From a virus (taxonomy: Duplodnaviria; Caudoviricetes), in the IMG/VR virus record IMGVR_UViG_3300038314_000675, positions 1-40,269 of that record: 40,269 nucleotides of DNA, one strand, 5' to 3'. This document shows, one piece after another, positions 1 to 40,269 of this stretch. Every line of letters begins with the position of its first letter. Within the stretch, counting starts at the first letter, position 1. Below the pieces are notes generated by a model. It did no database searches. It was given only the letters and a program-made list of their open reading frames with translations, and was not told the origin of the DNA. The position numbers and the translations under genes were made by a program.

Positions 1-1
1 T

Positions 2-99
2 AGTGATCGGCGATTTCCTCGCGCCGCTGACGCACAAGCTGTTCGCCGGCGCCCTCGGCATCGCGCTGGTCGCAATCGGCATCCTCTGGTGGGCAAACG
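2..99. repeat. Terminal direct repeat, left copy (circular-assembly overlap)
   Basis: Bases 2-99 are identical to 40172-40269. The preceding base differs (T at 1, C at 40171). Confidence 0.95.
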
Positions 100-401
100 G
101 CGCCAAGGCGGAACGCATCGAAGGGCTGCAGAAAGATTTGGCCGGCGAAGAGGCTCGCCATGCTGTCACCCGCCAGTCGGTCGGCACGCTCGAAAAGGTG
201 ATCGCCGATCTCAACGAACAGGCCGAGAAACGCGCCGCGGCGTTCGCAGAGGCGCAGGAGATGGCCGAGAAGCGCGAAAGCGAACTGGCCGCGGCCCGGC
301 GCTTGTCCAACGCGGCAATCGCACGGCTGCGCGCCCTGTCGCAGCGTGAGGGGCAATGCGCGGTGCCCGATGATCTGCGCGAACTTGCGGAGGGTTTGTG
401 A
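3..401 (+). CDS. Inner-membrane spanin (Rz-like)
   Basis: N-terminal TM helix (LFAGALGIALVAIGILWW), long coiled-coil and a C-terminal Cys. Follows the endolysin/holin genes across the circular junction. Confidence 0.8.
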   Translation: MIGDFLAPLTHKLFAGALGIALVAIGILWWANGAKAERIEGLQKDLAGEEARHAVTRQSVGTLEKVIADLNEQAEKRAAAFAEAQEMAEKRESELAAARRLSNAAIARLRALSQREGQCAVPDDLRELAEGL

Positions 402-673
402 TGCGCCGCCTTTTCATGATCCCGATCGCGCTCTTGGCCGCCTGCCAAAACCCCGAAGCCGGCATCGAAGTCCGCACGGTTGAGGTCGTCCGCGAGGTGC
501 AGAAGCCCTGCCCTGGCACGCCGCCAGTGCGCCCCACGCCGCTCGGTCCGCTCATGGCGACCGCCGAAGCCGCCCTTGCGCAAGCGCTGGCCAAGCTGGC
601 CGAGTATTCCGCGCCCGGTCAATTCGCCGATCAGGCTGAGGCTTATGTCGAGGCGTGCCCGCCTAGCGAATAG
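398..673 (+). CDS. Outer-membrane spanin lipoprotein (Rz1-like)
   Basis: Signal peptide with lipobox LLAA-C, Pro-rich segment (PCPGTPPVRPTP), overlaps the end of the i-spanin. Confidence 0.8.
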   Translation: MMRRLFMIPIALLAACQNPEAGIEVRTVEVVREVQKPCPGTPPVRPTPLGPLMATAEAALAQALAKLAEYSAPGQFADQAEAYVEACPPSE

Positions 674-726
674 CCGCCCCAATCACCCCCACGATAAGCC
701 CCATACCTATCAGCACCTGGACTGGC

Positions 727-1029
727 TTAGGTAGGCGCATTGGATGCCTCGATCATGGCGCGGTACATCGTGGTTGGCGATGACCCGTGGCGCATAGCGG
801 TGTAGCCCGCCTCAATCTGGTCCGGCGTAGGCTCAGCAGGCACCACGACGAACCCGGCTTGCTTGATTGCTGCTAGGGCGGCGTCGGCCCATCCGAGCGT
901 CGTGTAGCGGTCTTCTTGGTTTGCGGTGATTCCCGCCCATTCTTCGTCAGTGAGGGGCGACTGATTCATCGCCTCCATAAACCCCCTCGCTATCACTTCT
1001 CTAAGATCATACATGTTTGCTGTCCTCAT
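727..1029 (-). CDS. Hypothetical early protein
   Basis: Last ORF of the leftward early operon. VVVPAEPT...YRAMIEA is a motif common in small phage early proteins. Confidence 0.65.
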   Translation of the reverse strand: MRTANMYDLREVIARGFMEAMNQSPLTDEEWAGITANQEDRYTTLGWADAALAAIKQAGFVVVPAEPTPDQIEAGYTAMRHGSSPTTMYRAMIEASNAPT

Positions 1030-1041
1030 CTATTACCGAAG

Positions 1042-1230
1042 CTATCTGACATTGGTGTCTCCTGTGGCTAGGCGGGTTTCAAGTGCAGCGATCCGGCTTT
1101 CTAGTTCTTCGGTGCTAGCGCGCGGGCAGTGGCAAGTGGCGTCGTCGCCATGAACGGCACGGTTCCAGCAGCCGGGGACGAGAAACCGAAGATCCCCGTC
1201 CGTGTGCCATCGGCAGCGGTCAGCCATCAT
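1042..1230 (-). CDS. Small Cys/His-rich hypothetical protein
   Basis: AAGGAG RBS upstream, C/H cluster, short C-terminal coiled coil. Confidence 0.65.
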   Translation of the reverse strand: MMADRCRWHTDGDLRFLVPGCWNRAVHGDDATCHCPRASTEELESRIAALETRLATGDTNVR

Positions 1231-1260
1231 CTATTCTCCTTCACTACTGGCGCGGTCACA

Positions 1261-1560
1261 TTACTCTCCGTTGAGGTGCTTGCGGAGGGCTAGGCCGGTT
1301 TCGTTCAGCTGCGCCGAAAGATACCATTCAGTCCCAACCGGCTTGTCTGCCTGTGCCGAGCCGAGCCATTCTTTCCGCCCGTAGTAGACCGGATAGTGGT
1401 AGCCGAGTTCGTATTCGTCGGGTTCCATCTGCACATAGAGCGGCGGCATCGCATCCCACTGTTCCGGCGAAAGCGAGGTGGGTATCGTGGGCATCGCCAG
1501 CACCCAGTCCCGCTGCGCCTCGGTCAGCTTCCCGGCTATCTCAGCGATGCTCTTATCCAT
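1261..1560 (-). CDS. Hypothetical protein
   Basis: GGAGG RBS, overlaps the upstream gene, in operon orientation. Confidence 0.7.
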   Translation of the reverse strand: MDKSIAEIAGKLTEAQRDWVLAMPTIPTSLSPEQWDAMPPLYVQMEPDEYELGYHYPVYYGRKEWLGSAQADKPVGTEWYLSAQLNETGLALRKHLNGE

Positions 1561-1762
1561 TGTGGGCCTCCTGGGCGCGGAGGGCGGCGATCACCTCAGG
1601 TAAGCAGCGCAGGGCTTCAAACGCCTCTGGAATGTAGGTCATCGCCTGAAAGCCGTTCCCATGCGCGAATGCATAGTCGGGGTTGTCCTGCCCTGTCTTG
1701 AGGCCGTCGAGTAAGGGAAGCGCCGCCTCAATCCGCTCGGCCAGCTTTGTTGTGTCGGTCAT
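1553..1762 (-). CDS. Hypothetical protein
   Basis: GGAG RBS, in operon orientation. Confidence 0.7.
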   Translation of the reverse strand: MTDTTKLAERIEAALPLLDGLKTGQDNPDYAFAHGNGFQAMTYIPEAFEALRCLPEVIAALRAQEAHNG

Positions 1763-1783
1763 TGTGTTACTCCGGTGATATGG

Positions 1784-2095
1784 TTAGGGCGCATCGCTGC
1801 GCGACCGCGCTGTCAGGCTATCGCCCGGAGCCTGCTTCGCGTCTCCGCCCCTCGGGTTTCCATCGACTTGCGCGGCTTCAATCGCTCGCGCGAGAATTGC
1901 GCTTAATTCAGGGGTCGGCTTGGGAGGGTGACACCATTCGCAAGGGCGGGTGCATAGACAGCTTTCGCCGTCCCAAGTGTCACACTGCCAATCCCATGAG
2001 CAGCCGTAGACGAACCCATCCCCGCCGCAGTTGTGGCAGTCGTTTTCGTCGCAGTTCCAATACGGGTCCGCGTCGCATTCAAAACCAGTCTGCAT
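1784..2095 (-). CDS. Cys-rich putative zinc-binding protein
   Basis: Start re-assigned to ATG 2095 (GGAGG RBS). Contains CHNCGGDG and CxC/CxxC motifs. Confidence 0.6.
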   Translation of the reverse strand: MQTGFECDADPYWNCDENDCHNCGGDGFVYGCSWDWQCDTWDGESCLCTRPCEWCHPPKPTPELSAILARAIEAAQVDGNPRGGDAKQAPGDSLTARSRSDAP

Positions 2096-2801
2096 CGGTG
2101 ACCTCCATGAAGCCGAGCGGGTAAGCGTCCGGCAGGGCGGTCCAAATTGCGCCGCGCAAGAACATTTCGCCCAGAGGTTCGCCATCCTCCCCGTCGAGCG
2201 GTTCGCCGTCAGCCATGAGCGCCAGGGACGATGAGCATCCGTCATCGCATACTATGGCGATCTTCTGGCCAGATTCGGGCCGCTCGTCATGCCAATAGCG
2301 CCACGCGTTAGGGATACCCTCCGAATGGCCAAGACCCGCAGGGGCTTGGTGCGAAGCAAGGGTAGCCCGACCCGCTTGCGCGGACCATTCGCCATCGTCG
2401 CACGGAGCTAAGGGCGGTAGATCAGCTTCGGTAAGCGCGGCAGGCGTAATCATCGGAAGCCAACCCACGACTTTAGCGGTCCAGATGTCGATGTCGTTGT
2501 CTCGGCATATCCGCTCGATGTCGCTCTGCCGGTAACCGAGCAACCCATCAGGCGCATCGTTTGTCCTGATGGCGGCGGTCCCCCACCCTGCTCGCGCCCA
2601 CGGCCTCCCATCGCCCATGTGGTCCCTCGACCCCTGCAAAAATACATATTGCCAAATCGGGCGCTTGCCATAGGGCGGGCTATCGGTGCGCCATGCGTCA
2701 GGGATTGAAGCCTTTGGTGGAGACGACTTGTCGGCTCCATCGCGTAGCGACGAAAGCCCGCTCGGACGCCCATCTTCTAGTTCGGTCTGTCGGCTATTCA
2801 T
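2079..2801 (-). CDS. Hypothetical protein (apparently two domains)
   Basis: Start re-assigned to ATG 2801 after AAGGAGG. Overlaps both neighbours. Confidence 0.65.
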   Translation of the reverse strand: MNSRQTELEDGRPSGLSSLRDGADKSSPPKASIPDAWRTDSPPYGKRPIWQYVFLQGSRDHMGDGRPWARAGWGTAAIRTNDAPDGLLGYRQSDIERICRDNDIDIWTAKVVGWLPMITPAALTEADLPPLAPCDDGEWSAQAGRATLASHQAPAGLGHSEGIPNAWRYWHDERPESGQKIAIVCDDGCSSSLALMADGEPLDGEDGEPLGEMFLRGAIWTALPDAYPLGFMEVTDADWF

Positions 2802-3333
2802 CAACGCCTCCTTTGAGTGCGCGGATGGCGGGAATTTGGGAGAGGACAGCATCAATAGCCCCGGTCCAGCCAAGCTGATAGTCATCATCTGGCGAGGTGA
2901 GCCGCATGTCGTCCAGCAACGCCCGCAGCGCTTCTTCCAGCACTACATCCCTATCGGAGAGGGCGGCAAAAACACGCTCACCTACAGAAAATGCTCTTTC
3001 AAACCGCCGCAGTCGCCTCGCGCGCCGTTCGTCGTTGTCGGTTTTGCGGTTGCCCCTAAGTGCGCCTATCTCGTCGGCAACAACCTTCATCGCGCTCTCA
3101 AACTCCCCCACCAGCGCGCTATCGGCCTTTGGGGCGGGGCGGGTGTTCCATGCGGCGATGGCTTCAGCTTCGCACGCGGCCCATCCTTTGGGACCGTGGA
3201 ACACCGCCGGGCCTTTCGCAAAACACGGCACTCTAGGTTTGCCCTTGCAAGAAACTTGCTGCCCGTCGCGAATGCCGATTAGCGCCGCTTCTCCCCCGCA
3301 AAACGGGCACGGCTTCAATTCATCCGCCATCAT
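2794..3333 (-). CDS. Lar-family restriction alleviation protein with C-terminal extension
   Basis: ELKPCPFCGGEA...EAIAAWNTR signature of the Lar family. TGATG coupling to the upstream gene. Confidence 0.75.
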   Translation of the reverse strand: MMADELKPCPFCGGEAALIGIRDGQQVSCKGKPRVPCFAKGPAVFHGPKGWAACEAEAIAAWNTRPAPKADSALVGEFESAMKVVADEIGALRGNRKTDNDERRARRLRRFERAFSVGERVFAALSDRDVVLEEALRALLDDMRLTSPDDDYQLGWTGAIDAVLSQIPAIRALKGGVDE

Positions 3334-3536
3334 CAATCTCCAAACTCTCTGCAAATATCCTCGAAGCGCGGGAGCATCTTGCGTCCCTCCGCTTCTGCTG
3401 CCTTGCGTCCTCGCGCGGTAATCGCTGCTCGCAATTGCGCCTGTTCGCGCTCGATGCGCTTGAAGGCGGCGATCTGCTCGGCAAGCGATAGCTGTGCGCC
3501 TGCTTTGACAAGGCGGGGCTTGTGGGCGCGGGTCAT
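3333..3536 (-). CDS. Hypothetical protein
   Basis: Translationally coupled at both ends. Confidence 0.6.
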   Translation of the reverse strand: MTRAHKPRLVKAGAQLSLAEQIAAFKRIEREQAQLRAAITARGRKAAEAEGRKMLPRFEDICREFGD

Positions 3537-3811
3537 GCGGACACCTGCTCAATCTCGGTGTCGATCACGCGGGCGGAAATGCCCATTTCCTTCGCAAGCC
3601 CGTAGCCTTCGATGAACTCGCGGGGGGCGTATCCTTCGAGACTTACGATCCCGCGCGCCTGTAGCTGGGCGATATGCTCTGCGTGTTCTTCGATGCTGTC
3701 GAACGAAAAGAAGTAATCGCGAAACTCGGCCATAAAGGCTTCGTCGAACTTGGCTTCGTCCAGATTGACTTCGATGCGCTGGGTTACATCGACCGTGAAA
3801 GTGGCCATCAT
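3533..3811 (-). CDS. Acidic hypothetical protein
   Basis: Start re-assigned to MMATFTVDV at 3811, with GGAG RBS and ATGA coupling. Confidence 0.7.
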   Translation of the reverse strand: MMATFTVDVTQRIEVNLDEAKFDEAFMAEFRDYFFSFDSIEEHAEHIAQLQARGIVSLEGYAPREFIEGYGLAKEMGISARVIDTEIEQVSA

Positions 3812-4050
3812 CCATTCTCCCAAAGTGCGTTGAGCCGCGCCCATTCGCCGGGCGTCATTGCGGCAATATCGTCGCGGACCTTCTGCGAGGTGGTGCGCCC
3901 GTCGAGCGCGTCCCATTCGGCATCGAGTTCCGCCTTGTGTGCCAGCGCGTATGCATCTGTGTCGGCCCTGGCTGCTCGCCACTCGCGTTCGCGCAGATCC
4001 CGTGCGGCCCGTTCGTCGCAGCGCGCCTGCTGTGCCCTGCCCCCGTTCAT
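3808..4050 (-). CDS. Hypothetical protein
   Basis: ATGA overlaps at both ends. Confidence 0.6.
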   Translation of the reverse strand: MNGGRAQQARCDERAARDLREREWRAARADTDAYALAHKAELDAEWDALDGRTTSQKVRDDIAAMTPGEWARLNALWENG

Positions 4051-4352
4051 GGCTGGGCCTCGTGGTAGGCTGCGAGGGCTTGGGCGGCGGTGGCATAAGC
4101 GAAGTCCAAAGCGCCTTCCCTGTCGTCCCAGCGATAGTTTTCACCAGCGTCGTCTTCTGCACTGGTCTGCGCCTTGATAGCCTCCAACGCCTCGACCAGC
4201 GCCTTGACTTCTGGCTGTGCTGTGGAGGCGAGGCGGTGGGCGGAGTGGCGCAGTACTGCGCTGGCGTCGGTAAGTATGAACTGGGGATCGGCGGCAATCG
4301 ACTGGAGCGCCTTGGCTAGCGCCGCGTCGACCTGCGCCACATTATCCTGCAT
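4047..4352 (-). CDS. Hypothetical protein
   Basis: AAGGAGG RBS, coupled to the downstream gene. Confidence 0.7.
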   Translation of the reverse strand: MQDNVAQVDAALAKALQSIAADPQFILTDASAVLRHSAHRLASTAQPEVKALVEALEAIKAQTSAEDDAGENYRWDDREGALDFAYATAAQALAAYHEAQP

Positions 4353-4563
4353 GGCTGTCCTCCTTGCGGGCGGCGAGCATGGCGTCGGCCATCTCGTAGG
4401 CCCAGAATGCGTGCTCCCTCGGGCTGCCCGATCCTTTTACAACCGGAATGGCCTGCCCCGCAAACCAGTCGCGCAGGGTCATGCCGCCATGCGCAGCGGG
4501 GTGCCCGTATTCCGCAGCAAACGGAAACGCGGGCGGGCACTCGGGCACCTTCTCATTATCCAT
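4342..4563 (-). CDS. Conserved phage protein (GMTLRD[WY]FA...AY..ADAML family)
   Basis: PAFP...GMTLRDWFAGQA...AYEMADAMLAAR motif. Start re-assigned to ATG 4563 after AAGGAG. Confidence 0.75.
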   Translation of the reverse strand: MDNEKVPECPPAFPFAAEYGHPAAHGGMTLRDWFAGQAIPVVKGSGSPREHAFWAYEMADAMLAARKEDSHAG

Positions 4564-5050
4564 GATCTGTCTCCTTGGGGGTGGGGCCATCGACGCGCTC
4601 AATGGCAGCACATGGGCCTTCGTGACCCCTTGTGCGGGTGCAGAACCAACCGTCTGGAGGGATGGTACAGCCGTTCCGTCCTTCGGATAGCGGTCGCCAC
4701 AGGATCGGGCGCGAGGGCCACATATCGCCGCCGCCGTAGACCCACCATGAACCTTTCGGCCACTTGCCTTCATAGCCAGCAACGTGAATGCCAGTGGAGC
4801 CGAACTCGATAGCCTCGAAAGGCGACCCATCTTTCGGACAGTAGATTGCGTCTTTCCAGCCAAGTTCGCGCATCCGCTCCGATACTCTGCCGAGCATGGT
4901 CAGGCAGGCTTTCAAATCGGGAAGCTGTTCGCGCCGAACGACACGCCCTGCCTCGATCTGGGCCATGATGGTTTCCGCCTCATTCGCCCGAATAGGCTCG
5001 CGGCTTCCATCGCTCATGGTTTTGTGTCCAACGATAGGATTATCAGTCAC
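4556..5050 (-). CDS. Hypothetical protein
   Basis: GW..AIYCPKDGS motif. C-terminal CTR..GHEGPC is a possible metal site. Confidence 0.7.
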   Translation of the reverse strand: MTDNPIVGHKTMSDGSREPIRANEAETIMAQIEAGRVVRREQLPDLKACLTMLGRVSERMRELGWKDAIYCPKDGSPFEAIEFGSTGIHVAGYEGKWPKGSWWVYGGGDMWPSRPILWRPLSEGRNGCTIPPDGWFCTRTRGHEGPCAAIERVDGPTPKETDHG

Positions 5051-5361
5051 GCCACCCTCCCCGCCACACGCGGCGTAACAAAGCGGTCAGGCTCGCCCCC
5101 AAGCAGCCCCGCAATCGCTTCCTTGTATTCGTGCAAACACCAGCCCAGCGCGCTTTCCTGCGGCTGCGAAAGGTTCGCCAGCGTCGGTGCGCTTATCTCC
5201 ATGTTAGCCTCGATGTTGCGGGCGATCTTGAGGGCGCGGGGTGCGTCGAAGCGGTTCCGCTCGGCATGATCGCGCAGGCGGTCGATCAGGTGCGTGGCGC
5301 GAAGGATAAGGCTGTCCGCCTCGCTTGGCTTCGCATCGGTGAAGGTGGCTGGGGCGGTCAT
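5047..5361 (-). CDS. Hypothetical protein
   Basis: Start re-assigned to ATG 5361, ATGA coupling. Confidence 0.65.
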   Translation of the reverse strand: MTAPATFTDAKPSEADSLILRATHLIDRLRDHAERNRFDAPRALKIARNIEANMEISAPTLANLSQPQESALGWCLHEYKEAIAGLLGGEPDRFVTPRVAGRVA

Positions 5362-5753
5362 TGGTTCGCCCCGCGTGCCTTGGCGATTACAGCCCGAAGG
5401 TCGCAGACCAAGAGGTCGCGATTGGTCGAGCCACGACAGCCGCACTCATGTCCGTGGCAGCAAATCTGTGAGTCTAAATCGTCGGGAACACCATCAAGAG
5501 CATCCGTCGCCACCTGTAGCGCCTCCAGCATCAGCGGAGCGGCTGCAATTAAACGGGCGTTGGCCTCAGACTTTTCTCCGCATCCGGTTACGGCGGTGCA
5601 TTTCCGGTCCTCTCCCACGATCATTGGCATGGAGCGAACGAAACTAGCCGTGCCGAACACGAGCCTTGCTAACTCCCAACATGCGTGGATGCGGCCGCGC
5701 AGCGGTTGTCGGTAAATCCCCCAAGGCCCCGGCGTATGCGCTTCCTTCGCCAT
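5358..5753 (-). CDS. Conserved phage early protein (HTPGPW...ANARLIAAAP family)
   Basis: Motifs HTPGPW and EANARLIAAAP, AAGGAG RBS, first gene after the leftward promoter. Confidence 0.75.
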   Translation of the reverse strand: MAKEAHTPGPWGIYRQPLRGRIHACWELARLVFGTASFVRSMPMIVGEDRKCTAVTGCGEKSEANARLIAAAPLMLEALQVATDALDGVPDDLDSQICCHGHECGCRGSTNRDLLVCDLRAVIAKARGANQ

Positions 5754-5788
5754 CTGTCTTACTCCTTTGCCAAGTGGCTGTGGGACCG

Positions 5789-5817
5789 CTTCTATGTGCT
5801 AACCTGTGCAGCGTCAA
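5789..5817 (-). promoter_or_regulatory. Leftward sigma70-type early promoter
   Basis: TTGACG-17 nt-TAGAAG on the minus strand, upstream of the early operon. Confidence 0.7.
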
Positions 5818-5832
5818 TACACAAAAGCACAC

Positions 5833-5860
5833 TTGCGCATATTTTTTTGCGTGCTATAAG
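5833..5860 (+). promoter_or_regulatory. Rightward promoter for the HTH gene (probably leaderless mRNA)
   Basis: TTGCGC-16 nt-TATAAG (GCTATAAG) in an AT-rich tract. ATG lies 6 nt downstream with no SD. Confidence 0.55.
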
Positions 5861-5866
5861 GTGTTC

Positions 5867-6073
5867 ATGACCGAAGACATCACACCTGCGACCATAGAAG
5901 CTGGCGCTCTCGATGCCCGCGTTACGCTGAGCACTGTTCTGCAGCGCGCCAAGGTGTCGCGCACCGCATTCTACCGATGGCGCCGCGGAGAAGGCAACAT
6001 GCTTGACCTCACCAAGCTGCGGCTGACCGATGCCATCGACGATCTTCGCAAGGAAAGGGCTTCTTCCCCTTAG
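5867..6073 (+). CDS. Cro/CI-like HTH transcriptional regulator
   Basis: HTH pattern TLSTVLQRAKVSRTAFYRWRRG, 68 aa, divergent from the early operon. Confidence 0.75.
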   Translation: MTEDITPATIEAGALDARVTLSTVLQRAKVSRTAFYRWRRGEGNMLDLTKLRLTDAIDDLRKERASSP

Positions 6074-6088
6074 CCCTTTCCGCACCTA

Positions 6089-6146
6089 GCGCCGGGGAGG
6101 CTTCACTCCCTCCATTGGTCGGCCTCTCCGGCGCCCTTTTCTTTCC
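6089..6146 (+). terminator. Large-loop hairpin with U-rich tail (terminator/attenuator-like)
   Basis: 13-bp stem GCGCCGGGGAGGC/GCCTCTCCGGCGC (one G-U), 20-nt loop, then CTTTTCTTTCC. Confidence 0.6.
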
Positions 6147-6161
6147 TATAGGAGAAAACCC

Positions 6162-6287
6162 GTGATTGAACCTCTCATTTTCACGCGCAAAGACGAACGC
6201 TCGCGCCTAGGCGATTACCTCACTGGCGCGGTTGCTGGCGGCATTCTTGTCGCAGCCGCTTATCTGATCGTGATGGTGGCGGGATGA
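6162..6287 (+). CDS. 41-aa membrane peptide (not in ORF track)
   Basis: AGGAG RBS and GTG start. MIEPLIFTRKDERSRLGDYLTGAVAGGILVAAAYLIVMVAG, ATGA-coupled to the next gene. Confidence 0.65.
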   Translation: MIEPLIFTRKDERSRLGDYLTGAVAGGILVAAAYLIVMVAG

Positions 6288-6652
6288 TAAAGCCTCCCCT
6301 TCAAAGGTGGACGCGCAAAGACGCCGAAGAGGCTGGTCGTCTTTGGCAAGCCAATGTGCCGGCCGAACAAATCGGGCAACGCTTGGGCCGATCGCGCTGC
6401 GCTGTCATCGGCAAACTGCACCGCATGGGTCTTCTGGGCATGGAACTTGCCCGCAAGCGCGTGCGAGACGGAAGAATTGCCAAGCGCTATAGCGAGGGCG
6501 CGCGCGCCGATGAACTGGCCATGGTCTATGGCCTGTCGGCGTCTAGGGTTACCGCTATCGCGCGCCTATACGATGTCAGGCGCGGCGCTGGTCGGCCTCC
6601 CATTCGCAAAAAGCCTCCCATGCCGCAGCAGCGCCAAGCGCAACGCAAGTAA
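6284..6652 (+). CDS. GcrA-like cell-cycle regulator domain plus second HTH
   Basis: WT...LWQANVPAEQIGQRLGRSRCAVIGKLHRMGL matches the GcrA N-terminal HTH. A second HTH-like segment follows (ADELAMVYGLSASRVTAI). Confidence 0.75.
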   Translation: MIKPPLQRWTRKDAEEAGRLWQANVPAEQIGQRLGRSRCAVIGKLHRMGLLGMELARKRVRDGRIAKRYSEGARADELAMVYGLSASRVTAIARLYDVRRGAGRPPIRKKPPMPQQRQAQRK

Positions 6653-6998
6653 AGCACCCGGCGGACTGCGCCGCCTGCAGATATTCCATCTGGCCATCCT
6701 GCCACTTGCTTTGCGTATGGTCACGGCGCTTCAACTCGCACACGAATGCGGGCGCGCCCGGCACGATGATGTCGCTGGCGCCTTTCGAAAGGCCCTCGAG
6801 CTTGTGCTTCTGCATTGCGGAAAACTGACCGCCGATCAGCTGGCCCTCATTGCGCGGGTGCACCGCCAGCAAGCCGTAGCTATCGGGATATTCCTTGCGG
6901 ATCTTGCTGAAGAATGACGCCTGCTCGACGTGTTCCTTGTGGCACTTGCCGCGGAACGACGTGTCGCCGTAGACGGGGATCGTTTTGGGGAGGATCAT
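6576..6998 (-). CDS. VRR-NUC family nuclease / resolvase
   Basis: E..EQ, HPRNEG, G..DII, ELKR and Q..YL PD-(D/E)xK pattern. Located downstream of the helicase. Confidence 0.8.
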   Translation of the reverse strand: MILPKTIPVYGDTSFRGKCHKEHVEQASFFSKIRKEYPDSYGLLAVHPRNEGQLIGGQFSAMQKHKLEGLSKGASDIIVPGAPAFVCELKRRDHTQSKWQDGQMEYLQAAQSAGCFTCVALGAAAAWEAFCEWEADQRRA

Positions 6999-7007
6999 CA
7001 CACAGTC
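6994..7007. repeat. 14-bp direct repeat ATCATCACACAGTC, copy 1 (other copy 7668-7681)
   Basis: Identical 14-mers bracket the MTase-1 gene exactly at its start and stop. Confidence 0.85.
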
Positions 7008-7675
7008 CCTTCGATAAACAGGTCGCCTTGGCGTTGGGCCTCTTCGATACGCCTGCAAGCAATATCGAAATACTTCGGCTCGCGCTCAATACCGATAAAG
7101 TCGCGGCCCATCTGAACGGCTGCTACGCCGGTGGTGCCGCTGCCCATGAATGGATCGAGGATGGTTCCGGGCACTTTGCGCAAAAGCATCTTCATCAAGC
7201 CTACGGGCTTCTCGGTCGGATGTTGCCGCCCATTTTTCGCCATGCTTTGGACGGGGGGGTGCCTAACCACTGAACCGCTGTCTCGCGAGCCGATGAAGCC
7301 CTTTCCTAAAACGTAGATTTCTTCGTGGTCTGGCTTCCACGGGATGGATAAGTCGCCCATACCAAGGGCTCCGCCTTTGTCCCAGATAAGAACCATTTTT
7401 GTCGCGGCGGGGCGGCGGATGCGCCAAGTACCGAAGCAAAGTGTTGGGATGTCACCCGCCCAATCCAGAACGCTATCGCGTGCTTCTGTGGTCTCGTCGC
7501 CGACAATGGTCCGTCCAGCAACCCAAAGCGTGTCCGTTGCGTGGCCTGACTTGTAGGCCATCCCATAAGGCGGATCAGTCACCACGGCATCCACCTTCGG
7601 GAGCGTCGGCAGAATGTCCCGGCAGTCACCGCAATACAGGGTTGCCCGTCCAATCTTTACCGGTTCTATCATCAC
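6998..7675 (-). CDS. Beta-class N6A/N4C DNA methyltransferase 1
   Basis: DPPY (motif IV), HPTEKP, then ILDPFMGSGTTG (motif I). Confidence 0.92.
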   Translation of the reverse strand: MMIEPVKIGRATLYCGDCRDILPTLPKVDAVVTDPPYGMAYKSGHATDTLWVAGRTIVGDETTEARDSVLDWAGDIPTLCFGTWRIRRPAATKMVLIWDKGGALGMGDLSIPWKPDHEEIYVLGKGFIGSRDSGSVVRHPPVQSMAKNGRQHPTEKPVGLMKMLLRKVPGTILDPFMGSGTTGVAAVQMGRDFIGIEREPKYFDIACRRIEEAQRQGDLFIEGTV

Positions 7676-7681
7676 ACAGTC
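7668..7681. repeat. 14-bp direct repeat ATCATCACACAGTC, copy 2
   Basis: Identical to 6994-7007. Confidence 0.85.
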
Positions 7682-9495
7682 TCCAGCTCATCGGCCGGCA
7701 TGTCGTATGCCAGCACCCTGTAAAACCCGCTGTCGCGGTCCTTCACATAGCTGATCGTCGCAGGTGTGCGCCCGCCAGCCGTTGCCTGCTCGTATTTCGC
7801 CATTTCCGCCATAGCGCGCCGGTGCGTGCCATGCGGCTGAAACCATGTCGAAAATTGCCGGTGCGGCGTAACCCAGTCCACGCGCAGCGTCGGATTGCCG
7901 CGCTGCGACACGCCGTGCTTCACCTCCATACCGGTCACCTCGTCGGTTTGCGGCTGGGTCGGGTCGCGCTTCATGGCCTTGAATTCCGCGGCGAGCTTCT
8001 CGTTCGGATCCACGATCTCGCCCTTGCATTCGTAGCAATAGCGCGCGGCGATGTCGTTCATTTCGCCGCATTCTGGGCATTCCTTGCCGTTCCAGCGATA
8101 CCCGCAGCGCGCATAAACCCCGCCGGGCTGCAGCAGCTGCCCAAAGCACCGGCGGCCGTAGTGGCCGGGCACCGGCCCGTGCTCCGATTGCAGCACGTCT
8201 CCGAACACGTCCAGGCAATAGCCATGCTGGTCGGTCTGGAATTCGGCATAGTCCTTGTGGATGCGGAACTCGTTCGTATGCCCGCAATCGGGGCAGGCGG
8301 CTTCGAGCATCCCTCCTTCACCGCCCCCGCCGCTGGCCTTGATCACCGGGGCGTAAATATCGCCGTCAGGGAAGTGCCGATCGACGTTGCCCGCATAGTC
8401 CAGCAGCAGCCCTTCGGCCTTGTCGGGGTGCAGGCGCCATGCGCGGCCCATGATCTGCTGTAGCAACGCGGCGCTTTCGGTGTAGCGCAGCAAGGCGATG
8501 ACGCTGGTGTGCTCGACATCGAAGCCCGTCGTTAGCGTGCCCACGCTCACCAGATACCGGAATTTCTGGTCTCGGTAGTCTTGGATGATGCGATTCCGCT
8601 CGCCGCGGTCGGTGTCGCCGGTCACCAGTCGTGCGTTGCCCGGGGGCAGGCTGGCCATGACCTCTTCGGCGTGCCGCACGGTCGCGGCGAAGATCATCAC
8701 CCCGCCGCTTCCCTTCCCGGCTGCGCGGTGCGCGCGGGCCTGCGCGATAACATCTGCCACGATCGCTGCGGTCTTGCGGCCGTGGCCCACGAAGGCGCGC
8801 TCGATGTCGTCGGGCGCCGGCGTGCCGTTCGGTAGCAGGTGCACGCCGCTGGTATCGTAGGCGCCTTCTGAGGAGTTGATCGCCCCGATCGTCATGGGGG
8901 TGATGAATCCTTCCTCAAGCATTTCCTGCGCACTGACGCGATAGACGCAGCGCGTAAAATACGGATCGCGCGCGGCGTCGTCGCCGTTCGTCTTGGCATC
9001 CGGCCAAACGCGGAAAATATAGCCGCTGCCAAGCCTGTATGGCGTGCCCGACAAGCCGATGACGCGCAGATTCGGATTGGCCTCGCGCATGGCGTCGATG
9101 ATCGCGCGAATGGTCGGGGTCATGCCGTGGCATTCGTCGACGATCACCGCGCAATACTGGGTCAGAAACCGGCTGATGGCATTCTTGATAGTACCCGGCG
9201 TGCCGAACACGATTGGCCTTCGCGTCGATTTTGCCCCCGCGCTCGCGCTGAATATGCTGGCGCGTTCGCCGGTCAGCAGGAACTTGGCGAAATTCTGCTT
9301 CACCAGCTCGGCGCTTGGCGCCAGGCACAGCACGCGCTTGCCCTTGCTCATCTGGTGAAGCTCGGCGCCTAGTGCCGCGATCATGAAGCTTTTGCCGGCA
9401 GCGGGCGCCGCGTCGATCAAGCACGGGTCGATCGATTGGCGCACCTCTGCAATCGCTGCTTCGACACAGCGCGATTGGTAGGGTCTGAGGATCAT
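7672..9495 (-). CDS. SF2 DEAD/DEAH-box (RadD/YejH-like) helicase with Zn ribbon
   Basis: LRPYQ, AAPAAGKS, DECH, SGT, LTTGFD, QIMGRAWR motifs and C-terminal CxxC pairs. Confidence 0.92.
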   Translation of the reverse strand: MILRPYQSRCVEAAIAEVRQSIDPCLIDAAPAAGKSFMIAALGAELHQMSKGKRVLCLAPSAELVKQNFAKFLLTGERASIFSASAGAKSTRRPIVFGTPGTIKNAISRFLTQYCAVIVDECHGMTPTIRAIIDAMREANPNLRVIGLSGTPYRLGSGYIFRVWPDAKTNGDDAARDPYFTRCVYRVSAQEMLEEGFITPMTIGAINSSEGAYDTSGVHLLPNGTPAPDDIERAFVGHGRKTAAIVADVIAQARAHRAAGKGSGGVMIFAATVRHAEEVMASLPPGNARLVTGDTDRGERNRIIQDYRDQKFRYLVSVGTLTTGFDVEHTSVIALLRYTESAALLQQIMGRAWRLHPDKAEGLLLDYAGNVDRHFPDGDIYAPVIKASGGGGEGGMLEAACPDCGHTNEFRIHKDYAEFQTDQHGYCLDVFGDVLQSEHGPVPGHYGRRCFGQLLQPGGVYARCGYRWNGKECPECGEMNDIAARYCYECKGEIVDPNEKLAAEFKAMKRDPTQPQTDEVTGMEVKHGVSQRGNPTLRVDWVTPHRQFSTWFQPHGTHRRAMAEMAKYEQATAGGRTPATISYVKDRDSGFYRVLAYDMPADELETV

Positions 9496-10130
9496 TTTAC
9501 TGACCTGGCTATTGAAATCAGAAGGTCGCGGAACTCGGTGGGTGTCGCGATCCGGGGGCTGCTATCCCTTCCGCCGCCTTTGAAGGCCAACTCCCCGGCG
9601 CGCTTACATTTTGCCAGTCCGTATTTCTGAATGGCCCATTCAGGAAATTCAGGTTCGCTTCGGCCCCACCGGAGCTGGGGGAGTAGATGGACTGGGACAC
9701 CATACACCAGCAACCATGTTGGCTTGCGCGCATAGTGCCCATATCGACCTTGTTCAACGCAGCAAGTCCAGCCACCAAAAGAATCGGCATAAACCCAACC
9801 ACCAGACCGTGGGGGTTTATTCAGCCCGAACCAAGACCACGCGTTACTGCTTTCGGGGTGCTCGATCACGCCACCGAAGCGGCGTGCGTCGAACAAGGCG
9901 GATTTGAAGCACCCTTGGTCGTCGCCCTTCGACTTACGCTCTCCGGTTTTTTTGATCCACAGAGGCTGTCCGGCCCAGAGCTTACCCCACCTCGGGCAAG
10001 GTGGATGCGCCACTACCGGATGCGGGCCGTTGTACCGCCGCGCGTCTCGCGCCTCGTCCCAAGGATCCACACCCTCAAGCCCGAAGTAACAACCACTGGT
10101 TTCTACATAAAGAGCGGCGATTTCCCTCAT
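9492..10130 (-). CDS. Compact C5-cytosine methyltransferase-like protein
   Basis: Start re-assigned to ATG 10130 (ATGA coupling). VVAHPPC (PC motif), IEHP (ENV-like), Q..YGH.ARK.TWL, R..TP..F. Confidence 0.6.
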   Translation of the reverse strand: MREIAALYVETSGCYFGLEGVDPWDEARDARRYNGPHPVVAHPPCPRWGKLWAGQPLWIKKTGERKSKGDDQGCFKSALFDARRFGGVIEHPESSNAWSWFGLNKPPRSGGWVYADSFGGWTCCVEQGRYGHYARKPTWLLVYGVPVHLLPQLRWGRSEPEFPEWAIQKYGLAKCKRAGELAFKGGGRDSSPRIATPTEFRDLLISIARSVK

Positions 10131-10327
10131 ACCGGCTTCACCGCCCCCACGTCCCATGCGTGTCCCGTCAATCCCCACCGTAGCTGCGCGGGCGTGTACT
10201 CGTGGCGATCGTCGATGCGCCCATTTGCGAATTGCACGCGCAGCTTCGTTTCCTTCGGCATCAAGTCGGGATAGGTGCCGGGGTTCTTGTGGAAGCCGGG
10301 TGCGGGGATTGGCTGGGGAGGGGTCAT
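10127..10327 (-). CDS. Hypothetical protein
   Basis: ATGA coupling at both ends. Confidence 0.65.
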   Translation of the reverse strand: MTPPQPIPAPGFHKNPGTYPDLMPKETKLRVQFANGRIDDRHEYTPAQLRWGLTGHAWDVGAVKPV

Positions 10328-11055
10328 AGGATGAATAAGTCCTTTTGCCGCTGGGCGTCCTCAATGCGCTTGCAAGCGATGTCGAAATACTTGGGTTCGC
10401 GCTCAATACCGATGAAATCGCGGCCCATTTTAACGGCTGCTACGCCAGTGGTCCCGCTGCCCATGAAGGGGTCTAGGATGGTTTGGTCTACGTCGGTCAA
10501 TTTATCGACGTTCCACTTCATCAGGTTTAGCGGTTTTTGCGTCGGGTGATCGACCTTTCCCGGCTGTCCGAAGCGGTAACTGTCAGCCTCGAAACGGTTA
10601 AAGTCGTATTGTCCGCCATTCCAAGACCTTCCAGGCAGGTAGCCATAAACTGCTTGCTCCACAGATTGCGCAAACCCCGCGCCGGGAGCAGAAGGTGGTG
10701 GGCAACGCTTCGACCAGAACAGAAGGCGCGTGGAATATCCGCGCTCCTCAAGCATGGCAGTTAGTGGACCGATCTGCCGATGCCCGCACCACGCGATGAC
10801 GGTTTTAGGTTCCGAAGCGATGGCGAGGGAATAGGCATCCACGACTAAGCCAGTCATCGCGGCCCAATCGGTATCGCCAGCGAAGAAGTCGAGGTTGCGA
10901 ACACCCTTGCCGGGTTGCGAAATAACCTTCGCGCCCGCGACACTGACAGAATATGGCGGGTCCCCAATCACCGCGTCCACCTTGCCCAGTGTCGGCAGAA
11001 TGTCCCGGCAGTCCCCGCAATACAGCGTGGCGCGTCCAATTTTTACCGGTTCCAT
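10324..11055 (-). CDS. Beta-class N6A/N4C DNA methyltransferase 2
   Basis: DPPY, HPTQKP, ILDPFMGSGTTG. Start re-assigned to ATG 11055 (TGATG coupling). Confidence 0.92.
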   Translation of the reverse strand: MEPVKIGRATLYCGDCRDILPTLGKVDAVIGDPPYSVSVAGAKVISQPGKGVRNLDFFAGDTDWAAMTGLVVDAYSLAIASEPKTVIAWCGHRQIGPLTAMLEERGYSTRLLFWSKRCPPPSAPGAGFAQSVEQAVYGYLPGRSWNGGQYDFNRFEADSYRFGQPGKVDHPTQKPLNLMKWNVDKLTDVDQTILDPFMGSGTTGVAAVKMGRDFIGIEREPKYFDIACKRIEDAQRQKDLFIL

Positions 11056-11924
11056 CACGTCACCTTCCAATAGCTGCTTGCCTTGCCGCGGTACGGCTCG
11101 AGGTCCACCCCAGAGCAATGATCCTTCACGACCTTCGCGTAGGACACCGCGCCCGGGCGATCTACCAAGGAAACCTTCCGCCCCGCGACCAGCGCGTTCT
11201 TGCCGCCGGCCATGTCGGTGATTTCCGCCAGCAAATCCTTCTTGCGTTCCGCCAGGCGCTCCATCTGTTCGGCAATGTCATCCCATTCCGCCATCGCCTT
11301 GTGCGCCGCCGGGGTGTCGATTGTGACGCGCTTGGGAGCCAGGTGGTCGTCGGGGTTGTTCTCGAGCTCGTGCAGGAACTCGGCATGGAACTGGCGCAGG
11401 CGGGGGATGTTGTCGGCAACCCAGTCGCCATCGGGCTTGATCACGCGGTGATGCGTGCCATTCGGCGCCCATTGGAAGAACGACCACCATTCGCGCCCGG
11501 TCACCCAAAGCGTGAATTGCACCTGCGCATAGTAGTGCGGCTGGTCTTCGATCGTCTTGAATTCGACGGGCGCCTCGGCTTTGCGCAGGCCATACGGGCA
11601 CTTGATTTCGACGCCGCCCTTTTCCCCGACAAGCCCGTCGGGCGACACGCCTGCCCAGTCCTCGTGCGGGATGAAGCCGACCTCTTCTACCTCGTGCAGC
11701 GTCTCGATCCGGTAATCGATCATCGCGCCGGGTTCGTTGTTCGTGCCCCATTCGGTCGCCACGTTGCCTTGAAATTCGCGCTCGGCGCCAAGGCTTTCGC
11801 GGACCATGGCGCGCATTGCGTTATCGCGGGTCATGTAGGGGTTGAGGCCAAGGATCGCGCCGACCATGCTGGCGGTGACGCGGTTCTTGCGGGCTTCGAA
11901 CCATTCGGGGCTGCGTTGCTTCAT
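11055..11924 (-). CDS. YqaJ/lambda-exonuclease family protein
   Basis: QRSPEWFEARKNRVTAS, SPDG, EIKCP, YYAQVQ. Start ATG 11924. Confidence 0.92.
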   Translation of the reverse strand: MKQRSPEWFEARKNRVTASMVGAILGLNPYMTRDNAMRAMVRESLGAEREFQGNVATEWGTNNEPGAMIDYRIETLHEVEEVGFIPHEDWAGVSPDGLVGEKGGVEIKCPYGLRKAEAPVEFKTIEDQPHYYAQVQFTLWVTGREWWSFFQWAPNGTHHRVIKPDGDWVADNIPRLRQFHAEFLHELENNPDDHLAPKRVTIDTPAAHKAMAEWDDIAEQMERLAERKKDLLAEITDMAGGKNALVAGRKVSLVDRPGAVSYAKVVKDHCSGVDLEPYRGKASSYWKVT

Positions 11925-12307
11925 GATTTTTCTCCTTGGGCGCGTATTGCAGCAGCGCAGAGGGCAAGCGCGGGGGTGGCTGCGCGCCCTTTCCACCACT
12001 GCTCGTCATTCCCAACATCGGCGGCGCAATGGTCAGGCCCTTCAAGCTGGAACCAATGTCCCTCCGGCACCAGCGTCATCGCGGCGTCGATGGAGGCGGT
12101 GTAGCGGGGGCATTCGTAACGCACCTGCAATTCACCGACGGGCATGACGAAACCTGACGCACTGTTCGGGTCGGGCTGTAATTCAATATCCATTCCGAAA
12201 GCAGCCTTCGGCAAGGGTGTGCCAACTGCTTTGAATATCTCGCGGTCCATCTCCCTGCACGGCCCCTCCAGCGCCTCGATCCGCTCGGCCAATTCGTCAT
12301 GCGTCAT
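11921..12307 (-). CDS. Hypothetical phage protein (YTASIDAAMTLVP family)
   Basis: Conserved-looking motifs PRYTASIDAAMTLVPEG and ATPALALCAAA. GGAG RBS; an alternative start lies at 12319. Confidence 0.7.
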   Translation of the reverse strand: MTHDELAERIEALEGPCREMDREIFKAVGTPLPKAAFGMDIELQPDPNSASGFVMPVGELQVRYECPRYTASIDAAMTLVPEGHWFQLEGPDHCAADVGNDEQWWKGRAATPALALCAAAIRAQGEKS

Positions 12308-12379
12308 AACATTCTCCATTTTCCATCTCTTATCCTCACCCCCGCCGCCGCGAAGCGACGGGGGTCCGGGAAGGGGTGG

Positions 12380-12955
12380 TTAGAAGGGAATGTCGTCGTC
12401 GAGGTCGTCCTTGACGCTACCCCCCTTCGGTGCAGCATCGCCCTTCACAACCAGTTCCTTCGAACCGTTCGGGGCCACCGCAGCAACCCAGTTGCCGGTG
12501 TTGTCGCCAATTTCCCATACCTTGACGGTCAGCACCATCGGCTTGTTCACCAGCGCCAGGGCAAGCTGGTCGTCGGTGGGTTCGCCGCCGGCCTTGGCCA
12601 GCTTCCCTCCCGCATTGGCGTCGATCGTCGAAAGCATCCGCAGCGCCTTGTCGCGCTTCTTGTCGGCTTCCTCTTTGCCCTTCTTGAAGGCGTTGGGCTC
12701 GGGATCCTTGACCCAAAGCTTCTGGAAAACGACACGCCGTGCGACCTGCTCGGGCTCCTGCACCTTCCACTTGATGTTGATATAGCGCGGCTCGCCGTCG
12801 TCCTCGCGGCCCTTCGCCCACTTGGCCTCTTCGACGAAAGCCATGACGGTCGACCCGTCGGGGATCAGTTCGAAATCGCCGCCGCCCGCGCTGTATTCCT
12901 TGGGGGCTTCGGATTGGGCGAGATCTTCGCCGGTTGATGTTGACCAAAAGCTCAT
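12380..12955 (-). CDS. Single-stranded DNA-binding protein (DUF669-like)
   Basis: FELIPDG N-terminal motif, acidic C-terminal tail DDLDDDIPF, next to the ATPase and exonuclease. Confidence 0.8.
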   Translation of the reverse strand: MSFWSTSTGEDLAQSEAPKEYSAGGGDFELIPDGSTVMAFVEEAKWAKGREDDGEPRYINIKWKVQEPEQVARRVVFQKLWVKDPEPNAFKKGKEEADKKRDKALRMLSTIDANAGGKLAKAGGEPTDDQLALALVNKPMVLTVKVWEIGDNTGNWVAAVAPNGSKELVVKGDAAPKGGSVKDDLDDDIPF

Positions 12956-13140
12956 TTCGTATTCCTTTCCTGTTCTTTCACAAATTCACGCGCGGCTTCC
13001 ATCGTCGAAAAGCCGATGTTGGAAATGCGGGTGCGGGGGCCGTCGAAGGTGCCGATCGTCTCGACAATCCGAAAGCGCAGTTCGCCCACACGGTTGGGAG
13101 TGTGGTTCTCCCAGATTTGGAGGGGCTTGTCCGCCATCAC
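12952..13140 (-). CDS. Hypothetical protein
   Basis: Coupled at both ends. Confidence 0.6.
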   Translation of the reverse strand: MMADKPLQIWENHTPNRVGELRFRIVETIGTFDGPRTRISNIGFSTMEAAREFVKEQERNTK

Positions 13141-13922
13141 CCTTCCCCTTTCCCGGCCGCCGCCTTGCGCGCGGTGATGCCAAGTGCATCCTCGAGCGGG
13201 TTGGTGCCCTGGTCGAAATCCAGCGGCTCGGTAATGCCGAACCGGTTCTTCGCCACGCTCGCCGCGGTCGCATACGCCACCAGTTCGCGGCTGCCGTCGC
13301 TGATCACCTTCTTGCGCTGGTCCTCGTCGCCGCGCAGCACCGACGTCAGCCGCACGAAACCCACCAAGTCCACGTCGTCGACGTAGTAGGGCAGCGACTT
13401 GGGCATCAGGCGCAGGCTGTGGCGCGTATAGTCGTCCATGTCGGGCGGCCGCATGGTTTCGATGTCCGCGTGCGCGATGAACACGACGGCCATGCCTTTC
13501 ACCTCGTTCAAGCGCCCCGCCAGCTTGCGGACGCGGCTGTGCATGGCCGCCACAGCGGCCGGGCCGTTGCCATAGCCGCCAAGCGCCTGGTTGATGCCCT
13601 TGGCGCGCTGGTCCTTGGCGAGAATTTCGCGGATGAAGACTTCCTCGAGCTTCGACACGCTGTCGATCACCAGCGTGCTGTATTCGTGGTCTTCGGTGCC
13701 CAGTGCCATCATCTGTTCGAACAGGTTTTCGCTGTCCTTCACAGGCGGGAAAGCGTCAGGCCGCTTGTCCTTGGGGATTGCCTGCAGGCCGTCTTCTGCG
13801 CGTATAAAGATCGGCGCGGGGAAGGTGGCTGCAAGGCTGGTCTTGCCGGTGCCGGCATCGCCGCAGATCGTAAGGATCGGCGCGCGGTCGGCGGGTTTCG
13901 AGATTGTTTCGAGGATGCTCAT
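13137..13922 (-). CDS. AAA_24 / Sak4-like ATPase (recombination)
   Basis: Walker A GDAGTGKT, Walker B LVIDS, FIAH, AKNR. Start ATG 13922. Confidence 0.88.
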   Translation of the reverse strand: MSILETISKPADRAPILTICGDAGTGKTSLAATFPAPIFIRAEDGLQAIPKDKRPDAFPPVKDSENLFEQMMALGTEDHEYSTLVIDSVSKLEEVFIREILAKDQRAKGINQALGGYGNGPAAVAAMHSRVRKLAGRLNEVKGMAVVFIAHADIETMRPPDMDDYTRHSLRLMPKSLPYYVDDVDLVGFVRLTSVLRGDEDQRKKVISDGSRELVAYATAASVAKNRFGITEPLDFDQGTNPLEDALGITARKAAAGKGEG

Positions 13923-14119
13923 GCTTTTTCTCCCCAAAGGATTTGGGCCATGCGCCCCTGCGCTGTGATGCGGCGGGCGCTTACTGCGCGCCAGCCCTTT
14001 GTCGGGTGCAGAACTGCATAGCCGCCGTCAGGCAGGTCGACGTGCGGTCGCGTGCTGGGTTCATAGTCGGGAAGCGCGCGCACAGCGCGGCGCTGCAAAT
14101 TCCGTGGGTAGCTGCTCAT
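13919..14119 (-). CDS. Hypothetical protein (LHPTKGWR motif)
   Basis: AAGGAG RBS, ATGA coupling. Confidence 0.7.
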   Translation of the reverse strand: MSSYPRNLQRRAVRALPDYEPSTRPHVDLPDGGYAVLHPTKGWRAVSARRITAQGRMAQILWGEKA

Positions 14120-14466
14120 GCTTTCTCTCCTTTCAGCCATGCCAGAATATCCGCCGCCAGCGACACGTCGCCATCGGCAAGCGCAACCGCATCGCGGCGC
14201 ATTTCGTATTCGGTGGGGAGGGATTGAACTGCGGGGGCGGTGTCGGGGTCGGTCTTGGTGGTGCGGTTACGGATGCGGACATCACCCACGCCAAACGTCG
14301 GCTCGCCTTCCGCGTTAAAATAAAGGGCACCGCCTACATACTGTTCCAGGCAATAATCCCCTTCGTCATCCGGCTGGGCTTCCTTCGGATCCAACTTCAC
14401 CGCTTCAACCCGCCCGCTGGGGTGGTAGGCTTCCAGCGGCATGGTCCAATCAATTTCGTCTTCCAT
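14116..14466 (-). CDS. Hypothetical protein, first gene of the replication operon
   Basis: GAGG RBS before ATG 14466. Confidence 0.65.
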   Translation of the reverse strand: MEDEIDWTMPLEAYHPSGRVEAVKLDPKEAQPDDEGDYCLEQYVGGALYFNAEGEPTFGVGDVRIRNRTTKTDPDTAPAVQSLPTEYEMRRDAVALADGDVSLAADILAWLKGEKA

Positions 14467-14534
14467 ATCTACCTCATTGGGCTTGTGCTGGCCGCGACAG
14501 CTTCTCAACAGCGGCGAGATAGGGACTAGACGGG

Positions 14535-14580
14535 TGCAGAAAAGATTGCAATAGGGAATTTGCAATTATTTATCGCAACG
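14535..14580. promoter_or_regulatory. Divergent promoter/operator region
   Basis: AT-rich, with inverted repeat ATTGCAA-8 nt-TTGCAAT (14545-14566) between divergent operons, directly upstream of an HTH gene. Confidence 0.55.
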
Positions 14581-14593
14581 AAAGGAAAGACCG

Positions 14594-14770
14594 ATGCCCG
14601 AACTCGAATGGCTCAAGAAGGAATTGAGCAAGCGGCATATCCCTGATGTCTGCCGCGCGACGCAGCTAAGCGACCCGACCGTGCGCGCCATCGCCAACGG
14701 CACCAATGACAATCCGCGCCTGAAAACCATTCAGGCAATCGCGGATTACCTCGTGTCGACGGGGGCGTGA
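14594..14770 (+). CDS. 58-aa XRE/Cro-like HTH regulator (not in ORF track)
   Basis: AAAGGA RBS. MPELEWLKKELSKRHIPDVCRATQLSDPTVRAIANGTNDNPRLKTIQAIADYL has the XRE pattern. Confidence 0.8.
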   Translation: MPELEWLKKELSKRHIPDVCRATQLSDPTVRAIANGTNDNPRLKTIQAIADYLVSTGA

Positions 14771-15036
14771 TCATGACCGATTGGCAGAAAGGCGATCTGG
14801 CGCTGTGTGTGCGGCATGTTGCGCCTATTAAAGTTGGTCAGATACACACTGTTGTATTCGTAGCGCCAGACAGAAACACCGGGATTATTGCTCTAGCATT
14901 CGAGGGCGTAGAGCCCGCTAATCCCGAGGCAGATTGCTTCCTCAGTAATCGCTTCCGCAAAATAACTCCCCCCAGGCCCACCGCAGACGACCGCGAAGTC
15001 ATCGACATCATGAAGGGCAGGAAGGTGCCGGCATGA
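14767..15036 (+). CDS. Hypothetical protein
   Basis: Coupled to both the HTH gene and the primase. Confidence 0.65.
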   Translation: MIMTDWQKGDLALCVRHVAPIKVGQIHTVVFVAPDRNTGIIALAFEGVEPANPEADCFLSNRFRKITPPRPTADDREVIDIMKGRKVPA

Positions 15037-17453
15037 CCCACGACACCGAAGCCATTCGGGCAGCAAACCCCATCAAGACCATCGTCGAGCAGGCGATCGA
15101 CCTGCAGCGCGCGGGCAAGGAATGGAAAGCCTGCTGCCCTTTTCATTCGGAAAAGACGCCATCCTTCTACGTCATCCCCGACAAGGACATCGCGCATTGC
15201 TTCGGCTGCGATTGGTCCGGCGACGTCATCAAGTTCGTGATGGATTACAAGTCCGTTTCATTCCTCGATGCCCTTTCCATGCTGGGCGGCGAGGAACACG
15301 CAATCGTCGATCAGTCCCCCGAATCGAAAGCCGAACGCGAACGGCAGGCCCGGGAGCGCGATGAGCGAGAGCGCGCAGAACGCCAGGCAGCCACCGAAAA
15401 GGCCATCCACCGCTGGGAACAAGCGGAGCCCGCGGACCCGCACCACCCCTATCTGACGCGCAAGGGTGTCGAGCCGCACACCATCCGGCAGACAAGCGCC
15501 GGGGACCTTATTTTGCCGGTCTATGGGCCCGATGGCGAAATCCAGTCGGTGCAGACCATCACCGATCGCGGCGACAAGCGGTTCCAGTTCCAGGCGCCTA
15601 TCTCCGGCGGCCGCATGATGATCGGCATCAACATGGGCCGGGCAATCCTGTGTGAAGGCTTCGCCACCGGCGCCAGCATCTACGAGGCCATCCCCGATCA
15701 GGTTGTCGTCGCCTATAACTGCGGCAACATGGAAAAGCTGGCGCGCGAATATGCCGAGGAAGGCCGCGCCTTCATTCTGGCGGCCGACAACAACGAACAG
15801 GCGGCCACAAAAATGGTCAAGCTGGGCGCGGATCTCGGCGTGCCTGTGGTTATCCCGCCGGAAGTCGATATGGGCGAAGGCGAGGTTGGCAGCGACTTCA
15901 ACGACATGGCGCAGGTGCTGGGCATCGATGCGGTGGCGCGGCTATTCCGCGATACGCTGAAAGCCTATTCCGAAGAACGCGCCATTCGCGAAAAGCCGAT
16001 TACTGAAGACGCGGGCCCGGTGGACCTGTGGGCGCAGCCGCTCGCGCCGGAGCTCCCCCGGGGCCTGCTTCCCAGCCTTATCGAGCGTTTCGCCTTCGCC
16101 AGCGCCGAACAGATCGGCGCGGATCCGGCCGGCCTGGCCATGTCGGCGCTTGCTGGCTGCGCGTCGGTCATTAGCGACCGAATCAAGCTGAAGCCGAAGC
16201 GCAATGAGCAATGGACTGAAAGCGCGCGCATCTGGGTCATGCTGATCGGGCCGCCATCAGCGCGCAAGACGCCGGCCATGAGCCGCGCCACCTCGCGCAT
16301 CAAGAAGCTGGACACCGAAATGCTAGCGGAAGGCAATCGCAAGCTGTCCGATTGGCAGGAAATGGGCGGCAGCAAGAGCGAGCATCCCAAGCCCCCGCAG
16401 CCGCGCCTGCGCATCGGGGACAGCACCACCGAATCGGCGCAGGAGGTCTGCAAGGAAAGCCCAAACGGCGTGCTTCTGCTGCAGGATGAGCTTTCCGGCC
16501 TGTTCGGGCGTATCGACAAATATGGCGGCAAGGGCGGCAGCGCCGATCGGTCGTTCTGGCTCGAGGCGTATGGCGGCGGGCAATATGCGGTCAACCGCAT
16601 CGGCCGCGGCGCGTTCATCATCGACAATCTGTCGATTTCGATCCTGGGCGGCATCCAGCCGGAAAAGATCAAGAGCGTGATCAACGGCGCCGATGACGAT
16701 GGCATGATCCAGCGTTTTATCCCCGTGGTTCTGCGCCCTGCAGAGCGTGACCGGGATGTCGAAGCGCCTGCGGTCGCCAATGAATTCGGGGATCTGCTCG
16801 AGCGCCTGCACGGCATGGTGCCGCCGTCCAATTTCTTTGGCGACAAGCCGCTGGTCTTTTCCGAAGAGGCGATGGCGATCCGCGAAGAACTGGCCGATGA
16901 ACACTTCGATTTCGTGCGCATCATGGAAGGCGTGAACACGAAATTCAGCGCGCACGTCGGCAAGTACGACGGCCTGTTCCCGCGGCTGTGCGTCATCTGG
17001 CACTGTGTCGAGAACTCGGGTTCCGGCGACCTGCCGGACGAAATCAGCGGCAACACAGCGCGCCGGGTGGCCACCTTCCTGCGCGAATTCGTGATGCAGC
17101 ACGCGCATGTCTTTTACGGCAGCATGGGCAACGTCGATGATCATGATGAGGTAGTGAAGGTGGTTGGCGGGTGGATCCTGTCGCATGGCGTGGAGCGCTT
17201 CACGGTGCGCGATCTGACCCGCAATGTGCGCGCTTTCAAGAACGCCGACGACCATACGCAAGAGCGCGCGGTGCACATCCTGGAAAGCTTTGGCTGGGCC
17301 GAACCGGACCCGAAAAAGCAGGTCCACAAGGCTTGGGAAGTGCCCGCCGAGGTGCATCAAAAGTACATCGAAAAGGCCGCTTCGGAACGCCAGCGGAGGG
17401 CCGAAGTCAGAATGCTTATTCAGGAAAGGGCGGCGGAAGGTGAACGGAATTGA
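15033..17453 (+). CDS. Primase-helicase: CHC2 zinc finger + TOPRIM + DUF3987-like P-loop domain
   Basis: CCPFHSEKTPSF...HCFGC; CEGFATG and AADN; GPPSARKT and QDELSG. Confidence 0.88.
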   Translation: MTHDTEAIRAANPIKTIVEQAIDLQRAGKEWKACCPFHSEKTPSFYVIPDKDIAHCFGCDWSGDVIKFVMDYKSVSFLDALSMLGGEEHAIVDQSPESKAERERQARERDERERAERQAATEKAIHRWEQAEPADPHHPYLTRKGVEPHTIRQTSAGDLILPVYGPDGEIQSVQTITDRGDKRFQFQAPISGGRMMIGINMGRAILCEGFATGASIYEAIPDQVVVAYNCGNMEKLAREYAEEGRAFILAADNNEQAATKMVKLGADLGVPVVIPPEVDMGEGEVGSDFNDMAQVLGIDAVARLFRDTLKAYSEERAIREKPITEDAGPVDLWAQPLAPELPRGLLPSLIERFAFASAEQIGADPAGLAMSALAGCASVISDRIKLKPKRNEQWTESARIWVMLIGPPSARKTPAMSRATSRIKKLDTEMLAEGNRKLSDWQEMGGSKSEHPKPPQPRLRIGDSTTESAQEVCKESPNGVLLLQDELSGLFGRIDKYGGKGGSADRSFWLEAYGGGQYAVNRIGRGAFIIDNLSISILGGIQPEKIKSVINGADDDGMIQRFIPVVLRPAERDRDVEAPAVANEFGDLLERLHGMVPPSNFFGDKPLVFSEEAMAIREELADEHFDFVRIMEGVNTKFSAHVGKYDGLFPRLCVIWHCVENSGSGDLPDEISGNTARRVATFLREFVMQHAHVFYGSMGNVDDHDEVVKVVGGWILSHGVERFTVRDLTRNVRAFKNADDHTQERAVHILESFGWAEPDPKKQVHKAWEVPAEVHQKYIEKAASERQRRAEVRMLIQERAAEGERN

Positions 17454-17458
17454 GATGG

Positions 17459-17645
17459 TGCGTCGCGTTTGTCGACGTTTTTGCGTCGCGTTTGTCGACG
17501 GTAAAAAAGGGTGTTTTGGGGCTGATTTGGCAAAAAACGTCGACATTCGTCGATTGCCCGGGAAGGAATAAAAAACTCTCTTTTTTTTATATTCTGCACA
17601 TACGGGGATACGGCACCCCTACTAAATCGTCGTTTGTCGACGGTT
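17459..17645. repeat. Iteron-like repeats with AT-rich tract (putative replication origin)
   Basis: 19-bp direct repeat TGCGTCGCGTTTGTCGACG at 17459 and 17482, inverted partial copy 17533-17545, partial copy 17631-17643, A/T tracts 17568-17592. Confidence 0.65.
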
Positions 17646-17667
17646 TTAGGTTTTGAAAGGAAACGGA

Positions 17668-17973
17668 ATGGCAAAGGACTTCACGATCTCACCGGCAATG
17701 GAGCGGCGCTTGCGGGACCGTTATTTTAGGCACCGGGATCTCGGGCTCGGGCATGACAGCGCGATCGCCAGGGCGGCCAGCGACACGGGTGGGTATATCC
17801 ATCGATTGCAGGCCGGGCGCTATCGGCAGCACAATGCCCACGCGGTCGAACAGGCTGTGGTTCTGGAAAGGATCGCCGCAGCCATGCGCGCCGAATTCGA
17901 TTGCTTCGAAGAGCAGCGGCCGGACATCGCCAGCGCCATTCCACTTTCCCCCTTCCCTTCCTCGCCGGAATAG
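17668..17973 (+). CDS. Hypothetical protein
   Basis: AAGGA RBS, ATG 17668, precedes the terminase. Confidence 0.6.
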   Translation: MAKDFTISPAMERRLRDRYFRHRDLGLGHDSAIARAASDTGGYIHRLQAGRYRQHNAHAVEQAVVLERIAAAMRAEFDCFEEQRPDIASAIPLSPFPSSPE

Positions 17974-17978
17974 CATAG

Positions 17979-18371
17979 ATGGGGACTATGGCGAACATGG
18001 GCAGACCCACCATTTACGAACCGTCGATTGGCGAGCAGATCATCGACCTGATGGCCGCCGGCCTTTCGCTCACTGCAGCCGCAGCTGAATGCGACGTGGG
18101 TCGATCGACTGTCTATCGTTGGAAAGCCGAGAACGATGACTTTCGGGACACTATAAACCTCGCCATGGCAAAACGGCAGGCTTTCCTCGAGCGGCGGCTG
18201 CTGTCCGCAGAGCAAGGGCCCGTCGTCACGTCGACGATCTTTGCGCTGAAGAATGCTGGCCCCGAAGACTGGCGCGACAAGCGCGAGGTGGAGCATTCCG
18301 GCGAAATGAACGTCCGCAAGCTCGACCAGCTGAGCGACGATGAATTGTCGCAGGTGGCGGCCGGGGGATGA
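17979..18371 (+). CDS. terS: Terminase small subunit
   Basis: GRPT.Y and HTH (LSLTAAAAECDVGRSTVYRW), FALKN...WRDK.EVEHSG, coupled to TerL. Exact start uncertain (17979/17988/17997). Confidence 0.85.
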   Translation: MGTMANMGRPTIYEPSIGEQIIDLMAAGLSLTAAAAECDVGRSTVYRWKAENDDFRDTINLAMAKRQAFLERRLLSAEQGPVVTSTIFALKNAGPEDWRDKREVEHSGEMNVRKLDQLSDDELSQVAAGG

Positions 18372-19939
18372 ATGCCCCTGCGGTGATTACCCGCCAGCAG
18401 GCTGCAGGCGAACTCCTGCGCAGGCGTAAGGCGCGCGCCAACCTCGTCGATTATGCCCGCTACATCGAAGTGCCGGGCGCACCGCTGACCGAAGAAGATC
18501 CCGACTGCGAGGCGTTCCAGCCGGTCGAAACCGTCTTGGCCGCGCATCACGAAATCATCTGCGATGCTACGCAGCGGTGCATCGAACGCCACCGCGGGCG
18601 CACCATGTTGTTCCTGCCGCCTGGCAGCGCGAAGTCGACCTACGCCACCGTTGTGGCGCCGACGTGGGCAATGGGCAAAATACCGGGCTTCAAGGTCATC
18701 GCTGCAAGCTATGGCAGCGACCTCGCCAAGAAATTCGGGCGCCGGATGCGCTCGATCGTCAAGCAGCGCAAATTCGAATTGCTGTTCGATACCGCGCTTT
18801 CGCCTGAAAGCAGCGCCGCGGATGAATGGGCGCTGCTCAATGCAAGCGAGCTCATGGCTGGCGGTATCCTGTCCGGCATTACCGGCAATCGCGCCGATTT
18901 CATCCCGATCGACGATCCCATCAAGGGCCGGCAGGAGGCGGATTCGGAAATCACCCGAAGGCGCACGATGGAGGCGTATCAGGATGACATCCTGACGCGC
19001 CTGAAGCCGGGCGGCAGCGTGATGATTACGCAGACCCGCTGGCACGAAGACGATCTTGCCGGGGCCATACTGCCTGAAGGGTGGAATGGCGAAAGCGGGA
19101 TGATCGAGTGCCGTGACGGCGAAACGTGGGAGGTTATCTGCATCCCCGCTCAAGCTGAGCGCGATGACGATTATCTCGGCCGTGCGCCTGGGGAGTACAT
19201 CTGGACCGAATGGTTTGACGAGGACCACTGGGCGCCGTTCAAGCGCATTCCCCGCACATGGTCCGCGCTATACCAGCAGCGGCCCGCACCCGACACGGGC
19301 GATTATTTCAAGCGCGAATGGATCCACGAGGTGGAACCCGACACCATGCCGGCGCGCGAGGCGATGCAGATTTTCGGCGCGTCCGATTATGCCGTCACCG
19401 CCAACGGGGGCGATTACACCGTGCACGTCGTGCTCGGCATCGATTACACCGGGCGGCTGTGGCTGCTCGACCTGTGGCGTGCGCAGGCGTCATCCGACGT
19501 GTGGGTCGATGAGCTCTGCTCGCTGGTGCGCAAGTGGAAGCCGATCGGCTGGGCCGAAGAGACGGGCCAGATCAAGTCCGGTGTGGGCCCGTTCCTTGTC
19601 AAGCGCATGATCGAGACACAATCCTACACCACCCGCGAACAGTTCCCGACGCGCGGCGACAAGGCGGTGCGGGCGCAGTCGATCCGCGGCCGCATGGCTA
19701 TGCAGGGGCTGTACGTGCCGCGCGGTGCGCCGTGGCTGGCCGATTTGATTAGCGAAATGTTGTCTTTTCCTGTAGGTTCGCACGACGACCAGGTTGACGC
19801 ATTGGGATTGGCAGGGCAATTAATGGACCGCATGGGCACAGGACGCATCCCCGACGACAAGAAACCGCAGCCCGGCGCCCCGCCGATTGCGACGGCTGAC
19901 GGCGTGATCGCGCCGCCGCTGCGGATGGGGAGGCGGTGA
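18368..19939 (+). CDS. terL: Terminase large subunit
   Basis: Walker A PPGSAKST, Walker B IDDPIK, TRWHEDDLAG, LYQQRP, nuclease HDDQVDA. Confidence 0.95.
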   Translation: MNAPAVITRQQAAGELLRRRKARANLVDYARYIEVPGAPLTEEDPDCEAFQPVETVLAAHHEIICDATQRCIERHRGRTMLFLPPGSAKSTYATVVAPTWAMGKIPGFKVIAASYGSDLAKKFGRRMRSIVKQRKFELLFDTALSPESSAADEWALLNASELMAGGILSGITGNRADFIPIDDPIKGRQEADSEITRRRTMEAYQDDILTRLKPGGSVMITQTRWHEDDLAGAILPEGWNGESGMIECRDGETWEVICIPAQAERDDDYLGRAPGEYIWTEWFDEDHWAPFKRIPRTWSALYQQRPAPDTGDYFKREWIHEVEPDTMPAREAMQIFGASDYAVTANGGDYTVHVVLGIDYTGRLWLLDLWRAQASSDVWVDELCSLVRKWKPIGWAEETGQIKSGVGPFLVKRMIETQSYTTREQFPTRGDKAVRAQSIRGRMAMQGLYVPRGAPWLADLISEMLSFPVGSHDDQVDALGLAGQLMDRMGTGRIPDDKKPQPGAPPIATADGVIAPPLRMGRR

Positions 19940-19940
19940 C

Positions 19941-22340
19941 GTGACCCCCGAAACCGAATTCGCCGGTACGCCGCAGCAGCAGGAAGCGCGGTCCTCGTCC
20001 GCCATCCTTGGGCAGCTGCAGAAGTCCAAGGACGAATTCCGCGATTGGGACGACAACTGCCACCTGATCGATGAGGTCTATTCCCGCGCTGGCGGCGAAT
20101 ACGACGCGCTGGTCACCATGTACGGCGGCAACGCCGAATGGTCGGACGCAGACCTCGACCTGTTCTGGGCGTCGTTCGAAATTCTCAAGCCTGCCGTCTA
20201 TGCGCGCGCGCCGATCCCCGCGGTTAAGCCGCTGTTCTCCGATAACGATCTGGTGAAGAACACCACGGCCGAAGTGCTCGAGCGCGCTTCGGTGTCGGCG
20301 TTCGCTCTGACCGACATCAACGATGTCATGTATCACGTCCGCGACGACCTGCTGTTCGCTGGTCGCGGCGTGATCTGGATGCGCTACGAAACTGACGACG
20401 GCGAACGCGTGTCGATTGAGCATCTCGATCGCAAGGATTTCCGGCATGAACCGGCACGCAAGTGGTCCGAGGTGGGATGGGTCGCCGGTGGGTTCTGGCT
20501 GACGCGCGACGACATCAAGAAACGCTTCGGCCGCGGGTCGGGCGTCAAGAACCCGCTGACCGATGCAGAGATCGACCGGCTCAATTACACGCTGAAGCGC
20601 GACGAACAGCACGCCAGCCACACCGGGTCGGATTCGCTGACGCAAAAGGTGCAGGTCTGGGAAGTGTGGCACCGCGCCGACAACCAGGTGTACTGGGTCA
20701 CCGAGGGTTTCGATCGCGTCCTCGATCAGCGCGAACCGATGTGCAAGCTGTCGGGCTTCTTCCCCTGCCCCAAGCCTGCCTATGCCACGCTGCAGCGCCG
20801 CTCGCTGATCCCGGTGCCCGACTGGGACCGGTACGCGGTGCATTTCCGCAAAATCAGCGACCTGACCGCGCGCATCTACCTGCTGCTGACGCAGGTCAAG
20901 ATGATGGGCCTGGTCGGCGGCGGCGGCGAAATCGAAGACGCCGTGCAGGAAATGATGCGGTCGAACGACGATCAGATACTGATCAAGGTGAACTCGCTCG
21001 ACGTGGCCAACGCCGTGTCGTGGTTGCCGCTGGCCGAAGTGGCGCAGGCTATCACCGGGCTGATCGAGGCGCGACGCGTCCTGATCGACGATTTCTACCA
21101 GCTGTCGGGCATTTCCGACATCATGCGCGGCGCCACCGAGGCTGAAGAAACGCTGGGCGCGCAGCGCATGAAGTCGCAGTATGGCTCGGTGCGGGTGCGG
21201 TGCAAAATCGACGAACTGCAGCGCATCGCCGCGGACGCGGTGAAAATTGCGGCCGAAATCATTGCCGAGAAATTCAGCGAAAAGACCATCTTCGAACTGT
21301 CGCAGATCACGTTGCCGAAGCGTTCCGAAGTCGAAAAGCGCATCAAGGACATCGAGGCCGAAGCCAAGCGCGAACTCGAGGGACTGGCTGATCAGGCCGA
21401 ACAGATGGCGCAGGAAGCGCGGATGCAAGCCGAAGCCGCCATGGCGCAGGGCGAGCAGGTGGATCCGCAGGAAGTGCAGGCGCAACTGCAGCAGGCGCAG
21501 ATGCAATTCCAGCAGCAGCAGCAGGAAGTCATCCAGAGGTATGCCGACATGCTGCAGGCCGAAGAACAAAAGGTCTCCAGCGATGCGGTGATGGAACTGC
21601 TGCGCGATGACCGCGTGCGCTCGTTCACCTTCGACATCGAATCCGACAGCACGATCATGACCGACGAGGCGGCTGAAAAGCAGTCGCGCGTCGAATTCAT
21701 GGGCGCGTTCACGCAGGCCAGCCAGGCGCTGATGGGGCTGGCCACGCAGGGCGAGCAAGGCGCGAAGCTGGCCGGCGAAATGCTGAAATTCGTGTTGGCG
21801 CCGTATCGTGCCGGCCGCCAGCTGGACACGGCAATCGACGATTTCGTCGACGCTGCGCAGATGATGGCGGGCCAGCAGGACGAAGAAGGCGACGCGGAAG
21901 GCGTGGCTGCGCTGGCTGAAGCTGAGCGCATGAAGGCGGAAGCTGCGATGGCCAAGGTGACGGCCGATAGCGCCGCCAAGCAGGCCGAAAACGAGCGCAA
22001 GCTGATGGAAATGCAGCAGAAGGCTGGGCAGCAGGAACGCGAATTCGAAGCGCAGATCGCCAAGCTGCAGCAGGATGGGCAGGCGCTGACGATCAAGGCC
22101 GAAGAGGCGCTGGCCAAGGTGGACAACCTGCGCGCCGACACGATGAAAAAGCTGGCGGAAGCCGGCGTTGTGCCGAACGAAGCCGCGCTGAACGAATTCA
22201 AGTCGCTCGAGGAAATCGACATCAAGCGCAGCCAAGAACAGCGCGCTGCGGTGAAGGATATGCGCGAGGCCGCCCGGGCCGATCGCAACGAAGTGCGCGA
22301 GGCTACGGCGCCCGCCGAAGAGGGGGGGCCGTCGCAATGA
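19941..22340 (+). CDS. Portal protein with long coiled-coil C-terminus
   Basis: Position after TerL, 799 aa, FFPCP and GISDIMRG motifs, Q/E/A-rich helical tail. Confidence 0.82.
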   Translation: MTPETEFAGTPQQQEARSSSAILGQLQKSKDEFRDWDDNCHLIDEVYSRAGGEYDALVTMYGGNAEWSDADLDLFWASFEILKPAVYARAPIPAVKPLFSDNDLVKNTTAEVLERASVSAFALTDINDVMYHVRDDLLFAGRGVIWMRYETDDGERVSIEHLDRKDFRHEPARKWSEVGWVAGGFWLTRDDIKKRFGRGSGVKNPLTDAEIDRLNYTLKRDEQHASHTGSDSLTQKVQVWEVWHRADNQVYWVTEGFDRVLDQREPMCKLSGFFPCPKPAYATLQRRSLIPVPDWDRYAVHFRKISDLTARIYLLLTQVKMMGLVGGGGEIEDAVQEMMRSNDDQILIKVNSLDVANAVSWLPLAEVAQAITGLIEARRVLIDDFYQLSGISDIMRGATEAEETLGAQRMKSQYGSVRVRCKIDELQRIAADAVKIAAEIIAEKFSEKTIFELSQITLPKRSEVEKRIKDIEAEAKRELEGLADQAEQMAQEARMQAEAAMAQGEQVDPQEVQAQLQQAQMQFQQQQQEVIQRYADMLQAEEQKVSSDAVMELLRDDRVRSFTFDIESDSTIMTDEAAEKQSRVEFMGAFTQASQALMGLATQGEQGAKLAGEMLKFVLAPYRAGRQLDTAIDDFVDAAQMMAGQQDEEGDAEGVAALAEAERMKAEAAMAKVTADSAAKQAENERKLMEMQQKAGQQEREFEAQIAKLQQDGQALTIKAEEALAKVDNLRADTMKKLAEAGVVPNEAALNEFKSLEEIDIKRSQEQRAAVKDMREAARADRNEVREATAPAEEGGPSQ

Positions 22341-22507
22341 CAGGATTCCCCGTAGTGGTTGTCGAAAGCGGTGGCGCGCCGGTCGTGTCCGTGACTGACA
22401 GTGCGCCTGAAGCGCAGGTTGTTGAAAGTGGTGGTTTTCCTGTAACGGTGGTGGATAGCGGCGCCCCGCCGATGATTTTAACCGGCTATACGCCGCCCGA
22501 AGAATAG
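22337..22507 (+). CDS. 56-aa repeat peptide (not in ORF track)
   Basis: ATGA-coupled to the portal. MTGFPVVVVESGGAPVVSVTDSAPEAQVVESGGFPVTVVDSGAPPMILTGYTPPEE. Confidence 0.7.
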   Translation: MTGFPVVVVESGGAPVVSVTDSAPEAQVVESGGFPVTVVDSGAPPMILTGYTPPEE

Positions 22508-22518
22508 GAAGGCATGAA

Positions 22519-22773
22519 ATGGCAGATGCAAGACGACTGATGGAACTGGGCCTGCCGGGCCCGACGGCTGAAGAGGTGGCAACGCAGATTGCCGCGCAGA
22601 CCGGCGATGCCGATCGGCTGATCGGTGCGGCTATCGTGCCTCCGCTGGCGCGTGAACTGGCCGCGCAGATCGACGCCGCGGGCACTATCAGCGCGCCGCG
22701 CCTGGCGGCTGAAAGCATGGCCACCGAACTGGCCCGGGAAGTGGCGGTGCAGATCGCCGCGGATAGGGCTTAA
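22519..22773 (+). CDS. Hypothetical protein with three internal helical repeats
   Basis: RL...A.E(V/L)A.QI.A occurs three times. AGGAAGG RBS. Confidence 0.7.
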   Translation: MADARRLMELGLPGPTAEEVATQIAAQTGDADRLIGAAIVPPLARELAAQIDAAGTISAPRLAAESMATELAREVAVQIAADRA

Positions 22774-22775
22774 TC

Positions 22776-23102
22776 ATGACCACCGAAGAAATCGCCAAGG
22801 GCACGGTTGCTGAAATCAGCGAACGCCTGCCGATCCTCGCCGGCTGGGAACTGGCCGAATTGCATGATCTGGAGGAAGCCAAGGACAATCCCCGGGTAAC
22901 GCTGCTCGATGCCATCCACCGCGAACAGGACGCGCGCAAGGAAGCTGCGGGCGGTGTGCCGCTCGACGCTGCCATGAAGGCCGAATATGACCGCGGCCGC
23001 ATGGCATACCGGCGCGGCATCGCTGAGGACCAGTGCCCCCACGGCGCCGGGCCGCGGCGTGATGCGTGGGCCGAAGGTTGGCGTTTCCAGGCGGGGTCGT
23101 GA
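22776..23102 (+). CDS. Hypothetical protein with C-terminal Rmf/CrpP-like motif
   Basis: YDRGRMAYRRGIAEDQCPH...RDAWAEGWR resembles RMF (RGYQAG..G.SKEMCPY...W..GWR). Confidence 0.6.
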   Translation: MTTEEIAKGTVAEISERLPILAGWELAELHDLEEAKDNPRVTLLDAIHREQDARKEAAGGVPLDAAMKAEYDRGRMAYRRGIAEDQCPHGAGPRRDAWAEGWRFQAGS

Positions 23103-23492
23103 ATGCCCCTCTACGATTTCCGCTGCGATAACGAGCACCGCTTCGAACGGTTCGTGTCGCTGTCGAATTATGGCAACCCGCAATCCTGCGAATGCGGGGC
23201 ACCCGCGTCCCGTGTCCCCTGCGCGCCGACGGTTATTTCGGACGCCATCCCGCCCACCCGCGGCGCCGATGGCAAAATTCACGAAAGCCGCGCATCCCTG
23301 AACTTTTCGCTGACGCCGGAAGGCAATCCCAAGGGCGAACGGTATCACCAGCTGGGCAGCGACGAACAGCTGCCTGCTTTCAAGGCTCCCGAATTCGATG
23401 AAGGCAAGCGGCGCGATGATATTCGCAAGTCGCTGGCCGACATCAAGGCAGGGCGCACCCCTCCAGCACCCGTGACAGGAATTCCAGCATGA
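23103..23492 (+). CDS. FmdB-family zinc-ribbon protein
   Basis: MPLYDFRC..EHRFE...CECG...RV..AP signature. Confidence 0.8.
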   Translation: MPLYDFRCDNEHRFERFVSLSNYGNPQSCECGAPASRVPCAPTVISDAIPPTRGADGKIHESRASLNFSLTPEGNPKGERYHQLGSDEQLPAFKAPEFDEGKRRDDIRKSLADIKAGRTPPAPVTGIPA

Positions 23493-24760
23493 ACGACATT
23501 GCGCAAACCATCGAATCCAACTCGACCGTTCTCGAGCCCGTGGAAGCGCCCGCTGCAAGCGGTGGCGGCACGCCGGATATTCCTGCCGATGACGCGGGAA
23601 AGCCCGACAAGCCCGAAGACGTGCGCGATTCGATCGCCAAGGCGTTGAAGGCATCGGATGCCAAGACTGCCGAAGCCAAGGCCAAGGAAGCCGGGGAGGA
23701 TCCGAAAGACGCCAAGGAAGGAAAGCCCGCCGATGACGCCGACGCCGCCGAAAAGCCCGATGGGGATAAAGATGGCAAGGCCGAAGGAAAGGCGGGCAAA
23801 GCCGCTGAAGACGGCGCCGAATCCGCGAAAGCGGGCAAGGCCGACGACGGCAAGCCTGTAGAGGGCAAGGGCGAAGCGGCTAAGGCTGAAGCGGAAGGTG
23901 ACGACGGCAAGGAAAACGGCAAGGGCAAACCTGCGCATTACCAGCCGCCGAAGAACCTCCTTCCTGATGCACGCGAAAAGTGGACGAACGTGCCGCGGGC
24001 GGTGCAGCGCGACATCGAAAACATGACGCGCGAGCACGACGCCAAGGTGCAGGAACTGACCAAGGCGACCGAACGCTATGAAGCGGTGCGCGAATTCGAT
24101 GAGCTGGCGCAGTCGAACGGCCGGGAACTGCGCGAAAGCCTGGGACGGATGCACGAAATCGAAAATCTGATACAGGAAAACCCCTATGCCGGGCTGAATG
24201 CCATCCTGCAGGAAATCGGGCCGCGCAAACCGGACGGCTCGCCGGTGTCGCTGCTCGAGGTGTCGAAATTCATCGCGCAGCAGGGCGACGACGGCTGGCA
24301 GCAGCTGGTGGCTGCGCGTCCTCAGCAGCAGCAACAGCAGCAGCAGCCGGATCCCCAGGTGGCGCATCTGCAGCAGCAGATCGCGAAGATGCAGGTCGAC
24401 CATACGGCGGCATCGGTGATCGAACCTTTCAAGGCGGGGCATCCCCGCTATGACGAATTGAAAGGGGATATTGCAATGTTCCTGAAATCCGGTAGGATAC
24501 CAGCCAGCTTGAGCGCGCAAGACCGGCTCGAAGCGGCGTATGACATGGCTGAGCGGCTGAACCCGCCTTCGAATGGCAACGCTGCATCGCCCGATGCGAG
24601 CCTTGAACCTGACCGTCGCGTTGACCCTGCCAAGGGCTCCAGTGGCTCACTCTCCATCAAGTCAGCGCCGGGTTCGGTTACCGAAAACAAAGAACCTGAT
24701 CGCGGTGGCGACATTCGCGACATGCTCGCCCGCAATATGCGAAAGGCTGGCAGGTCCTAA
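23489..24760 (+). CDS. Capsid scaffolding protein
   Basis: Directly upstream of the MCP, with a low-complexity acidic N-terminus, coiled coils and a poly-Q tract. Confidence 0.7.
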   Translation: MNDIAQTIESNSTVLEPVEAPAASGGGTPDIPADDAGKPDKPEDVRDSIAKALKASDAKTAEAKAKEAGEDPKDAKEGKPADDADAAEKPDGDKDGKAEGKAGKAAEDGAESAKAGKADDGKPVEGKGEAAKAEAEGDDGKENGKGKPAHYQPPKNLLPDAREKWTNVPRAVQRDIENMTREHDAKVQELTKATERYEAVREFDELAQSNGRELRESLGRMHEIENLIQENPYAGLNAILQEIGPRKPDGSPVSLLEVSKFIAQQGDDGWQQLVAARPQQQQQQQQPDPQVAHLQQQIAKMQVDHTAASVIEPFKAGHPRYDELKGDIAMFLKSGRIPASLSAQDRLEAAYDMAERLNPPSNGNAASPDASLEPDRRVDPAKGSSGSLSIKSAPGSVTENKEPDRGGDIRDMLARNMRKAGRS

Positions 24761-24777
24761 CCGAAAGGGTTTGAACA

Positions 24778-25785
24778 ATGCCGATCAACACAGATCGCAA
24801 TTATGGTCAGGCTTTGACCATGAGTGTCGCGCAGCGGTCCTCGACCGTCCGTGACATCATTTACGACTCGACCCCGCTTACCCGCATCCTGAAGGATGAA
24901 GGGCGCATTCAGACGAAGCGCGCGGGCGGACCGGAACTTCGCATTCCGGTCGAATACGACAAGCTGTCGGCCCAGTGGTTCACTGGGTACGACAAGATTG
25001 CCATCACGCCGAAGGAGCTGGTCAACAGCGCGGTCTTCAACTGGTCGCGCGTCGTTGCCCCGTTCTCGCTGAACGGCACCGAAATGCTGTTCAATTCGAA
25101 CGAAGAAGAAATCATCGACCTGATGAGCTTCTACATCTCCGCGGCCGAACGCTCGGCCAAGGAAGAGTTCGAATCGAGCATGGTGGGCGATGGCACTGCC
25201 GACGGCGGGCGCCAGATGATCGGTTTCGGCGGGTCCATCCCGACCACGCCGAACACGGGCACCTATGGCGGCATCAACCGTGCCGACGTGGCCGAATGGC
25301 GCACCTCGTTCTTCGACGTGTCGGACGGTGACGTTACCGGCTACACGACCTGGGACAGCACCACGGCGCGCGGGATCATTTCGAAGATCACGCTCGACCG
25401 TTCGCGCGGTTCGCAGCGTCCCGACCTGTGGATCTTCGATTCCAACATGTGGGAATCGGTCGAAGCCTCGTTCGTGGCGCACCAGCGTTTCACCAGCGAT
25501 CGCATGACCCGGCTGGGCCTTTCGGGCCTGTCCTACATGACGGGCGCAGGCGCGGTCGACCTGGTCGCTGCTGGCGGCATCGGCAACGTCATGCCGGCGA
25601 ACACTGCGTTCGGCATCGACACCTCGTCGTTCTCGATCTACGAATTCCCCGGCCAGTCGTTCGTGCCGTTCCATCCCGGCGACGGGATGCGTCCGGTCAA
25701 CCAGGACGCGATGGCGCAGGGCATCGTGTGGACCGGTCAGCCGGTCGTCGAGAACCCGCTTTCCATGGTCCGGTTGCAGGTATAA
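24778..25785 (+). CDS. Major capsid protein
   Basis: 335 aa, follows the scaffold, strong codon bias, followed by a decoration-like gene and a terminator. Confidence 0.85.
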   Translation: MPINTDRNYGQALTMSVAQRSSTVRDIIYDSTPLTRILKDEGRIQTKRAGGPELRIPVEYDKLSAQWFTGYDKIAITPKELVNSAVFNWSRVVAPFSLNGTEMLFNSNEEEIIDLMSFYISAAERSAKEEFESSMVGDGTADGGRQMIGFGGSIPTTPNTGTYGGINRADVAEWRTSFFDVSDGDVTGYTTWDSTTARGIISKITLDRSRGSQRPDLWIFDSNMWESVEASFVAHQRFTSDRMTRLGLSGLSYMTGAGAVDLVAAGGIGNVMPANTAFGIDTSSFSIYEFPGQSFVPFHPGDGMRPVNQDAMAQGIVWTGQPVVENPLSMVRLQV

Positions 25786-25810
25786 CCGGGGCTGATACAG
25801 GAGAAATGAA

Positions 25811-26149
25811 ATGGCTGTAGCACAACCTTTCCGCACCACGGCCGCTCTTGGCCCCGATCTGACGCAGGTCGTCAAGGCCGGTTCGTGGTATGACAACGGC
25901 ATTCAGTCGCCCCAGCTGGGCGTCACCGAGCTTTCGAGCGACGGGCGCAAGGCAGTATGGGTCGAAGCTTCGGCAACCATTACGGTTGCTGCGGCGCCGG
26001 GCACGCAGGTTACCCTGACCGTCAACGGTGATGGGGACATCACTGCGGCGGCCGGCGCTGGCGGCTTTTATGCCCCGAACAGCGGCGATTACGATGGCAC
26101 CATTGTCAGCGGCGATCGTTTCTGGGCCCTCGAAGGCACCGCCCCCTAA
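25811..26149 (+). CDS. Capsid decoration/cement protein (putative)
   Basis: Small beta-rich A/G/T protein between the MCP and the terminator. AGGAG RBS. Confidence 0.6.
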   Translation: MAVAQPFRTTAALGPDLTQVVKAGSWYDNGIQSPQLGVTELSSDGRKAVWVEASATITVAAAPGTQVTLTVNGDGDITAAAGAGGFYAPNSGDYDGTIVSGDRFWALEGTAP

Positions 26150-26164
26150 GGGTCGCACACTGAG

Positions 26165-26188
26165 GGCGGGGCTTCGGCCCCGCCTTTT
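26165..26188 (+). terminator. Rho-independent terminator
   Basis: GGCGGGGC-TTCG-GCCCCGCC-TTTT (cUUCGg tetraloop). Confidence 0.85.
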
Positions 26189-26214
26189 CCCCTTTCAACA
26201 CCGGAGCAAACCCC

Positions 26215-26967
26215 ATGCATATCGCTGAAATCGACACGCGCGAGCTTTCCGTCACCCCGTTCTTCAAGATGGTGTCGGTCGAAAACGTCCCCCAGTCCAA
26301 GGCGAAAGGGTATCCGGTTCGCGTCGAACGCGAAATGGTCGAAGTCCGCGTGGCGGGCAACAAGCATTATTCCCCGCTGTTCCGCGCCGATGATTTCTGG
26401 AAGCGCGACGGCGATCGCGTCATCACCTATGCCGAACGCTGGCCCGAACAGTACCGCGCCTTCAAGGAAGGCGTTGGCCAGGAAGCTGACGGTACCCCGC
26501 TCGAGCTCCTGACGCCGCACGGCATCACCGCGCAGCAGATTTCGCTGTGCCGCGCGCTCAAGATCTACAGCATCGAATCGCTGCACGCGCTCGAAGGCCA
26601 GCAGGTCAAGACGCTGGGCATGAACGGCAACAAGCTCAAGGAAGCGGCCGGCGCGTTCATGGCAACCCGCAACAACGGCATCGACGCGGCCAAGGAACTG
26701 GCCGATCTGCGCGCACGTATTGCTGAGCTCGAAGGCACTTCCACCAGCGTGCCCACGCAGGAAGCCTCACCCGAAGAAATCGACGCCGAAATCGAAGCGG
26801 CTGACGCTGAATTCGCCGGCATGACCGATGCGGATCTGAAGGACGAAATCGGGAAGCTGGCCGGAAGCAAGCCGCGGGGCACCCCGTCGCGCGACACGCT
26901 CGAGAACAGCTTGCGCGAATTGCGCCATGTGGCGGCGGAAGCGAACAGCGAAGCCGAGGCCGCATAA
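26215..26967 (+). CDS. Conserved virion-module protein of unknown function
   Basis: GGAG RBS, 250 aa, C-terminal HeH-like helical segment. Confidence 0.75.
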   Translation: MHIAEIDTRELSVTPFFKMVSVENVPQSKAKGYPVRVEREMVEVRVAGNKHYSPLFRADDFWKRDGDRVITYAERWPEQYRAFKEGVGQEADGTPLELLTPHGITAQQISLCRALKIYSIESLHALEGQQVKTLGMNGNKLKEAAGAFMATRNNGIDAAKELADLRARIAELEGTSTSVPTQEASPEEIDAEIEAADAEFAGMTDADLKDEIGKLAGSKPRGTPSRDTLENSLRELRHVAAEANSEAEAA

Positions 26968-27662
26968 TGGCCATTCTTTCGGCCATGCAGTCGGCGGCCT
27001 TGCGGCTGGTCGGCAAGCGGCCGGAAGTGTTCTTTGGCGCCTCCGGTCAGTTCGAGCAGGAAATCACCGATCTGGCCAATGAGGTGGCGCAGGACGTTGC
27101 ACAGTACCGTGATTGGCAGGCGCTTGTGAAAGTGGCCACCATCACGGGCGACGGCACCACGACCGAATACAACCTGCCGGACGATTATGGCCGCATGACG
27201 CAGGCGTCGACCATCCAGGACCTGTCCAGCTGGTTCTGGGGGTATGAGCATGTGCAGGACATCAACTCGTTTCTGTATCTGCAGGAAACCGGCTTCACGG
27301 CAACGCCCGGTTCATGGATCATATACGGGGACAGGCTGCGCTTTGCCCCGGCGCCCGATTCAGCGCAGAATGCGTCCTATCCCTACATCACCAAGAATTA
27401 CGCGGTCGATTTCAGCACCGCGCCGAAGTCCGCGTTCACGCAGGACAATGACACCTTCCTGCTCCCCGAACGGCTGCTGACTCTGGGGCTGGTGTGGCGC
27501 TGGCGCGAGAACAAGAAGCTCGACGCCACCGGCGATCAGGAAGCTTTCATCAAGGCGCTCGACGAATACGGCTCGAAGGATGGCGGTAGCAGCGTATTGC
27601 GCTGGCGCTCGCGGCGCGCATTTCCCGGCACGCGGGTGGCGTGGCCGTGGACGCTAGGCTAG
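26967..27662 (+). CDS. Head-tail adaptor (tail tubular protein A-like)
   Basis: Position and size; WQAL, YNLPDDY and LL.LGL.WRW motifs typical of podovirus adaptors. Confidence 0.7.
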   Translation: MAILSAMQSAALRLVGKRPEVFFGASGQFEQEITDLANEVAQDVAQYRDWQALVKVATITGDGTTTEYNLPDDYGRMTQASTIQDLSSWFWGYEHVQDINSFLYLQETGFTATPGSWIIYGDRLRFAPAPDSAQNASYPYITKNYAVDFSTAPKSAFTQDNDTFLLPERLLTLGLVWRWRENKKLDATGDQEAFIKALDEYGSKDGGSSVLRWRSRRAFPGTRVAWPWTLG

Positions 27663-27671
27663 GCTGCGCCC

Positions 27672-29597
27672 ATGGCCTACGCACGACGCCCGACCCGCCC
27701 CAAGCCCCGTAACGCACAGACCCGCAAATGGCCTGCGCCGGTTGCCGGCTGGGTATCCAATCGAATGCTGTCCGATCCCAAGTCGATTGAGGGCCCGGGA
27801 GCTGCGGTGCTCGACAATTTCTTTCCGCGCGCGACCGGGGTCGCACTGCGACGCGGCAAAGCGCGGTATGCCACGCTGGTGGACAAGGAACTCGATGTCG
27901 AATCCCTGTTCACCTATCACAATGGCACTGTCGAACGCATGTTCGCGGCCAACGCGACGACGATCTATGACGTGTCCAGCGTCGTGTTTCCCGAACCGCT
28001 CGACCTGGCAACTGAAACCAGCCCGACCGATGACGTCGACACGCTGGGCGATGGTACTGGCGATGTTTTCGGCTGGGATAGCACCGCGGGGCTCGAGGTT
28101 TCGGAAGGGTACACCTCCGGCCAGTGGTCAGTCATCCAATTCGCCACGACGGGAGGGATTTTCCTGATCGGCGTGAACGGCGAAGACACCGGCTTTATCT
28201 ATGACGGGACGCGCTTCTATCCGAACATTGCGGGCGGCCTGTGGTGGCTGGCATTCGACACGGAAAGCGGCGCGTTCACCGTGGGCGAAACCGTCACCGG
28301 TGGGACGTCCGGCGCGACTGGCGTTATCGTGGAGGTGGACAGCGACGGCTCGGCCGGTACGCTGCTACTGCGCGACGTTACCGGAACCTTCGAAGACGAT
28401 GAAGCATTGACCGACGGCGCGACCGGCGCGGCCACGGCCGACGGCACGCAAACCAGCGCGGTGCCTGGCATGGATTTCGGGGACCTAACCAGCGCCGATA
28501 TGTCGTTCGTTTGGGCCTACAAGAACCGGCTGTATTTTACCGAAAAGGAAAGCCTGTCCGCGTGGTATCTGCCTGTCGACAGCATCGGCGGCACGGCCAC
28601 CGAATTCCCGATGGGCGGTGTTTTTTCCAACGGCGGCGCACTGATGTTCGGGCAGCGGTGGTCGCTTGAGGCGGGCGGTTCCGGCGGCTTGTCCGAACAG
28701 AACATTTTCGTCACGACCGAAGGCGAGGTCGCCATTTATCAAGGGTCGTTCCCGGGCGATGCGTCGACTTGGGGGCTGGTCGGCGTGTACCGCATCGGAT
28801 CCCCGCTGGGCCGGCGCGCATACCTACGCGGGGGCGGTGACTTGGCGATCGCCACGACCGTGGGGCTGGTGCCGCTGTCGAAAGCCATTTCGCTTGATGT
28901 GACCGCGCTCAACGTCGCCACGATCAGCTACAAGATTGCCGACGCCTGGACCGATGCGGTGCGGCTGCGGGGCGAGCAAAACTGGCAGTGCATGATCTGG
29001 CCGGAAAAGAAGATGGCGCTGATCGCGCTGCCCGACATGATTGGCTCGAGCGATCCGGTGATGTTTGTCAGCAACACCGAGACGGGCGCATGGGGCCGCT
29101 ATACCAACTGGCAGGGCCTGTGCATGACCGTGTTCGGCGGCCAGCTTTATTTCGGTTCCCCGAACGGCGAAATCTACCAGGCGGAAGTCGGCGGGCTGGA
29201 TGACGGCGAAACCTATTCCGGCGCGGTCGTCCCGCTGTTCGACGACATGGAATTTTCCGCAGGCGCCAAGGTCGGCAAAATGGCCCGCGCCCGCGTGCGC
29301 GCCTCTACCGAGATTGTGGACAGCGTATCGCTGCTGGCGGATTTCGATATTTCTTTGCCCCCCGCACCGGATGCCACGCCGGTTTTTGCTTCGAACCAAT
29401 GGGGCACCGGTGTGTGGGGGCAATCCGTCTGGGGCTCGGCTGTGCCGAACGTCCTTAACCAACCGTGGCGCTCCGCGGGGACGATCGGCTATTCGATCGC
29501 GCCTTGCTATCAGGTGACAAGCGGGGCGCCCGCGCCGCTTGATGTCGAGTTGATCGACTTCGAAACGCTCTACAACATTGCCGAGGCGGTTACTTAG
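27672..29597 (+). CDS. Tail nozzle / packaged-DNA stabilization protein
   Basis: 641-aa beta-rich protein (PAPVAGW, LDNFFP, YKNRLYF) after the adaptor. Confidence 0.7.
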   Translation: MAYARRPTRPKPRNAQTRKWPAPVAGWVSNRMLSDPKSIEGPGAAVLDNFFPRATGVALRRGKARYATLVDKELDVESLFTYHNGTVERMFAANATTIYDVSSVVFPEPLDLATETSPTDDVDTLGDGTGDVFGWDSTAGLEVSEGYTSGQWSVIQFATTGGIFLIGVNGEDTGFIYDGTRFYPNIAGGLWWLAFDTESGAFTVGETVTGGTSGATGVIVEVDSDGSAGTLLLRDVTGTFEDDEALTDGATGAATADGTQTSAVPGMDFGDLTSADMSFVWAYKNRLYFTEKESLSAWYLPVDSIGGTATEFPMGGVFSNGGALMFGQRWSLEAGGSGGLSEQNIFVTTEGEVAIYQGSFPGDASTWGLVGVYRIGSPLGRRAYLRGGGDLAIATTVGLVPLSKAISLDVTALNVATISYKIADAWTDAVRLRGEQNWQCMIWPEKKMALIALPDMIGSSDPVMFVSNTETGAWGRYTNWQGLCMTVFGGQLYFGSPNGEIYQAEVGGLDDGETYSGAVVPLFDDMEFSAGAKVGKMARARVRASTEIVDSVSLLADFDISLPPAPDATPVFASNQWGTGVWGQSVWGSAVPNVLNQPWRSAGTIGYSIAPCYQVTSGAPAPLDVELIDFETLYNIAEAVT

Positions 29598-29613
29598 GGG
29601 TAGCCTGCCTCGC

Positions 29614-30027
29614 ATGGCAATCACCTTGGCAAGCGGCGATCGCGTCGCGCAATTCGTTTCCGATCGGCTGGGTATGGCCCTATGCCCGCCCTTTACGGCG
29701 TTGGGGCTCGAGCGCGATGGCGTACTCATTGGCGGCGCGCTGTTCAATTCCTTCGAAGGCGCTGACGTCCATGTCACGGTTGCCGGGCGTGGGTGGACGC
29801 GCGGCTTTCTGCGCGCGGTGGGGCATTACGTCTTCGAACAGATCGGCTGTTGCCGGATGACGTTCACCAGCGAGCACCGGCCCGTGATCAAGTATGCCTG
29901 CCGCCTTGGCGGGCAAATCGAAGGCGCGCTGCGCGATCATTACGGCCCCGGGCGCGACGGTGTGATAGTGGGGGTCTTGCGGCGGGAGTGGAAGTTCGGT
30001 AAGGATGGTGCGTCCAAGCGCGGTTGA
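29614..30027 (+). CDS. GNAT-fold acetyltransferase-like tail assembly protein
   Basis: YVFEQIGCCRMT...RLGGQIEGALRDHYG resembles RimJ/RimL GNAT. Typical position between nozzle and ejection genes. Confidence 0.7.
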   Translation: MAITLASGDRVAQFVSDRLGMALCPPFTALGLERDGVLIGGALFNSFEGADVHVTVAGRGWTRGFLRAVGHYVFEQIGCCRMTFTSEHRPVIKYACRLGGQIEGALRDHYGPGRDGVIVGVLRREWKFGKDGASKRG

Positions 30028-30065
30028 ACTCCCTCACGCGCTTTCCGGTAATGGAAAGCGAGAGT
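30016..30065 (+). promoter_or_regulatory. Structured leader element, copy 1 (candidate cis-regulatory RNA)
   Basis: 26-nt identity (30018-30043) with 35637-35662. Two overlapping hairpins directly before ATG 30066. Confidence 0.6.
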
Positions 30066-30884
30066 ATGAAGACCCCCAAGCCGCCCCCCGCTCCCGATCC
30101 CGTAAAGACTGCGCAGGCACAGGCCGGGGTCAACCTGTCCACTGCCATGGCGCAGCAGAACATGAACATGATCGGGCAGGTGAACCCGTGGGGCACGGTC
30201 AATTATACCCAGAACGGCAACACGCGGTTCCGCGATAGCTTCGGCAACTGGGTTGAAATTCCGCAATATACGCAGACCACGACGTTCACGCCCGAACAGC
30301 AGGCGATCTTCGACAAGTCGCAGGGCGCGCAATCGAACCTTGCAGGCATCGCGCAGGACCAGTCCGCGCGCATTGCCGATACGCTTTCGGATCCGTTCGA
30401 ATTCAATAACCAGGACGCGGCAGACTGGGCCTATGATCTGTCCATGTCGCGCCTGCGTCCTGAAATGGAAAACCGGCAGGAAGCCCTGCGGTCGCAACTG
30501 ATCAACTCGGGCCTGCGCCCGGGAACCGACGCCTACGGCACCGAAATGAGCCGCATCGGGCAGGTTGACAACGACATGATGAACCAGCTGATGCTGCAGG
30601 GACGCGGGCAGGCGTTCTCCGAACAGCTGGCCACGCGCAATCAGCCGCTGAACGAATTGTCGGCGCTGCTGTCCGGTTCGCAGGTATCGAATCCCGCTGG
30701 CATGTCTGGCCCCACCCCGCAGACCAGCGTGGGCGGTGTCGATTACAGCGGCATGGTGCAGAACAATTACAACAACCAGATGCAGCAATATAACGCGCAG
30801 ATGCAGAACCGCGGCGGAATGCTCGGCGGCCTGTTCGGGCTGGCTGGTTCACTGGGCGGCGCTGCCATCCGTGGGGGTTTCTGA
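30066..30884 (+). CDS. Internal virion / DNA ejection protein
   Basis: KTPKPPPAPDP N-terminus, Q/N/G-rich, C-terminal Gly-rich hydrophobic segment (GGMLGGLFGLAGSLGG). Confidence 0.65.
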   Translation: MKTPKPPPAPDPVKTAQAQAGVNLSTAMAQQNMNMIGQVNPWGTVNYTQNGNTRFRDSFGNWVEIPQYTQTTTFTPEQQAIFDKSQGAQSNLAGIAQDQSARIADTLSDPFEFNNQDAADWAYDLSMSRLRPEMENRQEALRSQLINSGLRPGTDAYGTEMSRIGQVDNDMMNQLMLQGRGQAFSEQLATRNQPLNELSALLSGSQVSNPAGMSGPTPQTSVGGVDYSGMVQNNYNNQMQQYNAQMQNRGGMLGGLFGLAGSLGGAAIRGGF

Positions 30885-31600
30885 TGGCTTTGGCGCCCAT
30901 CCCGGCTGGCGTTGCGCAGGTTGTCGATCCTGTCGCCCAGGCGCTGACGCCCGCCGAGCCCTTCGTGTGGGGGCACGGGGGGCTGAAGATGACGCCGCAG
31001 CAAGCGGCAATGATGCGCGAACGCGGCCAACAACGGATGCGCGGCGATTATTCGCCCGTGCAGCATTGGACGCAGGGCCTTGCCCGCGTGGCTGACAACG
31101 TGCTGGGCGCACTTGAGGCCAAGAAAGCAGACAAGGCGCTCGAGGAAGGCGCGGCTGCCGATCGCGCGCTAATGGAAGCTATGGTGTCGGGCGGTGTCGA
31201 TGACAGCATGATCGCCCGCGCGCTGATGGATCCGAACGTGGGCGAAGGCGTGCGCCAGTTTGCGGGCATGGAATACCAGCGGAGGCAGCCGGCCAAGGCG
31301 CCCGCGCCCACCGATATTGAAAAGCTGATGATGGCGCGCGGTATCGAGCGCGGTTCCGATGTGTGGAACAAGACGCTTGACGCGGCGATCACTGGCAAAA
31401 CCGATCCTTTCACCGTGCTGCAGACCGGAACGGGGACGTTCATGGGCCCGCAGTCACTTGTCCAACAGGCTTTGCAGGAAGGAGGTGGTCCTACATCTGG
31501 GGCGCCGGCTGGGGGTGAGCCCCCGGCGGTGCTTCCCCCCGATTTCTTCGACGACAACGGGGGAGGTGGTGGCGGCAACGTCACCGATCCCTTTCGCTGA
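30884..31600 (+). CDS. Internal virion / DNA ejection protein
   Basis: TGATG-coupled, WTQGLARVA motif, ends with a Gly linker and DPFR*. Confidence 0.65.
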   Translation: MALAPIPAGVAQVVDPVAQALTPAEPFVWGHGGLKMTPQQAAMMRERGQQRMRGDYSPVQHWTQGLARVADNVLGALEAKKADKALEEGAAADRALMEAMVSGGVDDSMIARALMDPNVGEGVRQFAGMEYQRRQPAKAPAPTDIEKLMMARGIERGSDVWNKTLDAAITGKTDPFTVLQTGTGTFMGPQSLVQQALQEGGGPTSGAPAGGEPPAVLPPDFFDDNGGGGGGNVTDPFR

Positions 31601-31982
31601 TGCCTCGCGGCTCGACGCCATCACCATGCAAGCGGAAAGCGGCGGCCGCCGATATGGCACCGGCGGCGGATTGCTTCGGTCGCCCGTCGGCGCAATGGGT
31701 GAAATGCAGGTTATGCCCGCCACCGCACGCGACCCGGGCTTCGGCATCCGCCCGTGGGATGGTTCGTCGCCCGACGACTTGGCGCGCGTTGGCCGGGACT
31801 ATCGCCGCGCGATGGAACGCCGCTATGATAGCGACCCGGCGAAAATGTGGGCGGCTTACAACGCTGGCCCCGGGCGCGTCGATGATCTGCTCGAGCGGTA
31901 TGGTAACGACTGGCTCCGCTATGCGCCCGCTGAAACCCGCAATTACGTGACGCGCAATCTCCGCGCATTGAAAGGCAGCTGA
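31566..31982 (+). CDS. Lytic transglycosylase (SLT) domain; start unclear, possibly frameshift-fused to the upstream gene
   Basis: AESGG (catalytic Glu), GAMGEMQVMPATA, AAYNAGPG and ETRNYV motifs. Confidence 0.85.
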   Translation: MVAATSPIPFADASRLDAITMQAESGGRRYGTGGGLLRSPVGAMGEMQVMPATARDPGFGIRPWDGSSPDDLARVGRDYRRAMERRYDSDPAKMWAAYNAGPGRVDDLLERYGNDWLRYAPAETRNYVTRNLRALKGS

Positions 31983-34900
31983 TGGCTGAAACGAAAGAAT
32001 ACGGCGGCTTCACCTACGTTCGGCAGGCCGATGGTTCGTGGGCGCGCCAGGATCAGCCCCAGGTGTTCTACCAAGATCCGTCGGCGGTGCGCGGTGAACA
32101 GCGCGCTGACGAAGATCAGGCGATGGAACGCGAGCGTCTGCGCATGGCGCGGGAAGAGGCTGCGCGCTCTGCGCGAGCGGAAACCCGCACCGAAGCGGAA
32201 TTCGCGCAAGAACAGGCCGAAGCCGCAGAGTTGCAGAGAACGCAGGCAGCATCGGACCGCAACCGGCTCGCGCAGATTTCCGCGATTCTCGACACGATTG
32301 ATCGTCTGGAAGCCCAGACCGGTGATGGGAGCGGAATTGGCAGCATTGAGGGTCAAGAAGACTTCCGCACTGGCGATCGTTATATGGGCGCTTCGCAGTT
32401 CTTCAATCAGGATGCGAACACCGTGTACGGCCTGCTCGAGCAGGTGCAGGGCGACATGACGCAGCAAGTGCTGGCACAGCTTGTCAAGGACAACGGTGGG
32501 ACTGGTGCCAGCGGTATGGCCAACACGGCTGCGGAAGCGGCGCGCATGGCTGCGGCCATCGCTCCACTCAACCAGAACATGGATCCTACGCAATTCGCAG
32601 CGGGGCTCAAGAAGGCGCGAGAATACTACGAGCGGCTGCAGTCGTCCTTGGCGGGTGAAGACCAAGCACCCAACCTGCCCGAAATGAGCGAAGAATATCA
32701 GCGCGAATTGACCGGGAACCCTCCCCCCGCCGATCGCACGCTGGCCGGACAGGGTGCGACCACGACGACCTATGAACTGCCGCAGGAATACCAGGACCGG
32801 CACGCGGCCTATCTGCGCCAGAACTGGGGCAACATCACGCCGGACGGCTACGCGCAGTTTCGCGCGGGGCTTGACAATGAGTTTCCGGACGTAGCTTCGC
32901 CCGACCTCGAAGCGTACCGCGCGATTGCGCCTGCATTCAATCAGGCGGCGGCGGAAGGGCAGCTTCCCGAAGACATGGGCGCGGTGCCCGGCGCGGAGCG
33001 CGAGCTTTCGGGGCTCGAACAGGGCGTCAACAATTTCGTCACGGATCCGCTGGGGACGGGACTCACTTCGGCCATCAACAGCGCGACCTTCGGTGTGCCC
33101 GACCGGCTGGCCGGACGCCGCCTTCAGGCCGCTCAGGAATTGAACCCGAAGGCGGCGTTCGCTGGCGATCTTCTGGGCGGTACGGTTGGTTCGAGCCTCG
33201 GCATCGCAGGTGCCACGATGGCAGGCGCCGGCCGGTTTGCTCCGCTGGTCGGGGACGCGCTTTATGGCACCACGTTTGGCGCACTGTCGGACGATGACCC
33301 GGTGACGGGTGCGCTGATCGGCGGCGCGGGGGCGCTGGTTGGCGATCAGGTCGGGAAATATGGCGGCCGGGCGATTGCTCGGATGCGCTCGCCGGACGAT
33401 CCACTGTCGGAAGGCGGCCGCGCGATCATGGAAACCGTGGGCGATCAGGACGAAGTGATCGACGCGCTGACCCGCGCGCAAACGCTTGGCGTGCCGATGA
33501 CGCTGGCCGATGCTTCGCCGGAACTGCAATCGCTGGCGGGCTCGGCTGTGCGCTTCTCGCCCACCACGGCGGGGCAGGCGCGGCAAACCATGGCGATGCG
33601 CAACGAGGGGCAGCTTGACCGGCTAGCCGAAGCTGTAGAACGCGACCTCGGGCCGGTGTCGAACATTCCGCAGCGCAGCGCAGACCTTTCCGCGCAGGCC
33701 AAGGCGAACGCCGGGCCGCTGTATGATTATGCCTATGACGCGCCCGGCGCGGCCGATGTCGACATCATGGACCTGATGGGCCGGCCGACGTTCAAGGCCG
33801 CGATGAAGGAAGCGTATCGCGAAGCGGCTGACGAAGGTGTCGATCCCAGCATTCTCGGTTTCGTCATGGACGAAGCCGGCGAGGTGGGGATTAATCCCGA
33901 TGCGTTCGGCGGTGTTCGCCGCGCAACGGTGAATGCTGAAAGCAATATCCTGCAGCCGCGCACGATTCGCGCCTATGGCGGCCGCGAAGTGGTCAAGCAA
34001 GGTCCTCTAGATCTTGTGGGGTGGCTCCGCACGCAAGGCGGCCTGCGTGATAGCGGCGGCGAGCTCTCGAGCATGGGGCTGACGAATAAGGCGCGCGGCA
34101 AAGGCGCTGAATTGGTCGGGCGCGAATCGGAATTCGGGCCGCTGGTCAATCCCGAAGACGGGATGGATTTCGACACGGCCGCGCTTTACGCTTGGGAAGC
34201 CGGTTATTTCCCCGAACTGAGCGAACGGCCGGACATCAACACGTTTCTTGACGCCATGCGCGACACCGCGGACGGTGTTTCGCAGCGGTTCAAGGTCGAC
34301 GATCTGCCCGAAGTCGAAGCATTCCGCGCAGCGCGTGGCAGCAATAACGAAATCCGCAACGCAAACGCCTTGGATGGCGGCATGTGGGAGGATGTTTCGC
34401 AGCCGGCAGGGATGCGCGAGGCTGCGCCTGCCGAAGCTTATGGCAGCGAACAGGTCGTGGGGCTCGACTGGCGCGGGCTCGATTATATCAAGCGCGGGCT
34501 CGACAATGTGATCGAAAGCAACACGTCGAAAATCGACGGCGCCAATCCCGACGCGCGCCGTGCGGCGATCATGAAAAACACGCTCGTGGGCCGAATGGAT
34601 GCGATCAATCCTGAATATGCCGCTGCGCGGCAGGCTTATGCCGGCCCGATGCAGGAACGCGCGTTCCTTTCGCGCGGCCAAGACGCCATCACCGCGCGCC
34701 CCGATGAACTGTCGGTCGAACTGGCGAACCTGACACCGGAGCAGCGCCAGCAAATGCAGCTGGGTTTCCAGTCGGAAATCATGGGCCGTGCGGGCAACCT
34801 GCGGAACAACAGCAACCCGTGGGCGCAGATCAACACGCCGAACGCGGAAGGGCGCATGGGCGCGCTGTATGAAGGCACCGAAGATGCCGACATCGCGCGG

Positions 34901-35344
34901 CTGCTCGACCAGCGGGACTTGGAATTGCAGCTTGCGGGCAGCGCGAACCGCCTGATTGGCAATAGCGCCACCGCGGAACGCGAGATTGCCGACGAATTTT
35001 TCAAGCAGCGCACCGGCATGGGCGCCGATGTTGGCATGGGTATTATCGAAACCGGCGCGCTGGGCGGGCCGTGGATGACTGTCGGCAAGAGCGTAGCTGA
35101 TCGCGTGTTCAAGGATCGCCGCGAACAGGCCGCTGCTGCAGCCAACCGCGCGCTTGCCGATGATCTGGGCCCGCTGCTGCTATCGGATGGCCCGCAAGGC
35201 GGCATCGACGCGCTGAGCGGCATGGCGGCGCAGGACGCCGACTATCAGGCGATCGTGGAGGCTTTGCTGGAAAGCGGGGACCGTTACGGCCGCCAGGCGG
35301 GCACCGCGGCAAGCGGCGCACTTGCAAACCGATACGGTTACTAG
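31982..35344 (+). CDS. Large internal virion / DNA ejection protein
   Basis: 1120 aa, helical A/G-rich with Gly-rich hydrophobic segments, last of the ejection cluster. Confidence 0.7.
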   Translation: MAETKEYGGFTYVRQADGSWARQDQPQVFYQDPSAVRGEQRADEDQAMERERLRMAREEAARSARAETRTEAEFAQEQAEAAELQRTQAASDRNRLAQISAILDTIDRLEAQTGDGSGIGSIEGQEDFRTGDRYMGASQFFNQDANTVYGLLEQVQGDMTQQVLAQLVKDNGGTGASGMANTAAEAARMAAAIAPLNQNMDPTQFAAGLKKAREYYERLQSSLAGEDQAPNLPEMSEEYQRELTGNPPPADRTLAGQGATTTTYELPQEYQDRHAAYLRQNWGNITPDGYAQFRAGLDNEFPDVASPDLEAYRAIAPAFNQAAAEGQLPEDMGAVPGAERELSGLEQGVNNFVTDPLGTGLTSAINSATFGVPDRLAGRRLQAAQELNPKAAFAGDLLGGTVGSSLGIAGATMAGAGRFAPLVGDALYGTTFGALSDDDPVTGALIGGAGALVGDQVGKYGGRAIARMRSPDDPLSEGGRAIMETVGDQDEVIDALTRAQTLGVPMTLADASPELQSLAGSAVRFSPTTAGQARQTMAMRNEGQLDRLAEAVERDLGPVSNIPQRSADLSAQAKANAGPLYDYAYDAPGAADVDIMDLMGRPTFKAAMKEAYREAADEGVDPSILGFVMDEAGEVGINPDAFGGVRRATVNAESNILQPRTIRAYGGREVVKQGPLDLVGWLRTQGGLRDSGGELSSMGLTNKARGKGAELVGRESEFGPLVNPEDGMDFDTAALYAWEAGYFPELSERPDINTFLDAMRDTADGVSQRFKVDDLPEVEAFRAARGSNNEIRNANALDGGMWEDVSQPAGMREAAPAEAYGSEQVVGLDWRGLDYIKRGLDNVIESNTSKIDGANPDARRAAIMKNTLVGRMDAINPEYAAARQAYAGPMQERAFLSRGQDAITARPDELSVELANLTPEQRQQMQLGFQSEIMGRAGNLRNNSNPWAQINTPNAEGRMGALYEGTEDADIARLLDQRDLELQLAGSANRLIGNSATAEREIADEFFKQRTGMGADVGMGIIETGALGGPWMTVGKSVADRVFKDRREQAAAAANRALADDLGPLLLSDGPQGGIDALSGMAAQDADYQAIVEALLESGDRYGRQAGTAASGALANRYGY

Positions 35345-35589
35345 AAGAACAGCGCCACCAGCAACAGCATGACGGCGAGGGCAGCGATTATCCGCCCCTC
35401 GCCGTTGTCTGTGGCGGCGCGGTAACCAGCCATGTAGGCAAGGCGTCTGCGCTCATCGGAATAGCGGTTGACGGCTTCCTTGCGGGCTTTCATCAGGCCG
35501 CGGCGGCGCAAGTATTGCTCGCTGTCGCTTTCTTCAAAGCGTGCGCGGGTCAAGTCCCGCTCGATCTGCTCTATGGATGGCTGCGCCAT
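35341..35589 (-). CDS. Antisense moron-like membrane-anchored protein
   Basis: 82 aa, C-terminal TM helix (IIAALAVMLLLVALFF), own promoter, opposite to the late operon. Confidence 0.65.
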   Translation of the reverse strand: MAQPSIEQIERDLTRARFEESDSEQYLRRRGLMKARKEAVNRYSDERRRLAYMAGYRAATDNGEGRIIAALAVMLLLVALFF

Positions 35590-35596
35590 AGGGGTA

Positions 35597-35625
35597 TTGC
35601 TAGCACGCGCGGGCCTGTGCTACAA
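35597..35625 (-). promoter_or_regulatory. Promoter for the antisense moron (probably leaderless)
   Basis: TTGTAG-17 nt-TAGCAA, ATG 7 nt downstream with no SD. Contains the TAGCAC/GTGCTA inverted repeat. Confidence 0.45.
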
Positions 35626-35636
35626 GCGTTTGAACC

Positions 35637-35689
35637 GCGCGGTTGAACTCCCTCACGCGCTTGGATCTTGATCTAAGCGGAGTTGGCAT
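35637..35689 (+). promoter_or_regulatory. Structured leader element, copy 2 (candidate cis-regulatory RNA)
   Basis: Same 26-mer as copy 1, followed by a different-sequence hairpin overlapping the GGAG RBS before TTG 35690. Confidence 0.6.
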
Positions 35690-36466
35690 TTGCCCCGTAA
35701 TTCATCCGGCGATTATTCCCTGCCAGCAGGTTCGCTCGTTAGCACGGGCGACACGCTGCTGGTGAGCCAGCACAATCCGCCCTTCCAGGACATTGCCAAT
35801 TCGATTTCGTCGTCGCTCGATCGCGATGGGCGCGGCGGGATGCGCGCAAACCTGACGATGAACGGCAACAAGGTCACGGGCATCGGGGAAGCCACCGACC
35901 CATCGGACGCGGTTGCGCTGTCTCAGCTTTCCGCGATCACCGGCGTGCCGATCGGCGCGTGCATCGATTATTTCGGCACTACGCCGCCAAGCGGATACTT
36001 GTTCGCTGCAGGGCAGGAAATCTCCCGCGCCACCTACGCTTCGCTGTTCGCAATCATCGGGACGACCTATGGCAGTGGCGACGGATCCACGACGTTCAAC
36101 CTGCCCGATACGCGCGGCCGGGTTTCCGCTGGGCGCGAAGACATGGCCACGCCGGCTACCACGAGGCTGAATAATTTCTCGAGCTCAACGCTTGGCGCTG
36201 GGTTCGGTTCGCAGTCGCACACGCTGACGTCTGCGCAAATGCCGACGCATACACACACCGTCACCGATCCTGGGCACACGCACAGCTATAGCGGGGCGAC
36301 CGGGGCGGTGGCGGCTGATGGCGTAAATACCGTGGCCCGGGTCGGCGCTGGCCAAACCACCGGCAGCAGCACGACCGGCATCACGATTGGCAACGCGGGC
36401 AGCGGGAACGCACACAACAATACCCAGCCGACCCTCATCACGAACAAGATCATCAAGGTAAGCTGA
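35690..36466 (+). CDS. Tail fibre protein with phage tail-collar domain
   Basis: VPIG...PPSGYL...GQEISRATYASLFAIIGTTYGSGDGSTTFNLPD.RGR collar motif and H-x-H repeats. Confidence 0.88.
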   Translation: MPRNSSGDYSLPAGSLVSTGDTLLVSQHNPPFQDIANSISSSLDRDGRGGMRANLTMNGNKVTGIGEATDPSDAVALSQLSAITGVPIGACIDYFGTTPPSGYLFAAGQEISRATYASLFAIIGTTYGSGDGSTTFNLPDTRGRVSAGREDMATPATTRLNNFSSSTLGAGFGSQSHTLTSAQMPTHTHTVTDPGHTHSYSGATGAVAADGVNTVARVGAGQTTGSSTTGITIGNAGSGNAHNNTQPTLITNKIIKVS

Positions 36467-36467
36467 T

Positions 36468-38288
36468 ATGGCCACTATTCGCCCTAACGATTTACCCGCG
36501 GCTGGCTCGGTCGGCAGCGGCAACGCGATCATCATCGACGACGGCGCGACGGTCGAAAAGGCCACGCCTGCGCAAGTGGTGGACGCGGCCATTCCGCTGG
36601 CTTCGCAGGCGGAAGCGGAAGCCGGAACCGACAATACCAAGCGCGTCACGCCGCTGCGGGTGTCGCAGGCGATCGATGCGCTGGGGGTTTCGGCTGCGGC
36701 CCTCGCATCCACCGATAGCGACAAGGGGGCGGCCCTGTCGCATATTCAGCGAGACACGGTGGATCGGACTGTCCGCGACTTGCTGCTCGACAATCTGCCC
36801 CATGCTTTCGACGCGATCCCGGCGACTGAACATGCGGCCATTCTCGCAGGCACAAGCACCTATGATGCCACGGCTGACTTGCAACGCCTAATCGACAGCG
36901 ACAACGGCTTCCGCCTGCCGGATGGGGTCATTCGTATAGACGCGACCACGGGTCTTGTGGTTAAGACTGGGACGATCATCATTGGCAACGGGCCGAACCG
37001 CTCTTGTCTCTATGCGCTCTCGGGCGGCGCGACGCTTGCCAATCTTGCCGCTTATAACGGTGGGTCGGTGATTCGCCGGGACTTCGATCCAGCAGGTGCG
37101 AACATCTATGTGAGCGGTGTGCTGGTAAAGGACTTCGCGGTCGTTCTGAACCACCCCGACGCCAGCGTCACCACAACTGAAATTCAGATCGGCTTTGATT
37201 TTCGCAACATTTCCCGTTCAAACATTGAAGGGTGCTGGGTCGGGAACATCGCACCGCCGCAAGGCGTTCTGACAAAGGCTCGGCCTGCCGATACCACATT
37301 TGAGATCCAGGGCTACGGGGTGGTCTTCGGCAATGTGAGCGCATCCGATCCGGCCTACGCGGGCGGCGAAGTGAACGTCGTTCAAGGCACCAAAGTCTGG
37401 GGCGTTTTTAAGGCAGTCGCCACCGATGATGTTGACCTAAGCCCGTCGAGCGCCTCCTATCAGCCGACAATTCTTGGCAACGATATTCAGTCGTGCCACC
37501 ATGCGATTGTCCAGTATGGTCAATTCGGTGCGCGAGCCAAGGTATCGGGCAACACGATCCAGAACATCAAGAAGCAAAACGGTAACGTGACGACTTCTTA
37601 CGTTTACCGCTTCGACGGCTTTGAAAACGTGGTTGACGGCACCGGCTATATGGAATTGGGCACGGCGGGCGATGTTGTCGTGTACTGCGGTTCCTCATCG
37701 CGCGGAAACCGCATTAATATCCCCGGTTTCACATCCAAGAATACGTCCGTCACGGTGGTTTCGGACAACGGCACGAACAACTTGATCGAATGGGGTTCCG
37801 ACGCAGCGTTGGTTTCTGGTGTGGTAGATAGCCGGGGCACGCCGCAAATTTCGTTTAACCGTGTCCTTTCGCCAGGTTCTTTTGCTTCCTATACGATTAG
37901 CGCCAATGGCGAGGCGCTACCGTCAAGCTTTGAACACCTGACCGTCAATGGCAGCGGTAGAACGGGGATCACCGTAACTGCAGGTCGTTTTCGTGGCCAG
38001 AAATTGCGGATCACAGCGAACAGCGCCGCATTCATCTTTGCCGCCTCCGGCTCTGGTGTGGTGTGGGGCGAGGGCGGGCCGCCACGTATGGGCAACGCCG
38101 CCAAGGATGTGATGAGCGTCGATCTGGTCAATACGGTTAGCGGTTGGTTTGAAGTTTCGCGCACCTATCGCGCTTCCGCCACCGCGATAACCGATGCCTC
38201 GGGCGGGGCCACGGTCGATGCAGAGGCACGCACAGCATTGAACGCACTGCTTCAGGTCATGCGCGACCGTGGGGTGATCGGGCCATGA
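36468..38288 (+). CDS. Tailspike / receptor-binding protein with beta-helix (pectate-lyase-like) domain
   Basis: ASQAEAEAGTDNTKRVTPLRV anchor, DATADLQRLID...LPDG...IIGNG beta-helix start, C-terminal GGATVDAEARTALNALL motif. Confidence 0.8.
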   Translation: MATIRPNDLPAAGSVGSGNAIIIDDGATVEKATPAQVVDAAIPLASQAEAEAGTDNTKRVTPLRVSQAIDALGVSAAALASTDSDKGAALSHIQRDTVDRTVRDLLLDNLPHAFDAIPATEHAAILAGTSTYDATADLQRLIDSDNGFRLPDGVIRIDATTGLVVKTGTIIIGNGPNRSCLYALSGGATLANLAAYNGGSVIRRDFDPAGANIYVSGVLVKDFAVVLNHPDASVTTTEIQIGFDFRNISRSNIEGCWVGNIAPPQGVLTKARPADTTFEIQGYGVVFGNVSASDPAYAGGEVNVVQGTKVWGVFKAVATDDVDLSPSSASYQPTILGNDIQSCHHAIVQYGQFGARAKVSGNTIQNIKKQNGNVTTSYVYRFDGFENVVDGTGYMELGTAGDVVVYCGSSSRGNRINIPGFTSKNTSVTVVSDNGTNNLIEWGSDAALVSGVVDSRGTPQISFNRVLSPGSFASYTISANGEALPSSFEHLTVNGSGRTGITVTAGRFRGQKLRITANSAAFIFAASGSGVVWGEGGPPRMGNAAKDVMSVDLVNTVSGWFEVSRTYRASATAITDASGGATVDAEARTALNALLQVMRDRGVIGP

Positions 38289-38423
38289 CCCGCCCCCTAG
38301 CCATGCTGGTGATGCTTCTGGCATGGCCGATAAGCAAGTGCGCGTTTGACTTTGTGCGCGCGAGGGTGAGGTAATGGACGAAGTTCTCGCCCAGACCTTC
38401 CCGCCCAGCTTCGAGGGCTCACC

Positions 38424-38810
38424 GTGGTAGAGGGAATCCTAACCGGCCTCCGCATCGGTGCGATCCTGCTGTGGTTCTGGATCGGTGTGCGAGTGGCGTT
38501 TGAAAGCTGGCAAGTGACCGAACAGCCCGTATCCGTGCGCAAACGTGGCTGGTCCTACTAGCGCGCAATGCTGCTGGTGATGTCTTTCATAATCGTGTTC
38601 CTGTTCTCCCCTGAGAACATCTTGCGGGCCAACGGATATATCACCGAGAAGACCGGCTTCTGGATGATGTCCGGCGGTGTGGTGGGTCTTCATGTGTGCG
38701 CCTACCTGACTCACATGGGGCTGGATATAGCAACAGGGCTGGGCAACCGTGCTTGGCCTGCTTATGTGTCATTCTCAGTTATTTCTTTGATCTTCGGGGT
38801 AACGCGATGA
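38424..38810 (+). pseudogene. Multi-TM membrane protein interrupted by in-frame TAG (38559-38561)
   Basis: GAGGG RBS and GTG 38424 are in frame with ORF 38568-38810. Hydrophobic helices lie on both sides of a single amber codon. Confidence 0.5.
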
Positions 38811-39226
38811 AGCCCGTCCTTGTCGCGTTGCAGGAATACGGGGCCGTCATCTTCGGACTGGTCGTGGGGACGGTAGCGCATTTCGGGCGGCTGCTGTCCG
38901 ATGGGCAGGTTCCGACTTGGACGCAGGCGCTTGGCTATTTCATGCAGCTTGGCCTTATCGGGCTGGTGGCGGTGGTGGCCACGAAGATGCTCGGCCTGAC
39001 GGACAGTGACACTCGCGCGCTGGCAACCGCCATCCTGGCGATCTCTGCGCAAGAGGTCGTGCGGTATCTCAAAGCGCGCGGTTGGCAGCACCTTGCCCGC
39101 TATGCGTCGCCTGCCGATGCGGCGCAGGCCGAGCAAGAGCTACGGGCGTGGGAGCGCGCTGCGGCGAATGGCGACCTCGAAAAGCTGCTCAAGAAATTCG
39201 ACAAGGATGATGGCGATGGACGTTAA
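38807..39226 (+). CDS. Putative holin
   Basis: Start re-assigned to ATG 38807 (ATGA coupling). 2-3 TM helices, charged C-terminus, directly upstream of the endolysin. Confidence 0.65.
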   Translation: MKPVLVALQEYGAVIFGLVVGTVAHFGRLLSDGQVPTWTQALGYFMQLGLIGLVAVVATKMLGLTDSDTRALATAILAISAQEVVRYLKARGWQHLARYASPADAAQAEQELRAWERAAANGDLEKLLKKFDKDDGDGR

Positions 39227-39794
39227 GAAACTGCAGGAATCGCTTGGCGTCACCGCTGACGGCATTGCCGGTCGCGGCACCTTCACCGCGCTATTCCGCA
39301 AGCTGGGCGCTTCGCAGGAGCGCGCCGAAGAACTGGCGCTGTCGGCGAATGTCCACTTCCCCGCCTACGAGATCATGGACAGCGCGCTTCGCCTGGCGCA
39401 CTTCATGGCGCAGCTGTGCCACGAGAGCGGCTCGTTTCGCTACATGGAAGAGATCGCCAGCGGGGCAGGCTACGAGGGGCGCGAAGATCTCGGCAACGTC
39501 TATGCGGGCGACGGGCGGCGCTACAAAGGGCGCGGCCCCATCCAGCTTACCGGGCGCGCGAATTACCGGACCTTTGGTCGGCGCATCGGTATCGACCTCG
39601 AGCGCCACCCCGAAATCGCGGCCATCCCCTCGATCGGGCTTCACACAGCGCTGGAATACTGGCGCGACCGGGGGCTCAACGCATGGGCTGACCGCGACGA
39701 CGTGCTGACGATCACGCGCAAGATCAACGGCGGCACGAATGGTCTTGCCGACCGCAAGCATCACCTCTCGAAGATCAAGGGGTGGCTGCTGTGA
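39216..39794 (+). CDS. Endolysin, glycoside hydrolase family 19 with short N-terminal PG-binding-like segment
   Basis: AHFMAQLCHESG, GDGRRYKGRGPIQLTGRANY, INGGTNGLADR; N-terminal LGVTADGIAGRGT. Confidence 0.92.
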   Translation: MDVKKLQESLGVTADGIAGRGTFTALFRKLGASQERAEELALSANVHFPAYEIMDSALRLAHFMAQLCHESGSFRYMEEIASGAGYEGREDLGNVYAGDGRRYKGRGPIQLTGRANYRTFGRRIGIDLERHPEIAAIPSIGLHTALEYWRDRGLNAWADRDDVLTITRKINGGTNGLADRKHHLSKIKGWLL

Positions 39795-40042
39795 CCGAGC
39801 TTCCCCGCCACGTTGTCGGCGCCGCTGTCATGGTGCTGTGCGGGACGATGATTGCGGCCCTGTTCTTCGTCGAGATACCCGAAGGCAACCGCGACATTGC
39901 AATGGTCCTCCTGGGCATCGGCATGGGCTGGGGCGGTTCGGTAGTGCAGTTCCATTTCGGCTCGAGCGAGGGTTCGAAGCGCAAGGACCGGCGACCGCAG
40001 GGCACGCCCGCGGATCCCGTGCATGTGGAGGACGACCAATGA
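39791..40042 (+). CDS. Two-TM holin/antiholin-like protein
   Basis: GTG coupled to the endolysin stop, two TM helices, FHFGSSEGSKRKD motif. Confidence 0.65.
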   Translation: MTELPRHVVGAAVMVLCGTMIAALFFVEIPEGNRDIAMVLLGIGMGWGGSVVQFHFGSSEGSKRKDRRPQGTPADPVHVEDDQ

Positions 40043-40176
40043 TTGGCGACAACATCGGCCCGCTGATCTGGCGTGGCATCAAGAGCCGGGTGCGCGGCGT
40101 TGTCGCCGATTACTGGCTGATCGCGCTGGCGCTCGTGCTGTTCTTCGCCGGGCTCTGGGCGGGAGGCTGGCAGTGA
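40039..40176 (+). CDS. 45-aa single-TM peptide
   Basis: GGAGG RBS, ATGA- and GTGA-coupled on both sides. MIGDNIGPLIWRG...YWLIALALVLFFAGLWAGGWQ. Confidence 0.6.
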   Translation: MIGDNIGPLIWRGIKSRVRGVVADYWLIALALVLFFAGLWAGGWQ

Positions 40177-40269
40177 TCGGCGATTTCCTCGCGCCGCTGA
40201 CGCACAAGCTGTTCGCCGGCGCCCTCGGCATCGCGCTGGTCGCAATCGGCATCCTCTGGTGGGCAAACG
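40172..40269. repeat. Terminal direct repeat, right copy
   Basis: Identical to 2-99. Confidence 0.95.

What the first reader, a model, noticed from the sequence alone, without database searches (positions are those of the whole stretch)
30016..35692. Repeated, covarying two-state RNA leader in front of two virion genes: candidate new translational switch
Seen: the 26-mer GCGCGGTTGAACTCCCTCACGCGCTT occurs at 30018-30043 and 35637-35662, each time just upstream of a start codon (first ejection gene ATG 30066; tail fibre TTG 35690). It folds as P1 = GCGCG-gu-UGA[ACUCCC]UCA-CGCGC. The 3' arm of P1 can alternatively pair downstream as P2. P2 differs in sequence between copies but keeps its pairing: CGCUUUCC/GGAAAGCG in copy 1, and CGCUUGGAU-CUUG-AUCUAAGCG in copy 2. 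Both copies end AAGCG(A)GAGU. The P1 loop (A)ACUC(C) is complementary to that RBS segment (GGAGUU 35679-84, 6 bp; GAGU 30062-65, 4 bp), giving either a pseudoknot or an extended OFF stem. In copy 1 the upstream GNAT stop codon lies inside P1. Inference: a riboswitch-like or protein/sRNA-controlled element that tunes low-copy virion proteins. I do not recognise it as a known RNA family.
Basis: partly seen in the sequence, partly recalled or inferred. Interest (0 to 1): 0.85.

Follow-up and report, generated by a model that had tools for sequence, protein, structure and literature searches.

The report
Phage RNA switch for virion genes
Two genes for virion parts in this bacterial virus start with the same small RNA hairpin, kept with compensating base changes in dozens of relatives and also found inside the capsid-scaffold gene; it likely keeps these genes untranslated until a phage head-assembly protein binds it, a control link not found in the RNA libraries or papers searched.

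Summary
The 26-mer is real (30018, 35637). It belongs to an RNA hairpin with no Rfam match, carried by Brucella-phage-like podoviruses at three sites: the leader of the first ejection gene, the leader of the tail-fibre gene, and the 3' end of the scaffold gene (window 24615-24646). Its 5-bp outer stem covaries. In 49 of 49 the predicted resting fold destroys the hairpin and buries the ribosome-binding region. Host chromosomes gave only chance-level hits. Distant relatives use a different hairpin around the scaffold gene and, in three cases, in the same activating geometry. Best reading: an OFF-by-default translational switch opened by a phage RNA-binding protein, probably the scaffold or its upstream neighbour (like Mu Com/mom, with a P22-scaffold-type operator). 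The binder was not identified, and no expression data were found.

The parts
29977..30005 (+). sigma70-like promoter (TTGCGG-17-TAAGGA) inside the GNAT gene; predicted start of transcription about 6 nt before P1
   Evidence: sequence; inferred, not measured
30018..30041 (+). P1 hairpin, copy 1: outer stem 30018-22/30037-41, bulged A30036, G30023-C30035, 2x2 pyrimidine loop, G30026-C30032, loop AACUC
30039..30065 (+). P2/OFF stem, copy 1; uses the P1 3' arm and buries the SD-like GGAAAG (30053-58)
30066..30884 (+). first ejection/internal virion protein gene (PHROG 6121; ejection role inferred from gene order)
29578..30027 (+). GNAT-like gene (start uncertain; probably IVPA, the P22 gene 14 homologue of PMC10386132); its stop lies in P1 here
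35597..35626 (.). bidirectional sigma70-like promoter: + TTGCTA-17/18-(C)TACAA(G); - TTGTAG-17-TAGCAA
   Evidence: sequence; inferred
35341..35589 (-). 82-aa ORF with hydrophobic C-terminus, probably leaderless from the divergent promoter; conserved in close relatives
35637..35660 (+). P1 hairpin, copy 2 (identical to copy 1)
35646..35684 (+). OFF fold, copy 2: P2 35658-66/35671-79 extended by AACUCC/GGAGUU over the SD GGAG (35679-82)
35690..36466 (+). tail fibre/collar gene, TTG start
24615..24646 (+). third, diverged P1 copy in the 3' end of the scaffold gene, about 160 nt before the capsid start; no promoter or SD
   Evidence: weak by model alone (14.1 bits, E 0.71); identified by position shared with relatives
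24553..24566 (+). small 4-bp hairpin over the RLNP codons of the scaffold gene (suggestive only)
23489..24760 (+). scaffold-like gene (PHROG 25516; all-helical model); candidate binder
23103..23492 (+). 129-aa family-wide small protein with an N-terminal zinc ribbon here (Pfam PF09723, 32.6 bits, just under the 34.4 cut-off); candidate binder

Best explanation
Each 26-mer is the conserved hairpin of an RNA leader that lies just behind a promoter-like sequence and is predicted to refold over the ribosome-binding site, so the ejection and tail-fibre genes are likely silent until a phage protein, probably the scaffold or its upstream neighbour, binds the hairpin and holds it. Steps. (1) Shown in sequence: promoter-like element, P1, and an overlapping OFF stem in front of both genes and in 49 leaders. 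(2) Computed: P1 forms first on the growing RNA (probability 0.97-0.99 for copy 1) and collapses to 0.00-0.12 once the SD region is made. (3) Inferred: a protein reads the invariant core (bulged purine, 2x2 pyrimidine loop between two pairs) and pays the roughly 7 kcal/mol needed to keep P1, which shortens P2 and frees the SD. (4) Inferred: the hairpin began as an operator of the scaffold gene and was copied into these leaders, tying synthesis of low-copy virion proteins to head assembly. Within this model I put the scaffold at about 45%, the 23103-23492 protein at about 35% and another protein at 20%.
For: Covariation: 5 of 5 outer pairs change on both sides; the inner 8-23 pair is G-C in 65 and A-U in 4 of 69; 11-20 is G-C in 69 of 69. 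With no pairing required, 185 of 190 stem positions pair in 38 leaders, with 12 G-U and 1 A-C on the + strand. Model R1 found copies it was not built from at the same three sites; 43 of 45 whole-record matches map there. Promoter in 42 of 49 leaders, 0 of 30 scaffold copies, 1.4% of 20,000 random places. OFF fold dominant in 49 of 49, median cost of P1 7.3 kcal/mol. The OFF stem invades the P1 arm by 2 nt or more in 40 of 48, with arm GC:GC in 30 and CG:CG in 3; five leaders without such overlap use a 10-11-bp loop-to-SD helix instead. Tail-fibre genes with the leader start with ATG in 5 of 18 against 75 of 87 without, and have a terminator-like hairpin in 0 of 18 against 38 of 87. Host chromosomes: all 11 matches in 5 genomes lie in the prophage; 33 other matches in 151 genomes are about chance, and none of 28 inspected has a promoter. 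Distant relatives carry a second hairpin class in the scaffold 3' end, over the scaffold SD, and in activating geometry before ejection or tail genes in L031, L053 and L168.
Against: No binder was identified. The 23103-23492 family is nearly universal (118 of 127 loci), so co-occurrence does not discriminate, and its zinc ribbon is missing in many hairpin-bearing phages. Neither candidate has a set of residues specific to this hairpin type (0 and 1 columns). Forcing P1 raises the mean unpaired fraction of the SD only from 0.12 to 0.32 (up in 47 of 49), so the ON state is modest in the model. The scaffold-internal copy has no SD to control, and that region is no more stable than synonymous shuffles (mean z 0.2). 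Two hairpin classes coexist in Tb, JY13 and L205, so there may be two readers. Sequences are related, so counts overstate independent events, and A5 was partly chosen by the register it tests.
Confidence: 0.6

Rival explanations
1. P1 marks an RNA cleavage or processing site for a phage or host nuclease. A cut 3' of P1 would remove the anti-SD arm in the leaders and would free a capsid mRNA from the scaffold message.
For: One action explains all three sites, including the scaffold copy with no SD.
Against: No nuclease candidate in the late region. The second hairpin class sits directly on the scaffold SD, which fits occupancy better than cutting.
Confidence: 0.13
2. P1 is a nut/put-like loading site for antitermination that each internal promoter needs; hiding the SD is a secondary safeguard.
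For: P1 is promoter-proximal. Relatives without the leader often have a terminator before the tail-fibre gene (38 of 87). The 23103-23492 model has weak likeness to RbpA, an RNA polymerase binder (Foldseek E 0.13 or worse; Z 4.2, rmsd 2.8, 46 aligned, tied with aRF1).
Against: The OFF pairing is aimed at the SD in several independent designs. The main late transcript carries its copy deep in a gene. The fold matches are a generic zinc ribbon.
Confidence: 0.12
3. No phage protein is involved: a host factor, a metabolite, temperature or folding kinetics sets a low rate of translation.
For: P1 forms first and could give a short window for ribosome entry. Weak start codons point to deliberately low expression.
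Against: No host leader carries the motif. Kinetics or heat would not need an invariant internal loop or a copy inside a coding region.
Confidence: 0.1
4. The 26-mer is a DNA site (operator, activator box or recombination repeat).
For: The two window copies are identical and lie just downstream of promoters.
Against: Stems change on both sides; G-U outnumbers A-C 12 to 1 on one strand; copies within one genome often differ in stem sequence; downstream anti-SD pairing is kept.
Confidence: 0.04

Closest known systems
Phage Mu Com / mom translational activation (PMC6483171, abstract and introduction read)
   Same: A phage protein binds a short hairpin next to a translation-inhibition structure and exposes the start signals; a small zinc-binding candidate is encoded here too.
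   Different: Different RNA motif; targets are virion genes, each with its own promoter; the zinc ribbon is not kept in all hairpin-bearing phages; binding is not shown.
Post-transcriptional autoregulation of the P22 scaffolding protein (titles seen in reference lists; mechanism recalled, paper not held)
   Same: RNA operators at the scaffold gene of a P22-like podovirus; in relatives a hairpin covers the scaffold SD.
   Different: This window has no hairpin at the scaffold start, only at the 3' end; the leaders have activating geometry and control other genes.
Phage bIL66 Orf1 activation of abiD1 translation (PMC2661086, abstract read)
   Same: One phage protein binds a structural motif at several translation initiation regions and raises translation.
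   Different: Unrelated host and motif; that motif is used by a host defence gene.
Rfam GP20-a / GP20-b (named in earlier finding e1-9704857; not in the main text of PMC5737381)
   Same: Conserved RNAs beside phage scaffold-type genes.
   Different: No match to these or any Rfam family.
Lambdoid nut/boxB and HK022 put sites (recalled)
   Same: Small promoter-proximal RNA hairpins on phage transcripts.
   Different: No boxA, GNRA-like loop or N-like gene seen; the alternative fold targets the SD.

Membership tests
Any Rfam family (riboswitches, GP20-a/b, C4, leaders) | match to a covariance model at the gathering score | tested here: not met
   0 matches in the window; best E 2.4-9.4 near the copies; only int-alpA elsewhere in three related genomes
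Com/mom-type activated leader | inhibitory structure over the start signals | tested here: met
   computed in 49 of 49 leaders
Com/mom-type activated leader | adjacent conserved hairpin that competes with the inhibitory structure | tested here: met
Com/mom-type activated leader | Com-family CCCC zinc finger encoded by the phage | tested here: not met
   no Com hit among 45 proteins scanned; a different zinc ribbon (PF09723) is present but not in all hairpin-bearing phages
Com/mom-type activated leader | protein binding raises translation | not testable with these tools
   needs reporter and binding assays
P22-type scaffold autoregulation | RNA site at the scaffold translation start | tested here: not met
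   absent in the window; the second hairpin's loop motif is at the start in 5 of 30 type I, 10 of 11 type III and 19 of 37 type II loci
P22-type scaffold autoregulation | free scaffold binds the RNA | tested here: inconclusive
   trees and column tests do not separate scaffold from its neighbour
Metabolite riboswitch | occurs in host leaders of genes tied to one metabolite | tested here: not met
   (151 genomes, a sample, strict filters)
Intrinsic terminator / attenuator | GC stem followed by a U tract | tested here: not met
   no U tract after P2 on the + strand; 0 of 18 leader-bearing tail genes
nut/put antitermination site | confers terminator read-through | not testable with these tools
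   needs transcription assays

The most novel reading that the evidence does not exclude
The capsid scaffolding protein is an assembly-state sensor: across this podovirus family free scaffold binds one RNA hairpin, represses its own gene where the hairpin covers the SD, and switches on ejection-protein and tail-fibre translation where copies of the hairpin have been moved behind internal promoters. This would be a dual-sign RNA regulon that times virion assembly.
Probability: 0.28. Interest if true: 0.85.

Novelty: new variant of a known kind. Interest (0 to 1): 0.7.

Why it matters
How double-stranded DNA phages match the amounts and timing of low-copy ejection and tail proteins to head assembly is little understood, and the RNA side of P22-type scaffold control is not settled as far as I recall. 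This element gives a 25-nt operator with natural compensatory variants, two short candidate binders and both repressing and activating layouts, so the question can be tested with reporters and gel shifts. It would also be a compact protein-triggered ON switch for alphaproteobacterial synthetic biology.

Tried and rejected
Rfam at both thresholds: nothing. Exact 20-mer scan of viral contigs: 0. RNA runs: no RNA holder listed. Pseudoknot: the loop helix (6 bp or more in 28 of 48) uses core bases. Coupling through the GNAT stop: 10 of 29. Antisense RNA trigger: stems differ between copies of one genome. Zinc ribbon as the required reader: absent in L016, L027, L041, L198, L205, L200, L192. Frameshift fusion of scaffold to capsid: the frame relation is not conserved. 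Capsid protein as reader is disfavoured: type I needs 2 changes on its tree against 1 on the 23103-23492 tree, but scaffold also needs 2, and adaptor and nozzle need 1, so linkage and kinship blur the test (FastTree, 78 rows, labels set by me). Extra stability of the scaffold hairpin against synonymous shuffles: none. The loose parser for C-G variants has a 25-28% background, so those variants are suggestive only. Structure searches gave no clear match for either candidate. The stock promoter scan found none because it demands a T at the last -10 position. Ten literature searches found no description of this element; supplements of PMC5737381 and PMC10386132 were not read and could list such motifs.
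Full report
Setting. The window is a whole 40.2-kb podophage genome with a 98-nt terminal repeat. Its structural genes follow the order of Brucella phage Tb and Mx8, the Mx8/Pr family of PMC10386132 (abstract, passages, sections 27 and 40 read). The closest prophages lie in Qipengyuania, Sphingopyxis, Rhizorhapis and Sphingobium, so a sphingomonad host is likely (inference).

Observation. The 26-mer is exact at both coordinates and unique; 0 of 100 shuffles reach two matches. P2 and the loop-to-SD complementarity are as described. Rfam has no match.

Homologues. I fetched 292 loci with the ejection and tail-fibre proteins (some are duplicates). A descriptor found 125 hits, 52 of them just before these two genes. 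The rest revealed a third site about 150 nt before the capsid start, inside the scaffold gene, also in phage Tb. There the 3' arm is read in different frames and with different residues, so protein sequence does not explain it. Model R1, built on 54 copies, recovered unseen copies at the same three sites. Model R2 matched 18 of 21 whole records, and by my coordinate mapping 43 of the 45 matches fall at the three sites. The window's own scaffold copy (24615-24646) is diverged (14.1 bits) but fits the pattern at the shared position. Anchored on the peptide alone, a loose pattern is met in 31 of 35 loci with capsid identity of 55% or more, against 28 of 105 control windows.

Structure. On 69 copies all five outer pairs change on both sides. 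The alternative register has 98.3% of cells paired, four G-C to A-U changes at pair 8-23 and an invariant G-C at 11-20, enclosing a 2x2 loop that is always pyrimidine, beside a bulged purine. A5 was partly picked with this register, but the four A-U copies were found by R1, which held none. Without any pairing filter, 185 of 190 stem positions in 38 leaders pair, with 12 G-U and one A-C. That points to a single-stranded fold of the + strand.

Transcription. A TTG/TTC-N3, 17-nt spacer, TA/CA element ends 10-14 nt before P1 in 42 of 49 leaders, 0 of 30 scaffold copies and 1.4% of random places; it is kept even inside the GNAT coding sequence. P1 would therefore lie near the 5' end of the transcript. 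No RNA run was listed, so this is inferred.

Two states. In all 49 leaders (a few near-duplicates) the equilibrium probability of P1 is 0.03 or less, and forcing it costs a median 7.3 kcal/mol; the SD's unpaired fraction rises in 47 of 49, but only from 0.12 to 0.32 on average. The OFF fold is built in two ways: a P2 stem that takes 2-5 nt of the P1 arm (40 of 48) and a helix from the P1 interior to the SD or start region (6 bp or more in 28 of 48). In the window P1 forms first and is lost as the SD region appears. A hairpin that is highly conserved yet predicted not to persist implies something that holds it. Leader-bearing tail genes have weak starts (ATG 5 of 18 against 75 of 87) and no terminator in front (0 of 18 against 38 of 87), as if this cassette replaced terminator control.

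Who reads it. Host chromosomes show only prophage copies or chance-level coding hits, which favours a phage factor. More distant relatives have a second hairpin class, strongly enriched and covarying in the same scaffold region. It also covers the scaffold and gp19-like SDs and stands in activating geometry before ejection or tail genes in L031, L053 and L168, while the L212 copy stays folded. The family thus centres its hairpins on the scaffold gene, which recalls P22 scaffold autoregulation (titles seen; mechanism recalled). Earlier unchecked notes of this scan report scaffold-flanking hairpins in other phage groups; they are leads, not support. The small upstream protein is the other candidate: zinc ribbon here, near-universal (118 of 127), and type I forms one clade on its tree. 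But the ribbon is dispensable, linkage confounds the trees, no type-specific residues emerged, and fold searches were unrevealing. The scaffold region shows no extra stability over synonymous shuffles, and both hairpin classes coexist in some genomes.

Comparison. It works like Mu Com/mom (PMC6483171, abstract, introduction and methods read) and bIL66 Orf1 (PMC2661086, abstract), but it is not a member of either: no Com gene, different motif. Aca-type RNA operators repress rather than activate (PMC13551039, passages). Ten searches found no description; subscription papers and supplements were not seen.

Verdict. The element is real, conserved and apparently undescribed. A protein-activated translational switch derived from a scaffold-gene operator is the best explanation (0.6); cleavage (0.13), antitermination (0.12), a host or kinetic switch (0.10) and a DNA site (0.04) remain. 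New variant of a known kind; interest 0.7.

Noticed in passing
L020:9800-9822, L204:3594, L201:2847, L116:1881, L021:7112, L213:6135; scaffold 3' ends of L036, L054, L113, L168, L220, L225: Second hairpin class (4-5-bp stem, loop CUCANAC). It covers the SD of the scaffold and gp19-like genes and occurs in 1-3 copies in the scaffold 3' end of distant relatives: 66 loop motifs in 12.5 kb against 30 in 932 kb elsewhere, 49 of 66 fully paired against 2 of 30. One exact 15-mer occurs in 93 viral stretches; 39 were assigned to gp19-like (26) or scaffold (13) starts. Absent from the window and from the Mx8 region scanned.
   Followed up: partly
window 24553-24566: Small hairpin over the scaffold RLNP codons; all 5 AGG codons pair with CCT. 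Base composition could contribute.
   Followed up: partly
window 35341-35626: Bidirectional promoter drives a conserved, probably leaderless 82-aa membrane-tailed ORF opposite the tail-fibre leader; possibly an exclusion or accessory gene (inference).
   Followed up: partly
L024:9426-10004, L002:5540-6151, also L015, L023, L199, L103, L107: Extra ORFs (HNH-like by recalled motifs, not tested against Pfam) are inserted between the leader and the ejection gene, which then has a new SD and often an ATC, ATT or TTG start.
   Followed up: no
window 6284-6652: GcrA-like protein (Pfam E 5e-8), also annotated in Tb and JY13; candidate activator of the promoters that lack the last -10 T.
   Followed up: no
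window 22776-23102: 108-aa ORF with a ribosome-modulation-factor-like stretch (Pfam RMF, E 1.3e-6) between portal and scaffold.
   Followed up: no
window 6998-7675 and 10324-11118: Two paralogous DNA methyltransferase genes, about 82% alike in parts.
   Followed up: no
window 17459-17502, 17631-17652: Short direct repeats after the primase gene, a possible origin or control region.
   Followed up: no
window 2-99 and 40172-40269: 98-nt terminal repeat, consistent with a circular assembly of a complete genome.
   Followed up: no
L030, L115, L116 upstream of the ejection gene; L028:9943; L125:9948: Promoter plus SD-hiding leaders of other or diverged sequence, suggesting the same design arose more than once.
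   Followed up: no
L020:34939-35004: Rfam int-alpA RNA in Brucella phage Tb.
   Followed up: no
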